From: an uncultured archaeon
GTDB taxonomy: Archaea > Asgardarchaeota > Lokiarchaeia > Sigyniarchaeales > SOKP01
NCBI GenBank assembly: GCA_964388035.1
Contig: CAYLZE010000042.1
Span: 1 to 39,748, forward strand
Reading direction: 5' to 3'
DNA: 39,748 nt
Under the pieces are notes generated by a model. That model worked only from the letters and a program-made list of their open reading frames with translations. It was not told where the DNA came from and did no database searches. A program made the position numbers and the translations under genes. This document shows positions 1 through 39,748 of this stretch, one piece after another. How positions within the stretch are numbered: the first letter of the stretch is position 1; each line of letters opens with the position of its first letter.

Positions 1-726
1 GGAATATCGGGTAAACAGATAATATATTACACGATGGGGGAAGAAAAGTGGAAAACAACCACTGTTTGGCCACCTATTGGACAAAAACATCAAATCTTAT
101 ATTTAAATGATAATTTTTCTTTAAAAAGAGAGATACCCTCAGCAGCTAATGAAGAAGATAAATATGCAATTAATTTTAATGCAACTACTGGAAAAAAGAA
201 TCGATGGTTTACCGAAATGGGGGGTGGTCCGGTTATTTATAAGAAGCGAGCAAGAGAAGACAACAAATTATTAACCTATACCAGTTCTCCTTTGACAGAA
301 GATTTAGAGATCACGGGCTTTCCTCTAATCTCTTTATACATCAAATCTACTCGTGCGGATGGCGCTATCTTTGTATACCTTGAAGATGTTGATAAAAGTG
401 GTAAGATTATTTACATAACTGAAGGTCAAATGAGGTTGATTCATCGAAAAATCTCAACTGAAACACCTTATGATAATCCAAATATCCATCACTCATATTT
501 AAGGAAAGATGGCTTACCCATGCCACCGAATAAAGTTGAAGAAATTAAATTCAGTCTCTTACCTACCTCAGTATTAATTCAAAAAGGACATAGAATTCGA
601 ATAGCTATTGCGGGAGCGGATAAAGGTACCTTTGCGAGAATACCTAAAAGGGGGAATCCCATCATAACACTACTGAGAACAAAAGGTTATCCATCTTCCA
701 TTACCCTTCCTATCATTCCAGAATAG
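1..726 (+). CDS. CocE/NonD-family hydrolase, C-terminal domain (5'-partial)
   Basis: Frame is open from base 1 (GISGKQIIYYTMGEE). Contains LTYTSSPLTEDLEITG, FVYLEDV, ITEGQMR and GHRIRIAIAGAD, typical of the CocE/PepX C-terminal jelly-roll. Confidence 0.85.
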   Translation, partial: GISGKQIIYYTMGEEKWKTTTVWPPIGQKHQILYLNDNFSLKREIPSAANEEDKYAINFNATTGKKNRWFTEMGGGPVIYKKRAREDNKLLTYTSSPLTEDLEITGFPLISLYIKSTRADGAIFVYLEDVDKSGKIIYITEGQMRLIHRKISTETPYDNPNIHHSYLRKDGLPMPPNKVEEIKFSLLPTSVLIQKGHRIRIAIAGADKGTFARIPKRGNPIITLLRTKGYPSSITLPIIPE

Positions 727-894
727 TAATATATCTGAGTGGTTCATTAATAAGTCTGATATTTTATGTATCATACAGCATAACGAAATTATGCTAATTA
801 ATATAAACTTATTAGGAGATTTTTTTTTACATTTTATTGAAGAATTACAATTTTATTCTTCAAGAATGGGGATTTTTTTATAGGGTATCTGTAA

Positions 895-2004
895 ATGAAT
901 ATCGAAGAATTTCTAATAAGAATGGAGAAACCTGAAAGAATTCGATTCAGGTTAATTTCTGAAAATGCCAATGATATAATTACTGTCATTAATGAGCAAG
1001 GAGAGATTTTGTATTTAAATGAGGCAATCCTGTTCAAAACTTTAAATTTAAGTTATTATGACGTAATTAACAGAAAAGAGAAGTTAATTCATGAAGATGA
1101 TGCAGAATTTGTAGAGAATGCAATGATGCAACTCTTTAATATTGGAACGATTTCCTTCGAAGCAAGGGTCCAACACGCAAGTGGTAATTATTTATGGTTC
1201 GATATAAAAGGAAAACGGTATTTCAAGCATTATACCTACAAAGCGGTTTTAATCGCACGAGATATTACAGAAAGAAAAAGAGCAGAACGGAAATTAAAAG
1301 GAGCGTATGAAAGGGAAAATTTCTATAAAAAGGTATTTACTCATGACATGAACAATATTCTCAATAATATTCAAACCTCTACTTCCCTTTTAAATAATTA
1401 CTTAACTTCTTCAAAGAAACCCAATAATATCGATGAAATTATTATGATATTAAATGATCAAGTAAAACGAGGAAAGGAATTGATAATGAACATCAGCTCT
1501 TTTTCAAAATTGGAAGAGTACATAATTCCATTCTATGAAATTGATCCAGAATTACAAGTAAGAACCGCCATAAAATCATTATTAGCGGGATTTCCCAATA
1601 AAAGAATTAAAGTCATCGTTGATACGGGTAAAATAGCATATAAAGTACGAGCAAATGAATTTTTATCTGAAATTTTTGAAAATCTTTTAATAAATGCCGT
1701 TAGGCATAATTCAAATGATGCTGTAAAGATATGGGTAAAATTCTCTAAAATTGAAATGCAGCAATCTAATTGGATTAAAATGGAATTTATTGATAATGGA
1801 GTGGGTGTTCCTGACTCGTTGAAAGAAATAATTTTTAAAGGAAATTTCAGTCCGAAATTATCTACTTCTCATAGTATGGGAATCGGATTATCATTGGTAA
1901 AGCAGATTATTAAAAGTTATAAGGGTAAAATTTGGGTAGAGGATCGCGTAGAAGGAGATTATTCCAAGGGAAGTAATTTTATAATTTGTCTTGCTTCCGA
2001 ATAG
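895..2004 (+). CDS. PAS-domain sensor histidine kinase (soluble)
   Basis: PAS/PAC region (ISENANDII...ARDITERK), H-box THDMNNIL, N-box FENLLINAVRH, G1 DNGVGV, G2 GIGLSLV. Confidence 0.92.
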   Translation: MNIEEFLIRMEKPERIRFRLISENANDIITVINEQGEILYLNEAILFKTLNLSYYDVINRKEKLIHEDDAEFVENAMMQLFNIGTISFEARVQHASGNYLWFDIKGKRYFKHYTYKAVLIARDITERKRAERKLKGAYERENFYKKVFTHDMNNILNNIQTSTSLLNNYLTSSKKPNNIDEIIMILNDQVKRGKELIMNISSFSKLEEYIIPFYEIDPELQVRTAIKSLLAGFPNKRIKVIVDTGKIAYKVRANEFLSEIFENLLINAVRHNSNDAVKIWVKFSKIEMQQSNWIKMEFIDNGVGVPDSLKEIIFKGNFSPKLSTSHSMGIGLSLVKQIIKSYKGKIWVEDRVEGDYSKGSNFIICLASE

Positions 2005-2090
2005 TTCTCTAAAATTAATAGATGAAAATTAAATTAATTTTCTCGATTCTGAAACTAAAAATAGAGAACTAATTTAAAATAAAATATTTA

Positions 2091-2834
2091 ATGATAAGAA
2101 TGTTTTTTTATACCATGCCTAGAACCGAAACACTTTATATGGATGACTCTTATTTGAAGCAATGGACTGCTAAGGTCATCGATGTTAAGGATAATAAGTA
2201 TATTCTTCTTGATAAAACCGCTTTTTATCCAAAAGGAGGGGGCCAGCCTCATGATATGGGTGTTATTCGAAAAAATGGAGAGGAATATAAAGTCATTTAT
2301 GTTGGGAAGTTTTCAGGAAATATAAGCCATGAAGTTGATAAACCAGGATTAAAAGTAGGTGATAAAGTTGATTGTGAGCTAGATTGGGATCGACGATATC
2401 TTTTTATGCGATACCATACCGCAGCTCATCTCATTTCTAATATATTATACAAAAAAGCTGACGCAAAAATAACAGGAAATCAAATAGAAACAGATAAGAC
2501 CCGGATTGATTTTTCCATGAAAGAATATGACCCAGAGAAATTAAAATCATTTATAGATGAAGCGAATGATATTATCAAGAAAGATGTTCCCGTTTCAACT
2601 TATTATTTAACACGAGAGGAAGTATTAAAGCAACCTCACTTAGCCAAGTTAGCAATTGGGCTACCAGAAAAAATAAAAACCTTAAGGATCGTAAAAATAG
2701 GAGATATAGATGAACAAGTTGACGCGGGAACTCACGTTAAAAATCTTAGCGAAATCAACGGGATAAAATATATCAAGTCCGTAAATAAGGGAAAGGATAA
2801 TCGAAGAGTATACTTTTTATTGAAAGAATCTTAA
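2091..2834 (+). CDS. alaXM: Alanyl-tRNA editing protein AlaX-M (true start may be the MPRTE Met at 2115)
   Basis: LYMDDSY, TAFYPKGGGQPHD, HTAAH zinc motif and DAGTHV second motif. Confidence 0.9.
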   Translation: MIRMFFYTMPRTETLYMDDSYLKQWTAKVIDVKDNKYILLDKTAFYPKGGGQPHDMGVIRKNGEEYKVIYVGKFSGNISHEVDKPGLKVGDKVDCELDWDRRYLFMRYHTAAHLISNILYKKADAKITGNQIETDKTRIDFSMKEYDPEKLKSFIDEANDIIKKDVPVSTYYLTREEVLKQPHLAKLAIGLPEKIKTLRIVKIGDIDEQVDAGTHVKNLSEINGIKYIKSVNKGKDNRRVYFLLKES

Positions 2835-3003
2835 AGAAGCTAATAAAACAATCCAATCATCACTTTACGTATAAATCAGTTCCTTCTTTTGGAAAATTAA
2901 AGCAGATTTAGTTTTTAATTCTTAATTGATTCAATAACCTTATTTAATAATCATGTCTAATTTATCTCTATATAGTTAACAATTACAACGACTGGGTAAA
3001 ATA

Positions 3004-4623
3004 ATGAATTATGATATTTTAATTAAAAATGGATTCATCGTTGATGGGGCCGGAAATCCCGGCCTGAAATGCGATCTTGGTGTAAAAGATGGAAAGATTG
3101 TGAGAATTCGCCCTAAGTTAAATTCAGATAATTCAATTAATAATATCGACGCCAGTAATCTTGTAGTAACTCCTGGTTTCATTAACATGCACTCACATAC
3201 AGATGCAATGCTTCCATTTTATAACAAAATGGATTTAGCTATTCGACAAGGAATAACAACTACCGTAATGGGCATGTGTGGGGATGGTTTGGCACCCATT
3301 CCTCCCGAAAAGCGTGAAGTATTTAAAAAATTGATGGCTCCCCCCATGGGCGGAGAACTAAAAATAACATGGGATACCTATGATAGCTACTTGAATGAAA
3401 TGAATAAATTACGGACGCCTTGCAATCTAGCATTTTGTGTAGCTTTTGGTACCATTCGAGTAGCAGGGGGCCCAGGTTTTGAAGATCGTCCTCCCACTGA
3501 GAGTGAAATGCAAAGAATGAAGGACTACGTGGCTGAGGCCATGCAAGCAGGAGCATTTGGAATGAGTACGGGATTGATTTATGCCCCGCAAGTCTTTGCA
3601 AAAACTGAAGAGATAATTGAATTAGCTAAGGTCGTTGCCCAATATAACGGATTATATTTTTCTCATATTCGGGGAGAGGGAAATACCTTGCTAGAGGCTG
3701 TTAAAGAATTCATCCGAATTGTTGAAGAATCGGGATGTATTGGTGGTCAGATTGCTCATCACAAAGTTGCAGACAAAAGATTGTGGGGTCAAAGTAAAAT
3801 TACTCTTCAATTGATAGAGGAGGCAAATAATAGAGGTGTAAATATTACTTATGATCAATATCCTTATAACAGGGGGCATTCGGGTCTTGCCACAACTCTT
3901 CCAGCGTGGGCACGAGAAGGAGGAAATGAAAAAATACTGGAGCGCCTAAAAAATTCTGAATTGAGAGAAAAAATAAAAAACGATATTATGGAAGATCAAA
4001 ATAAATGGGAATCTTGGATTAAAGCTGTGGGATTCGATCACATCTTCATTACATTCGCTAAAAGTAAAAATTGGAAAGATATCGAAGGCCTAGACATCTC
4101 AGAAATTACGAAAATAAAAGGAAAAGCGGATGATTGGGAAACTTATTTTGACATTCTAATTGATGAGAAAGCAGATGTCTCAATTACAATTGAAGGCATG
4201 GACGAGGAAGATATTCGCAGAATAATGAAAGGAAGATATCATATGGTGGGGACTGATGCCATGGCAATGATGCACTTACCTGGTTTTAAAATTAATCACC
4301 CTCGAGCGTATGGAACTTATCCTAAAATATTAGGAAAATATGTAAGAGATGAGCAAGTCCTCACCTTGGAAGATGCAATTAGAAAAATGACTTCATTTCC
4401 TGCTCAAAGAATAGGATTACGAGATAGGGGTCTATTAAGAGAAAATTATTGGGCCGATATCGTCATCTTTGATCCAAAAACAGTGAAGGATAATGCTACT
4501 TTTCAAGAACCTCACCAGTTTCCTACCGGAATAGAACACGTTCTCGTAAATGGGGTCATTGTTGTAGAAAATGAACAGCAAAAAAGAAAATATCCCGGAA
4601 AGGTGTTAAGAAGACCCGTTTAA
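3004..4623 (+). CDS. N-acyl-D-amino-acid deacylase (D-aminoacylase family amidohydrolase)
   Basis: PGFINMHSHTD, GMCG, STGLIYAP, SHIRGEG, HPRAYGTYP, ADIVIFDP. Confidence 0.9.
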   Translation: MNYDILIKNGFIVDGAGNPGLKCDLGVKDGKIVRIRPKLNSDNSINNIDASNLVVTPGFINMHSHTDAMLPFYNKMDLAIRQGITTTVMGMCGDGLAPIPPEKREVFKKLMAPPMGGELKITWDTYDSYLNEMNKLRTPCNLAFCVAFGTIRVAGGPGFEDRPPTESEMQRMKDYVAEAMQAGAFGMSTGLIYAPQVFAKTEEIIELAKVVAQYNGLYFSHIRGEGNTLLEAVKEFIRIVEESGCIGGQIAHHKVADKRLWGQSKITLQLIEEANNRGVNITYDQYPYNRGHSGLATTLPAWAREGGNEKILERLKNSELREKIKNDIMEDQNKWESWIKAVGFDHIFITFAKSKNWKDIEGLDISEITKIKGKADDWETYFDILIDEKADVSITIEGMDEEDIRRIMKGRYHMVGTDAMAMMHLPGFKINHPRAYGTYPKILGKYVRDEQVLTLEDAIRKMTSFPAQRIGLRDRGLLRENYWADIVIFDPKTVKDNATFQEPHQFPTGIEHVLVNGVIVVENEQQKRKYPGKVLRRPV

Positions 4624-4737
4624 ATTAAATAAATTTCTCACAATTATTTTTAAAAAAACTTCGAAATTTATTATTTGAATTATCTAACTTCTGAATTTAT
4701 TTTATAATTCTAAAATTAAATGAGTAGACAAAATTTA

Positions 4738-5499
4738 TTATTTCAATCCAAGAAGAATCTCAGCATTCTTATAGAGGATTTTTTCTTTCACTTCTGCTTT
4801 AAGAGGCAATTCTTGAAATTCCTTTACTGCTCTATGAAATTGCATAACAGGCCAATCCGTTGCAAATAATATCCGATCTTGCAAGAGAGTATTCCCATAG
4901 GTTAGGAGTGGTTCCCAGCCAGTACCTGGCTTTTCAATGTATTTAGGAGCAATGGCGCCAAACTCTATATAGACATGGGCTATCTCATCAATAATTATGG
5001 GTCGTCCCACGCTCATGGATCGGTTAAGGGCGAAATTAATCCCCATATGAATGGTTGCAGGAATATTTAATTCGATACATTTCGCATAAAGGGGATAGAA
5101 TTTTCGATGATTGGGCGGTAGATCTTGTACCCACGGTTGTAAATTGAGTCCTTTTAATCCTAAATCCTTTACACACCGCTCAATTTCTCTTACTGCCTTC
5201 ATTCCATCGCGTGGATCTACTGAACAATATCCTATAAATCTATCCGGATATTTTTTTACTATTTCGGCCACACGATTATTGAATGCTTTATAATCACCAA
5301 ATTCATATTCGGCTTGAAGAACTGATAGAGAAACGTCGGACTTATCCATTAATTGGATTAGTCCTTCCGCTGAAATATTCAATTTCTCAAGTAACCCATA
5401 CATTTCATCATAATGTGCCATAAAATCGGGTAGATCCTTAATATTTGCTACTTCCGCAAAATCCGTAGGAGGCAACCTTACTCGAAAATCTATTACCAT
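4738..5499 (-). CDS. Amidohydrolase_2-family protein with an apparent internal in-frame deletion
   Basis: YPDRFIGYCSVDP, YPLYAKCIELNIPATIHMG, DRILFATDWP. The usual FP..I..AHGGWPW segment is absent (DEIA joins directly to HVYIEF). Confidence 0.8.
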   Translation of the reverse strand: MVIDFRVRLPPTDFAEVANIKDLPDFMAHYDEMYGLLEKLNISAEGLIQLMDKSDVSLSVLQAEYEFGDYKAFNNRVAEIVKKYPDRFIGYCSVDPRDGMKAVREIERCVKDLGLKGLNLQPWVQDLPPNHRKFYPLYAKCIELNIPATIHMGINFALNRSMSVGRPIIIDEIAHVYIEFGAIAPKYIEKPGTGWEPLLTYGNTLLQDRILFATDWPVMQFHRAVKEFQELPLKAEVKEKILYKNAEILLGLK

Positions 5500-5648
5500 T
5501 TTTCTTATTTAAATTTCTTTATCCTTAATTATATAGATATAATAGATATAAATTGCAGTACTTCTTTTAAATACCTAATCTCTCAAAAAAAGGGGACTTT
5601 AGAATAAATTAAATTTAGTTTGAATTTAATTTTTGCTTAAGAATCTTC

Positions 5649-7277
5649 CTAATCCTTTTTCGGAAGTAATTCTTTTATCAATCTAACGCGATCTACCTTC
5701 CCAATTCTTGTTATGGGTAAATCATTAGGATCCAAAGGATATATAATAATTTTTTTGGGTACTTTATACTTTGCTAGATTGTTTTCACAGAGTTCCCTTA
5801 TCTCATTTTCATCTGCTTCTGTAAACTTTTGTCCTAATTCTGGTCCAATAACTAACCAAACAACTTCTCCTTGTATCTCATCTGGAGCAGCCAAAGCTGC
5901 ACATAATGCGACTTTTGGATGTTGAATAACCAAATCTTCAACCTCACTAGGAACAACAGTATAAGCTCCCACTCGTATAATTTGTTTAATCCTTCCCGTT
6001 ATCCAAAGACCTCCATTTTCATCAAGATGTCCCAGATCTCCCGTCTTGCAGTATCCATCCTCAGTAAATCCCGCTTTATCTTCTTTTGGCATTTTATAAT
6101 ATCTCGGTGCCGTTAATGTCCCTTTTATTATAATTTCGCCCTCTTCTCCCATTGCTTTTTCAGTTCCATTCTTATCCATTACCTTTATGATCATTCCTGG
6201 AAGAGCTTTTCCGACATAACCACTCGCTAATTTTTCGAAAGAGTCTCCAATTTCTGTAAAAGTAACTTCTGAACCTGCTTCCGTACTGCCATATCCCACG
6301 ATTATATTATCACATATATTATTCTTTATACCATTTAATAAGTCCATGGATACCTTCTCTCCGGACATAAAAACTATTTTTAAATATTTCTTGGGTTCAT
6401 AGGTAGAAAGATTGGGAAGCGAGAGAAAGATTTTAAACATGGTAGGAACTCCCCCCATAAATGTTAGATTATATTTCTGCATGGCTTTTAAAGAATCAAA
6501 AGGACTCCAAGAAGCTTGCATAATTATTTCATTACCACCTAATAATGAAGATCCAATCAGCTCTACAGTGCCACCTACATGACTTGTGGGTAAATTGACC
6601 AAGAATGGTTCATGTTTTCCTTGAGGAGATCCTATAATTTTGATCAAGTCATTTTGGATTTTCTGAAATTCTAAATAACACATTTCTACAATGTTTCTAT
6701 GAGTTAATTCAACCGCTTTAGGAAAACCTGTGGTTCCACCCGTCCAAACTACCAATGTACAATCATTTTCATCTTGAGAATTTTTTACCTCTTCAAGTTG
6801 ATCATCAAGTAAATACTCTTTTTTAATTATCTCATCAAAAGATTTACCAAGATCATGCTTTCCTACTACAATATAGTGTACATCGCCAAATTCTGAACTC
6901 AATTCTTTAAGGTTATCTGCAATTTTATTCTTTTCCCATTTATCTAAAGTAACTATTACCTTCGGACTTGAGTGAGGAATTAAATTTATGAAATCTGCTT
7001 TTTTATATGCTTTATCCATGGGGATGGTAATAGCTCCTATTTTAGATGCTCCTACGAAAGTTATCATAAATTCTGGGATAGTAGATAAAACCGTTACAAT
7101 AGTATCTCCTTTTCTAACTCCCATATCCAATAGGGCTTTAGCAAATTGATCGGTTTTTTCTTTTAGTTCTTTAGCTTTAATTTCCTCTTTCTTATATCGT
7201 ATAAAAACAAACTCAGGATCTTCTTTCGCCCAAAAATCTACATACTCCCAGAAATACTTTAATTTTGGAATTTCCAT
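5649..7277 (-). CDS. AMP-binding acyl-CoA synthetase (class I adenylate-forming enzyme)
   Basis: WTGGTTGFPKAV P-loop, GYGSTE, TGDLG, GRIKQII, KYKVPK, RIGK. Confidence 0.92.
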   Translation of the reverse strand: MEIPKLKYFWEYVDFWAKEDPEFVFIRYKKEEIKAKELKEKTDQFAKALLDMGVRKGDTIVTVLSTIPEFMITFVGASKIGAITIPMDKAYKKADFINLIPHSSPKVIVTLDKWEKNKIADNLKELSSEFGDVHYIVVGKHDLGKSFDEIIKKEYLLDDQLEEVKNSQDENDCTLVVWTGGTTGFPKAVELTHRNIVEMCYLEFQKIQNDLIKIIGSPQGKHEPFLVNLPTSHVGGTVELIGSSLLGGNEIIMQASWSPFDSLKAMQKYNLTFMGGVPTMFKIFLSLPNLSTYEPKKYLKIVFMSGEKVSMDLLNGIKNNICDNIIVGYGSTEAGSEVTFTEIGDSFEKLASGYVGKALPGMIIKVMDKNGTEKAMGEEGEIIIKGTLTAPRYYKMPKEDKAGFTEDGYCKTGDLGHLDENGGLWITGRIKQIIRVGAYTVVPSEVEDLVIQHPKVALCAALAAPDEIQGEVVWLVIGPELGQKFTEADENEIRELCENNLAKYKVPKKIIIYPLDPNDLPITRIGKVDRVRLIKELLPKKD

Positions 7278-7517
7278 TTAATATCCTCTATTTTTAATTA
7301 TATTTATGTTTATTTACAATAATGTGAATTCTAATTACTATTTACATCATAATATGGTAGGATGGAGAAATCTGCCTCTTATTAATAATTTTTGTACTGA
7401 TGTTTAAAATGGAGGATCTTAACGAGTAAATTTTAAGGAATAAATTTAATATAAGAAAGAAAGCAATATAATACTAGAGATTTTAAATTTTATTAGCAAC
7501 TCACGTGAAATAGAAGA

Positions 7518-9140
7518 ATGGATATCATAATTAAAAATGGTAAAATAATTGACGGAGCAGGGAATCCTTGGTTTTGGGGAGATATCGGAATAAAGGAAGG
7601 AAAAATTCAAGTTATAGGAAACCTCAAGAGTGAATCAGCAGAAAAAGTCATTGATGCTAACAAAATGATAGTATGTCCCGGTTTCATTGATGTCCATAGT
7701 CATGCAGACGCTACTAATTTCATTAATCCAAAACAAGAAAGCTTTTTACATCAAGGCATTACTACGACAATATCAGGAAATTGCGGTTATGGCTTAGCAC
7801 CTATAAGTAAAGCACGAATGGAACAAATCAAGAAATATTTAGGAGATATTATTCCCCCTGGAAGTTCTTTTAGAATTGATTGGACTACTTTTGCTGAATA
7901 TTTGAAAAAGATTGAAGAAGTTGGCATCGCATCAAATATTTCATTACTATTAGGTCACGGTACACTTCGAATCTCGGTTATGGGAGGTGATGCAAGAGCA
8001 CCTACGGAAAAGGAATTGGAAGAGATGAGAGCTCATGTTAAAGAAGCGATGGAGGCAGGAGCTCTCGGGCTTTCTACCGGGTTACTTTATCCTCCGGGAA
8101 TTTTTGCAAAAACAGAAGAGATTATTGAACTATGTAAGGTAGTCTCTGATTATGGAGGATATTATTTTTCTCACATACGCTCCTATGGTTCAAAATTAAT
8201 GAAATCTATAAAGGAGGCAATAAAGATTGGAAAGGAAGCAAATGTTCCCGTGCAAATTTCCCATTTATCTATTTTTGGAAAGCCCTTTTTTGGTTCGGGT
8301 CAGAAGCTATTAGAATTTCTGGACAAAAAGAGAGCGGAAGGAGTAGAAATTAATTCAGACATGCATCCATATGACTCTGTTCAAACGGACATGCAAATGC
8401 TTCTTCCCCCTTGGATTTTTGATGGGGGAAAGAAGAAAACTCTTGAGCGGTTGAAGGATCCCGAAATGCGTAAAAAGATTAAGCACGATCAACTTAATGG
8501 ATATGAAGGATGGGATGAATGGTTTCCCCTAGATATCATAGGATGGGAAAATATTTTACCTATAATGTTGAAGTCTGAGAAGTATAAAGCACTAGAGGGG
8601 AAAAATCTGAAAGAAATCGCTGAGTTAGATGAAAAAGATTTATACGACGAAATTTATGATTTATTGATTGAAGAGGAAGTAGATGCCAACATGATAATAA
8701 CGCATTTGAGAGGGAAAGAAGATATGGTAAATTTCATGAAAAATCCTATAATTGCATTCGAAACAGACGCTGCTGCAGCGGCTCCATATGGACCACTTTC
8801 TAAAGGAAAACCACATCCAAGGGGATATGGCACGTATCCTAAATTTTTGGGAGAATTTGTTAGAGAAAGGAAAATATTAACCCTTGAGGAGGCAATTAAA
8901 AAAAGCACTTCCCTTCCCGCTCAAATGGCTTCGATCCGAGACAGAGGGTTAATAAAGCCGGGATTTTGGGCAGATATCGTAATCTTCAATCCCGATACTA
9001 TAATTGATATGGCAACGTATCCGAATCCGCATCAATATCCCATTGGCATTAATCATGTTATTGTAAATGGTGAAATAGTTATTGAAAAAGGAACACACTC
9101 AGGTTTATTACCCGGAAAAGTTTTAAGACATTCCATTTAA
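7518..9140 (+). CDS. N-acyl-D-amino-acid deacylase, second paralog
   Basis: PGFIDVHSHAD, GNCG, STGLLYPPG, SHIR, HPRGYGTYP. Colinear with 3004..4623. Confidence 0.9.
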   Translation: MDIIIKNGKIIDGAGNPWFWGDIGIKEGKIQVIGNLKSESAEKVIDANKMIVCPGFIDVHSHADATNFINPKQESFLHQGITTTISGNCGYGLAPISKARMEQIKKYLGDIIPPGSSFRIDWTTFAEYLKKIEEVGIASNISLLLGHGTLRISVMGGDARAPTEKELEEMRAHVKEAMEAGALGLSTGLLYPPGIFAKTEEIIELCKVVSDYGGYYFSHIRSYGSKLMKSIKEAIKIGKEANVPVQISHLSIFGKPFFGSGQKLLEFLDKKRAEGVEINSDMHPYDSVQTDMQMLLPPWIFDGGKKKTLERLKDPEMRKKIKHDQLNGYEGWDEWFPLDIIGWENILPIMLKSEKYKALEGKNLKEIAELDEKDLYDEIYDLLIEEEVDANMIITHLRGKEDMVNFMKNPIIAFETDAAAAAPYGPLSKGKPHPRGYGTYPKFLGEFVRERKILTLEEAIKKSTSLPAQMASIRDRGLIKPGFWADIVIFNPDTIIDMATYPNPHQYPIGINHVIVNGEIVIEKGTHSGLLPGKVLRHSI

Positions 9141-9240
9141 ACATGCTCTAAGATTTTGATCTTTTTTCCCCTTTTAATTTATATTAAAATTAGTCATGAT
9201 TGAATAAAAGCAGAATTGGAGTTGACCTTATATTTTAAAT

Positions 9241-10686
9241 TTGAATGAAATACGAAAGAAATTCCATCAGCATCCCGAAACATGTTGGACTGAATTTTGG
9301 ACAACTAGCGAGATTTGCGCACATTTAGAATCCTTTGGATATAAATTAATGATGGGAAGAGAAATAATTATAAAAAATCTGAGGGAAAATGTTCCCAATG
9401 CAATGCTCATGGATCAGCACTACCATAAGGCAGTGGATCTCGGATCAAATATAAAGTATCTTGAAAAAATGAAGGGTGGATTGACTGGAGTTATTGCAAA
9501 ATTAGATACTGGTAGGCCTGGTCCTGTAATTGCCTTCCGATCAGATATAGATGCATTACCTATCACCGAATCTAAGCTCCATGAGCATAGACCTGCAAGG
9601 GAAGGCTGGCGATCGAAAAATGAAGGTATCATGCATGCTTGCGGTCATGACGTTCACATGACTATCGGTTTAGGAATAGCAGAATATTTAGCAAGAAATA
9701 GAGATTCCCTGAGAGGCACGTTTATAATGATTTTTACTCCTGCTGAAGAAGGTGGAAAGGGATGCTTGAGTATTAGCAAATTACCAATCATTAGCAAGAT
9801 ACATTATTTTTTTGCCTACCACATCTTGACCATGGATCTCAATGGAACAAATTTTATTATTCCGCAGATGATTTTTCGATTTGTAGAAGTTTATAAAGTT
9901 GAATTTACAAAAAGTAAAAAAAATGGCAAGCCAAAATCAGGTGAAAAACTAAAAGTAGAGCAAAATATTATTTCTGAAGTCATGGAAGAAGATAAAGAGG
10001 AATCCATTTTCGAACTCATACATGAGAAAATAAAAGCAAATGCTACAAAACCTTTTAAAGGAGATAACGCGTTAATGGCAGGATGTTCTGCCATTCTCAA
10101 TATTAAATCAATTCCCCGGAATCCTACGGGATATTCTAGAGTATCAATGACTGATTTTCATTCTGGACAAGTTAATCCAGAAACACCGTTTACAATATTT
10201 AAGAATGCAGATCCTTTTGGATTCCTACTTATTATTCGAGCGGATAACGATGAGATTGGAAGTTATATTAAAGAAAAGACATTACATGTCTTAGAATCAA
10301 GTGCCCAATTATTTGATGTAAGCGTGAGTATTAATATAATTAATAATTATTCGTATCCTGCGTGGAATTCTAATGATCCTTTTTTAATGGATCTCATTGC
10401 AACTACTTGGAAAGAAATGCAAAATGATGAGACGATCATTCGTCATCCGTTTGGAGAGCTAGGAAGTGATGATTGCATCTATATCATGAAAAATATCTTG
10501 CAGTATCATGGCAAACCAATATACACTGGATTGGTTTCAGATAATCATGGCGGGGCGTTTACAGAAATCCATACTCCAAGATTTGATATTGATGATTCCA
10601 TTTTGCAAATGGGCGTAGATTTGATTATAAATTGTATTAAAAAAATCTTGACTGATTTTCAGAAGAAATCAACTCATGTGACTTGA
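9241..10686 (+). CDS. M20-family amidohydrolase (AbgA-like)
   Basis: FHQHPETCWTEF, RSDIDALP, MHACGHDVH, PAEEGG, GSDD, HTPRFDID. The TTG start is uncertain. Confidence 0.82.
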   Translation: MNEIRKKFHQHPETCWTEFWTTSEICAHLESFGYKLMMGREIIIKNLRENVPNAMLMDQHYHKAVDLGSNIKYLEKMKGGLTGVIAKLDTGRPGPVIAFRSDIDALPITESKLHEHRPAREGWRSKNEGIMHACGHDVHMTIGLGIAEYLARNRDSLRGTFIMIFTPAEEGGKGCLSISKLPIISKIHYFFAYHILTMDLNGTNFIIPQMIFRFVEVYKVEFTKSKKNGKPKSGEKLKVEQNIISEVMEEDKEESIFELIHEKIKANATKPFKGDNALMAGCSAILNIKSIPRNPTGYSRVSMTDFHSGQVNPETPFTIFKNADPFGFLLIIRADNDEIGSYIKEKTLHVLESSAQLFDVSVSINIINNYSYPAWNSNDPFLMDLIATTWKEMQNDETIIRHPFGELGSDDCIYIMKNILQYHGKPIYTGLVSDNHGGAFTEIHTPRFDIDDSILQMGVDLIINCIKKILTDFQKKSTHVT

Positions 10687-10770
10687 TTCTTGTATTTTTT
10701 TTTCTTCAAAATTTAAGAAAAAGAAAAGGAAAATAGAATAATAGATTAGAATTTTAATGTTCGATATTAA

Positions 10771-11541
10771 CTAATGTCCTTCTTTTACAAATTTCGTGAT
10801 TCGGGTTCTTGCTTCCTCAGAGCTTCCTGTATCTTGCATTGCCATTGCTTCTCTATCTAATACCGCATCGATAGGAAGATCTTGGTTTTCATTTACGAGT
10901 TGTTTTGTATATTTCACCGCTAAATGCGATTTGCTTACAATGGAATTTGCTGTCATCTTAAGGGTTCTACTTAACGCATTTAGTTTTACAACTTGGGTGA
11001 CCAAGCCTATTTTAAGAGCTTCCTCTGCATTGATTTCTTGTCCTAAAAGCATGAGATGTTTAGCCCGGCCTTCTCCAATTATCCGGGGTAATAGTTTAGT
11101 AGAAGCGTTGGAAAAGAATATTCCTACCCCTAATTCTGGTAGCATTATTCTGGTATCATCTGCTGCGATCCTGATGTCACAATATAAGGTGTGCTCAAAT
11201 CCTCCACCAATAATCCAACCGTGCATTCCAACAATAATAATGCCCGGATGAGCCATCATCGCTCGAGTTAAGGTCTGAAAGGTATTTTGAAATAAAACTC
11301 CTTCTTGAAGACGTAAAGGATCCATCATTACTTCATAACCATACTTTAAATCAGCACCTACTGTGAAATGCTTGCCTTCCGCCTGATATATAACGCACAC
11401 ATCTCCATTTTGCGCACTTTTCTTAAAAGCATCAATTAATTGATTTAAAGTATTCTGATCCAAGGTATTCCTTTGCTCGGGCTTATTTAATGTGATGGTT
11501 CCTACGTGCCCTTCTTTATTATACAATACTTCTTCTGTCAA
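10771..11541 (-). CDS. Enoyl-CoA hydratase/isomerase family protein
   Basis: ITLNKPEQRN, FTVGADL, GGGFE, PELGVGI, EALKIGLV. Confidence 0.92.
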   Translation of the reverse strand: MTEEVLYNKEGHVGTITLNKPEQRNTLDQNTLNQLIDAFKKSAQNGDVCVIYQAEGKHFTVGADLKYGYEVMMDPLRLQEGVLFQNTFQTLTRAMMAHPGIIIVGMHGWIIGGGFEHTLYCDIRIAADDTRIMLPELGVGIFFSNASTKLLPRIIGEGRAKHLMLLGQEINAEEALKIGLVTQVVKLNALSRTLKMTANSIVSKSHLAVKYTKQLVNENQDLPIDAVLDREAMAMQDTGSSEEARTRITKFVKEGH

Positions 11542-11774
11542 TTCAATAACCTATTTTTTTAATTTATTTTAAAACTAGTTGAGTTTGACAATATCAGTGA
11601 AAATAAAAATTTTTTTATATCCCTTTATTAAACTGATAAGAAATAATATAATTACTATTCCTTAATATCATTTATCCATGAGATTATTCATTTTAAAAAG
11701 TAAAAGAAATTCCTTGAAAAGACCTCATTACTTTATTGCAAATTAGGGCTGGAAGAAAGTTCAAATAATACTAT

Positions 11775-12941
11775 TTATTTTCCCTTTTTCTTAAAATCTC
11801 CAATAACTTCCGTGTATTTTTTAACAGAAATCGTTGTGGGATTCCTTCTGAAGCTTAAGGGAATGTCGCCACTACAGCGAGAACATATAGTTGATTTTCT
11901 AGTCCATTCCCTGAACTCATCTCCATGAGCAGGATAATTGCATTTAGGACATAATACAATTTTACGTCCTTTATCTTCGGGATATGAGGGAAGTTTAAAG
12001 CAAAAAATACATTTAAAATCATCGATAGATAACACTCCCGCCTTGGGTTTATATTTATCATAATTTACTGCTTTAGATTTTGCTGTCTTAGTTTTGGTGC
12101 CACTGACCCTTGTTGGTTTTCTTGAGGGTTGCACTGTTCGGCTACTGGTTTTAGCTCTTGATGTTCTCGATGAAGTAGAAGTTCTTATTGTTCTAGTTGG
12201 GGGAGTAGATCTACTTCTCGTGGTCGGGTTTGCTCGCGCTGGTGTACTACTTACTTGGTCAATTTGTCTCCTTCGACGAGCAATATAATCGGATGAAACA
12301 CGTGGCATGGCACGTCTTGAACCAAATATTCCATGTCTAATTAATAAATAAACGCAAATGATAGAAAAGACTAATAAAAGAATGTCAAAATAATTTTGAG
12401 GATAAGCAGAATATGTCGGATTTAAAACAGGACTTAAAAAATTCACGATTTCTGCTTGGAATATTAAATAAAGTATCACTATTATAATTAAGATAATAGA
12501 ATATCCAATTGCAAATTTTCGCGCAATAATCGACCTGGTTTTATAAATGTAAACGAGGTTATATTCCTTAAAACATTTCCGTAGAATAGTAAGACCATAT
12601 AAAAGCCAGGGAAAGGCAAAAATTAATCCCCATAAACTCAAATAAAAAAATGAGAATCCATCGCCCAAAAGATTATCTCCTAAAAATCCCGTATAATAAC
12701 TCCAGAAATTGTAGAAAAACCCGAAAAGCAAGGGACCAAACAAAAAAAAAGGAGTATTATGTGGCGAATTATATTCCTTATAATGTTTTCTTTTTTCAAA
12801 ATACTTTAGTAAAAAAAGAATCCAAGCTCCAAGTAATAATACGGTAAAAAAAATATTAGTTGAATTAAATATAAAGAATCCAAGAATGACTGCAATAACT
12901 AAACAAATAAGAGAAAAAATAATAGTACGTTTTTTAAACAT
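11775..12941 (-). CDS. Polytopic membrane protein (~6 TM) with Ser/Thr/Arg-rich linker and C-terminal RING-variant zinc finger; putative membrane E3 ligase
   Basis: Six hydrophobic segments in the first ~205 aa. Motif C-x2-C-x16-C-x2-C-x4-H-x2-E-x3-W-x6-C-x2-C at about 11874-12011. The start ATG overlaps the JAMM stop (TAATG). Confidence 0.75.
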   Translation of the reverse strand: MFKKRTIIFSLICLVIAVILGFFIFNSTNIFFTVLLLGAWILFLLKYFEKRKHYKEYNSPHNTPFFLFGPLLFGFFYNFWSYYTGFLGDNLLGDGFSFFYLSLWGLIFAFPWLLYGLTILRKCFKEYNLVYIYKTRSIIARKFAIGYSIILIIIVILYLIFQAEIVNFLSPVLNPTYSAYPQNYFDILLLVFSIICVYLLIRHGIFGSRRAMPRVSSDYIARRRRQIDQVSSTPARANPTTRSRSTPPTRTIRTSTSSRTSRAKTSSRTVQPSRKPTRVSGTKTKTAKSKAVNYDKYKPKAGVLSIDDFKCIFCFKLPSYPEDKGRKIVLCPKCNYPAHGDEFREWTRKSTICSRCSGDIPLSFRRNPTTISVKKYTEVIGDFKKKGK

Positions 12942-13744
12942 TATTCTTCATCATATTCAAGGTAAATTGCTTTCCCATCTACTATGGGATTAATGAAGTC
13001 TATTAATTGGGGTAATACAGAAGGATCCAAAGCTCCTCTTATCTCAAAAGATATATTATGAAACTTTCTTAATTCTAAATTCACTTTAAAAATATCAAAT
13101 CCATAAGACCTCCCATCAATTTGAGTAGGATCAATTACCAATGCTACAGCGTTCTCCCAAAACTTCTGGTACCTTGAATGCGTGTCTAAATCTTCTTCGC
13201 TTAAAAAAAGGCCATAGCTAGGATGAGAATGATACCATCCACAGATAAATAATTTATCATTTTTAATTTCATTATATGCTCTTGTATAACTTTTATAATC
13301 CTTTATCTCGGCATTTAATGCCGTACCGTGCCCCATCGGATAGGCATCTTTGATGTATAACTTTTCATTATTCGTATCTAGTTCTCCCGCTAATAATCCA
13401 ATTACTTCTATCCACTGAGATTTTGGAATCTTTGCATTTGCATATTTTAATGAATGGCTCGCTATTTTTAATACGGGCTTAATATCGATGATTAGTCTCG
13501 AAGTATTTTTTACATTTTGTGGAGATTCTTTAATATTCATTTTATCTACGGAAGTAGGAATCATCTCGGTATCAATCAATGAAGAAACTTCATTAATCAA
13601 ATCATTCACTTCTAATTGCAATTCTTTATAGACTTCTTCAACGAGCTCTTTGGTCATGCGTTCCTTGATCTTTTGCTTAATCCTTTTTTTAATCTCTTCT
13701 TTATTAAATTCGCTGCCACTCACTAAATTCTCACCACTTCTCAT
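12941..13744 (-). CDS. JAMM/MPN+ metallo-isopeptidase (Rpn11/CSN5-like) with N-terminal extension
   Basis: EVIGLL, GWYHSHPSYGLFLSEEDLDTH (complete E-xn-HxH-x7-S-x2-D motif), ALVIDP. Confidence 0.93.
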   Translation of the reverse strand: MRSGENLVSGSEFNKEEIKKRIKQKIKERMTKELVEEVYKELQLEVNDLINEVSSLIDTEMIPTSVDKMNIKESPQNVKNTSRLIIDIKPVLKIASHSLKYANAKIPKSQWIEVIGLLAGELDTNNEKLYIKDAYPMGHGTALNAEIKDYKSYTRAYNEIKNDKLFICGWYHSHPSYGLFLSEEDLDTHSRYQKFWENAVALVIDPTQIDGRSYGFDIFKVNLELRKFHNISFEIRGALDPSVLPQLIDFINPIVDGKAIYLEYDEE

Positions 13745-14267
13745 TTGCGTATTTCTTTACTAAATGTTTAACTTTCTTTTCGAAATAATCACGTTTTTCC
13801 ATCATTTCTATTGCAGCTTTTTTGTTGAACACATCTTTTGGATTTATAAACAACCCTCTAGTATTTAACATGGCAATAATCGCTTGAATTACCGTTGTTA
13901 TAGTTTTAGATGGGCTCCATCCTCCTTTTTGACCAACTAAAGAAGGATCCACGAGACTAAGGCAGATATTCCTCTGACCGGGATATTCAGAGGGTTTTGG
14001 CCAAAAGTTGGGATGCCATATTGCGGTGTGAAGTCTAACAAAGGGAGGCTGATTTGGATAAGCTGCCGGGAACTTGATTTCTAATTTAAATATTCCTTTT
14101 TGATACGCGGTCCCTTTGGGTCCTTTGATAGCAACTGCGAGATGATCAATACTTTTATTTTTAGGATCAAACGGTTTCAATTGAATAATCGTTCCATTTT
14201 TGAGCATTTTCTTTAAAGCAGCAAAATCTTGTGATATTCTCGATGATCTTAAACTCATGATATCCAC
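13731..14267 (-). CDS. Ubiquitin-conjugating enzyme E2 (UBC fold)
   Basis: GPKGTAYQKGIFKLEIKFPAAYPNQPP, IWHPN, catalytic ICLS, WSPSKTI. Confidence 0.95.
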   Translation of the reverse strand: MDIMSLRSSRISQDFAALKKMLKNGTIIQLKPFDPKNKSIDHLAVAIKGPKGTAYQKGIFKLEIKFPAAYPNQPPFVRLHTAIWHPNFWPKPSEYPGQRNICLSLVDPSLVGQKGGWSPSKTITTVIQAIIAMLNTRGLFINPKDVFNKKAAIEMMEKRDYFEKKVKHLVKKYANEKW

Positions 14268-14342
14268 ATCTATTTATTATTCCTATTAAATTCATGAAAA
14301 TTAATGTATTTAATTATGTTGTTAATAAAAAAAATCCCAAAA

Positions 14343-15569
14343 TTATGAAAGATGTAGAGTAACAAAAATTTGGTTTGCTTCCTTAAATCCCACCGCGGTA
14401 ATCAATTCTAACTCTCTTAATTGATTCTGAATTGGATTTAATTCCAAATCAATTTCTCTAATGTCGTTAAAATCCATGATTGTTAAAAGAGGTTCCATGT
14501 CCGGATCAAGACTAAATCCCATTTCCAATAATTTTTCTATTATTTTAGATGTAAGGTCCTTTTTAGAAATCTGAATGTCTACTCTTTTAACGGAGTTCCC
14601 GCATTGTAAGCAGTCCAGATTTCTCTTTTTCTCAACGGAATAAAGCTTTTGGGTCATTGCATTATATATGATATAGGATTTGGTAGGTTCCCCTAAAGCT
14701 TTATTTCCTCTCAACCAATGTAGAATTTTCACCGCTTCATGAGACTGCAATGAAGAAATCACAGCATTGATGGTTATTATTCCTGGGTCGTGTCGATCAA
14801 TTATTTTTACTATTTCATCGTCAGTAAATGGAGGGAGAAAATTATGTTTATTTACTAAGTTATTGGCATATTCTTTAAGATAACCAACGTCTTTAGAATT
14901 TTTTGGGTCTGGTTCTTTTTCAAATTGTTCTGCAAATGCCATGTTTGCTTTAAATACACAATGAATTCTTTTTCTTGGAATACCTACTACCGTACATGCC
15001 GCCATATCATCCATTTCTGCCTGGGGAAGGGGATTACATTCATAACAAGCATTTTCATAGGGAAAAACCGTATAAAGATGACCATGATATCCTGCTACAC
15101 CTCCATCTACCAATGGTTTTTTAAACCGCACGCATTGAGCGTTCAAGTTCAACCGTGCATTCATTGAATCAAGACCTCCAATAATTAAATCTGCTTTCTG
15201 ATAGAGAATAGGGGCCACTCTTTCTAATGAACTAAAATATCCCTCTATCTCTACATTTGGATTTATTCTTAATAAAGATCGCGCCGCAACCTTTGCCTTA
15301 GGTTCTCCCATTTTGGCGCCTGTAAAAAGTATTTGCCGATTCAAATTAGAATGTTCAATTATGTCTAGATCTACTAAGTCTAAATGGCCTACCCCGAGCA
15401 TGGTTAAATTTTTAGCAATTTCACACCCAAGTCCACCTACTCCCGCAATTAAGATACGCGAGTCTTTTATAATGCTTTGTGACCAACCTTCTAGTCTAAA
15501 TTGGCGATCATATAAATCTCGTTCTTCCGCGGTTAATTTATCACTAAAAAAATCTGAATCTTCCTTCAT
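14343..15569 (-). CDS. Ubiquitin-like activating enzyme E1 (ThiF adenylation domain with Uba2/Uba3-type catalytic-Cys insert)
   Basis: YDRQ, GVGGLG, DLDIIEHSNLNRQ, GLDSMNAR, zinc pairs CYEC and CLQC, catalytic ACTVVGIPRKRIHCV, PGIITINAVIS. Confidence 0.93.
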   Translation of the reverse strand: MKEDSDFFSDKLTAEERDLYDRQFRLEGWSQSIIKDSRILIAGVGGLGCEIAKNLTMLGVGHLDLVDLDIIEHSNLNRQILFTGAKMGEPKAKVAARSLLRINPNVEIEGYFSSLERVAPILYQKADLIIGGLDSMNARLNLNAQCVRFKKPLVDGGVAGYHGHLYTVFPYENACYECNPLPQAEMDDMAACTVVGIPRKRIHCVFKANMAFAEQFEKEPDPKNSKDVGYLKEYANNLVNKHNFLPPFTDDEIVKIIDRHDPGIITINAVISSLQSHEAVKILHWLRGNKALGEPTKSYIIYNAMTQKLYSVEKKRNLDCLQCGNSVKRVDIQISKKDLTSKIIEKLLEMGFSLDPDMEPLLTIMDFNDIREIDLELNPIQNQLRELELITAVGFKEANQIFVTLHLS

Positions 15570-15633
15570 TTTAGATCAGCTTAACTTTAAAAATATTAAA
15601 TTAAAATAATAAAATTTCTTACTTGACAAAATT

Positions 15634-15656
15634 AAAAAAAAAAATACTTAAAAAAA
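15634..15656 (-). terminator. Oligo-T tracts (T7 and T11 on the minus strand) just downstream of the Ubl gene; candidate archaeal terminator
   Basis: A-runs at 15634-15644 and 15650-15656 on the + strand. Archaeal terminators are U-rich, but the genome is AT-rich overall. Confidence 0.35.
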
Positions 15657-15666
15657 GGAAAAGTAA

Positions 15667-16014
15667 CTATCCTGCAGTGCTTGCAGGAATTAAAAGGACC
15701 TCGTCACCATTCTTAACATTATAATTTGATAAGGGTTGAGAATCATCCATAGTTACTCCGCCAGCAGATAAATGAAAGTCACTGGGATCGAGTCCAAAGA
15801 TATTACCAACCGTGCGCTTAATATCTCCTACTGAATTTCCATTATCAACAGATAATTTTTGTCTTTTTTCCCCAGGACCTACTGTGGATAAGAAATATAC
15901 ACCCATTTTTTCTCCTCCTGCAGATGCAGCAGGAGTTTTGGACTTCATTGCTGGAGCGGGAGTTTTCTCGTCTAATTCCTCATCAAATTCATCATCTTCA
16001 TTTTCAAAACTCAT
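15667..16014 (-). CDS. Ubiquitin-like beta-grasp modifier with acidic disordered N-terminal tail, ending -PASTAG
   Basis: Pattern KLSVDNGNSVGDIKRTV...FHLSAGGVTMDDSQPLSNYNVKNGDEVLL resembles ubiquitin (LEVEPSDTIENVK...[27 protein letters not shown]). Terminal Gly. First gene of the E1/E2 cluster. Confidence 0.88.
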   Translation of the reverse strand: MSFENEDDEFDEELDEKTPAPAMKSKTPAASAGGEKMGVYFLSTVGPGEKRQKLSVDNGNSVGDIKRTVGNIFGLDPSDFHLSAGGVTMDDSQPLSNYNVKNGDEVLLIPASTAG

Positions 16015-16174
16015 TTTTTAAACCTCTTTTTAATAATTAATTTGGATTGGTAATGATCTTATAACAACATGCATATTTAAATTTATGATTTTAGTTATAT
16101 TCATCAACAATGTTATTTAAGTTAATTATCTTATATATTATCAGAAACCTAATAAAATCTTTAATATTTTAACG

Positions 16175-17743
16175 ATGAAAGATAAAACACCCCCTAAATA
16201 CGAAATTAAGGATCAATCATCCATATCAAAGAGTATTTTAGAAAATGAACAATTAATAGAAAAAATTAAAGTAGAACGAGCGAAATTACAGTCCGAAAGA
16301 GAAGAATGGGAACAAGTTCTTAAAAAACTTCAGAACTATAATAAGACTATTGAAGATTTGGAAAAAGCACGCAAGCAAGGGGAAATAGAACTAAGAAATC
16401 TGGACAGTAAAAAAGAAGATTTAAATAATGATTTGGAGGAAATTCAAAAAAGAATTCAGGGGGAAAAAAAGAGGCTGGCACAAGGCACGGATTATGTAAA
16501 TGATCAAATTAAAGCAAAGAAGAAAGAATTAGAAGCACTCGATAAAGCAATTAATGAAAGAAATGAACGATTAAATGAAATAACCAAAGATTTTAAAAAG
16601 GAAAAAAAAGACCGGGAAAAAGAAAAGTCTATTGCTAAGACTCAAATCGAGGATATTAAGTCTAAAATTCCTAAATTGGAGAATATTGGAGAAAAACTAG
16701 AAAAGACCAAATTAGGTTTGGAAGATGATATCAAAAAATTAAAAAGTGAAAATGATCACCTTTTAGACGAAAGACAAAAGTTGAAAAAAGAAATAAATGA
16801 TATACAGAATACGATTTCCAACGAGAAAAAACTCATCGAGATTGAAAAAAGCAAAGTTAAAAATTATAGAGAAAAATTGAAGAAGAAAAATGACCAACTG
16901 AACGATCAATTTAAAGAAATAGCAAAGGAGAAGAAAAAATTAGATGATGAGCGAGATAAGATTAAGGACGCCCAAAAAGATTTAGAGAACAATAAAAAGC
17001 AAGAAGAAGCTAAATTAGGTCAAGTAAATTCAGAAATAAAAAATTTAGAGAAAAAGAAAGATTCTTTATTAAAAGATACTAACATTGCAGAGAAAAAAAT
17101 ACAAGATTCAAATAATCGATTGAAAGACTTAAAACGAGAAATAGATGATCTTTCCAATAAAAGAGATGATGTAAAAAAAGAATTATCGAATGTTCAAAAT
17201 ATGATCAATGATGAGAAGAAAAATATAGCGCAAGAAAGAGAAAAATTAAAGCAAGTGAGAGAGAAATTCATACAAAAAGATAAAGATTTAAATGATAAGT
17301 TCGATGATATCAATAAAAAAAAGAAGAAATTAAATAAAGTAAAGAATCAGGTGAAAAAAGAAAAGAATGAGTTAGAAAACACAAGAGCAACAGAAGAGGG
17401 AAAATTAAAACGAATTCATTCCGCTGTAAATGATTTAGAAAAGAAAAAGAATTCCCTAGAAAACGAGCGCAATAACTTGGAGAATAGAGTAAGAAAATTA
17501 AATAATGACTTGAAAGATATGGAGAAGAAGAAAGATAATATTGAGTCTAAAATCCGAGATCAAATACGACAAGTAGAAGCGAATAAAAATAAAGTCGAAA
17601 ATGAAAAACAATTAATTAAGAGAGAAAGGGATAAGTTAGAGCAAGAGAAGGCCCGGCTTAAGAAAGAACAAGAAAGATTTAAACAAGAAATTAAAAAATT
17701 AGATACCATTCCTAAATATAAAATCAGGTCAAAAACACCTTAA
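16175..17743 (+). CDS. Long K/E-rich coiled-coil protein with internal ~120-130 aa repeats
   Basis: Nearly continuous heptads with no globular or ATPase motif. Repeat units start near 16421, 16781 and 17171. Confidence 0.8.
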   Translation: MKDKTPPKYEIKDQSSISKSILENEQLIEKIKVERAKLQSEREEWEQVLKKLQNYNKTIEDLEKARKQGEIELRNLDSKKEDLNNDLEEIQKRIQGEKKRLAQGTDYVNDQIKAKKKELEALDKAINERNERLNEITKDFKKEKKDREKEKSIAKTQIEDIKSKIPKLENIGEKLEKTKLGLEDDIKKLKSENDHLLDERQKLKKEINDIQNTISNEKKLIEIEKSKVKNYREKLKKKNDQLNDQFKEIAKEKKKLDDERDKIKDAQKDLENNKKQEEAKLGQVNSEIKNLEKKKDSLLKDTNIAEKKIQDSNNRLKDLKREIDDLSNKRDDVKKELSNVQNMINDEKKNIAQEREKLKQVREKFIQKDKDLNDKFDDINKKKKKLNKVKNQVKKEKNELENTRATEEGKLKRIHSAVNDLEKKKNSLENERNNLENRVRKLNNDLKDMEKKKDNIESKIRDQIRQVEANKNKVENEKQLIKRERDKLEQEKARLKKEQERFKQEIKKLDTIPKYKIRSKTP

Positions 17744-18280
17744 TATTTTTCTTAATACGAGGAATGGTGGAAAAAAAGGGGTAAAATAATAATCACGCAG
17801 ATTGGTGATACTGATGCCAATAATTAGTAGAAATATGATTGAGGGTAAAATTTTATTAAAAAGAAACCACATGTTTTTACAAAAAATCATTCTCTAATTT
17901 TAAAATTAAGTTTTTAACTATTCAACTTATAAATTATTAATACTAAGCATTTTTATGATTTTGATTCCTTAGCAAAAAACGGCTAAACTATCATTTAAAG
18001 TATTGCAATTTAACTTTTCGCATATAACACATAAAAATAAATATTAAGATTAACCATAATTACTTGAAAAATCTGAAATGAATATAATAAATCATTCTTA
18101 AAAAGACATAGCAAAAATTTAGCTTTTTCCTCTCAGAGATTCGATCTTGTAGGATAATAGTAGGACTAAAATAGAAGAACGTTCATTGATCAATAATGAA
18201 ATACATTCTAAAAGAAATTGAGTCGTCCCTCACTTGCGGGAAATTTTTTCCCATATGTGTGGGATATCTTTGTTTAATAA

Positions 18281-18297
18281 TCGAAAGAGTTAAATAA
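18281..18297 (+). promoter_or_regulatory. Candidate BRE-TATA (CGAAAGAG-TTAAATA) upstream of tfb
   Basis: Purine-rich BRE-like element directly before TTAAATA, about 150 bp upstream of the ORF. Confidence 0.35.
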
Positions 18298-18443
18298 CGG
18301 GGTTAATATCTTTTTAAGTAATAAAGTATTATTGAATTTTTTTTTAGGATTTTTTTCTTTGTATCAAAATAAATAAATCACGATAATGGAAATTAATCTT
18401 AAATCAATTTATGATTACAAATTTAAAAAAATAATAAATATGG

Positions 18444-19385
18444 GTGTCAAGTACTATGGATAAAAATTATAGATCAAGACTCCAAAATAGAGGCGGAGAG
18501 ATTATAGATGATTGCATCGATGACAAGTGTTGTGACGAGCCTTGCATAGAAAATAAAGATGGGGATATCGTATGCCTGAACTGTGGCACCGTTCACGGAA
18601 GGAGTATTGTAGGCAATGAAAGAAGAGCATTTACTGCTCAAGAAGTAGAAAGTCGAAAGATTACTGAAACACGATGGAGAGAGTTTGGTCCGAGAACTAC
18701 CATTTCTAATGTAAAAACCGATTCTAAAGGACAGTTAATGGACGCAAAAGGAAAGACATTATTCTCTCGATTATCAAAAATTCAGAAATCATTGGTAAAC
18801 AGCATTGAACGAAATTTCTGGGAAGCAAAACCAAAATTAAATCTTTTATGTTCTAAGATGAACATTCCAGAATATATTCGGGAGACAGCTTGGAAGATTT
18901 ACACGGTTTCAGCCAAAAAGAAATTAACGATGGGGCGCTCTATTGATGGATTTATCTGCGCAGCATTATATGCGGCAATAAGAATTCATGAATTTCCAAG
19001 ATTGCTTGAGGAGGTTCACGAGGCATCTATGACGCCGCGCCATACAATCATACGTTCTCTTGGTTTGATTGTTAAGGAAGTGCTTCCTGAATTGAATCTC
19101 AAGTATCATCCTATAACGGCCGAACAACTTATATTTCGATTCGGAAATGAACTCGACTTACCAATGATGACTCAAAAGAAAGCATTGAATTTATTGGATC
19201 ATGCAACCAAGAACGGATTAGTACGAACGGGAAAAGACCCGAAAGGGTTTGCTGCAAGTGTACTATATATTGCTGCAAAAAAAGCCGGATCCCACAAAAC
19301 GCAAGCCGAAGTCAGCAACATAGCAAAAATTACCGAAGTAACTCTTCGAAGCAGAGTAAAGGATATAAAAAAGAGAGTCGCATAA
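18444..19385 (+). CDS. tfb: Transcription initiation factor B (TFB/TFIIB) paralog
   Basis: Zinc ribbon (CC...CLNCG), B-reader ERRAFT, two cyclin repeats (GRSIDGFICAALY; GKDPKGFAASVLY), TQAEVSNIAKITEVTLRSR. The ATG at 18456 may be the true start. Confidence 0.93.
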   Translation: MSSTMDKNYRSRLQNRGGEIIDDCIDDKCCDEPCIENKDGDIVCLNCGTVHGRSIVGNERRAFTAQEVESRKITETRWREFGPRTTISNVKTDSKGQLMDAKGKTLFSRLSKIQKSLVNSIERNFWEAKPKLNLLCSKMNIPEYIRETAWKIYTVSAKKKLTMGRSIDGFICAALYAAIRIHEFPRLLEEVHEASMTPRHTIIRSLGLIVKEVLPELNLKYHPITAEQLIFRFGNELDLPMMTQKKALNLLDHATKNGLVRTGKDPKGFAASVLYIAAKKAGSHKTQAEVSNIAKITEVTLRSRVKDIKKRVA

Positions 19386-19761
19386 TAAAAAAGAAGATTA
19401 CTTAGTGGTATAAAGGAGCTTGATAGAATAATCTTAACTTATTAATAAATGAGACTTTTTTAAAATCTCATCTAACTTCTTTTTATCTTTTTTATAATAT
19501 CTCAATAATTCAATTATCAAAAAGATTAAGCTTATTTGCAGCTTAGGATAATTAATTTTGCTTGCATTAATGATCTTTAATAATTAGCCATTTAAATAGG
19601 GATAATGTCAAACTTAAATAAAAAGAAATAGGAGGATTTGACCAAACATTTCTTTATTATTTCAATTAATCACCATCTCAATCATTATAAAAAGGAAAAT
19701 AAAGGAAAAGTAAAAGAAATTCTTGGATTTTCTAGATTTAATTCAAAGGAACTTCATTGAT

Positions 19762-20004
19762 TCATTTATTTTTTGCTAATTCATTTAAAAAATCTTCTTG
19801 TTTCTCTCGAGGTAAGAAAGCTAATTCTTTTAAGACATTTTTTTTTTCTTCAGGAGATAAGTTCAATTTTAAGAATCTATCACGAATATCACTTGAAAGT
19901 ACCGAGAATTCTCTTGAAAAGTACTTTTTTACAACATCCATCTTTTCAAAATCGTTTAAATTTTCTTTACTAATTATTTTCACCCATGGTTTAATATGAG
20001 TCAA
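19762..20004 (-). CDS. Small hypothetical protein (80 aa)
   Basis: ATG start, charged helical composition (EEKKNVLKELAFLP..KQEDFLNEL), AT-rich flanks. Confidence 0.7.
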   Translation of the reverse strand: MTHIKPWVKIISKENLNDFEKMDVVKKYFSREFSVLSSDIRDRFLKLNLSPEEKKNVLKELAFLPREKQEDFLNELAKNK

Positions 20005-20272
20005 TATATAAAATGTCCATTATCTACTCATAGTTATAATAAGTATAAAAGTATTTATTGAAATAATGCGTTTTATTCTAAATAAAAAATGTGGAGTCCA
20101 ATCCTTACAATTTTAAAATTGGAATGTAATTCGAGACAGTTCATTGTGCATTGAATCAAGATGTATTCTGTATTTATGAATTAATAATATACTTTAATAC
20201 AATTTAAATCGCTTTTGGAAATAATATTTATAGGTAAATGAAGAGGAATATTTCGATTTAATAAGATATTTT

Positions 20273-20642
20273 CTATAATTTCACTTTAATTACATCAATA
20301 ATGAATTCTTTTAGATCTGGTTTGTCTAATTCAAAGATTTGATCTTTCAAATGTTTATGATGCGGGAAAGACTTTATTTCTTTATGATGGGGGGCATTAT
20401 CATATCGTAAAATAGATTTTTTATTTTCTATGTAAGAATAAGAATATTTTAACAAATTACCGGAATAATAAAATTCAACAGATATCTACAAATATTTCTG
20501 AAGTTAAAAACGCTCTTAATCTATAATGACCTGTATCTGGATTATCTTCGGATAATTTAATATTTTTTAATTTTAGATTTTGTGGTTTTAATAAAGCGAG
20601 TTGTTCCGATACTTTTTCAACTCTCTTTAATACGCTTCTCAA
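20273..20642 (-). pseudogene. TumE/DUF6516-like toxin gene, frameshifted
   Basis: TTG at 20642 gives MRSVLKRVEKVSEQ...YRLRAFLTSEIFVDIC then TGA at 20475-20477. A shifted frame continues EFYYSGNLLKYSYSY...ILRYDNAPHHKEIKSFPHHKH. The 370-nt span equals 123 codons + 1. Confidence 0.75.
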
Positions 20643-20883
20643 TCTCTTTCAACTCACTTTCTACTTTTTGTAAACTTTCGGTCAATCCTTCCCATTCTAG
20701 AAATTCTTCTAAGAGAGAATTGTCTTCTGGTTCAGGTATAATGTTTGAGTTCCACTTCTCTAAAAAATCTTTTGATGTAATACCATATTTTGCTTCATAA
20801 GTTTTTAGCTCACTTAATATCCATTCTCTTAACTTTATTTTTTTTTTAATTATTTCCAATTCTTCAATTAAAGTCATTAACAA
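20617..20883 (-). CDS. Putative antitoxin partner of the DUF6516/TumE-like toxin
   Basis: ELKTYEAKYGITSKDFLEKW...FLEWEGL pattern typical of these small partners. Overlaps the toxin start. Confidence 0.7.
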   Translation of the reverse strand: MLMTLIEELEIIKKKIKLREWILSELKTYEAKYGITSKDFLEKWNSNIIPEPEDNSLLEEFLEWEGLTESLQKVESELKEIEKRIKES

Positions 20884-21217
20884 TACTCAAATCTGTTAGT
20901 CATCAATATATTATCTAAATAGTATTTAAAAATTATCTTAATTTTTTTATTATCCAATTTTTTGAATTCTAAGAGAGTTATCATCAAGGAAAGGTGAATT
21001 CTTTCTAATTCTTAAATAAATACAATATAAAAAAGACTAAAAGTTAAAAATATCTCTCTCTATTGTCTTCGATGATTAACATAATCGAAAAATATAACCA
21101 TTTCGTAGATCCAAGGATAATAATTAATGTAAAGATTATTTTTATTTTTCTATTCATAATTGTATTTTTTTAGAAAATGTTTACTTAGATCTTTAGTAGT
21201 ACTTCCTAATGAATGGA

Positions 21218-22495
21218 TTATTTTCTATATCTACCATATTTAAATGCGGCTTCACACATTGCTCTTACATTTTCGGGTTTAGCCTCATCTGGAACGCCGG
21301 CCACAGCATCAATCAAATATCCTCCCCCTTCCATGCATGTTTCAATGCATTTTTTCATGTATTCTTCAACCTGAGTTGGCGAACCTACACTTAATAATGA
21401 AGAGGGCACGTTCCCTCGTAGACATGCATATCCTCCAAACGCATTATTAGCTTTAATAATATCTGACTGTCCTAAACGATAAATCATCCTACCTTTATAC
21501 TGTTTAGCTAAATCTTGAAGAAAAGGATATCTATCCTCCCATTTTCCTTGGAAATGGGGCATGGGGATTAATCCATGTTCAATAATTCCTTCTATCACGC
21601 GTTTAAAGGTGGGCCAATAAAATTCCTCAAATTGCTTTAAGCTCATGAATCCTTCCGCTCCCCTATGGAGGGCAACAAATACCACTTTATATTTTGGGAA
21701 TAGTTTAGCCAAATTCACTGCAATTTCAATGTTTGGCTTAACGAGAAGTTCCATTAACTTCTTTAATTCTTCTGGCTTGCGATACATATCCAACATTGCT
21801 CCTTTCATGCCTCTCAAGAAATCACTAATGCAATCAAAAGGGGCCTGGGTGTAATTGACAGATTGTAGGGGGAATCCCGCTTTCTTAAACTCATTTTCAT
21901 AAGTCCTCATATCTCCCATCCATTTCATGAAAGCTCGAGTAACTTGCTGAAGTGTTTCCATGACTTGAGGAGAAGAAAAAAATAACGGTAAATTAATTGG
22001 TGATATGAATCCATCTGAAAATGAACCCATGTCAGGAAATTCAGAAAAAAAAGATAATTTGGCGAAATGCCTTGGTAATATTTTACGGAGCGAAAATCCG
22101 GTTGGATCTCTAATCATTTCTTCATATTCTTCTGCTTTCATGTATTCTTTCTCGTTAAATTGGAACGTTTTATCATCAGGTAATCTTTGCACCTCATTTT
22201 CTGCTCCGGGCCATTTAAAATAGGTCAATCCTAATGCATCAAAAGTAGGACCGTTTTGTATTTGAGCTATTGAGGGAATTTGATCAATATTTAATTCAGA
22301 ATAAATATCGATGGCCGCTCGGGTTGATTTTAGCAGATCATACATTGCCTCCTTCGAAGTCATTCCCTTTTGAATCATGGGATAAAAATGAAATAAAGGA
22401 GTAAGGGGTACGCGATCAGGTTCCTTTAAAGCAATCGCATCTGCAACCCGTTGATTACGTTCTTTATATAGAAGCGTGGGTTTTTTTTCACTCAT
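21218..22495 (-). CDS. Uroporphyrinogen decarboxylase / MtaA-CmuA-like family protein
   Basis: KEPDRVP, APFDCISDFLRG, FEEFYWPTFKR, CLRGNVP, AKPENVRAM. Confidence 0.88.
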   Translation of the reverse strand: MSEKKPTLLYKERNQRVADAIALKEPDRVPLTPLFHFYPMIQKGMTSKEAMYDLLKSTRAAIDIYSELNIDQIPSIAQIQNGPTFDALGLTYFKWPGAENEVQRLPDDKTFQFNEKEYMKAEEYEEMIRDPTGFSLRKILPRHFAKLSFFSEFPDMGSFSDGFISPINLPLFFSSPQVMETLQQVTRAFMKWMGDMRTYENEFKKAGFPLQSVNYTQAPFDCISDFLRGMKGAMLDMYRKPEELKKLMELLVKPNIEIAVNLAKLFPKYKVVFVALHRGAEGFMSLKQFEEFYWPTFKRVIEGIIEHGLIPMPHFQGKWEDRYPFLQDLAKQYKGRMIYRLGQSDIIKANNAFGGYACLRGNVPSSLLSVGSPTQVEEYMKKCIETCMEGGGYLIDAVAGVPDEAKPENVRAMCEAAFKYGRYRK

Positions 22496-22771
22496 ATTGG
22501 TGAATAAGTATTCTGATATGTATAAAATTAATTATAGTAATAGGAGTGATTAACAATACAAATAATACAAATAATTTTTAATCAATGAATTCATATAATT
22601 TGAAATGATGTATATAAAAATGTGACATGATAATTCATATTTTCATTTAAATTGAGAAACATCGTGATAGGATTGGGTAAAAACGTTCGAATTATCAAAT
22701 ATTTTTGATTCTTAAAAAATAGGTTTAATAAAAATAAAATACTATTGAAAAAAAGAAGAGAGTTAAAGGAA

Positions 22772-23347
22772 ATGGATTTTAAAGAAATTGTGTATAGAAG
22801 AAGAACCATTCGTAGATTCAAGCAAGATCCTATTTCATTAGATATTCTTAAAGAATTAATTGATTTTGCTCGATTAGCACCCGCTGGTATGAATATTCAA
22901 TGCTTGGATTATGTCATCGTGGTGGATGAGAATTTGCGAAGAGAGTTATTCTCGATGGTGAATTTTGCATCCTCCTTGCCAAAAGAACAAAGAGTCCCGG
23001 AAGAGGGCAGAAGACCCACAGCATATATTATTATTTTACATGATACCAATATAAAGAAGACTTTAGTAAATTTTGATGTTGGTGCTTCCGTGGAAAACTT
23101 ATTATTAGGGGCGGTTTATCATGGCGTAGCGTGTTGTTGGATGGCTAATATTGACCGAAATAAAATTAGGGAATTATTAAAAATTCCCGATTCTTACGAG
23201 ATAATGCAAGTTATTAGCATGGGATATCCTGATGAAGAATCCGTGATAGAACCTTACATAACTTCATTTACTTACTGGAAAGATGATAATGGAATCATGC
23301 ATGTTCCCAAAAAAAGTGTAGAGCAATCCATCTATAAAGTTTTTTAA
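22772..23347 (+). CDS. Nitroreductase family protein
   Basis: RRTIRRF, ARLAPAGMNIQ, DVGASVENLLLGA, GYPDE. The ATG at 22772 is preferred over the TTG at 22745. Confidence 0.92.
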   Translation: MDFKEIVYRRRTIRRFKQDPISLDILKELIDFARLAPAGMNIQCLDYVIVVDENLRRELFSMVNFASSLPKEQRVPEEGRRPTAYIIILHDTNIKKTLVNFDVGASVENLLLGAVYHGVACCWMANIDRNKIRELLKIPDSYEIMQVISMGYPDEESVIEPYITSFTYWKDDNGIMHVPKKSVEQSIYKVF

Positions 23348-23365
23348 TTTTTTTAGAACACTATA

Positions 23366-23444
23366 AAATGAGCTCCAATTTACTCCGTAATTAAATCTCA
23401 TTTACTGTTAAGTGAAAATAAACTCCATTTTCCTTTAACGGTAA
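23366..23444. terminator. Tandem stem-loops between convergent genes
   Basis: AAATGAG..CTCATTT (23366-23403) and TTACTGTTAA-GT-GAAAAT..ATTTTC-CT-TTAACGGTAA (23402-23444). Confidence 0.4.
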
Positions 23445-23526
23445 TCCTGACATTATTTATTAGAAGTTATTTCTTTTATCTTAAATTATCTTAATAATAA
23501 GTTTAAATATATTTGATCATCACAAA

Positions 23527-24297
23527 TTATAAAAATTTCTTAATCTCCTTTTTGCGACGCTTTAATGCATTCGAGGAAATAGATAATAAATCAACTATTT
23601 TTGCCTCATTGATGTAAATACCACTTTTATGAGATATAAAATAAATTGCAGCCCCTAAGATACCATATGCATTTTTGCTAGAAAAAGAATAACCTTCCGA
23701 TTCCATTTTGGATAAGAGTTCCCCCGTCTTTTTATAAATTTCAATATCCAAGGAATCTCTAATAACATTCAACATTAATTTGCATTTATCTACCGGAAGC
23801 GGAGTATTAAAGATTTTTATTCCTATTTTAAAATTAAGAAAGGGATCGCTTTTAATAATTTCTTTGACGTAATTATGATAGATTCCCCGCGATGTACCTT
23901 GGAAATTATCAAATAAAAATTGATAGAACTTTTCGTGTAATAGAAACCAATCGAGTAATAATTGATCGGTGTGAATTAGCTTTTTTAAGAGAAAATAAAG
24001 TTTCTTTTTAATTGACATTAGAATCAACACCAAAACTAAATCTCGCGTTCGTTTTCCTGTGGTAAAATATTTTGTTAAGGAAGGTTTTATATCAATGTAT
24101 AAAGAAGTCATAAGAAATATCTTGCTTCTTTCTAATCCAAAATTTGAGGCAAATTCTCGTAGTATTTTTCGAAATACCCATTGGGGTTTATATTCTTTTT
24201 TACTTAGTTCTTGTGATTTGCTCTGATGTCCAATCATCATAATATTGATATAAATTAACCAATACTTAAAAGGGAAGAGAGATACTAGATTTTTCAT
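23527..24297 (-). CDS. Divergent TFIIB/cyclin-repeat-containing protein (no zinc ribbon)
   Basis: C-terminal SKNAYGILGAAIYFISHKSGIYINEAKIVDLLSISSNALKRRKKEI matches the second TFB cyclin repeat and HTH. The true start is probably near 24240. Confidence 0.6.
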   Translation of the reverse strand: MKNLVSLFPFKYWLIYINIMMIGHQSKSQELSKKEYKPQWVFRKILREFASNFGLERSKIFLMTSLYIDIKPSLTKYFTTGKRTRDLVLVLILMSIKKKLYFLLKKLIHTDQLLLDWFLLHEKFYQFLFDNFQGTSRGIYHNYVKEIIKSDPFLNFKIGIKIFNTPLPVDKCKLMLNVIRDSLDIEIYKKTGELLSKMESEGYSFSSKNAYGILGAAIYFISHKSGIYINEAKIVDLLSISSNALKRRKKEIKKFL

Positions 24298-24612
24298 AAA
24301 ACTAATTTAGATTTTTCGTGTAAAAATAAAAATTGATTTCCTTATTCTCCCATTCCTTTTTTAATGATTTCCTCTGGTAAATCCTTTAACTCTCAAAAAG
24401 TTTTAACTGGGTTAATTAATAACTTTATGACATAGAACAAATTATGTAGTATTGAATAATTATTTCTCATAGAATTCATAAAATATTTTATAAACTTTAT
24501 TGCAAATTAACTATTTAAACAAATTGATTCAAAACTGAATTATAAGTTCTTTTTTATCCTTGGTTTTTATTAATATTATAAAACATGAAAGATAAAATCG
24601 CGTCTTAGAATT

Positions 24613-25662
24613 TCAATACATTATTTTGTTTTTCCTTTTATGGAGAATAAAGAAGATTACTATTAAAGTAGCACCTCCTCCTACAAGGGAATATGTACCA
24701 ATAGCTTGTTCATTAGAAATGAAAATACTTTCATTCTCCGTCATGAAAGATGATAAACTTGAATTTTCTCCTGAATTATTATCCGTGCTGTTCGTGCCAG
24801 AAGAATTTCTGCTATCCTCATTACTTTCTGTATCATTTTCTGGCGAGGATACTGTTTCATTTTCATCATATATTTGGGTAATTTGATATTTTTCATCAAT
24901 TCCACTCGCAAGATTAAAAGGTTCCACATCAGTGGATATAGAATAATTTAAAACATATATTCCACCTACAGCAGCTCCAAAAGATATTGAAATTGGTTGA
25001 CCAGCATCGTTAAGCTCGACATTTGATAATAGTAGAAAAAACGTATTATTTGGAGAAGGGGGTTGTATCCAAAAATAAATGGTAGCTAAGATATCCAAAC
25101 TTTCTGGTATTGTAGAAACTCTCTCAAAGATAAAATCATAAAAAAAATTTTTTTTTAGAGAGTAATTATATTGACGACTATAGGAATCATGAACTTTCTC
25201 AATAGTAGATGGTATTACTTTATTAAAATATTCTCCTCCAAACGTGAATTTCCCTGTTTCTTCCACTAAAATATGAATATTCAAATCAAATTGGGAAGAT
25301 ACTTGAACGAATAAATAATGCGTACCGTTTATTGCAGCTACATAAGGGATGTCTTTCGAATATCCTAGCGCATTTTGAGAATTTACATCTATTGTAAAGA
25401 GCTCGTACAAGGCATCATCAGGGTCAAGAATATTTATTGTAATAGAACAGTTATGAGGACTCACAATCTCAAAATGAATATTATATTCTCGTGCATTTTT
25501 TAACTCCAAAGCATGGAATAATTCTTGATATGGTGACTGAAAAGTAAAAACATTATCAATTTGAGGGCCACTATCTGCCCTTGCTTTAGGAATATTGAAG
25601 GAAATGAATAATAACAAGATGATCAAGAAGCTAATTCCCCTAATCTTGAACTTTTTCGGCAT
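24613..25662 (-). CDS. Secreted, C-terminally membrane-anchored cell-surface protein
   Basis: Signal peptide (ARA-D), beta-rich ectodomain, Ser/Asn/Glu-rich linker with many N-x-S/T sequons, C-terminal TM and basic tail. Confidence 0.8.
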   Translation of the reverse strand: MPKKFKIRGISFLIILLLFISFNIPKARADSGPQIDNVFTFQSPYQELFHALELKNAREYNIHFEIVSPHNCSITINILDPDDALYELFTIDVNSQNALGYSKDIPYVAAINGTHYLFVQVSSQFDLNIHILVEETGKFTFGGEYFNKVIPSTIEKVHDSYSRQYNYSLKKNFFYDFIFERVSTIPESLDILATIYFWIQPPSPNNTFFLLLSNVELNDAGQPISISFGAAVGGIYVLNYSISTDVEPFNLASGIDEKYQITQIYDENETVSSPENDTESNEDSRNSSGTNSTDNNSGENSSLSSFMTENESIFISNEQAIGTYSLVGGGATLIVIFFILHKRKNKIMY

Positions 25663-26297
25663 TATTTTGCTTTTTTTAGATTATAAATCTAAAGTAATTG
25701 ATATAACCTTAATTTATAAGTATTTAAAGAAAAACTTGAGAATTAATAATCAATCGTATGATTCTAATCTTACTCAGCTATTATTTTCATTAACTCTGAG
25801 AAGGATGTAACATACAGAGAGTTTTCTCCTTAATATATTGCTCTTTTAATAGTTCATTGTAAAAAGAATATATTAATCTAAAAATACTCTAGAGGTGGAA
25901 TTTCAAGTGTTTCTCATGATCAATTTTGAAATTGTGAAAAAAATGTTGTGGGATCGAATTAAGAATAAAAAAGCAAAAAATTAGATTTTTAAATCTAATA
26001 GATTATCTAAATCTCATTTGCTCTGAAAAATCTAAAATGGATAGGCTAATCAAAAACTCCAGTATTTTAAGAATCTCCCTTCATCTTTAATTAAGTATAT
26101 ACCAACTACAATTTATCAAGAATTCTTTTAATTTCTTTTTAAAATATATTAAAAACTCGCACACTATTTCCCTTAAATAATAATCAAAATAAATATAGAG
26201 TTATATTTAATAAAAATTCGGCAACAAATTATAATAATATACGATTTGTATTTCTAAATCTAATTATAGCATGAATTCCAAATGAGGGAAAATTAAT

Positions 26298-26471
26298 ATG
26301 AGTGGAATTGACAAAGAGATTGAAAATGCCATAATATCCTGCCCTTTTCAAGAAGGATGTAAATTACCTGTGAATCAAATTTCATGTATAACACCTACTT
26401 GTAAATTATGTCCGGAATACCAAATGAAAAGAAAACGTATAATTAGGGATTTTTTATTAAAGAGAATTTAG
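26298..26471 (+). CDS. Small Cys-rich protein (57 aa), missing from the ORF track
   Basis: MSGIDKEIENAIISCPFQEGCKLPVNQISCITPTCKLCPEYQMKRKRIIRDFLLKRI. GAGGGA lies 8 nt upstream of the ATG. Locally higher GC than the flanks. Confidence 0.65.
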   Translation: MSGIDKEIENAIISCPFQEGCKLPVNQISCITPTCKLCPEYQMKRKRIIRDFLLKRI

Positions 26472-26624
26472 TGCTTTTTATTTTAAATTAATATAAAAAA
26501 ATACATCATTTTAATTTGATAAAAGAATCTTAAGATCTTTTACTATTTGTGGAAATTATTATACCAATTTTAAGAATGAAAGAATCGATCTTTTCTCGAT
26601 AAAATGCAATTATTTGATTGAATT

Positions 26625-27866
26625 CTATATACAGGGCGGTCCTTTTCCTGTATCCAAATTATCTTCCATATAAATATGAGATATATAAACATCCATTATT
26701 AATACTGATCCTATCGGCTTCATATCTGAGAGTCGTTTATTTTTTTTAATTATAAGGAAAACAGGTTCATCATCATTATCATTTGAAAGGTTAAGGTAAT
26801 GTAATTCATCAGAATTATTTGAATTGAAAATATCCTCGATCTTTTTAAATTTAATTTGAATGACATTTTCTTTTTCCTGAATTGAAGGTGAATCTTCATT
26901 TTCTTCTTCTGTAGGAGATAAGATTCCCATTTTTTGCATAACTTTTTTTAATAAATTAGCTGAACGAATAAGACTTGTAAATCCAGAGATGTTTAATCTA
27001 TCGAAAATATTTGTTTTGATTTGTGATTGAATCGTGCTCATGCGTATGTGTAGTTTATCGCAAATATTTTTTACTTTGATCCGATCGTTATAGCAACAAA
27101 GGGCCGAAATTGAACATGCTACTCCTGCAACCACGTCATCCTTTGTATTTTTTACCATTTCCCATAATTTGTTCATGATTGCTTTTGACTGATAATAAAA
27201 GTCCATTTCCATGTGAAATTGCTCTGTAATTTCGAGAATTTTTTGGGCAATGTATTCTTGTCGATTTCTTGAGGAATACTGAGGGATATAATGTTGTATT
27301 TGTTTTAGGAAAGATAAAAATTCATTTTTTGTAATTTTTGATACCTCTAATAGTTCTTTATAATTGATAGAGAAGCCATGAGTCTTACAATAAACATATA
27401 GGGTAATCGGAACTAATTTTTCCATGTTACGGAATTTAGTCCCCTTTTCTAATTTATTTCTAATTCTAATGGTATTTTCAAAAAGTATTTTTTTTGCTTT
27501 TAATGAGAATTTTAATTTCAAGGCTTCGATAATCCGGTTAATCTCTTTCTTAGCTTCTTCGAAAGAACGCTCTTCATTTTCCTTCAATGAATTGAGCTTA
27601 TTAAGTCTATTAAAATAGAGACCCTGAGGAGAGCGCATTCTTTCTCGTTTAAATCCGATTTGTGTGTTTCTCAAAGGAGCAATTTGAAGCTTATTTTCAT
27701 CATATGGAAAATGATATTTTAAGCGTTGCATTTCTAAAACGATACCACAATCCTGGCAAGTATATCCTTCATTAGTTTCAATTATATTTTCAGAGCCACA
27801 CATATCGCAGGACAGGATCACACCTGTATTGATTGATTGGGGCCTATCTTTATTCTTTATTGCCAT
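26625..27866 (-). CDS. Divergent TFB-like protein (zinc ribbon + cyclin-like repeats + C-terminal extension)
   Basis: CDMCGS..IIETNEGYTCQDCG zinc ribbon, EINRIIEALKL, LVPITLYVYCK, VVAGVACSIS..VKNICDKLHIRMSTI HTH. Confidence 0.75.
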   Translation of the reverse strand: MAIKNKDRPQSINTGVILSCDMCGSENIIETNEGYTCQDCGIVLEMQRLKYHFPYDENKLQIAPLRNTQIGFKRERMRSPQGLYFNRLNKLNSLKENEERSFEEAKKEINRIIEALKLKFSLKAKKILFENTIRIRNKLEKGTKFRNMEKLVPITLYVYCKTHGFSINYKELLEVSKITKNEFLSFLKQIQHYIPQYSSRNRQEYIAQKILEITEQFHMEMDFYYQSKAIMNKLWEMVKNTKDDVVAGVACSISALCCYNDRIKVKNICDKLHIRMSTIQSQIKTNIFDRLNISGFTSLIRSANLLKKVMQKMGILSPTEEENEDSPSIQEKENVIQIKFKKIEDIFNSNNSDELHYLNLSNDNDDEPVFLIIKKNKRLSDMKPIGSVLIMDVYISHIYMEDNLDTGKGPPCI

Positions 27867-28274
27867 TTTTTATTTCTCTTTTTCTTTTTTCTTAATTTGA
27901 ATTTATTAATCCTGTTTCAAAATCAAGCTAGCAACTAACTCGATTTATCATGAATGCAAGTCTTAACGTTAGAATTAAGTTAAAGACTTCGCGATTAATA
28001 TCCCTACTATTTCCTAATATGTTGAAATTAATTCAACACAATTTGTAATTTCAAGTCGTATTTAAAAATGAAGTATGTGCTGGTTTTCCAATTTGTCATT
28101 TTTGTCAATCCATTTAAATTAAAATAGTTGAATATCTAAATGTTTCAATTATTAATTTTTTATTAAATAGTTTCGTACAAAAGATAGATCATGAATGATT
28201 TGATCTAAAAACTAAATTCATTTAAAACCCAATAAATAATACAACAATGAAAAAATGAGATATTTAATAGGATT

Positions 28275-28628
28275 ATGAGCAAAATTTTATGTTATTTCAT
28301 TTTATTTATAGCATTTTTATTATCATATCAAAAAAATCCAATTGCTGTTTTAATAATAGTTGGAAGCGTATTAGGGTTATATGCTTTTTTCAAGATCAAA
28401 CGAAGACAAAAGTCAGGATTTTTAGGAATTAAGCGAAAAGGCAATGATGATGATTCCCAATCCTTTAATAATTTAATGATGGTTTTTATGGCTCTCCAAG
28501 CTTTTGGTGATCATAAATCTATTGATAATCCATCTATTCTTGGAAAATATCCTGAAGAACGCAAAAATCATAATGCGGATGATATAGAACAAATCAAGCA
28601 GAAGGTTTTAGCAATGTTAGGAAATTAA
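28275..28628 (+). CDS. Small membrane protein (N-terminal TM hairpin)
   Basis: Two N-terminal hydrophobic helices followed by a basic stretch. Confidence 0.7.
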   Translation: MSKILCYFILFIAFLLSYQKNPIAVLIIVGSVLGLYAFFKIKRRQKSGFLGIKRKGNDDDSQSFNNLMMVFMALQAFGDHKSIDNPSILGKYPEERKNHNADDIEQIKQKVLAMLGN

Positions 28629-28847
28629 TCTTTTTAAAACTATTAATTTCCCGAAAAATTAAAAAATCCTCAAAATTGAGAATTGTTATTTAAAAATAAG
28701 CACCTATCATCATCTATAGCTGTTTTCTGGCAGGTATTAGCTTAATTGATGAAAATATGAAAGAAAATTTGAATTTTTTTTTTAAATAGTTCTGCTACTA
28801 AAGGATTAATGAATAAAGAATGAATAAGAAAGAGAATGATTGCTTAA

Positions 28848-29204
28848 ATGGGTGCAAACAGACCTAAAAAAGGAAAAATAATAGTATGGGGATTTTTTAT
28901 GCTATTAATCTTAATTATATTACTATATCCTTTTTATGGACGGTCATTGAGCACGAAATTCGGTTCTCCTCTCCTTTTAATGCTTGGGAATTTATTTTCT
29001 TCAATTGGTCAAGTTCTAATTATTTTAGGGTGTTTAATGCTTACTTGGGGTTTATTCACGGTGATCTGCACGAGATCTACAAAAGGTGTGAAATTAATGG
29101 TTCAAGGTGTCATAATAGCCGCATTTGGAGCATTATTAATTAACTTCGACATTTTTTCTCTATTTGGTTCATTCAATAATTGGTTCTCTAAAGGATATCA
29201 TTAA
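28848..29204 (+). CDS. Small 3-TM membrane protein
   Basis: Three hydrophobic segments and an ATG start. Confidence 0.7.
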   Translation: MGANRPKKGKIIVWGFFMLLILIILLYPFYGRSLSTKFGSPLLLMLGNLFSSIGQVLIILGCLMLTWGLFTVICTRSTKGVKLMVQGVIIAAFGALLINFDIFSLFGSFNNWFSKGYH

Positions 29205-29342
29205 CTGATAAATGATTGCCTTTTGCTTATTTTGAATATGCAATATTTTAAATTTGATATTAAAATAAATTAGAATTTCTTTCCGTTAAACTAAGATGTT
29301 TTTGTATTGATAGAGTTCAATACTGAATCAGAATAAATAAAT

Positions 29343-29960
29343 CTACATTACGTATTTATTAAGAAATTCCTTAGCTTTTTTAACGGTACTTGGACTTGTA
29401 CTCTTTAATTGCTTGCGTGCAAAATTAATGATTTCTCCTTTTTCCTTAGAATTTTCAAAATGATTTCCCAATACTTCGATAATATCCCCCCAAATTAGTG
29501 CCGAACGTTTCGGATCATGATGAGTTTCATCAATTTTCAAGAGTTTTTCAGTTACTTTTCCTAATAAATACGGTTTGTTATTAATAATTTCATTTGAAAC
29601 AAACACGAGATTTCTTACTACCATGATGCTTGAATCATCCATCATATTAAAAATCAGGTCAAAATGTAAATCAAATTTATTTTCTTTATCAACTTTGGTG
29701 AGACCTGCAATTGTACTCAATCCAATAACTCTGTGAAAGGCATTTTTACTTCTTGTTAGCTCGATGAAGTAATCAAATTGCGGATAGATTTTTTCAGGAA
29801 TTTTTTTTATTAACTCTTCTAATGCAATCGCATTAGGATATCTAATTGCTTCGTTTTTGGCAGTAATTGCTTCAATGACTCCAAGAAGAAGCGATTCATC
29901 TTTCATTACCTTCTGTACAATCTGTTTTGCAATGGGAATGGCTTCTCTTTTATTACTCAT
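29343..29960 (-). CDS. HEAT/ARM-repeat-like hypothetical protein
   Basis: Repeating helical units (IRYPNAIALEEL; HRVIGLSTIAGL; DDSSIMVVRN; SPSTVKKAKEFL). Confidence 0.7.
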   Translation of the reverse strand: MSNKREAIPIAKQIVQKVMKDESLLLGVIEAITAKNEAIRYPNAIALEELIKKIPEKIYPQFDYFIELTRSKNAFHRVIGLSTIAGLTKVDKENKFDLHFDLIFNMMDDSSIMVVRNLVFVSNEIINNKPYLLGKVTEKLLKIDETHHDPKRSALIWGDIIEVLGNHFENSKEKGEIINFARKQLKSTSPSTVKKAKEFLNKYVM

Positions 29961-30141
29961 AACTAATTAATAACTCGACAAATGAAAAAAGTTTTATTTA
30001 TATACTCGAGAAATAAAGAAGCTCCCGCTATTCATTAATGAATTCCTTTTAAGAGGGATGTCTTCTAACACCCACTTTAGAGTTTTTTTTTAAATAATTC
30101 TAAAATAATAATTCAACAAATAGAATTATTAATTTTGAAAA

Positions 30142-33100
30142 ATGAAATCAGAAAAAATACTTTTTTACTTAGTCTTGGTTTTTTTCCTCAGCATCATACC
30201 ATTCAATTCCAAGGCTTCAGAGATTACAAATAATTCGATTACCTTTCAACAAGAAAACCATGGGGATCATTTAGAAAAGGAATCCTATATTAAAGATGAC
30301 TCTGCATCTAAACCGATTAGTTCGAATTCACTTAATTATACAAATGAAATATTGGAAGAAATCCGAACAGCCAAATTGAACGATCAAGCAACATGTGGAT
30401 TTTTTCCCGATATCCATGTTTCTTCAATTCATGCAACGTATTACGCGTTATTTATTTTAAAAAGTATTGATAACTTAAATGAAATTAATCAGACAACGGT
30501 GACGCAATATATCATGTCATTTTATGACCCCCTATCTGGCACTTTCGAGGATGCTTATGTTCAGCGATATTTGGATATGGACTCTGATAAAAACATGTAT
30601 TATTGGTTAACTTCTCAATTAGAAATTAATTGTTATGCAGTTCTTTCTCTTGAAATTCTTAATCAACTCGACCTCATAGATGGTCAAAAAATGATTGATT
30701 TTATATGGAGTTGTTATAATCCTGCGAGTTCAGGATTTTTCGGTAGACCAAATGGTTATGAATTCTCGGGGTCTTTTAATTTATCTACTGCGGATAACAC
30801 TTTTTATGCTGTGCAAGCCTTAAATTGCCTAATGGAAAATTGGAATCAATATCTCTTAGAAAAAGAGCAAATAGTTCAATTTTTATCCGATTTGCAGTGT
30901 ACTGAAACAGGTATTCATTATGGCGGATTTTATAATGATTTAGAAAAAGACTTTAATAGCTTACAAATTGACGATACTAACCTTTTAGCTTCTTATTACT
31001 GTCTAAAAATTTTGGATCTTTTTCAAAGATTGGATTCTATAAATTTGGACACGTTTCATTCATATCTCTCTTATTTATATAATTCTGAGGATCATTTCTT
31101 TCGTATGGGCCCTCAAAATAAGTATTTTTCTTTTGATTATTGGAGCTTAGTTTCCACCGCTTTAGGTCTTGAGCTTGCCTATATTACTCAATTTAATGAT
31201 TTGAATATTACAAGTACACTTCAATATTTATTAAATAATCGCAATTCCATTGGAACTTGGGATAAATCATTAACTATATCTAATCACGAATTGCTTTATA
31301 CTTTTCAAATAATTAGGGCTTTAAATAACACGCAGAGAATCGGATCTTTGAATACTCAAAACAGGGAAGAAATATCTCAAGCGCTTGAATTATATTACCA
31401 TCAGAATGGATATTCTCTTCTATCAATAGATTATACCACTCAAGATTTACTGAATACCATTGTATCCGTATTTGCAGCTCATGACCAATTAAATTACTTA
31501 AATGTTAATGAAATTTATTCAAACATAGAACGTACCTTTATGAATCTCTCAATTCTTGATACCTATTATTTTTATACTTATACGGTCTTCGACCAAGATG
31601 AACCGCATTTTCGCGGGCTGCCTATCGATTATTATAGTAAAGGAACGCACGAGCGTTATTCCCAGATTGCGATGGAGGATGATCAAGAATCAACTTTTTT
31701 TGCCCTCGATACGCTCAACAAATTAAACATGTTGGACGATTTTGCCATGGAATGCGATTTGAAGGCGCTTCTCAACTCCATTCTCTCTTATCAATTTTTA
31801 GAACCAGGATTTCCAAATTATGGCGGCTTTTTACCTGATGGAATTACTCGGTATTATGGTTTGGACCTTCAAAATAAATATGTATATCCCGAGCATACCT
31901 TTTATGCAGTCCAAACACTGCAGCTTTTAGCTCGCTATCTCGGTTTAGGGAATATTTCATCCTTATCTCTAGATTGCGATGCATTGATTTCATATATTAT
32001 TAATCTAAAAAATGAAACAACATCTTTCCTCTTTTTCCAACCTGCTTATTCGGAAAATGAGATCGAAATTCTAAAGACCACTTATTATTTTATTTATATC
32101 CTGAAATCTTTAGGATACCAAGGATTAGACACTCAAAAAATTAGAAATTTTTTAGAAATGGAACTAAAGTATAACAATATTGAATCACTCTATTATTCTT
32201 TCAAGATTAACATGTTGTTGGCCCTCGAATTAAACTTTAATTATTCTGCAATTCGTAATTTAATTACCAATATATATTCCGAAGAATTACATGAATTTTT
32301 TAGCACTCCATCAAAAAGAATAGTAAAACAAAGGTATCTCGCATGGGTAGAAGAAATGGCAATAGAGAGTCCGCTTCAATTACATGTGGACTATTTTAAG
32401 AATATCTCCCTCGAATCATCCAATGTGCTGAGAGCAACATATTATAATATGATAACGAACGATGAAAATGAAAATATTACAATGCAATTTGAAAGTGCTC
32501 AATTAGGAACTATTCCTCTCATGCGACAAACTGATGATAGTTTTAAGGGAATTATTTACGTTCCATATAATGCAAATAATTATCCTAAAATTACTGGTGT
32601 CTTGTGTGTGCATAATCAATCCATTCTTCAAGAACAAGTTAATATATCCTTCTATACGAGTTATGAATTAAACTTGGATAAAATAATAGTTAAAGAAAAT
32701 GATAAATTAACAATTTCCATAAATAGTTCAATTATCACGGATGCAACCTCTCATAATTTGTCAAATTCAAAAGTGAATGTAATTGTTTCCCGAAACGATG
32801 CTATTCTTGATACTTTCCAGCTGATTATTACTGATCATGATCACTTTAGCTCCATTAATTTTTCTTACGTCCCCGCAGAAGCAGGTACTTATTCTTTTGA
32901 ATTCATGATGGAAAATGATTTTGAAGTAGATCCCATTTTTTTATTTTCCGTAAAAGAATTATTTATTACAATTATCTCTCCATCAACATTAGAAATTTTT
33001 GGAACGAACCCCCCTTACTTCGTATTAGATGCAAGGATAAAAGATTTGGAGCAGATATGGTATTCCATCGGGAATAATTCGAAAAATCATCCATTTTCAA

Positions 33101-34089
33101 ATAATTGTACCTTGGATCCACAAGTCTGGAATGAACTCGACGAAGGAATTATAAATGTAACATTTTATGTTAATGATTCTGAAGGTAATATTGGATTTGA
33201 TGAAATTTTGATAAAGAAGAGTTTATTATCCCCAGAAATATTAATACGTGAGCCTCATGTACATCAAATTCAAGGAGGAATCGCACCCAATTTCGATCTA
33301 AACATCTCGATTCCTATTTCTAATGCTTTTCTCCATGAGTCATGGTATACATTACAAGACACTGTTAACACTAGCGGAGCTATTTATTTTGATCTTTTAA
33401 CCGAGTTTAGAATCTCTCAAACTGGCTGGAATTTGATGAAAGATGGGGATGTAACGGTTACTTTTTATGCAAATGATACTTTAGGGAATATAGGTTGGAA
33501 AAGCGTTCATATTCAAAAAGATAGTCTTTTGCCCACCATTACCATTTTTGAACCGAACCAAACCAGTACCTTCGGAATAGAACCACCTTCTTTTTACTTA
33601 AATATCGAGGAGATTAACCTCAATAAGGCGGGATATTATTTAACCAATGGAACTTACACTACATCTTCTACATTCTTAGACTATATTAATTATACGAATG
33701 AGTACTCTCAATTTACCTACATAGGTAACATCGATCCACAAATTTGGGTGCTGTTTGGCAATTCTACACTAAGGATTGTTTTTTTCGCGGATGATCAAGC
33801 AGGCAACGTGCGGGAAGAAGAAGTAACAGTATATAAGGTTATCTTCACAGGAGTTATCGATGAGAATCACGCGGGCGAAACACCAAAAAACGATACTCCC
33901 CCCCCAGATAAGAATGAAATAATACCGGAAACACCGCCTCCATCTCAATTATCGGAATTGGTAGATTTAACGGATTCATTATCATTCGGTTTAACTCTTA
34001 CAATCTTGCCCGGATTTGTGATAAGCATCACGACATTCACGAAAATGAAAAATTTTAAAAATTATAAAAACTTGAAAAGAGGAAAGTAG
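30142..34089 (+). CDS. Large secreted surface protein with prenyltransferase/squalene-cyclase-like repeats, Ig-like repeats and C-terminal anchor
   Basis: Signal peptide. Repeats such as SIHATYYALFIL, GFFG..TADNTFYAVQAL, YGGF..NLLASYYCLKIL, YGGF..EHTFYAVQTL. Three beta repeats ending FYVNDSEGN, FYANDTLGN and FFADDQAGN. Pro-rich linker, TM, basic tail. Confidence 0.8.
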   Translation: MKSEKILFYLVLVFFLSIIPFNSKASEITNNSITFQQENHGDHLEKESYIKDDSASKPISSNSLNYTNEILEEIRTAKLNDQATCGFFPDIHVSSIHATYYALFILKSIDNLNEINQTTVTQYIMSFYDPLSGTFEDAYVQRYLDMDSDKNMYYWLTSQLEINCYAVLSLEILNQLDLIDGQKMIDFIWSCYNPASSGFFGRPNGYEFSGSFNLSTADNTFYAVQALNCLMENWNQYLLEKEQIVQFLSDLQCTETGIHYGGFYNDLEKDFNSLQIDDTNLLASYYCLKILDLFQRLDSINLDTFHSYLSYLYNSEDHFFRMGPQNKYFSFDYWSLVSTALGLELAYITQFNDLNITSTLQYLLNNRNSIGTWDKSLTISNHELLYTFQIIRALNNTQRIGSLNTQNREEISQALELYYHQNGYSLLSIDYTTQDLLNTIVSVFAAHDQLNYLNVNEIYSNIERTFMNLSILDTYYFYTYTVFDQDEPHFRGLPIDYYSKGTHERYSQIAMEDDQESTFFALDTLNKLNMLDDFAMECDLKALLNSILSYQFLEPGFPNYGGFLPDGITRYYGLDLQNKYVYPEHTFYAVQTLQLLARYLGLGNISSLSLDCDALISYIINLKNETTSFLFFQPAYSENEIEILKTTYYFIYILKSLGYQGLDTQKIRNFLEMELKYNNIESLYYSFKINMLLALELNFNYSAIRNLITNIYSEELHEFFSTPSKRIVKQRYLAWVEEMAIESPLQLHVDYFKNISLESSNVLRATYYNMITNDENENITMQFESAQLGTIPLMRQTDDSFKGIIYVPYNANNYPKITGVLCVHNQSILQEQVNISFYTSYELNLDKIIVKENDKLTISINSSIITDATSHNLSNSKVNVIVSRNDAILDTFQLIITDHDHFSSINFSYVPAEAGTYSFEFMMENDFEVDPIFLFSVKELFITIISPSTLEIFGTNPPYFVLDARIKDLEQIWYSIGNNSKNHPFSNNCTLDPQVWNELDEGIINVTFYVNDSEGNIGFDEILIKKSLLSPEILIREPHVHQIQGGIAPNFDLNISIPISNAFLHESWYTLQDTVNTSGAIYFDLLTEFRISQTGWNLMKDGDVTVTFYANDTLGNIGWKSVHIQKDSLLPTITIFEPNQTSTFGIEPPSFYLNIEEINLNKAGYYLTNGTYTTSSTFLDYINYTNEYSQFTYIGNIDPQIWVLFGNSTLRIVFFADDQAGNVREEEVTVYKVIFTGVIDENHAGETPKNDTPPPDKNEIIPETPPPSQLSELVDLTDSLSFGLTLTILPGFVISITTFTKMKNFKNYKNLKRGK

Positions 34090-34215
34090 TTCCTTTTTTA
34101 AAGATAGTATGTATTTTTTTTTTATTTAACTCTTGAATTTTGTCCAATGGATATAGAATTTTTTTAAAAAGTAAGTGAAAAATTATCCATTTACTAAAAA
34201 AATAAATTATGAGGG

Positions 34216-34428
34216 TTAAATTTCTTTTTCAAGTATTTGCTTAATAAATTCAGGCGGTTTTCCGTTAATTTCGCTGACTTCTTCTGAGGACTTGCCATTA
34301 TTCATGACAGATAAAAAAGAAACGAAGACATTTCGAATTTCTTCAAAGAATTGATTATCATTAAACGCCCTAGACGGAAGATAATTATATATCTCATTTC
34401 TTATGTTTAGAGTCATCATTTTTACCAT
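34216..34428 (-). CDS. Small hypothetical protein (70 aa)
   Basis: ATG start, plausible composition, isolated between AT-rich spacers. Confidence 0.5.
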   Translation of the reverse strand: MVKMMTLNIRNEIYNYLPSRAFNDNQFFEEIRNVFVSFLSVMNNGKSSEEVSEINGKPPEFIKQILEKEI

Positions 34429-34679
34429 TTTTTAAAATATATTTTAAATCCTTATTATTAAAAAAAAAAGAAATTGTCTCACCATTTTTTAATCATCATA
34501 CTAAATAATTAAATAAGAGGACTGTGCTGTTTTTCTAATTTTGTCGAGAATTAAATTAAGTTCAATTTTTGGGAAAAAATAGATTATATTAAAATGTGAT
34601 ATTTTACATTTAAATCCAAATTCAATTAAGAGAGCATTTTTCAATTTTTTTTTTAAATATTTTCATTATAATACTATCT

Positions 34680-35936
34680 TTGAATATGAATGAAGATTGT
34701 TTAGGATTAAATAATAATTTGGTAGATGAGCAGGAAAAATCTTCCGTGATGGAAGGAATTCCTAACCATTTCCTGGAAGAAATATCAACAGATTCTTGTA
34801 ATGATAAATCTGAAGTATCGAATTATCTGGAAAATGCTTTAGAAAATGGTGAGGTTTATCACAATTCTCAAGTTGAGTCCCAGTTGTCACCCCTTTCACC
34901 AAGTTCTTTAATTTTACCTCCTGCAGATAAAGATAAACTTCTTTCCTCCGCGACCAATTTACTAAGGAATCTAGGTTTTGCAATTTTTCATCCCTCAAAA
35001 GAGAATTTCAATAATAAACATTTTTTCGAATTATTAGGAGTAAAGGAAATTGAAGTAGATGCTCATCTTAAACTAGTTATGTTTTTTCCAATTATCTTAT
35101 GCAACATTAAATGCCCCCTCGTGGTAGAAAACGGAGAATTAAATGCACGTGTTGAAGATAATAAACAAAAAAAAATTTCCTATTCTCCACTATTTCAGCA
35201 ATTTTACTCTAGTTTTGACGAAAAAACCTTGCTTGAGGAATTGAATTCATTTACCTTTATGGAGTCTGAATCACAAAATATAATACCTTCTTTCAAGAGT
35301 AAATTCGATAAAATAAGGCAAGCGAGAAAAAATTATTTTAGAGAGGGATTGGTTTTTTATAAAAGAGTTATATATCCTATTTTATTAACTGAAAAACCTG
35401 TGAAAACATCCGATTGGAGGATTCCTTTAGCATATCAACGCACTCGAAATTTACACGTAATATCACTTGAAAAATTAGATGTAGCATTGACTTACTTGAA
35501 TAAGCAATCAGAATTATATGAACAAATATCCCAACGTAAAAAGTTAAGAAAAGAGAAAATTATCTCGATTTATGATCTTTTATCGCGTGCGAGAAGCCTT
35601 TCAATTCCATTTTTAGCTTCAGGAATTTTCTCTATTGTAATAATGACCTTATATAATGGTTTTTTGCCAGAGTTTTTTAACATTTTAATAGGACTTTTCT
35701 TATTATATGTCATGATCCTAAGTTTCACGAGCTTAAAATATTTACAAAAAAGGAAACAGTTAAATACTGAGTTGCTCCGACAAACATATACTTTCAACCC
35801 TTCTCTTAAACTTATTCAAAAAGATATATACATGCTTCAAAATGAATTTTCTGAAAGCTATATCAATCAATTTCTTTTTGAATTGGGAAAGATCGACGAT
35901 AAAAAACTATTCGAAATTTTTAATAATTCTTCCTAA
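34680..35936 (+). CDS. Hypothetical protein with two C-proximal TM helices
   Basis: 418-aa ORF with an acidic N-terminus and a TM hairpin near aa 310-355. Confidence 0.7.
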   Translation: MNMNEDCLGLNNNLVDEQEKSSVMEGIPNHFLEEISTDSCNDKSEVSNYLENALENGEVYHNSQVESQLSPLSPSSLILPPADKDKLLSSATNLLRNLGFAIFHPSKENFNNKHFFELLGVKEIEVDAHLKLVMFFPIILCNIKCPLVVENGELNARVEDNKQKKISYSPLFQQFYSSFDEKTLLEELNSFTFMESESQNIIPSFKSKFDKIRQARKNYFREGLVFYKRVIYPILLTEKPVKTSDWRIPLAYQRTRNLHVISLEKLDVALTYLNKQSELYEQISQRKKLRKEKIISIYDLLSRARSLSIPFLASGIFSIVIMTLYNGFLPEFFNILIGLFLLYVMILSFTSLKYLQKRKQLNTELLRQTYTFNPSLKLIQKDIYMLQNEFSESYINQFLFELGKIDDKKLFEIFNNSS

Positions 35937-36022
35937 TCCAAAAACTAATTTAAAAGAAAATGAAATATTTTAAAAAAGATAGAACGGGATCCTTAAAAAT
36001 TAAATAAGGGTGGTCAAGTTAA

Positions 36023-36706
36023 ATGCAAATCAAAATAAAAGAATTTTTTAAATCCATGGCCATAATTGGGCTTTTCTTAGCACTATTTTCCACGTTTTGT
36101 GATTGGTATATTTGGAGCGTATATGAAGGCGATCTTTTAAAGGGAAATTGGAGTTATTCCTTATTTGAAGGTTGGCATTCTTTTTTGAATGAAAATAATT
36201 TGTTAGCTAAGCCAAAGGACCTTGATTTTCCATTAACTTTACATGTATTATTGATAATGCTAATTATTATCGCTCTCTATCATATAATTTTTAAAGATAT
36301 AGACAATACAGAAGATTTCGAACCTTTAAAACTATTTGCGCTTAGTAATTTAATGCTCCTAACCCTAATGGGATTTTATATTTTACTCTTTCCCGTTCAT
36401 TACTTAACTGTTAACCAATATTATTTCCCTTTCGCGGTAAAAATAAATCAAATTGATTCATATACCTATACTTATTACTATTCGATTGGATTTGGATATA
36501 TTTTGATGGTATTTTCCTTTATCTTAATTTTTCCTTACCTTATACATTATTATACGATTCTCGTGAAATTTGAAGAAGAAAAAAATAGTTTTGCATATAA
36601 GCGAGATAGATTGATAAAAGCAAATGTGGAAGAAATTGATTTTGAGAAGTTAATTGCTGAAGAAGAACTTGTTATCGAATTACAAAAAAAAACCTTAGAG
36701 GAATAA
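36023..36706 (+). CDS. 4-TM membrane protein
   Basis: Four hydrophobic segments, W-rich first loop, YSIGFGYILM before TM4, acidic tail DFEKLIAEEE. Confidence 0.75.
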   Translation: MQIKIKEFFKSMAIIGLFLALFSTFCDWYIWSVYEGDLLKGNWSYSLFEGWHSFLNENNLLAKPKDLDFPLTLHVLLIMLIIIALYHIIFKDIDNTEDFEPLKLFALSNLMLLTLMGFYILLFPVHYLTVNQYYFPFAVKINQIDSYTYTYYYSIGFGYILMVFSFILIFPYLIHYYTILVKFEEEKNSFAYKRDRLIKANVEEIDFEKLIAEEELVIELQKKTLEE

Positions 36707-36710
36707 CAAA

Positions 36711-37580
36711 ATGAAAAGCTCATATTTGGATAATAAAGTAATGGAATTAACCGAAATTTGCACGACAACTCACAATTTTAATAAACTTGCAACCGTCGCA
36801 ATAAGCTTAATAAGTAATCAGTTAAACATTATAGGGATCGAGCTTGGATTACGACCGCGGAAAATAGATCATAACGAACTACTTTATCAATACATGCTTT
36901 TTATCCAAGAAGTAGTATATCAACATTTTAATTTTAAGTTGTTTGAAGAAGAATGGATCGATAAATTACGAGGAATTGAAATGGAATTCTCCAGGAAAAA
37001 AGGAAATTTAATAAAAGAATATATAAAATCGCTAAATGAAATTTATTATGAATTGAGAAAATTGGATCTTCCCGATTTAGCTATGAAAGTTAAAAAAATA
37101 TATCCTCCTGACGTTGATATGATTCAAAATAGTCTAAATATTTCTAAAGAAACAAAAAGTAAAAGTAATAATCAATTCTATTTGAATTCACTACTTTTAA
37201 ATAGATTGAAAAGGGAAGAAGACCAACTTGAAGAAATTCTGAAAGAAAATTATTCAAAAGCGAATTTTGAACAATTAATTCAGTTAAAAGCAATTAAGAC
37301 CCAATTACAAAAAAAGTCGAATTCTAAAATTCAAATAAGTGGAAAGCTTAAAAATAACGTCGTATACACTCAAACTTTAAATTTTTTGTTTGGGTATCTT
37401 TTTTTAGGAATAGCTATTGTGGGAATCCTCTTAGGTCTAATTATCACCATAGAATTGATGCTTGTGGGAATTTATTTTACAACCCTTCCTGGCGACTATA
37501 ATTTTTTAGTGGTTCTGTTTTTTGGGGTTGGATTTCTTTTCATTTTCTTGTATAATCGATTTTTTATGATTAAGAAATAG
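36711..37580 (+). CDS. Hypothetical helical protein with C-terminal TM hairpin
   Basis: Starts 4 nt after the previous stop. Two C-terminal TM helices. Confidence 0.75.
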   Translation: MKSSYLDNKVMELTEICTTTHNFNKLATVAISLISNQLNIIGIELGLRPRKIDHNELLYQYMLFIQEVVYQHFNFKLFEEEWIDKLRGIEMEFSRKKGNLIKEYIKSLNEIYYELRKLDLPDLAMKVKKIYPPDVDMIQNSLNISKETKSKSNNQFYLNSLLLNRLKREEDQLEEILKENYSKANFEQLIQLKAIKTQLQKKSNSKIQISGKLKNNVVYTQTLNFLFGYLFLGIAIVGILLGLIITIELMLVGIYFTTLPGDYNFLVVLFFGVGFLFIFLYNRFFMIKK

Positions 37581-37666
37581 ATGGTTATAAAATTCACTAT
37601 TTTTTTAACAGATTTAATACGATTGATGGAAAGTAAATGATTTTATTCCCTTTGACCATTAGAAAT

Positions 37667-39748
37667 TTAAATCCTCAATTTATTCCGCCAAAAATCGATT
37701 TTCCTCTCTAAAGCTTGAATCTCTGACTTACCTAAAGGAGTATCTGCTGATAAAGGAGATGCAGCCAGTTCAATTTGATCTAAAACACTGGAATATCCTT
37801 GCACCCGATTAATTTCGTTTTTTAATTCCATTAAAACTTTGGAAATATCTTTTTGAGATAAATGATCCAAATTCTTTCTTAGACCATCAAATGCTTCTTT
37901 AATGTTCATACCCTCACCATTTGTGAAGCTTTCGTTAACAATAGTAGGTTTAGATTCAAATTTAGATTCAAATGTATTTATGGATTTACTTTCAAAAGGT
38001 GATTCTAATTTAGAAATACTTGATATTGGTTGAGATTGAGGTTGAGGTGGTTGAGACTCCTCTTTCAAGATAACTTCTTGCTTTACCTCATTAATCGTAG
38101 TCACTTTTTGGGAAATTGCTTGTTGACTACTTGAAACGGGTTTACTGATCAATTGTTGGACATCCTTTTTTGCGTTGACCCATGCTTCTTCAAGAATAGG
38201 AACGAAAATTTGTATATGTTCTTGCATAACACTCCCGATGCCTGCAAATTCAATTATCTCCCGGTCCTTTATCTCTGTTTTTGACATCACACATAACAGT
38301 ATCTCTTCATAATCCCGATTTATTCCCAATAAATCTGCTTTATCTCGATATCTATAAGAGACGTTGGATAGCTCATTTAATGATTCCAATATAGGTCTAT
38401 CAACGGGTGAATTAACATCGAAATTGGTGGCAATTCGTATATTAGTATGTATTGGACTATTTTTAATCAAATTCATATCAATATCTGTCAAGTGGGGCGT
38501 AACTATTAGAAGACGCATTTTAGTCTTAGGGATTTGTTCCCGCATGTGAGCTTTAGCCGCTTCAATTGAACGAATAAACCAAATATCTTTCATTGTTATG
38601 ATTGTTGCTCGCTTTGAGCGATCCCAGAATTTTTGTGTTGTTTCTTCGCTTAATTTTACACGATCCACGATTTCTGATAAAACGGTCCGTAATGTATCAA
38701 TAACCTCCGTGGAAAATACCTTTCTTAACTCGTCAAATGATTCAATAATTTTATCTGATATTCCCGTAATTTTTTCTTCTGACTTAAGTACCGCTGAATT
38801 AAAATTATCACTAATTACTCCAAAAACATCTTTAATTTTCTCAGCAGAATCCGTACTTGAGGACGTGATTTTTCCTATGTTTGATTCGATATTATTAAGT
38901 AAATTGGTCTGTTTGGAAATGAAATTCTTGTTAAAACTTTCTGTTACTTTTTTAACCCCATCTTCAAATACATTTGCAATTACTTTTTCAACTGTTTGTT
39001 GGATTACACCTAACCGTAATTTCACCAAGTTTTTTGAAATTTTATCTTTAATTTCTTCAAATTGTTGCCTGATTTCTTCAATTTGTATTTTTAAAAGTTC
39101 TTTTGTATCTTGATCAAGGGTTCTCAGTACCTTCGTAATATCCTTAATTTGTAAGATGCTTGTAAGAGTCTTATTGAAATCTTCTTTCTGTGTTGTCATC
39201 TGTGAAAGCATTTGATCTTTCATGCCTTCCATAAAATCAACATATTCATTTAGTTCTTGGATACCTTTAGCCTTAGCTTCAACACTGGAAAAAGAACTAT
39301 TTAATTCATTTGGTACTCTTTCTTTTATTTCTGATATGAACGAATCGAATCTCTTTAATTGCTCTTTTAATGCAGCATACGGTGGTAAGGGCGAATAATG
39401 GGGAGTAACTCCCAGTATTTCCTTAAACAATCCTTTCTCAACAAATTTTTTAGCGATAACGTGACATTCATCTTTAGGTTTATCAATTAAAAGTGAGATT
39501 TCCCCCAATGATACCACATCTCGCCCCGTAGCTAAAAAGTATAATTCAATTTCTTCATTTGTTAAATCTAATTCCTTTAATACCTGTTTAGTAAGTTCCT
39601 CAGTATAAGAAAGATCTGTTTCTAAAATATCCTCGACTTTAAATTCTTCCACGTTTAAAAACTTATCAAAATAAGCAATTAATTTGTGAGGAGGATCTCC
39701 ATGTATATCCTCCCTTTTTATCGGAAAACTCTTAAAATCCTCGTATTC
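37667..39748 (-). CDS. TrmB-like wHTH + long helical/coiled-coil region + PLD-like domain protein (5'-partial)
   Basis: LDLTNEEIELY..VSLGEISLLIDKP..FVEKGLFKEI..HYSPLPP resembles the TrmB HTH; KMRLLIVTP..IRIAT..RDYEEILL resembles the TrmB/PLD-like domain. The frame stays open to the window end (EYEDFKSFPIKREDIHGDPPHKLIAYFDKFLN). Confidence 0.7.
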   Translation of the reverse strand, partial: EYEDFKSFPIKREDIHGDPPHKLIAYFDKFLNVEEFKVEDILETDLSYTEELTKQVLKELDLTNEEIELYFLATGRDVVSLGEISLLIDKPKDECHVIAKKFVEKGLFKEILGVTPHYSPLPPYAALKEQLKRFDSFISEIKERVPNELNSSFSSVEAKAKGIQELNEYVDFMEGMKDQMLSQMTTQKEDFNKTLTSILQIKDITKVLRTLDQDTKELLKIQIEEIRQQFEEIKDKISKNLVKLRLGVIQQTVEKVIANVFEDGVKKVTESFNKNFISKQTNLLNNIESNIGKITSSSTDSAEKIKDVFGVISDNFNSAVLKSEEKITGISDKIIESFDELRKVFSTEVIDTLRTVLSEIVDRVKLSEETTQKFWDRSKRATIITMKDIWFIRSIEAAKAHMREQIPKTKMRLLIVTPHLTDIDMNLIKNSPIHTNIRIATNFDVNSPVDRPILESLNELSNVSYRYRDKADLLGINRDYEEILLCVMSKTEIKDREIIEFAGIGSVMQEHIQIFVPILEEAWVNAKKDVQQLISKPVSSSQQAISQKVTTINEVKQEVILKEESQPPQPQSQPISSISKLESPFESKSINTFESKFESKPTIVNESFTNGEGMNIKEAFDGLRKNLDHLSQKDISKVLMELKNEINRVQGYSSVLDQIELAASPLSADTPLGKSEIQALERKIDFWRNKLRI

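Follow-up and report, generated by a model that had tools for sequence, protein, structure and literature searches.

A conserved Ubl-E1-E2-JAMM cassette with a predicted membrane-spanning RING-type protein in Loki-type Asgard archaea

Organization of the locus and its enzymes

We have analysed a stretch of 39,748 nucleotides (the window) from a Loki-type Asgard archaeon, in which ORF reading between positions 11775 and 16014 revealed five co-oriented genes for a ubiquitin-like modifier (Ubl), an E1, an E2, a JAMM protease and a membrane protein with a zinc finger (Table 1). This agrees with the preliminary description of this DNA, which had proposed five co-oriented genes in the order modifier-E1-E2-JAMM-RING, and the two gene overlaps that it had claimed were read directly. 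The E2 and JAMM genes share 14 nt (ATGAGAAGTGGTGA, common to both), with the JAMM start lying over the E2 stop, and the JAMM and fifth genes overlap as TAATG, the start of the latter lying over the JAMM stop. Both overlaps are of the translational-coupling type and are present in orthologous loci too. The Ubl-E1 spacer could possibly be a transcript boundary, judging from its base composition.

Table 1. Position of the five genes, of the parts of the fifth protein and of adjacent features
Feature	Position	Strand	Length	Remarks
Ubl	16014-15667	-	115 aa	
Ubl-E1 spacer	15570..15666	-		direct reading: long T-runs right after the Ubl stop, A/T-rich before E1
E1	15569-14343	-	408 aa	
E2	14267-13731	-	178 aa	
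JAMM	13744-12941	-	267 aa	
Fifth protein (TM/zinc finger)	12941-11775	-	388 aa	
Membrane domain, aa 1-210	12312..12941	-		six TM helices, N-in/C-in (predicted)
Linker, aa 211-293	12063..12311	-		disordered (predicted), strongly basic, Ser/Thr/Pro/Arg-rich
Variant RING/U-box domain, aa 294-388 + stop	11775..12062	-		predicted cytoplasmic; from invariant columns, model and hhalign
Coiled-coil neighbour	16175..17743	+	522 aa	divergently transcribed

Domains were called with Pfam curated cut-offs, and NCBIfam models were also searched. The modifier, which is the sole copy in the source genome, matches PF00240 with 27.9 bits (Pfam cut-off 25.4), and among its orthologues PF00240 was found in 23/23 and the Ufm1 family in 0/23. 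Its profile detects the Caldiarchaeum Ubl (6fj7/6fnn) in the PDB, and UFM1 is absent among the 60 PDB matches listed. The protein has a disordered N-terminal tail of ~36 aa, acidic and then KSKTP-containing, a beta-grasp core and the end ...LLIPASTAG-stop, with Ala-Gly instead of Gly-Gly and an invariant terminal Gly. Translation does not begin at the internal ATG (M37, with GGAGGAG in front of it), as orthologues keep the tail encoded upstream. The modifier had been regarded as non-canonical, with a SUMO-like tail and an -AG end, and its non-canonical nature is supported: both the -AG end and the N-terminal tail are real and kept in orthologues. The ...IPASTAG tail is present in 63/63 orthologues, 43 of which stop at the Gly while 20 add 1-4 variable residues, and the combination of an invariant -STAG with such extensions in 20/63 is, as read from the sequences, a propeptide signature. 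Short C-terminal extensions of the Ubl also occur in distant Asgard families.

The E1 (Pfam ThiF, 199.8 bits) is one polypeptide made up of an adenylation domain, a short region around the catalytic Cys192 and an extension at the C-terminus. Among solved structures it scores 131 bits with SAE2, ~122 with UBA1, 113 with UBA3 and 59 with UBA5. Cys192 aligns with the Cys of the SAE2 segment PGCTIRNTP, and the catalytic Cys is homologous to that of UBA1/UBA2/UBA3, as expected for an archaeal operon of eukaryotic type. NCBIfam MoeB/ThiF models gave ~137 bits and the SAMP-activating UbaA model 105 bits (cut-off 450), the curated cut-offs of these models being 250-450, and PADLOC E1-E2 models gave generic adenylation-domain matches of at most 53 bits. 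Sampylation of the E2-independent SAMP/UbaA kind was considered and rejected, given this UbaA score and the presence of a conserved E2.

The E2 has a UBC fold (Pfam UQ_con, 92.8 bits) and its best solved relatives are UBE2R, UBE2T and UBC13-type E2s. Its mean column identity in 21 orthologues is 85%. All orthologues begin MS(I/L)RSS, which places its most likely start at the ATG at 14258 and not at the GTG at 14267. The JAMM protein (Pfam JAB, 51.2 bits) is an MPN+ metalloprotease of the Rpn11/CSN5-like type with a charged N-terminal extension of ~90 aa, and among solved structures it is closest to the Rpn11-like protein of Caldiarchaeum (6fjv, E 2e-14). The catalytic motifs of the three enzymes, described before as intact, consist of residues that are invariant in orthologues: G43-x-G45-G46-x-G48, Cys192 and the Zn cysteines C175/C178/C320/C323 in E1 (n = 68), H85-P86-N87 (HPN) and the catalytic Cys102 in E2 (n = 21), and E113, H172, H174, S182 and D185 in JAMM (n = 71).

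The fifth protein and its predicted RING domain

Until now, the fifth protein has been annotated merely as 'hypothetical protein'. It has no Pfam or NCBIfam match, no Pfam RING family was detected at E values up to 0.1, and the Atlas shape and feature searches recovered its own family alone. AlphaFold places TM helices at residues 4-24, 28-56, 64-80, 103-125, 140-169 and 187-205 with pLDDT ~85-97, and the K+R counts of the N-terminus, the loops and the C-side are, in sequence, 3/0/4/0/7/0/7, so that, by the positive-inside rule, the C-terminal domain is predicted to face the cytoplasm, which makes an action at the membrane the natural reading. Conserved residues lie in the cytoplasmic loops (E56, N58, S59, P60, N62 and T63; C123, K126, Y131, S137 and R141). 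Matches to the full model were generic helical bundles with Z up to 8.4, with Hrd1, Doa10, MARCH, Pex and Derlin absent among them. The linker has pLDDT ~40 over residues 231-290, and in 36 family members (reference positions 206-298) it carries a mean net charge of +21.5 (+10 to +35), an S+T+P fraction of 0.43 and a mean of 6.4 Lys.

The C-terminal domain (model pLDDT 84.7) presents the ligand series C311, C314, C331, C334, H339, E342, C353 and C356, in which the seven Cys/His ligands are invariant and the sixth position is an invariant Glu (E342), residue 341 varying between D, H, T and N. The RING-typical W346 and the flanking helices are present, and the core, with the E2-facing W346 region and the remaining ligands, is invariant across classes. 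Almost all matches listed in two independent fold searches (Foldseek PDB, VIA-align wide) were RING/U-box E3 domains, including the HRD1 and Pex12 RINGs, the best being 3lrq (Z 8.3, rmsd 4.1, 75 aligned residues). Taken singly, these scores are moderate (Foldseek E 1e-2; Z 7-8 is commonly the best for unmatched models). Profile matches in the PDB to the RNF165, HRD1 and listerin RINGs were weak (E 0.3-5). Furthermore, hhalign aligned the domain to a PF13639-certified RING of the same genome (95.9%, E 5.4e-9), which puts H339 and E342 at ligand positions 5 and 6, respectively. The six-TM model, the fold searches and this alignment bear out the proposal that a RING is fused to a polytopic membrane domain, and the last gene is thus predicted, from sequence and model, to encode a membrane protein of six helices with a RING-type domain at its end. 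Glu is unusual at a structural zinc site, so its presence as the sixth ligand may alter one of the zinc sites, and the domain might be a RING-like module that lacks catalytic activity.

Co-folding of the E2 with the RING domain gave a weak pass (median 0.33 vs 0.00 for the best control), with at least 90% contact agreement among runs and a partner pLDDT of at least 83; the mark was reached by 58/80 solved complexes and 2/110 mismatched pairs, and scores of 0.60 or below comprised just 7/80 solved complexes plus both passing mismatches. As E2-RING complexes are abundant in the PDB, memory may contribute to this score.

Conservation of the cassette among Asgard archaea

A synteny search, which the preliminary description had suggested, located the fifth gene directly downstream of the JAMM gene and co-oriented with it in 80/80 loci from different species. 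The E2, E1 and Ubl genes precede this pair wherever the contig reaches, with the exception of one locus (L061) in which the E1 ORF is truncated and the Ubl was not detected, and the genes that flank the cassette differ between loci. The arrangement is far beyond chance, and the five genes, as had been claimed, form one conserved functional unit; the Ubl operon is real and widely conserved in Loki-type Asgard archaea. Other Asgard families that are matched by the profile at just E ~1e-29 to 1e-36 keep the same neighbourhood: one of them (f16) has the full gene order and another (f13) has two adjoining blocks, E2-JAMM-TM-RING and Ubl-E1.

The cassette family is present in 117/134 genomes of the source family and in 189/400 of the phylum. 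It is missing from one well-sampled genus of the source family (0/5 genomes, with a completeness of 69-100% and, in three, of at least 94%), and in one closed genome a 43-aa RING remnant is all that is left of it, so the cassette is dispensable. The source genome also carries, elsewhere, other E1/E2 pairs, a canonical soluble RING-H2 (PF13639) and separate short ThiF/MoeB-like genes, and the other E1/E2 pairs together with the soluble RING mean that the pairing within the cassette is not exclusive by necessity. The ESCRT gene for Snf7 is on a different contig.

Relationship to known systems and possible function

The closest precedent is the operon of Caldiarchaeum subterraneum, which encodes Ub, E1, E2, a small RING finger and an Rpn11-like JAMM and has been reconstituted in vitro (PMC5654768, PMC6043591, PMC3082918). 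The same five functional classes occur in one operon in both cases, and the present cassette has what is expected of a eukaryote-type archaeal operon, namely a Ubl with a C-terminal Gly, an E1, a UBC-fold E2 and a JAMM with E...HxH...S..D. Moreover, part of the present family has a precursor with a short C-terminal extension, and the Caldiarchaeum precursor is processed by Rpn11. In contrast to the small, soluble RING of Caldiarchaeum, the RING described here forms the C-terminal part of a six-TM protein of 388 aa, joined to the membrane domain by a basic tether of ~80-150 residues and with Glu as sixth ligand, and the modifier ends in -STAG, not in -GG, and has the conserved acidic/KSKTP N-tail of ~36 residues.

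Asgard ubiquitin systems belong to the same phylum and include E1, E2, Ubl and MPN genes of the kinds seen here. In Lokiarchaeota, discrete Ub and ESCRT gene regions have been described, with E3s searched solely via IPR018611 (Hatano et al. 2022, PMC9192718), and the present cassette is likewise clustered away from ESCRT genes. A Helarchaeial E1-E2-RING cascade that ubiquitinates UEV-Vps23 has been reconstituted in vitro, its E3 being a soluble RING with an N-loop and its modifier ending in di-Gly plus SPKN (bioRxiv 10.1101/2023.07.25.550441). The Asgard catalogues cover Ub, E1, E2 and DUB, to which the present cassette adds the membrane RING. As for a match to a known canonical Asgard locus, which the preliminary description had contemplated, the Ubl-E1-E2-DUB core is indeed of the catalogued kind and the membrane RING is unmatched. 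Neither a membrane-anchored RING nor a -STAG modifier turned up in the literature that we searched on Asgard ubiquitin systems, and both appear to be undescribed parts.

The locus had also been interpreted as a separate Ubl pathway analogous to ERAD or UFMylation. The ERAD analogy stands for the architecture, since Hrd1, Doa10/MARCH6, MARCH and Pex2/10/12 likewise carry, on a membrane domain of several passes, a cytosolic RING to which a UBC-type E2 is recruited (a recruitment that is predicted here), and goes no further because the TM domain has no detectable similarity to any of them or to Derlin. The pattern C4-H-E-C2, with a PHD-like C-x2-C-x4-H spacing, also differs from the RING-H2 of Hrd1 and the RING-CH of MARCH/Doa10, and Derlin, Cdc48-adaptor and lectin partners are absent from the cassette neighbourhood. 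'Ufm1 homologues' have been reported by structure in nine Asgard clades (PMC12962969), and the present modifier resembles UFM1 in its single Gly after a small residue, its short propeptide in some orthologues, its disordered termini and, superficially, its tail sequence. However, the UFM1 comparison fails for every component tested, as the E1 is SAE2/UBA1/UBA3-like (131-113 bits) and not UBA5-like (59 bits), the E2 is UQ_con and not UFC1, and none of the 23 modifier orthologues matches the Ufm1 family. The cassette is, from the counts given above, the widespread Ub-type cassette of these lineages, and the separate-pathway interpretation is unsupported because E1 and E2 are of canonical types and Ub and ESCRT regions are discrete in Lokiarchaeota, for which reason an ESCRT-free window says nothing on separateness. 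The system is best explained as a variant, anchored in the membrane, of the Ub operon known from Caldiarchaeum and Asgard archaea, and is neither UFM1-like nor otherwise separate.

The five genes probably constitute a complete, self-contained cascade for attaching and removing the Ubl, with a dedicated ligase held in the cytoplasmic membrane. This reading builds on what is observed, namely which genes are present, their catalytic residues, the RING fold and homology, the topology and a strict co-inheritance over long times, from which we infer every chemical step, the E3 activity, both JAMM roles and the substrates. The modifier would be ready-made here, ending in -STAG, and where 1-4 extra residues are present it would be a short precursor trimmed by the co-encoded JAMM. 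The E1 would adenylate the terminal Gly115 and then take the modifier as a thioester on Cys192, from which it would pass to Cys102 of the E2. The fifth protein, with six helices in the membrane and its variant RING held in the cytoplasm by the long basic tether, would recruit the E2~Ubl and promote modification of lysines in proteins within or close to the membrane, itself possibly among them, and the JAMM protease would undo the modification. The closest archaeal relatives of eukaryotes are thus predicted to have probably already put a Ubl tag on proteins at the membrane.

It is unlikely, to our judgement, that the fifth protein is instead a membrane receptor, an anchor or the principal substrate, with a pseudo-RING that docks E2, Ubl or JAMM while conjugation is E3-independent or relies on soluble RINGs encoded elsewhere. 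The Glu at a zinc-ligand position, the lack of a Pfam RING match, the weak E2 co-fold score and the Lys content of the basic linker, which makes it a plausible acceptor, are in line with such a role, as are the canonical soluble RING-H2 of the genome and the soluble E3 of the Helarchaeial cascade. Nevertheless, the invariance of the RING core across classes argues for a constrained active surface, the cassette has no RING-type gene other than the fifth, whose start overlaps the stop of JAMM, and auto-modification is compatible with E3 activity. An anti-virus defence function of the Bil, type II CBASS or 6A-MBL kind, in which the Ubl would be attached to viral or effector proteins and the membrane protein would serve as effector or sensor, seems very improbable. 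The four-gene Ubl/E1/E2/JAB content is like that of bacterial Bil operons (PMC11601596, bioRxiv 10.1101/2023.09.26.559546), there is patchy loss in some lineages, and the E1 has generic matches to PADLOC E1-E2 models. However, these are limited to the shared adenylation domain (at most 53 bits vs 200 bits for Pfam ThiF), PADLOC matches neither the Ubl nor the E2 nor the fifth protein and gives JAB just 18.8 bits, and the components are nearest to eukaryotic and Caldiarchaeum proteins. Moreover, the cassette is single-copy, present in most genomes of the family, highly conserved (85% in E2) and flanked by ordinary metabolic genes, which is a housekeeping-like, vertical pattern and not that of a defence island. 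Sulfur transfer with MoaD/ThiS/SAMP/Urm1-type chemistry in place of protein tagging, the zinc-finger membrane protein being unrelated, could be invoked from the MoeB/ThiF and UbaA scores of the E1, but these are far under the curated cut-offs, the cassette retains an E2 of UBC fold whose HPN-Cys site is intact as well as an Rpn11-like JAMM, the Ubl belongs to PF00240 and the genome carries its separate short ThiF/MoeB-like genes, all of which makes this explanation extremely unlikely.

Within the preferred reading of a membrane-anchored conjugation cascade, a more specific and rather doubtful scenario is that, in Loki-type Asgard archaea, the membrane RING acts as a dedicated E3 by which integral membrane proteins receive the -STAG modifier and are fed to separately encoded UEV-containing ESCRT or to Cdc48/proteasome extraction, the acidic modifier tail and the basic tether, with a KTP motif recurring in the coiled-coil neighbour, acting as an own recognition or chain-building code. 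If true, this would be a prokaryotic precursor, older than eukaryotes, of ERAD or of the sorting of membrane proteins by ubiquitin. The neighbour has weak coiled-coil Pfam matches only, and a divergently oriented homologue was found in 49/80 loci when its N-terminal 110 aa were used as query, many of the others being without upstream flank. It carries a K-T-P-P-K-Y motif at its N-terminus and ...SKTP at its C-terminus, and it could possibly be a partner or a substrate of the cassette.

The cassette and its fifth protein

The window is contig C42 of an Asgard MAG (5.47 Mb in 211 contigs, 96.7% complete, 7.3% contamination), and the five co-oriented minus-strand ORFs that the preliminary description had listed between 16014 and 11775 are confirmed, together with the 14-nt overlap in which the E2 stop and the JAMM start share ATGAGAAGTGGTGA and the TAATG overlap of the JAMM stop and the fifth-gene start. 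The first four genes score above the curated Pfam cut-offs (ubiquitin family 27.9 bits, ThiF 199.8, UQ_con 92.8 and JAB 51.2), and the alignment of 21 E2 orthologues places the true E2 start at the ATG at 14258. Because there are long T-runs just past the stop codons of Ubl and E1 and the last three genes overlap, the transcripts may be divided into Ubl, E1 and E2-JAMM-fifth gene.

The fifth protein has no match in Pfam or NCBIfam. Its family comprises 91 clusters at 90% identity, and the named members all come from Asgard MAGs and are all annotated as hypothetical. In the AlphaFold model of the fifth protein (36-sequence alignment, mean pLDDT 78.7), six TM helices are predicted with confidence, and the fourth loop carries a short beta-hairpin. 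Residues 217-230 form a helix, residues 231-290 are disordered, and the C-terminal domain is again confident. The Lys+Arg counts of 3/0/4/0/7/0/7 (N-terminus, loops and C-side) predict an N-in/C-in topology, which places on the cytoplasmic side the conserved loop residues E56, N58, S59, P60, N62, T63, C123, K126, Y131, S137 and R141 as well as the C-terminal domain and the linker, the latter being strongly basic (mean net charge +21.5; Ser/Thr/Pro 43%). Comparisons of the TM domain by VIA-align wide, Foldseek against PDB and Atlas shape and feature searches returned generic helical bundles or its own family, which does not by itself make the fold new. These searches thus gave no support for a common origin of this domain with Hrd1, MARCH, Pex, Doa10 or Derlin, and its weak Pfam TauE match (14.8 bits vs. 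a cut-off of 32.6) was disregarded as noise.

We read the C-terminal domain as a variant RING. Its invariant positions are C311-x2-C314-x16-C331-P-x-C334-x4-H339-x2-E342-F-x2-W346-x6-C353-S-R-C356, and when folded alone it reaches a pLDDT of 84.7. The structural matches obtained with Foldseek against PDB and with an independent VIA-align scan of 48,161 chains are almost exclusively RING and U-box E3 domains, including 3lrq (Z 8.3, rmsd 4.1, 75 residues), Ring1b/Bmi1, CHIP, TRIM21/25, Rad18, RNF4 and the RINGs of HRD1 and Pex12; the single scores are moderate, and it is the unanimity of the matches that gives the predicted structure its RING signal. A PDB profile search with the domain alignment gave sub-threshold matches only (IFT144 zinc finger, E 0.06; eS27; RNF165, E 0.34; HRD1 RING, E 1.4). 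Furthermore, hhalign of the family profile against the RING of a soluble protein encoded on contig C84 of the same genome, which passes Pfam zf-RING_2 (32.2 bits vs. 27.3), gave a probability of 95.9% (E 5.4e-9) and matched H339 and E342 with RING ligands 5 and 6, respectively. As position 341 varies in other Asgard families (D/H/T/N) while E342 is kept, the Glu is the better candidate for the replaced ligand, and a Glu in place of a zinc-binding Cys is a natural experiment on RING chemistry. The six-TM model, the RING/U-box matches and the hhalign result support the proposed fusion of a RING-type domain to a polytopic membrane domain.

In co-folding with the E2, the RING domain gave a median ipSAE of 0.33 vs. 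0.00 for the best control, with at least 90% of contacts shared between runs and a partner pLDDT of at least 83. This value is attained by 58 of 80 solved complexes and by 2 of 110 mismatches, and scores of 0.60 or less are found in only 7 of those 80 complexes and in both passing mismatches, so that the predicted complex weakly supports E2 binding. Moreover, it adds little beyond the fold evidence because E2-RING complexes are common among solved structures.

The conjugation enzymes and the modifier

E1, E2 and JAMM are each of the canonical Ub/NEDD8/SUMO type and apparently active, as judged from their sequences. The nearest relatives of the E1 are SAE2 (131 bits), UBA1 (about 122) and UBA3 (113; aligned residues 32-337), with UBA5 at 59 bits, and its Cys192 aligns with the Cys of the SAE2 'PGCTIRNTP' segment, which we take to be the SAE2 catalytic Cys173. 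The nucleotide loop, Cys192 and the four zinc cysteines are invariant in 68 orthologues. The E2 has a UBC fold with top PDB matches to E2 R1/R2, T and UBC13-type enzymes, and HPN and Cys102 are invariant in the 21 orthologues (mean column identity 85%). The JAMM is nearest to the Caldiarchaeum Rpn11-like protein and then to CSN5 and Rpn11, and keeps E113, H172, H174, S182 and D185 in 71 orthologues. The three catalytic motifs are therefore intact, as had been noticed at the outset.

All 23 aligned modifier orthologues and paralogues match PF00240, 10 of the 23 also match the SUMO-like Rad60-SLD, and none matches the Ufm1 Pfam family. The family profile finds the 'putative ubiquitin' 8hm1-3, Hub1, ubiquitin and the Caldiarchaeum Ubl in PDB, and UFM1 is absent from the 60 matches listed. 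The non-canonical -AG end described for the modifier holds in 63/63 orthologues, all with the tail ...(I/V)L(L/M)IPASTAG; 43 of them end at the Gly and 20 add 1-4 unconserved residues (I, K, RS, YF, IF, LN, KA, YV, RLI, TFK, ITM, YLV or KNNF). Modifiers of distant families also keep -STAG, now and then with K or IYY extensions. An invariant -STAG followed by variable extensions is the pattern of a precursor trimmed to a mature terminal Gly, and, with Caldiarchaeum (PMC6043591) as a guide, the processing enzyme would likely be the JAMM of the cassette. The N-tail (about 36 residues) is conserved and has an invariant K-T-P after an acidic FDEFDE-type stretch; the long Ubl ORF is therefore the real one, and an internal start at M37 (GGAGGAG upstream) was ruled out. 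In the window's organism, the predicted trypsin remnant has 14 residues, NGDEVLLIPASTAG, and the new -STAG terminus can be used in proteomics searches.

Distribution and reading of the cassette

How ubiquitin came to be linked to membranes (ESCRT cargo sorting, ERAD, organelle quality control) is an unsolved problem of eukaryogenesis, and to the best of our knowledge discussions of Asgard ubiquitin systems have hitherto featured only soluble RING ligases. A membrane-embedded RING protein that is strictly co-inherited within a ubiquitin-type operon offers a concrete candidate for this missing link to the membrane, and every 'hypothetical protein' of its family gains a testable function. The scan of relatives took one genome per species and gave 157 relatives; in the best 80 loci of these 157, the JAMM gene is directly upstream of and co-oriented with the fifth gene (80/80). 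E2, E1 and Ubl are also present wherever the contig reaches, except in one locus (L061) with a truncated E1 ORF and no detected Ubl, and the long contigs of three distant homologues keep the order Ubl-E1-E2-JAB-fifth gene between unrelated flanks. The fifth-protein family occurs in 189 of the 400 phylum genomes surveyed (117/134 in the window's GTDB family), including 24/31, 7/12 and 19/22 genomes of three families outside the window's class, and in no genome of many other families. In these three outside families the profile match is no better than E about 1e-29 to 1e-36, yet the gene still adjoins JAMM: in f16 the gene order is complete, in f13 it is split into E2-JAMM-TM-RING and an adjoining Ubl-E1 block, and in f15 the contig stops short of the upstream genes. 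The membrane RING protein is found in well over a hundred species-level genomes of several Asgard families, and a closed genome of 6,035,313 bp from the window's order has the full cassette with the Ubl end -STAGI.

The cassette is dispensable, as one genus of the window's family lacks it in 5/5 genomes and the closed 4.36-Mb genome G135 keeps only a 43-aa RING remnant (...DEFGEWVKHPSLYSRCDGEI..., with one Cys changed to Tyr); no Ubl, E1, E2 or JAMM was detected in the flanking 6 kb or so to each side. Here the cassette has decayed in a lineage-specific manner.

The five genes are best read as a complete cascade for Ubl conjugation and deconjugation, the chemistry and substrates of which we infer; its ligase would be held on a tether at the cytoplasmic membrane face. 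The preliminary description had inferred a separate Ubl pathway at the membrane, analogous to ERAD/membrane quality control or UFMylation, and its separate, UFMylation-like reading is not supported. The single-Gly tail of the modifier and the Asgard Ufm1 homologues reported in 2026 (PMC12962969) made a UFM1-like system worth considering, but the comparisons of E1, E2 and Ubl speak against it: the enzymes are canonical, and the cassette is of the Ub type that is common in these lineages. The absence of ESCRT genes from the window does not argue for separateness either, since ESCRT genes apart from Ub genes have been reported for Lokiarchaeota (PMC9192718) and Snf7 lies here on contig C30. A defence system finds nothing in PADLOC save generic E1 matches, and a sulfur-carrier role of the cassette fails its test. 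As for a match to a canonical locus, the Ubl-E1-E2-DUB core is indeed of a known kind: in vitro reconstitutions exist for Caldiarchaeum (PMC5654768) and, together with a RING, for Helarchaeia (bioRxiv 10.1101/2023.07.25.550441); the Helarchaeia RING is soluble whereas that of the membrane-tethered cascade proposed here is membrane-anchored. The searchable literature, outside of which lie closed-access papers and the asCOG tables, yielded no account of an archaeal Ub operon with a membrane-anchored RING, or of a -STAG modifier.

Regarding database labels, L091 (DATKTW010000176.1), a contig with the whole cassette, was deposited under the name 'Candidatus Nanopelagicaceae bacterium' and is almost certainly a mis-binned Asgard contig. 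Several NCBI labels (Thor-, Odin-, Hermod- and Hodarchaeota) on close relatives (fifth protein 39-48% identity) also appear unreliable.

Neighbouring and additional Ubl-related genes

Coordinates of the cassette and of other Ubl-related features
Feature	Place	Coordinates (strand)	Length
Ubl (modifier)	window	16014-15667 (-)	115 aa
E1	window	15569-14343 (-)	
E2	window	14267-13731 (-)	
JAMM	window	13744-12941 (-)	
Fifth gene (RING-type domain, aa 294-388)	window	12941-11775 (-)	388 aa
Coiled-coil protein, divergent from cassette	window	16175-17743 (+)	522 aa
Second modifier gene of a relative	L037	543-926 (+)	
Ubl-domain protein with hydrophobic N-terminal region	L037	971-1765 (-)	~264 aa
Downstream Ubl-domain protein, closest relatives		L018:8784-9674, L020:6432-7271, L021:8857-9639, L023:9481-10263, L024:8092-8874 (+)	260-296 aa
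Second E2 paralogue	L002 (contig C38)	1435-1974	
Third cluster, at contig start	C13 (L103, L003)	1127-4459	
Ubiquitin-family protein	L004 (contig C33)	1486-1740 (-)	84 aa
Soluble canonical RING-H2 (PF13639)	L099 (contig C84)	1492-2067 (+)	
Three JAB/MPN-domain genes	C12	48241-51506	352, 514, 448 aa (open frames)
RING remnant	L119 (genome G135)	6229-6360	43 aa

The coiled-coil neighbour of the cassette has a divergent homologue in 49/80 loci. It carries K-T-P-P-K-Y in its N-terminus and ends ...PKYKIRSKTP, and the modifier tail also has an invariant (S)KTP; a short motif common to both, as an acceptor, kinase or docking site, is possible.

We found no modifier paralogue in the window's own genome, whereas many relatives do have a second copy about 2 kb upstream, in L037 and at the same place in 43 of the loci L017-L096; these copies have 121-142 aa and a much longer acidic tail, and typically end in -ASTAG (one reads -ASIAG). 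The Ubl-domain protein of L037, found at the same place in 44 loci, apparently has two TM helices (by eye), a C-terminal Ubl domain and the end ...ALIPSRKEKN; it would be a membrane-anchored protein, non-conjugatable as the terminal Gly is absent. It adjoins a 223-aa winged-helix-regulator-like protein, and the equivalent 223-aa gene of L008 matches PF03444. The protein encoded downstream of the cassette in the closest relatives starts with a CPKC zinc-ribbon-like motif and a coiled coil. Its C-terminal part is a Ubl domain with the end -STAGFF, -STAGLF, -SRVAG or -SRVAE, and the protein could be a natural fusion precursor of a modifier.

Further E1/E2 pairs on C38 and C13 and a second Ubl ending in -QAGGK on C33 indicate that several Ubl systems coexist in the window's genome, among which only the window's cassette has a RING gene. 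The C38 E2 has an in-frame TAG just past its ...YPFQPP motif, which may reflect a pseudogene, a sequencing error or recoding; a subtilase and, on the opposite strand, a 528-aa E1 are encoded nearby. The C13 genes, all on one strand, comprise a weak E2 match (35 bits), a ThiF-type E1 and a P-loop NTPase-like protein of 302 aa each, and a JAB/Prok-JAB protease of 163 aa. Together they make up a compact Ubl system in the prokaryotic style, different from the window's cassette. The C33 Ubl matches PF00240 (31.1 bits), with no adjacent E1, E2 or RING gene at its locus. The C84 RING-H2 protein has a helical C-terminal part and is divergent from a 413-aa ORF with small-GTPase motifs recognised by eye. 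Finally, the JAB/MPN genes of C12, contained within 3.3 kb, might be an MPN cluster of the proteasome-lid/CSN/eIF3 kind.

What the first reader, a model, noticed from the sequence alone, without database searches (positions are those of the whole stretch)
15667..16014. Non-canonical modifier: -STAG C-terminus and SUMO-like disordered N-terminal tail
Seen: the beta-grasp domain ends LLIPASTAG-stop, with a single terminal Gly, no LRLRGG and no propeptide. It is preceded by ~36 aa of acidic then Pro/Ala/Lys-rich sequence. Known: single-Gly ends occur in UFM1 (IIPRDRVG), ATG8 and ATG12, and flexible N-terminal tails carrying chain-forming Lys typify SUMO. The spacing IP-x4-G matches UFM1. Inference: a distinct Asgard Ubl class.
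Basis: partly seen in the sequence, partly recalled or inferred. Interest (0 to 1): 0.72.

Follow-up and report, generated by a model that had tools for sequence, protein, structure and literature searches.

The report
Asgard ubiquitin-like tag ending Ala-Gly
This small gene encodes the protein tag of a ubiquitin-type tagging operon in a Loki-type Asgard archaeon. It belongs to a large conserved subfamily that ends in Ala-Gly instead of ubiquitin's Gly-Gly and carries a conserved floppy N-terminal arm, and in one related Asgard family it sits in the same genomes as a normal Gly-Gly ubiquitin.

Summary
Window 15667-16014 (-) encodes a 115-aa protein: a roughly 36-aa disordered tail (acidic, then Lys/Thr/Pro-rich), a beta-grasp domain, and the ending LLIPASTAG-stop.

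It is not a private variant. All 120 listed homologues end in Ala-Gly with 0-3 extra residues. All 53 copies lying directly before an E1 gene end [AS]STAG. The family profile hits 195 of 400 Asgard genomes.

The operon Ubl-E1-E2-JAMM-membrane RING is conserved, including in distant families.

By sequence and fold it is a ubiquitin-family member:
- Pfam ubiquitin matches 54 of 54 members, and Pfam Ufm1 matches none.
- The best structural matches are Caldiarchaeum ubiquitin, ubiquitin, ISG15 and NEDD8.
- The E1 is UBA2/UBA1/UBA3-like, not UBA5-like, and the E2 is a canonical HPN enzyme.

The UFM1 spacing and the SUMO-like tail are therefore analogies, not membership. "A distinct Asgard Ubl class" is supported. 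The family forms its own long-branch group. In the one genome checked in full (G067), and probably across its family, it coexists with a canonical Gly-Gly ubiquitin that has its own E1.

Most likely it is activated at Gly115 by the adjacent E1 and trimmed or removed by the JAMM protease. None of this has been tested biochemically.

This scan has already noted the same family in other genomes, with the same reading. I found no paper that describes the Ala-Gly ending.

The parts
15667..16014 (-). Gene for the 115-aa ubiquitin-family modifier (stop codon 15667-15669)
   Evidence: ORF list and sequence. Pfam PF00240 E 2e-6, 27.9 bits against a cut-off of 25.4. 658 homologues.
15907..16014 (-). N-terminal disordered tail, residues 1-36. 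It has an acidic half with an F-acidic-acidic-acidic-L motif (F10-L14), then two K-T-P motifs (K17, K26).
   Evidence: pLDDT below 50 for residues 1-23. F10, E12, L14, K26, P28 and G34 are at least 90% conserved. The motifs are present in 116 of 120 and 120 of 120 homologues. Median tail length is 35 aa, with net charge -8 in the first half and +3 in the second. The Gly-Gly-type Asgard ubiquitins listed start at or within a few residues of the first strand and have no such tail.
15670..15906 (-). Beta-grasp domain, residues 37-115. It has a 3-residue-longer beta1-beta2 loop (the invariant T-x-G-P of STVGPGEK) and Ser83 at ubiquitin's Ile44 position.
   Evidence: AlphaFold model with pLDDT 82-95 over residues 31-110. 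Foldseek and VIA-align matches to ubiquitin, ISG15, NEDD8 and Caldiarchaeum ubiquitin. MAFFT alignment with ubiquitin.
15670..15690 (-). C-terminal tail I-P-A-S-T-A-G. Gly115 is the presumed site of adenylation and conjugation. Ala114 sits at ubiquitin's Gly75 position, Ala111 at Arg72 and Pro110 at Leu71.
   Evidence: Invariant I109, P110, A114 and G115. Gap-free alignment to ubiquitin's LVLRLRGG tail. 53 of 53 genes lying before an E1 end [AS]STAG plus 0-3 aa.
16022..16026 (-). Shine-Dalgarno-like GAGGT, 7 nt upstream of the ATG. It supports the long start that includes the tail.
   Evidence: Read from the sequence. Protein-level conservation of the tail in homologues.
14343..15569 (-). E1 (408 aa), single chain. 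Features: GVGGLG nucleotide loop, NLNRQ, two CxxC pairs (175, 320), presumed catalytic Cys192 and a C-terminal domain.
   Evidence: Pfam ThiF E 5e-59. Best solved relatives are SAE2/UBA2 at 6e-37, UBA1 at 2e-34 and UBA3 at 1e-31 over residues 32-337, with UBA5 only at 3e-15. Motif positions. It lies directly downstream of the Ubl in 25 of 29 and about 50 of 78 other loci.
13731..14267 (-). E2 (178 aa) with an HPN motif (85-87) and a Cys in NICL (102)
   Evidence: Pfam UQ_con E 2e-26. Canonical E2s in the PDB. Motifs.
12941..13744 (-). JAMM/MPN+ metalloprotease (267 aa, HSHPSYGLFLSEED motif). It is the candidate maturase and deconjugase.
   Evidence: Pfam JAB E 1e-13. The best solved relative is Caldiarchaeum Rpn11-like protein at 2e-14, then CSN5 and Rpn11.
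11775..12941 (-). Polytopic membrane protein (388 aa) with a basic S/T/R/K-rich linker and a C-terminal RING-like zinc finger (three CxxC pairs at 311, 331 and 353). It is the candidate E3.
   Evidence: Translation. Motifs. Conserved as the last gene of the operon. There is no Pfam hit for the finger, so the E3 role is inferred.

Best explanation
The gene encodes a lineage-specific member of the ubiquitin family, an 'Ala-Gly-type' ubiquitin-like modifier of Loki/Hel-type Asgard archaea.

Proposed mechanism:
1. The protein is made either mature, as here, or with 1-3 throw-away residues, or as tandem repeats.
2. The operon's Rpn11-like JAMM protease trims it after the Ala-Gly.
3. The adjacent single-chain canonical E1 adenylates Gly115 and takes the tag onto its catalytic cysteine.
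4. The tag passes to the HPN-type E2.
5. The membrane-anchored RING-like protein helps transfer it to lysines of targets near the membrane.
6. The JAMM protease also removes it again.

The Ala at the penultimate position, together with Pro-Ala-Ser-Thr in place of Leu-Arg-Leu-Arg, is a derived ubiquitin tail. It most likely makes this tag and its enzymes orthogonal to the Gly-Gly ubiquitin and second E1 found in the same genome in at least one related family. The conserved N-terminal arm is a disordered region carrying short motifs for partner binding, or acceptor lysines.

Shown here: family membership, fold, invariance of the terminus, operon conservation, and coexistence with a Gly-Gly type.
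Inferred: every enzymatic step, the orthogonality, and the role of the tail.
For: Family and fold:
- Pfam ubiquitin matches 54 of 54 members.
- The profile search of solved structures returns ubiquitin and Caldiarchaeum ubiquitin, aligned through to the last residues.

Terminus:
- Ala-Gly is present in 120 of 120 homologues and in 53 of 53 genes next to an E1.
- Extensions of 0-3 aa, and di- and tri-tandem forms in which each unit ends STAG, imply cleavage after the Gly.
- A divergent membrane paralogue whose UBL domain keeps I-P but lacks the Ala-Gly shows that the tail is specific to the free tag.

Operon:
- Ubl-E1-E2-JAMM-RING is conserved in own-family and distant-family genomes.
- The E1 is UBA2/UBA1/UBA3-like, and Cys192 falls at the SAE2 catalytic-Cys position by alignment offset.
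- The E2 has HPN and Cys. The JAMM is nearest to CsRpn11.

Parallel system:
- G067 carries the STAG operon and, about 90 kb away, a canonical ...TRTTGG ubiquitin beside a stretch 29% identical to this E1.
- In a tree the STAG group separates from the Gly-Gly types plus eukaryotic ubiquitin (supports 89/77 and 92/83).

Literature:
- CsRpn11 cleaves pro-CsUb and conjugates, and a penultimate Gly-to-Ala mutant is processed much more slowly (PMC6043591). An invariant Ala therefore implies a co-adapted protease.
- Bacterial BilA tags likewise have a single conserved Gly followed by variable residues, trimmed by a JAMM (PMC10557695).
Against: - There is no biochemical or expression evidence, and no RNA run holds the locus.
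- The RING-like finger has no Pfam match.
- Tree support for the separation is moderate, on 80 columns and with long branches.
- The second E1 beside the Gly-Gly ubiquitin was seen only as a tblastn hit within 1.5 kb.
- In the window's own genome the second Ubl (ending ...QAGGK) is not next to an E1.
- Orthogonality and the function of the tail rest on inference alone.
Confidence: 0.75

Rival explanations
1. It is an archaeal UFM1 homologue or ancestor: a single Gly, I-P-x4-G spacing and short pro-tails as in UFM1, working like UFMylation.
For: - The I-P-x4-G spacing and the 1-3-aa pro-tails are real.
- A 2026 paper reports structure-based 'Ufm1 homologues' in nine Asgard clades. Some of its hits are not full length or hold several hit regions, and its models were trimmed of long disordered termini (PMC12962969). 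That description could fit this family, which has fusions, tandem forms and a disordered tail.
Against: - Pfam Ufm1 matches 0 of 54 members at E up to 1 and 0 of 400 Asgard genomes at E up to 0.001.
- All 54 members match Pfam ubiquitin.
- Outside the family, the best sequence hits in 1.8 billion representatives are polyubiquitins.
- UFM1 is not among the top 50 Foldseek or VIA-align rows, nor the top 60 profile hits. Absence from these lists is not an exclusion.
- The E1 is UBA2/UBA1/UBA3-like and the E2 is a canonical HPN enzyme.
- Neither UFC1 nor UFSP was found in the own genome, which is 96.7% complete. For these two searches nothing rang in the control genomes either.
- The tail aligns with ubiquitin residue for residue.
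Confidence: 0.08
2. It works like SUMO. The flexible N-terminal tail carries the chain-forming lysines (the K of the K-T-P motifs), which the E2 recognises directly, so the tag builds chains through its own tail.
For: - The disordered N-tail has an almost invariant Lys26 in S-K-T-P, and usually two K-x-P motifs, sometimes three.
- The motifs are kept in the linkers of several fusion proteins just before the Ubl domain.
- 21 of 54 members give weak Rad60-SLD (SUMO-type) Pfam hits.
- The best E1 match is SAE2.
Against: - There is no psi-K-x-[DE] consensus in the tail (direct reading).
- Ubiquitin Pfam hits are stronger than the SUMO-type hits in the set, and the window's own protein has none at E up to 1.
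- Sequence identity to SUMO structures is 5-10%, against 20-26% to ubiquitin-type ones.
- The operon has one E1 gene, not a heterodimer pair, and a JAMM rather than a Ulp-type protease.
- T-P could equally be a phosphorylation site or a binding motif.
Confidence: 0.12
3. It is not conjugated. It is a ubiquitin-like domain protein or sulphur-carrier-type protein (some sources name relatives 'molybdopterin converting factor small subunit'), and the Ala-Gly end reflects loss of conjugation.
For: - JGI names for three relatives.
- In Caldiarchaeum a penultimate Ala slows JAMM processing (PMC6043591).
- A non-conjugatable UBL paralogue exists in related clusters.
Against: - The terminal Gly is invariant, and the extensions after it are short and variable, which is the pattern of a processed reactive end.
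- The gene is tightly linked to an E1 with a catalytic-Cys region, an E2, a JAMM and a RING-like protein.
- Only 3 of 54 members give weak ThiS hits.
- Single-Gly tags such as UFM1, ATG8, ATG12 and BilA are all activated by E1s (established knowledge; PMC10557695).
Confidence: 0.04
4. It is a private variant or an assembly error of a Gly-Gly ubiquitin.
For: None found.
Against: - 120 of 120 homologues end in Ala-Gly, and the family occurs in 195 of 400 genomes.
- An independent contig shows identical sequence across the stop codon.
Confidence: 0.01

Closest known systems
Caldiarchaeum subterraneum ubiquitin system (CsUb, E1, E2, small RING, CsRpn11; PMC5654768, PMC6043591)
   Same: - An archaeal operon of a ubiquitin-family tag, a single-chain E1, a UBC-type E2, a RING-type protein and an Rpn11-like JAMM.
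- The tag is often made with a short C-terminal extension.
- CsUb is the top Foldseek match and CsRpn11 is the top match of the JAMM.
   Different: - CsUb ends Gly-Gly and has no N-terminal arm.
- Its RING protein is small and soluble.
- Here the end is Ala-Gly, the tag has a conserved 35-aa arm, a longer beta1-beta2 loop and Ser at the Ile44 position, and the RING-like protein is polytopic.
Gly-Gly ubiquitins of other Asgard archaea (Helarchaeia system reconstituted in bioRxiv 10.1101/2023.07.25.550441; Heimdall/Odin ubiquitin in PMC9192718)
   Same: - The same phylum and the same kind of E1/E2/RING cascade.
- The 'Ub region' described for Lokiarchaeota is probably this operon (inference).
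   Different: - Those tags end Gly-Gly, with or without extra residues, and have no long N-terminal tail.
- They group with eukaryotic ubiquitin in the tree, away from the STAG group.
- In genome G067 both types occur together.
NEDD8
   Same: - Ala at the position of ubiquitin Arg72, which is the residue that lets the E1s tell NEDD8 from ubiquitin (established knowledge; alignment).
- A UBA3-like single catalytic E1 architecture.
- A parallel pathway alongside ubiquitin.
   Different: - NEDD8 ends Gly-Gly, keeps Ile44 and has no N-tail.
- Its E1 is a heterodimer.
UFM1 / ATG8 / ATG12 (eukaryotic single-Gly modifiers)
   Same: - A single reactive C-terminal Gly preceded by a non-Gly residue.
- UFM1 also has I-P four residues before that penultimate residue, and a 2-aa pro-tail.
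   Different: - They use different enzyme types: UBA5/UFC1/UFSP or ATG7/ATG3/ATG10/ATG4.
- There is no sequence-profile link.
- Here the enzymes are canonical ubiquitin-type.
Bacterial BilA/BilABCD ubiquitin-like systems (PMC10557695)
   Same: One universally conserved Gly followed by a few non-conserved residues, trimmed by an operon-encoded JAMM, then an E1 and an E2.
   Different: - The bacterial E1 has an inactive plus an active adenylation domain.
- There is no RING.
- It works in an anti-phage context.
- The tags are often two-domain.
SUMO
   Same: A flexible N-terminal tail with lysines. The best E1 hit is SAE2.
   Different: - SUMO ends Gly-Gly.
- It has a psi-K-x-E chain site, a heterodimeric E1 and Ulp/SENP cysteine proteases.
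- Its structures share much lower identity with the model.

Membership tests
Ubiquitin family (Pfam PF00240, beta-grasp protein modifiers) | Match to the family profile above the curated cut-off | tested here: met
   27.9 bits against a cut-off of 25.4 for this protein. 54 of 54 family members match, best E 7e-9.
Ubiquitin family (Pfam PF00240, beta-grasp protein modifiers) | Beta-grasp fold | tested here: met
Ubiquitin family (Pfam PF00240, beta-grasp protein modifiers) | A reactive C-terminal Gly, free or exposed by trimming | tested here: met
   Gly115 is the last residue. It is invariant in 120 of 120 homologues, followed by 0-3 variable residues.
Ubiquitin family (Pfam PF00240, beta-grasp protein modifiers) | Encoded or working with an E1 and an E2 | tested here: met
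   E1 and E2 lie directly downstream here and in most related loci.
Ubiquitin family (Pfam PF00240, beta-grasp protein modifiers) | Covalent attachment to target lysines | not testable with these tools
   This needs biochemistry or proteomics.
Ubiquitin proper (eukaryotic, Caldiarchaeum and Gly-Gly Asgard ubiquitin) | C-terminal Gly-Gly | tested here: not met
   The end is Ala-Gly. Ala114 aligns with Gly75 without a gap.
Ubiquitin proper (eukaryotic, Caldiarchaeum and Gly-Gly Asgard ubiquitin) | Ile44-centred hydrophobic patch | tested here: not met
   Ser83, conserved in at least 90% of members, aligns with Ile44. The Leu8 loop is 3 residues longer. This is by alignment only, with no structure superposition at residue level.
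UFM1 system | Match to the Ufm1 profile (PF03671) | tested here: not met
   0 of 54 members at E up to 1. No match in the own genome. 0 of 400 Asgard genomes at E up to 0.001.
UFM1 system | Fold closer to UFM1 than to ubiquitin | tested here: inconclusive
   UFM1 chains are not among the rows shown by Foldseek or VIA-align. An unlisted family is not excluded.
UFM1 system | UBA5-type E1 | tested here: not met
   UBA2 at 6e-37, UBA1 at 2e-34 and UBA3 at 1e-31, against UBA5 at 3e-15, which covers the adenylation core only.
UFM1 system | UFC1-type E2 (no HPN) | tested here: not met
   UQ_con E 2e-26 with HPN present. No UFC1 profile match in the own genome.
UFM1 system | UFSP cysteine protease | tested here: inconclusive
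   No Peptidase_C78 match in the own genome, but nothing rang in the control genomes either. The operon protease is a JAMM.
UFM1 system | A single Gly after a non-Gly residue, I-P-x4-G spacing, and a short pro-tail | tested here: met
IPASTAG here. 1-3-aa tails occur in 45 of 120 relatives.
SUMO | Match to the SUMO-type profile (PF11976) | tested here: inconclusive
   21 of 54 members match at E up to 1, best 7e-5. This protein has no hit at E up to 1.
SUMO | Gly-Gly end | tested here: not met
   The end is Ala-Gly.
SUMO | Flexible N-terminal tail | tested here: met
   pLDDT below 50 for residues 1-23.
SUMO | A psi-K-x-[DE] chain-forming site in the tail | tested here: not met
   The tail lysines sit in E-K-T-P, M-K-S-K-T-P and E-K-M contexts.
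NEDD8 | Ala at position 72 | tested here: met
   Ala111 aligns with ubiquitin Arg72.
NEDD8 | Gly-Gly end and Ile44 | tested here: not met
   Ala-Gly end, and Ser83 at the Ile44 position.
Bacterial BilA-type Ubl | One conserved Gly, a variable extension, and a JAMM in the operon | tested here: met
   The description of BilA is from PMC10557695.
Bacterial BilA-type Ubl | E1 with an inactive plus an active adenylation domain, and no RING | tested here: not met
   Pfam finds a single ThiF region in the 408-aa E1, and a RING-like gene is present in the operon.

The most novel reading that the evidence does not exclude
Before eukaryotes arose, Loki/Hel-type Asgard archaea already ran at least two mutually insulated ubiquitin-type pathways in one cell. 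One is a Gly-Gly ubiquitin with its own E1. The other is this Ala-Gly tag with its own E1, E2, JAMM and membrane RING. The penultimate Ala, with Pro-Ala-Ser-Thr before it, would act as the insulating code read by E1 and protease. The conserved acidic/K-T-P arm would act as a built-in handle: a chain acceptor, an E3-linker binder or an unfolding initiation site. This would be an archaeal counterpart of the ubiquitin/NEDD8/SUMO split, invisible to di-glycine remnant proteomics.
Probability: 0.3. Interest if true: 0.72.

Novelty: new variant of a known kind. Interest (0 to 1): 0.55.

Why it matters
- Asgard ubiquitin operons are used to reconstruct how eukaryotic ubiquitin signalling arose. The tag of the main Loki-type operon is treated in the literature simply as 'ubiquitin'.
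- If that tag always ends Ala-Gly, lacks the Ile44 patch and carries a conserved arm, results from Gly-Gly systems cannot simply be carried over to it.
- Heterologous constructs cut 'after GG' would be wrong for this tag.
- Di-glycine remnant proteomics would miss its conjugates. Trypsin would leave about 14 residues on the target lysine, because the last Lys or Arg is K101.
- Coexistence with a Gly-Gly ubiquitin and a second E1 makes a concrete question testable: did parallel, insulated Ubl pathways exist before eukaryogenesis?

Tried and rejected
Genomic context was taken from the genome search, the fetch from genomes and the search for related loci instead.
- No RNA holder was listed for the locus, so nothing can be said about expression. 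Laying contigs gave only a 313-nt independent confirmation of the 3' end.
- UFM1 does not appear in the rows shown by Foldseek (top 50), VIA-align wide (top 50) or the profile search of PDB sequences (top 60). This is not an exclusion.
- The supplementary files of PMC12962969 are not held. I could not check whether its 'Asgard Ufm1 homologues' are this family.
- Literature searches for an Ala-Gly or single-Gly Asgard ubiquitin found no description. Two searches failed on a too-short term. Subscription journals are not covered.
- UFC1 and UFSP profile searches of the own genome were blank, but nothing rang in the controls either.
- I did not map E1 or JAMM residues that contact the tail. I could not do this reliably without a complex model.
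The script crashed before using it. One search repeated the work from locus references only.
- Considered and rejected: a start at Met37 without the tail. That Met is not conserved in relatives, the tail is conserved at protein level, and a GAGGT site sits before the long start.
Full report
**1. Observation**

Window 15667-16014 on the minus strand is an ORF of 115 codons whose product ends LLIPASTAG, followed by a stop. A GAGGT site lies 7 nt before the ATG. A contig from a different sequencing run covers 15650-15962 with no difference, so the stop codon is not an assembly artefact.

The first 36 residues are acidic (10 D/E among the first 16) and then rich in K, T, P and A. AlphaFold, run with a 54-sequence alignment, gives pLDDT below 50 for residues 1-23. 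It gives a confident beta-grasp (pLDDT 82-95) from about residue 36 to 110.

**2. Not a private variant**

A search of 5.8 billion proteins found 658 relatives. The named ones come from Promethearchaeota, Lokiarchaeota and Helarchaeota MAGs.

- All 120 listed relatives end in Ala-Gly: ASTAG in 112, SSTAG in 6 and ASQAG in 2.
- They carry 0 extra residues in 75, 1 in 12, 2 in 30 and 3 in 3.
- In the alignment, I109, P110, A114 and G115 are invariant.
- The tail is conserved too. Its median length is 35 aa, with net charge -8 in its first half and +3 in its second. An F-acidic-acidic-acidic-L motif occurs in 116 of 120, and an [STAE]-K-[TE]-P motif in 120 of 120, usually with two K-x-P motifs.
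- A profile of the family hits 195 of 400 genomes of the Asgard phylum at E 1e-35 to 1e-54. These include 119 of 134 genomes of the window's own family and most genomes of about ten further families. Other families have none.
- Record titles name Promethearchaeota/Promethearchaeia, Helarchaeota, Sigynarchaeum and, by the submitters' labels, some Hermod-, Hod- and Odinarchaeota.

**3. Context**

The gene is the first of five co-oriented genes:

| Gene | Size | Features |
|---|---|---|
| Tag | 115 aa | This finding |
| E1 | 408 aa | ThiF E 5e-59, GVGGLG, NLNRQ, two CxxC pairs, Cys192 |
| E2 | 178 aa | UQ_con E 2e-26, HPN, Cys102 |
| JAMM | 267 aa | JAB E 1e-13, H-x-H-x7-S-x2-D |
| Membrane protein | 388 aa | Polytopic, basic linker, RING-like finger |

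- The E1's best solved relatives are SAE2/UBA2 (6e-37), UBA1 (2e-34) and UBA3 (1e-31, over residues 32-337). UBA5 scores only 3e-15.
- By the offset of the SAE2 alignment, Cys192 falls at the SAE2 catalytic cysteine. The SAE2 position is from general knowledge.
- The JAMM is nearest to the Caldiarchaeum Rpn11-like protease, then CSN5 and Rpn11.
- In 25 of 29 loci from other genomes the tag is followed at about 100 nt by the E1.
- In 78 further loci the full order tag-E1-E2-JAMM-RING recurs about 50 times, and also in distant families (L035, L036 and L037).
- All 53 tags that lie directly before an E1 end [AS]STAG plus 0-3 residues.

**4. What family it is**

- Pfam ubiquitin matches this protein above the curated cut-off, and matches 54 of 54 family members. 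Pfam Ufm1 matches none at E up to 1. The SUMO-type Rad60-SLD profile matches 21 of 54 weakly.
- Outside the family, the best hits among 1.8 billion representatives are eukaryotic polyubiquitins.
- The family profile finds ubiquitin and the Caldiarchaeum ubiquitin entries, aligned up to the last residues.
- Foldseek ranks Caldiarchaeum ubiquitin first (E 3e-8, 26% identity), followed by ubiquitin variants, ISG15 and NEDD8.
- A MAFFT alignment with a eukaryotic ubiquitin unit needs no gap in the tail. It pairs G115 with G76, A114 with G75, T113 with R74, S112 with L73, A111 with R72 and P110 with L71.
- The same alignment puts the nearly invariant Ser83 at Ile44. It shows a beta1-beta2 loop three residues longer, which holds the invariant T-x-G-P.

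The protein is thus a ubiquitin-family member with a derived ubiquitin-length tail. It is not ubiquitin proper.

**5. UFM1 and SUMO**

- No profile link to UFM1 exists. There are 0 matches among 54 members, none in the own genome and none in 400 Asgard genomes.
- The enzymes are of the canonical ubiquitin type. No UFC1 or UFSP profile match was found in the 96.7%-complete genome. Those two searches had no positive control.
- One caveat: PMC12962969 reports structure-based 'Ufm1 homologues' in nine Asgard clades. It notes hits that are not full length or that hold several hit regions, and its models were trimmed of long disordered termini. I could not see its accessions, so it may or may not concern this family. 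If it does, my tests argue that ubiquitin is the nearer relative.
- The SUMO analogy is limited to having a flexible tail with lysines. There is no psi-K-x-E site.

**6. A separate class beside Gly-Gly ubiquitin**

- Searching the phylum with Pfam ubiquitin shows that families lacking the STAG family mostly do have ubiquitin-like genes.
- Those I read end Gly-Gly with 0-10 extra residues. They start at or within a few residues of the first strand and have no long N-terminal tail.
- Family f16 scores on both searches: 19 of 22 genomes for the STAG profile and 21 of 22 for Pfam ubiquitin. I checked both loci in one genome.
- The single-contig genome G067 has the STAG operon near 3.886 Mb. Near 3.977 Mb it has a ...TRTTGG ubiquitin beside a stretch 29% identical to this E1.
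- In a maximum-likelihood tree of 30 domains, the 20 STAG sequences group together (89/77) on a long stem. The Gly-Gly Asgard tags group with eukaryotic ubiquitin (92/83). Support is moderate, because the sequences are short.
- A third kind, ending ...RSIAG plus an extension and lying beside its own E1 and E2, groups with the Gly-Gly types. The Gly-to-Ala change at the penultimate position therefore seems to have arisen more than once.
- The window's own genome holds a second Ubl ending ...QAGGK. It also holds six further ThiF-family loci and two further E2-like loci.

**7. How it most likely works**

Shown here:
- an invariant reactive Gly followed by short, variable extensions;
- di- and tri-tandem forms in which every unit, with its own arm, ends STAG;
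- a membrane paralogue in related clusters whose UBL domain keeps I-P but lacks the Ala-Gly.

These are the marks of a processed, conjugated end.

Inferred:
- The JAMM trims precursors and removes the tag, as CsRpn11 does (PMC5654768, PMC6043591).
- The E1 adenylates Gly115 and forms a thioester. The E2 and the membrane RING-like protein then pass the tag to lysines of targets near the membrane.
- In Caldiarchaeum a penultimate Gly-to-Ala mutant is cleaved much more slowly by CsRpn11 (PMC6043591). An invariant Ala therefore implies a co-adapted protease. Together with Ala at the Arg72 position, as in NEDD8, it probably insulates this pathway from the Gly-Gly pathway.

The arm's function is open. 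Candidates are acceptor lysines in K-T-P, phosphorylation at T-P, binding of the acidic half to the basic linker of the RING protein, or an unfolding initiation site.

**8. Novelty**

- Asgard and Caldiarchaeum ubiquitin operons are known.
- The papers I could read describe Gly-Gly tags or simply call the Loki tag 'ubiquitin'.
- None of my searches found a description of the Ala-Gly end or the conserved arm.
- I therefore rate it a new variant of a known kind.
- This scan has already flagged the same family in several other genomes, and follow-up agents reached the same reading. Those are unchecked AI notes, not independent evidence. My conclusions rest on the calls cited above.

Noticed in passing
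L046-L118, minus-strand gene about 0.1-1.8 kb from the tag (for example L050 near 6371); protein P0250: Many related clusters hold a divergent protein of about 270-280 aa. P0250, the one read in full, has an N-terminal membrane segment. The C-terminal UBL domain is 26-36% identical to the tag, keeps I-P and ends ...IPSRKEKN with no Ala-Gly, so it looks like a non-conjugatable membrane UBL protein. It is absent from this window.
   Followed up: partly
P0121, P0122, P0271 (tandem forms); P0126-P0147, P0272-P0283 (fusions): - The STAG domain also occurs as di- and tri-tandem repeats, each unit with its own arm.
- It also occurs as the extreme C-terminal module of VWA, HerA-like ATPase, zinc-ribbon/coiled-coil and roadblock-like proteins, nearly always keeping ...STAG (variants SRAG, SHAG, SNAG) plus 0-7 residues.
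- Whole proteins may therefore be attachable.
   Followed up: partly
L119 1462-1728 (-), L120 1483-1734 (+): Two genomes of another family in the same class carry a more ubiquitin-like tag ending ...VVRSIAG plus 3-8 residues, next to its own E1 (and an E2 in L119). In the tree it groups with the Gly-Gly types, which suggests an independent Gly-to-Ala change.
   Followed up: partly
L138 (G067:C1:3976756-3976953), with L037 (same genome, about 3.886 Mb): One single-contig genome holds both the STAG operon and a canonical ...TRTTGG ubiquitin beside a second E1-like gene, about 90 kb apart.
   Followed up: partly
L001 1486-1740 (-) = own genome contig C33: The own genome has a second ubiquitin-like ORF of 84 aa ending ...TQAGGK. 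It is not next to an E1; the nearest ThiF-family gene is about 12 kb away.
   Followed up: partly
L003 4141-4680 (+) and 5457-7043 (-) = own genome contig C38: A second E2 gene is split by an in-frame TAG into ORFs of 66 and 99 aa, with HPN and Cys in the second. It lies beside a 528-aa E1 with a long insert. This could be a pseudogene, a frameshift or a read-through.
   Followed up: no
L004 759-3957 (-) = own genome contig C13: A third cluster holds an E2/UEV-like protein (189 aa), a short E1 (302 aa), a short JAMM (163 aa) and a 302-aa P-loop protein. No Ubl ORF of 60 aa or more lies beside it.
   Followed up: no
window 16175-17743 (+): A 522-aa, almost purely coiled-coil K/E-rich protein is transcribed divergently from the tag gene. 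It gives only weak coiled-coil Pfam hits.
   Followed up: no
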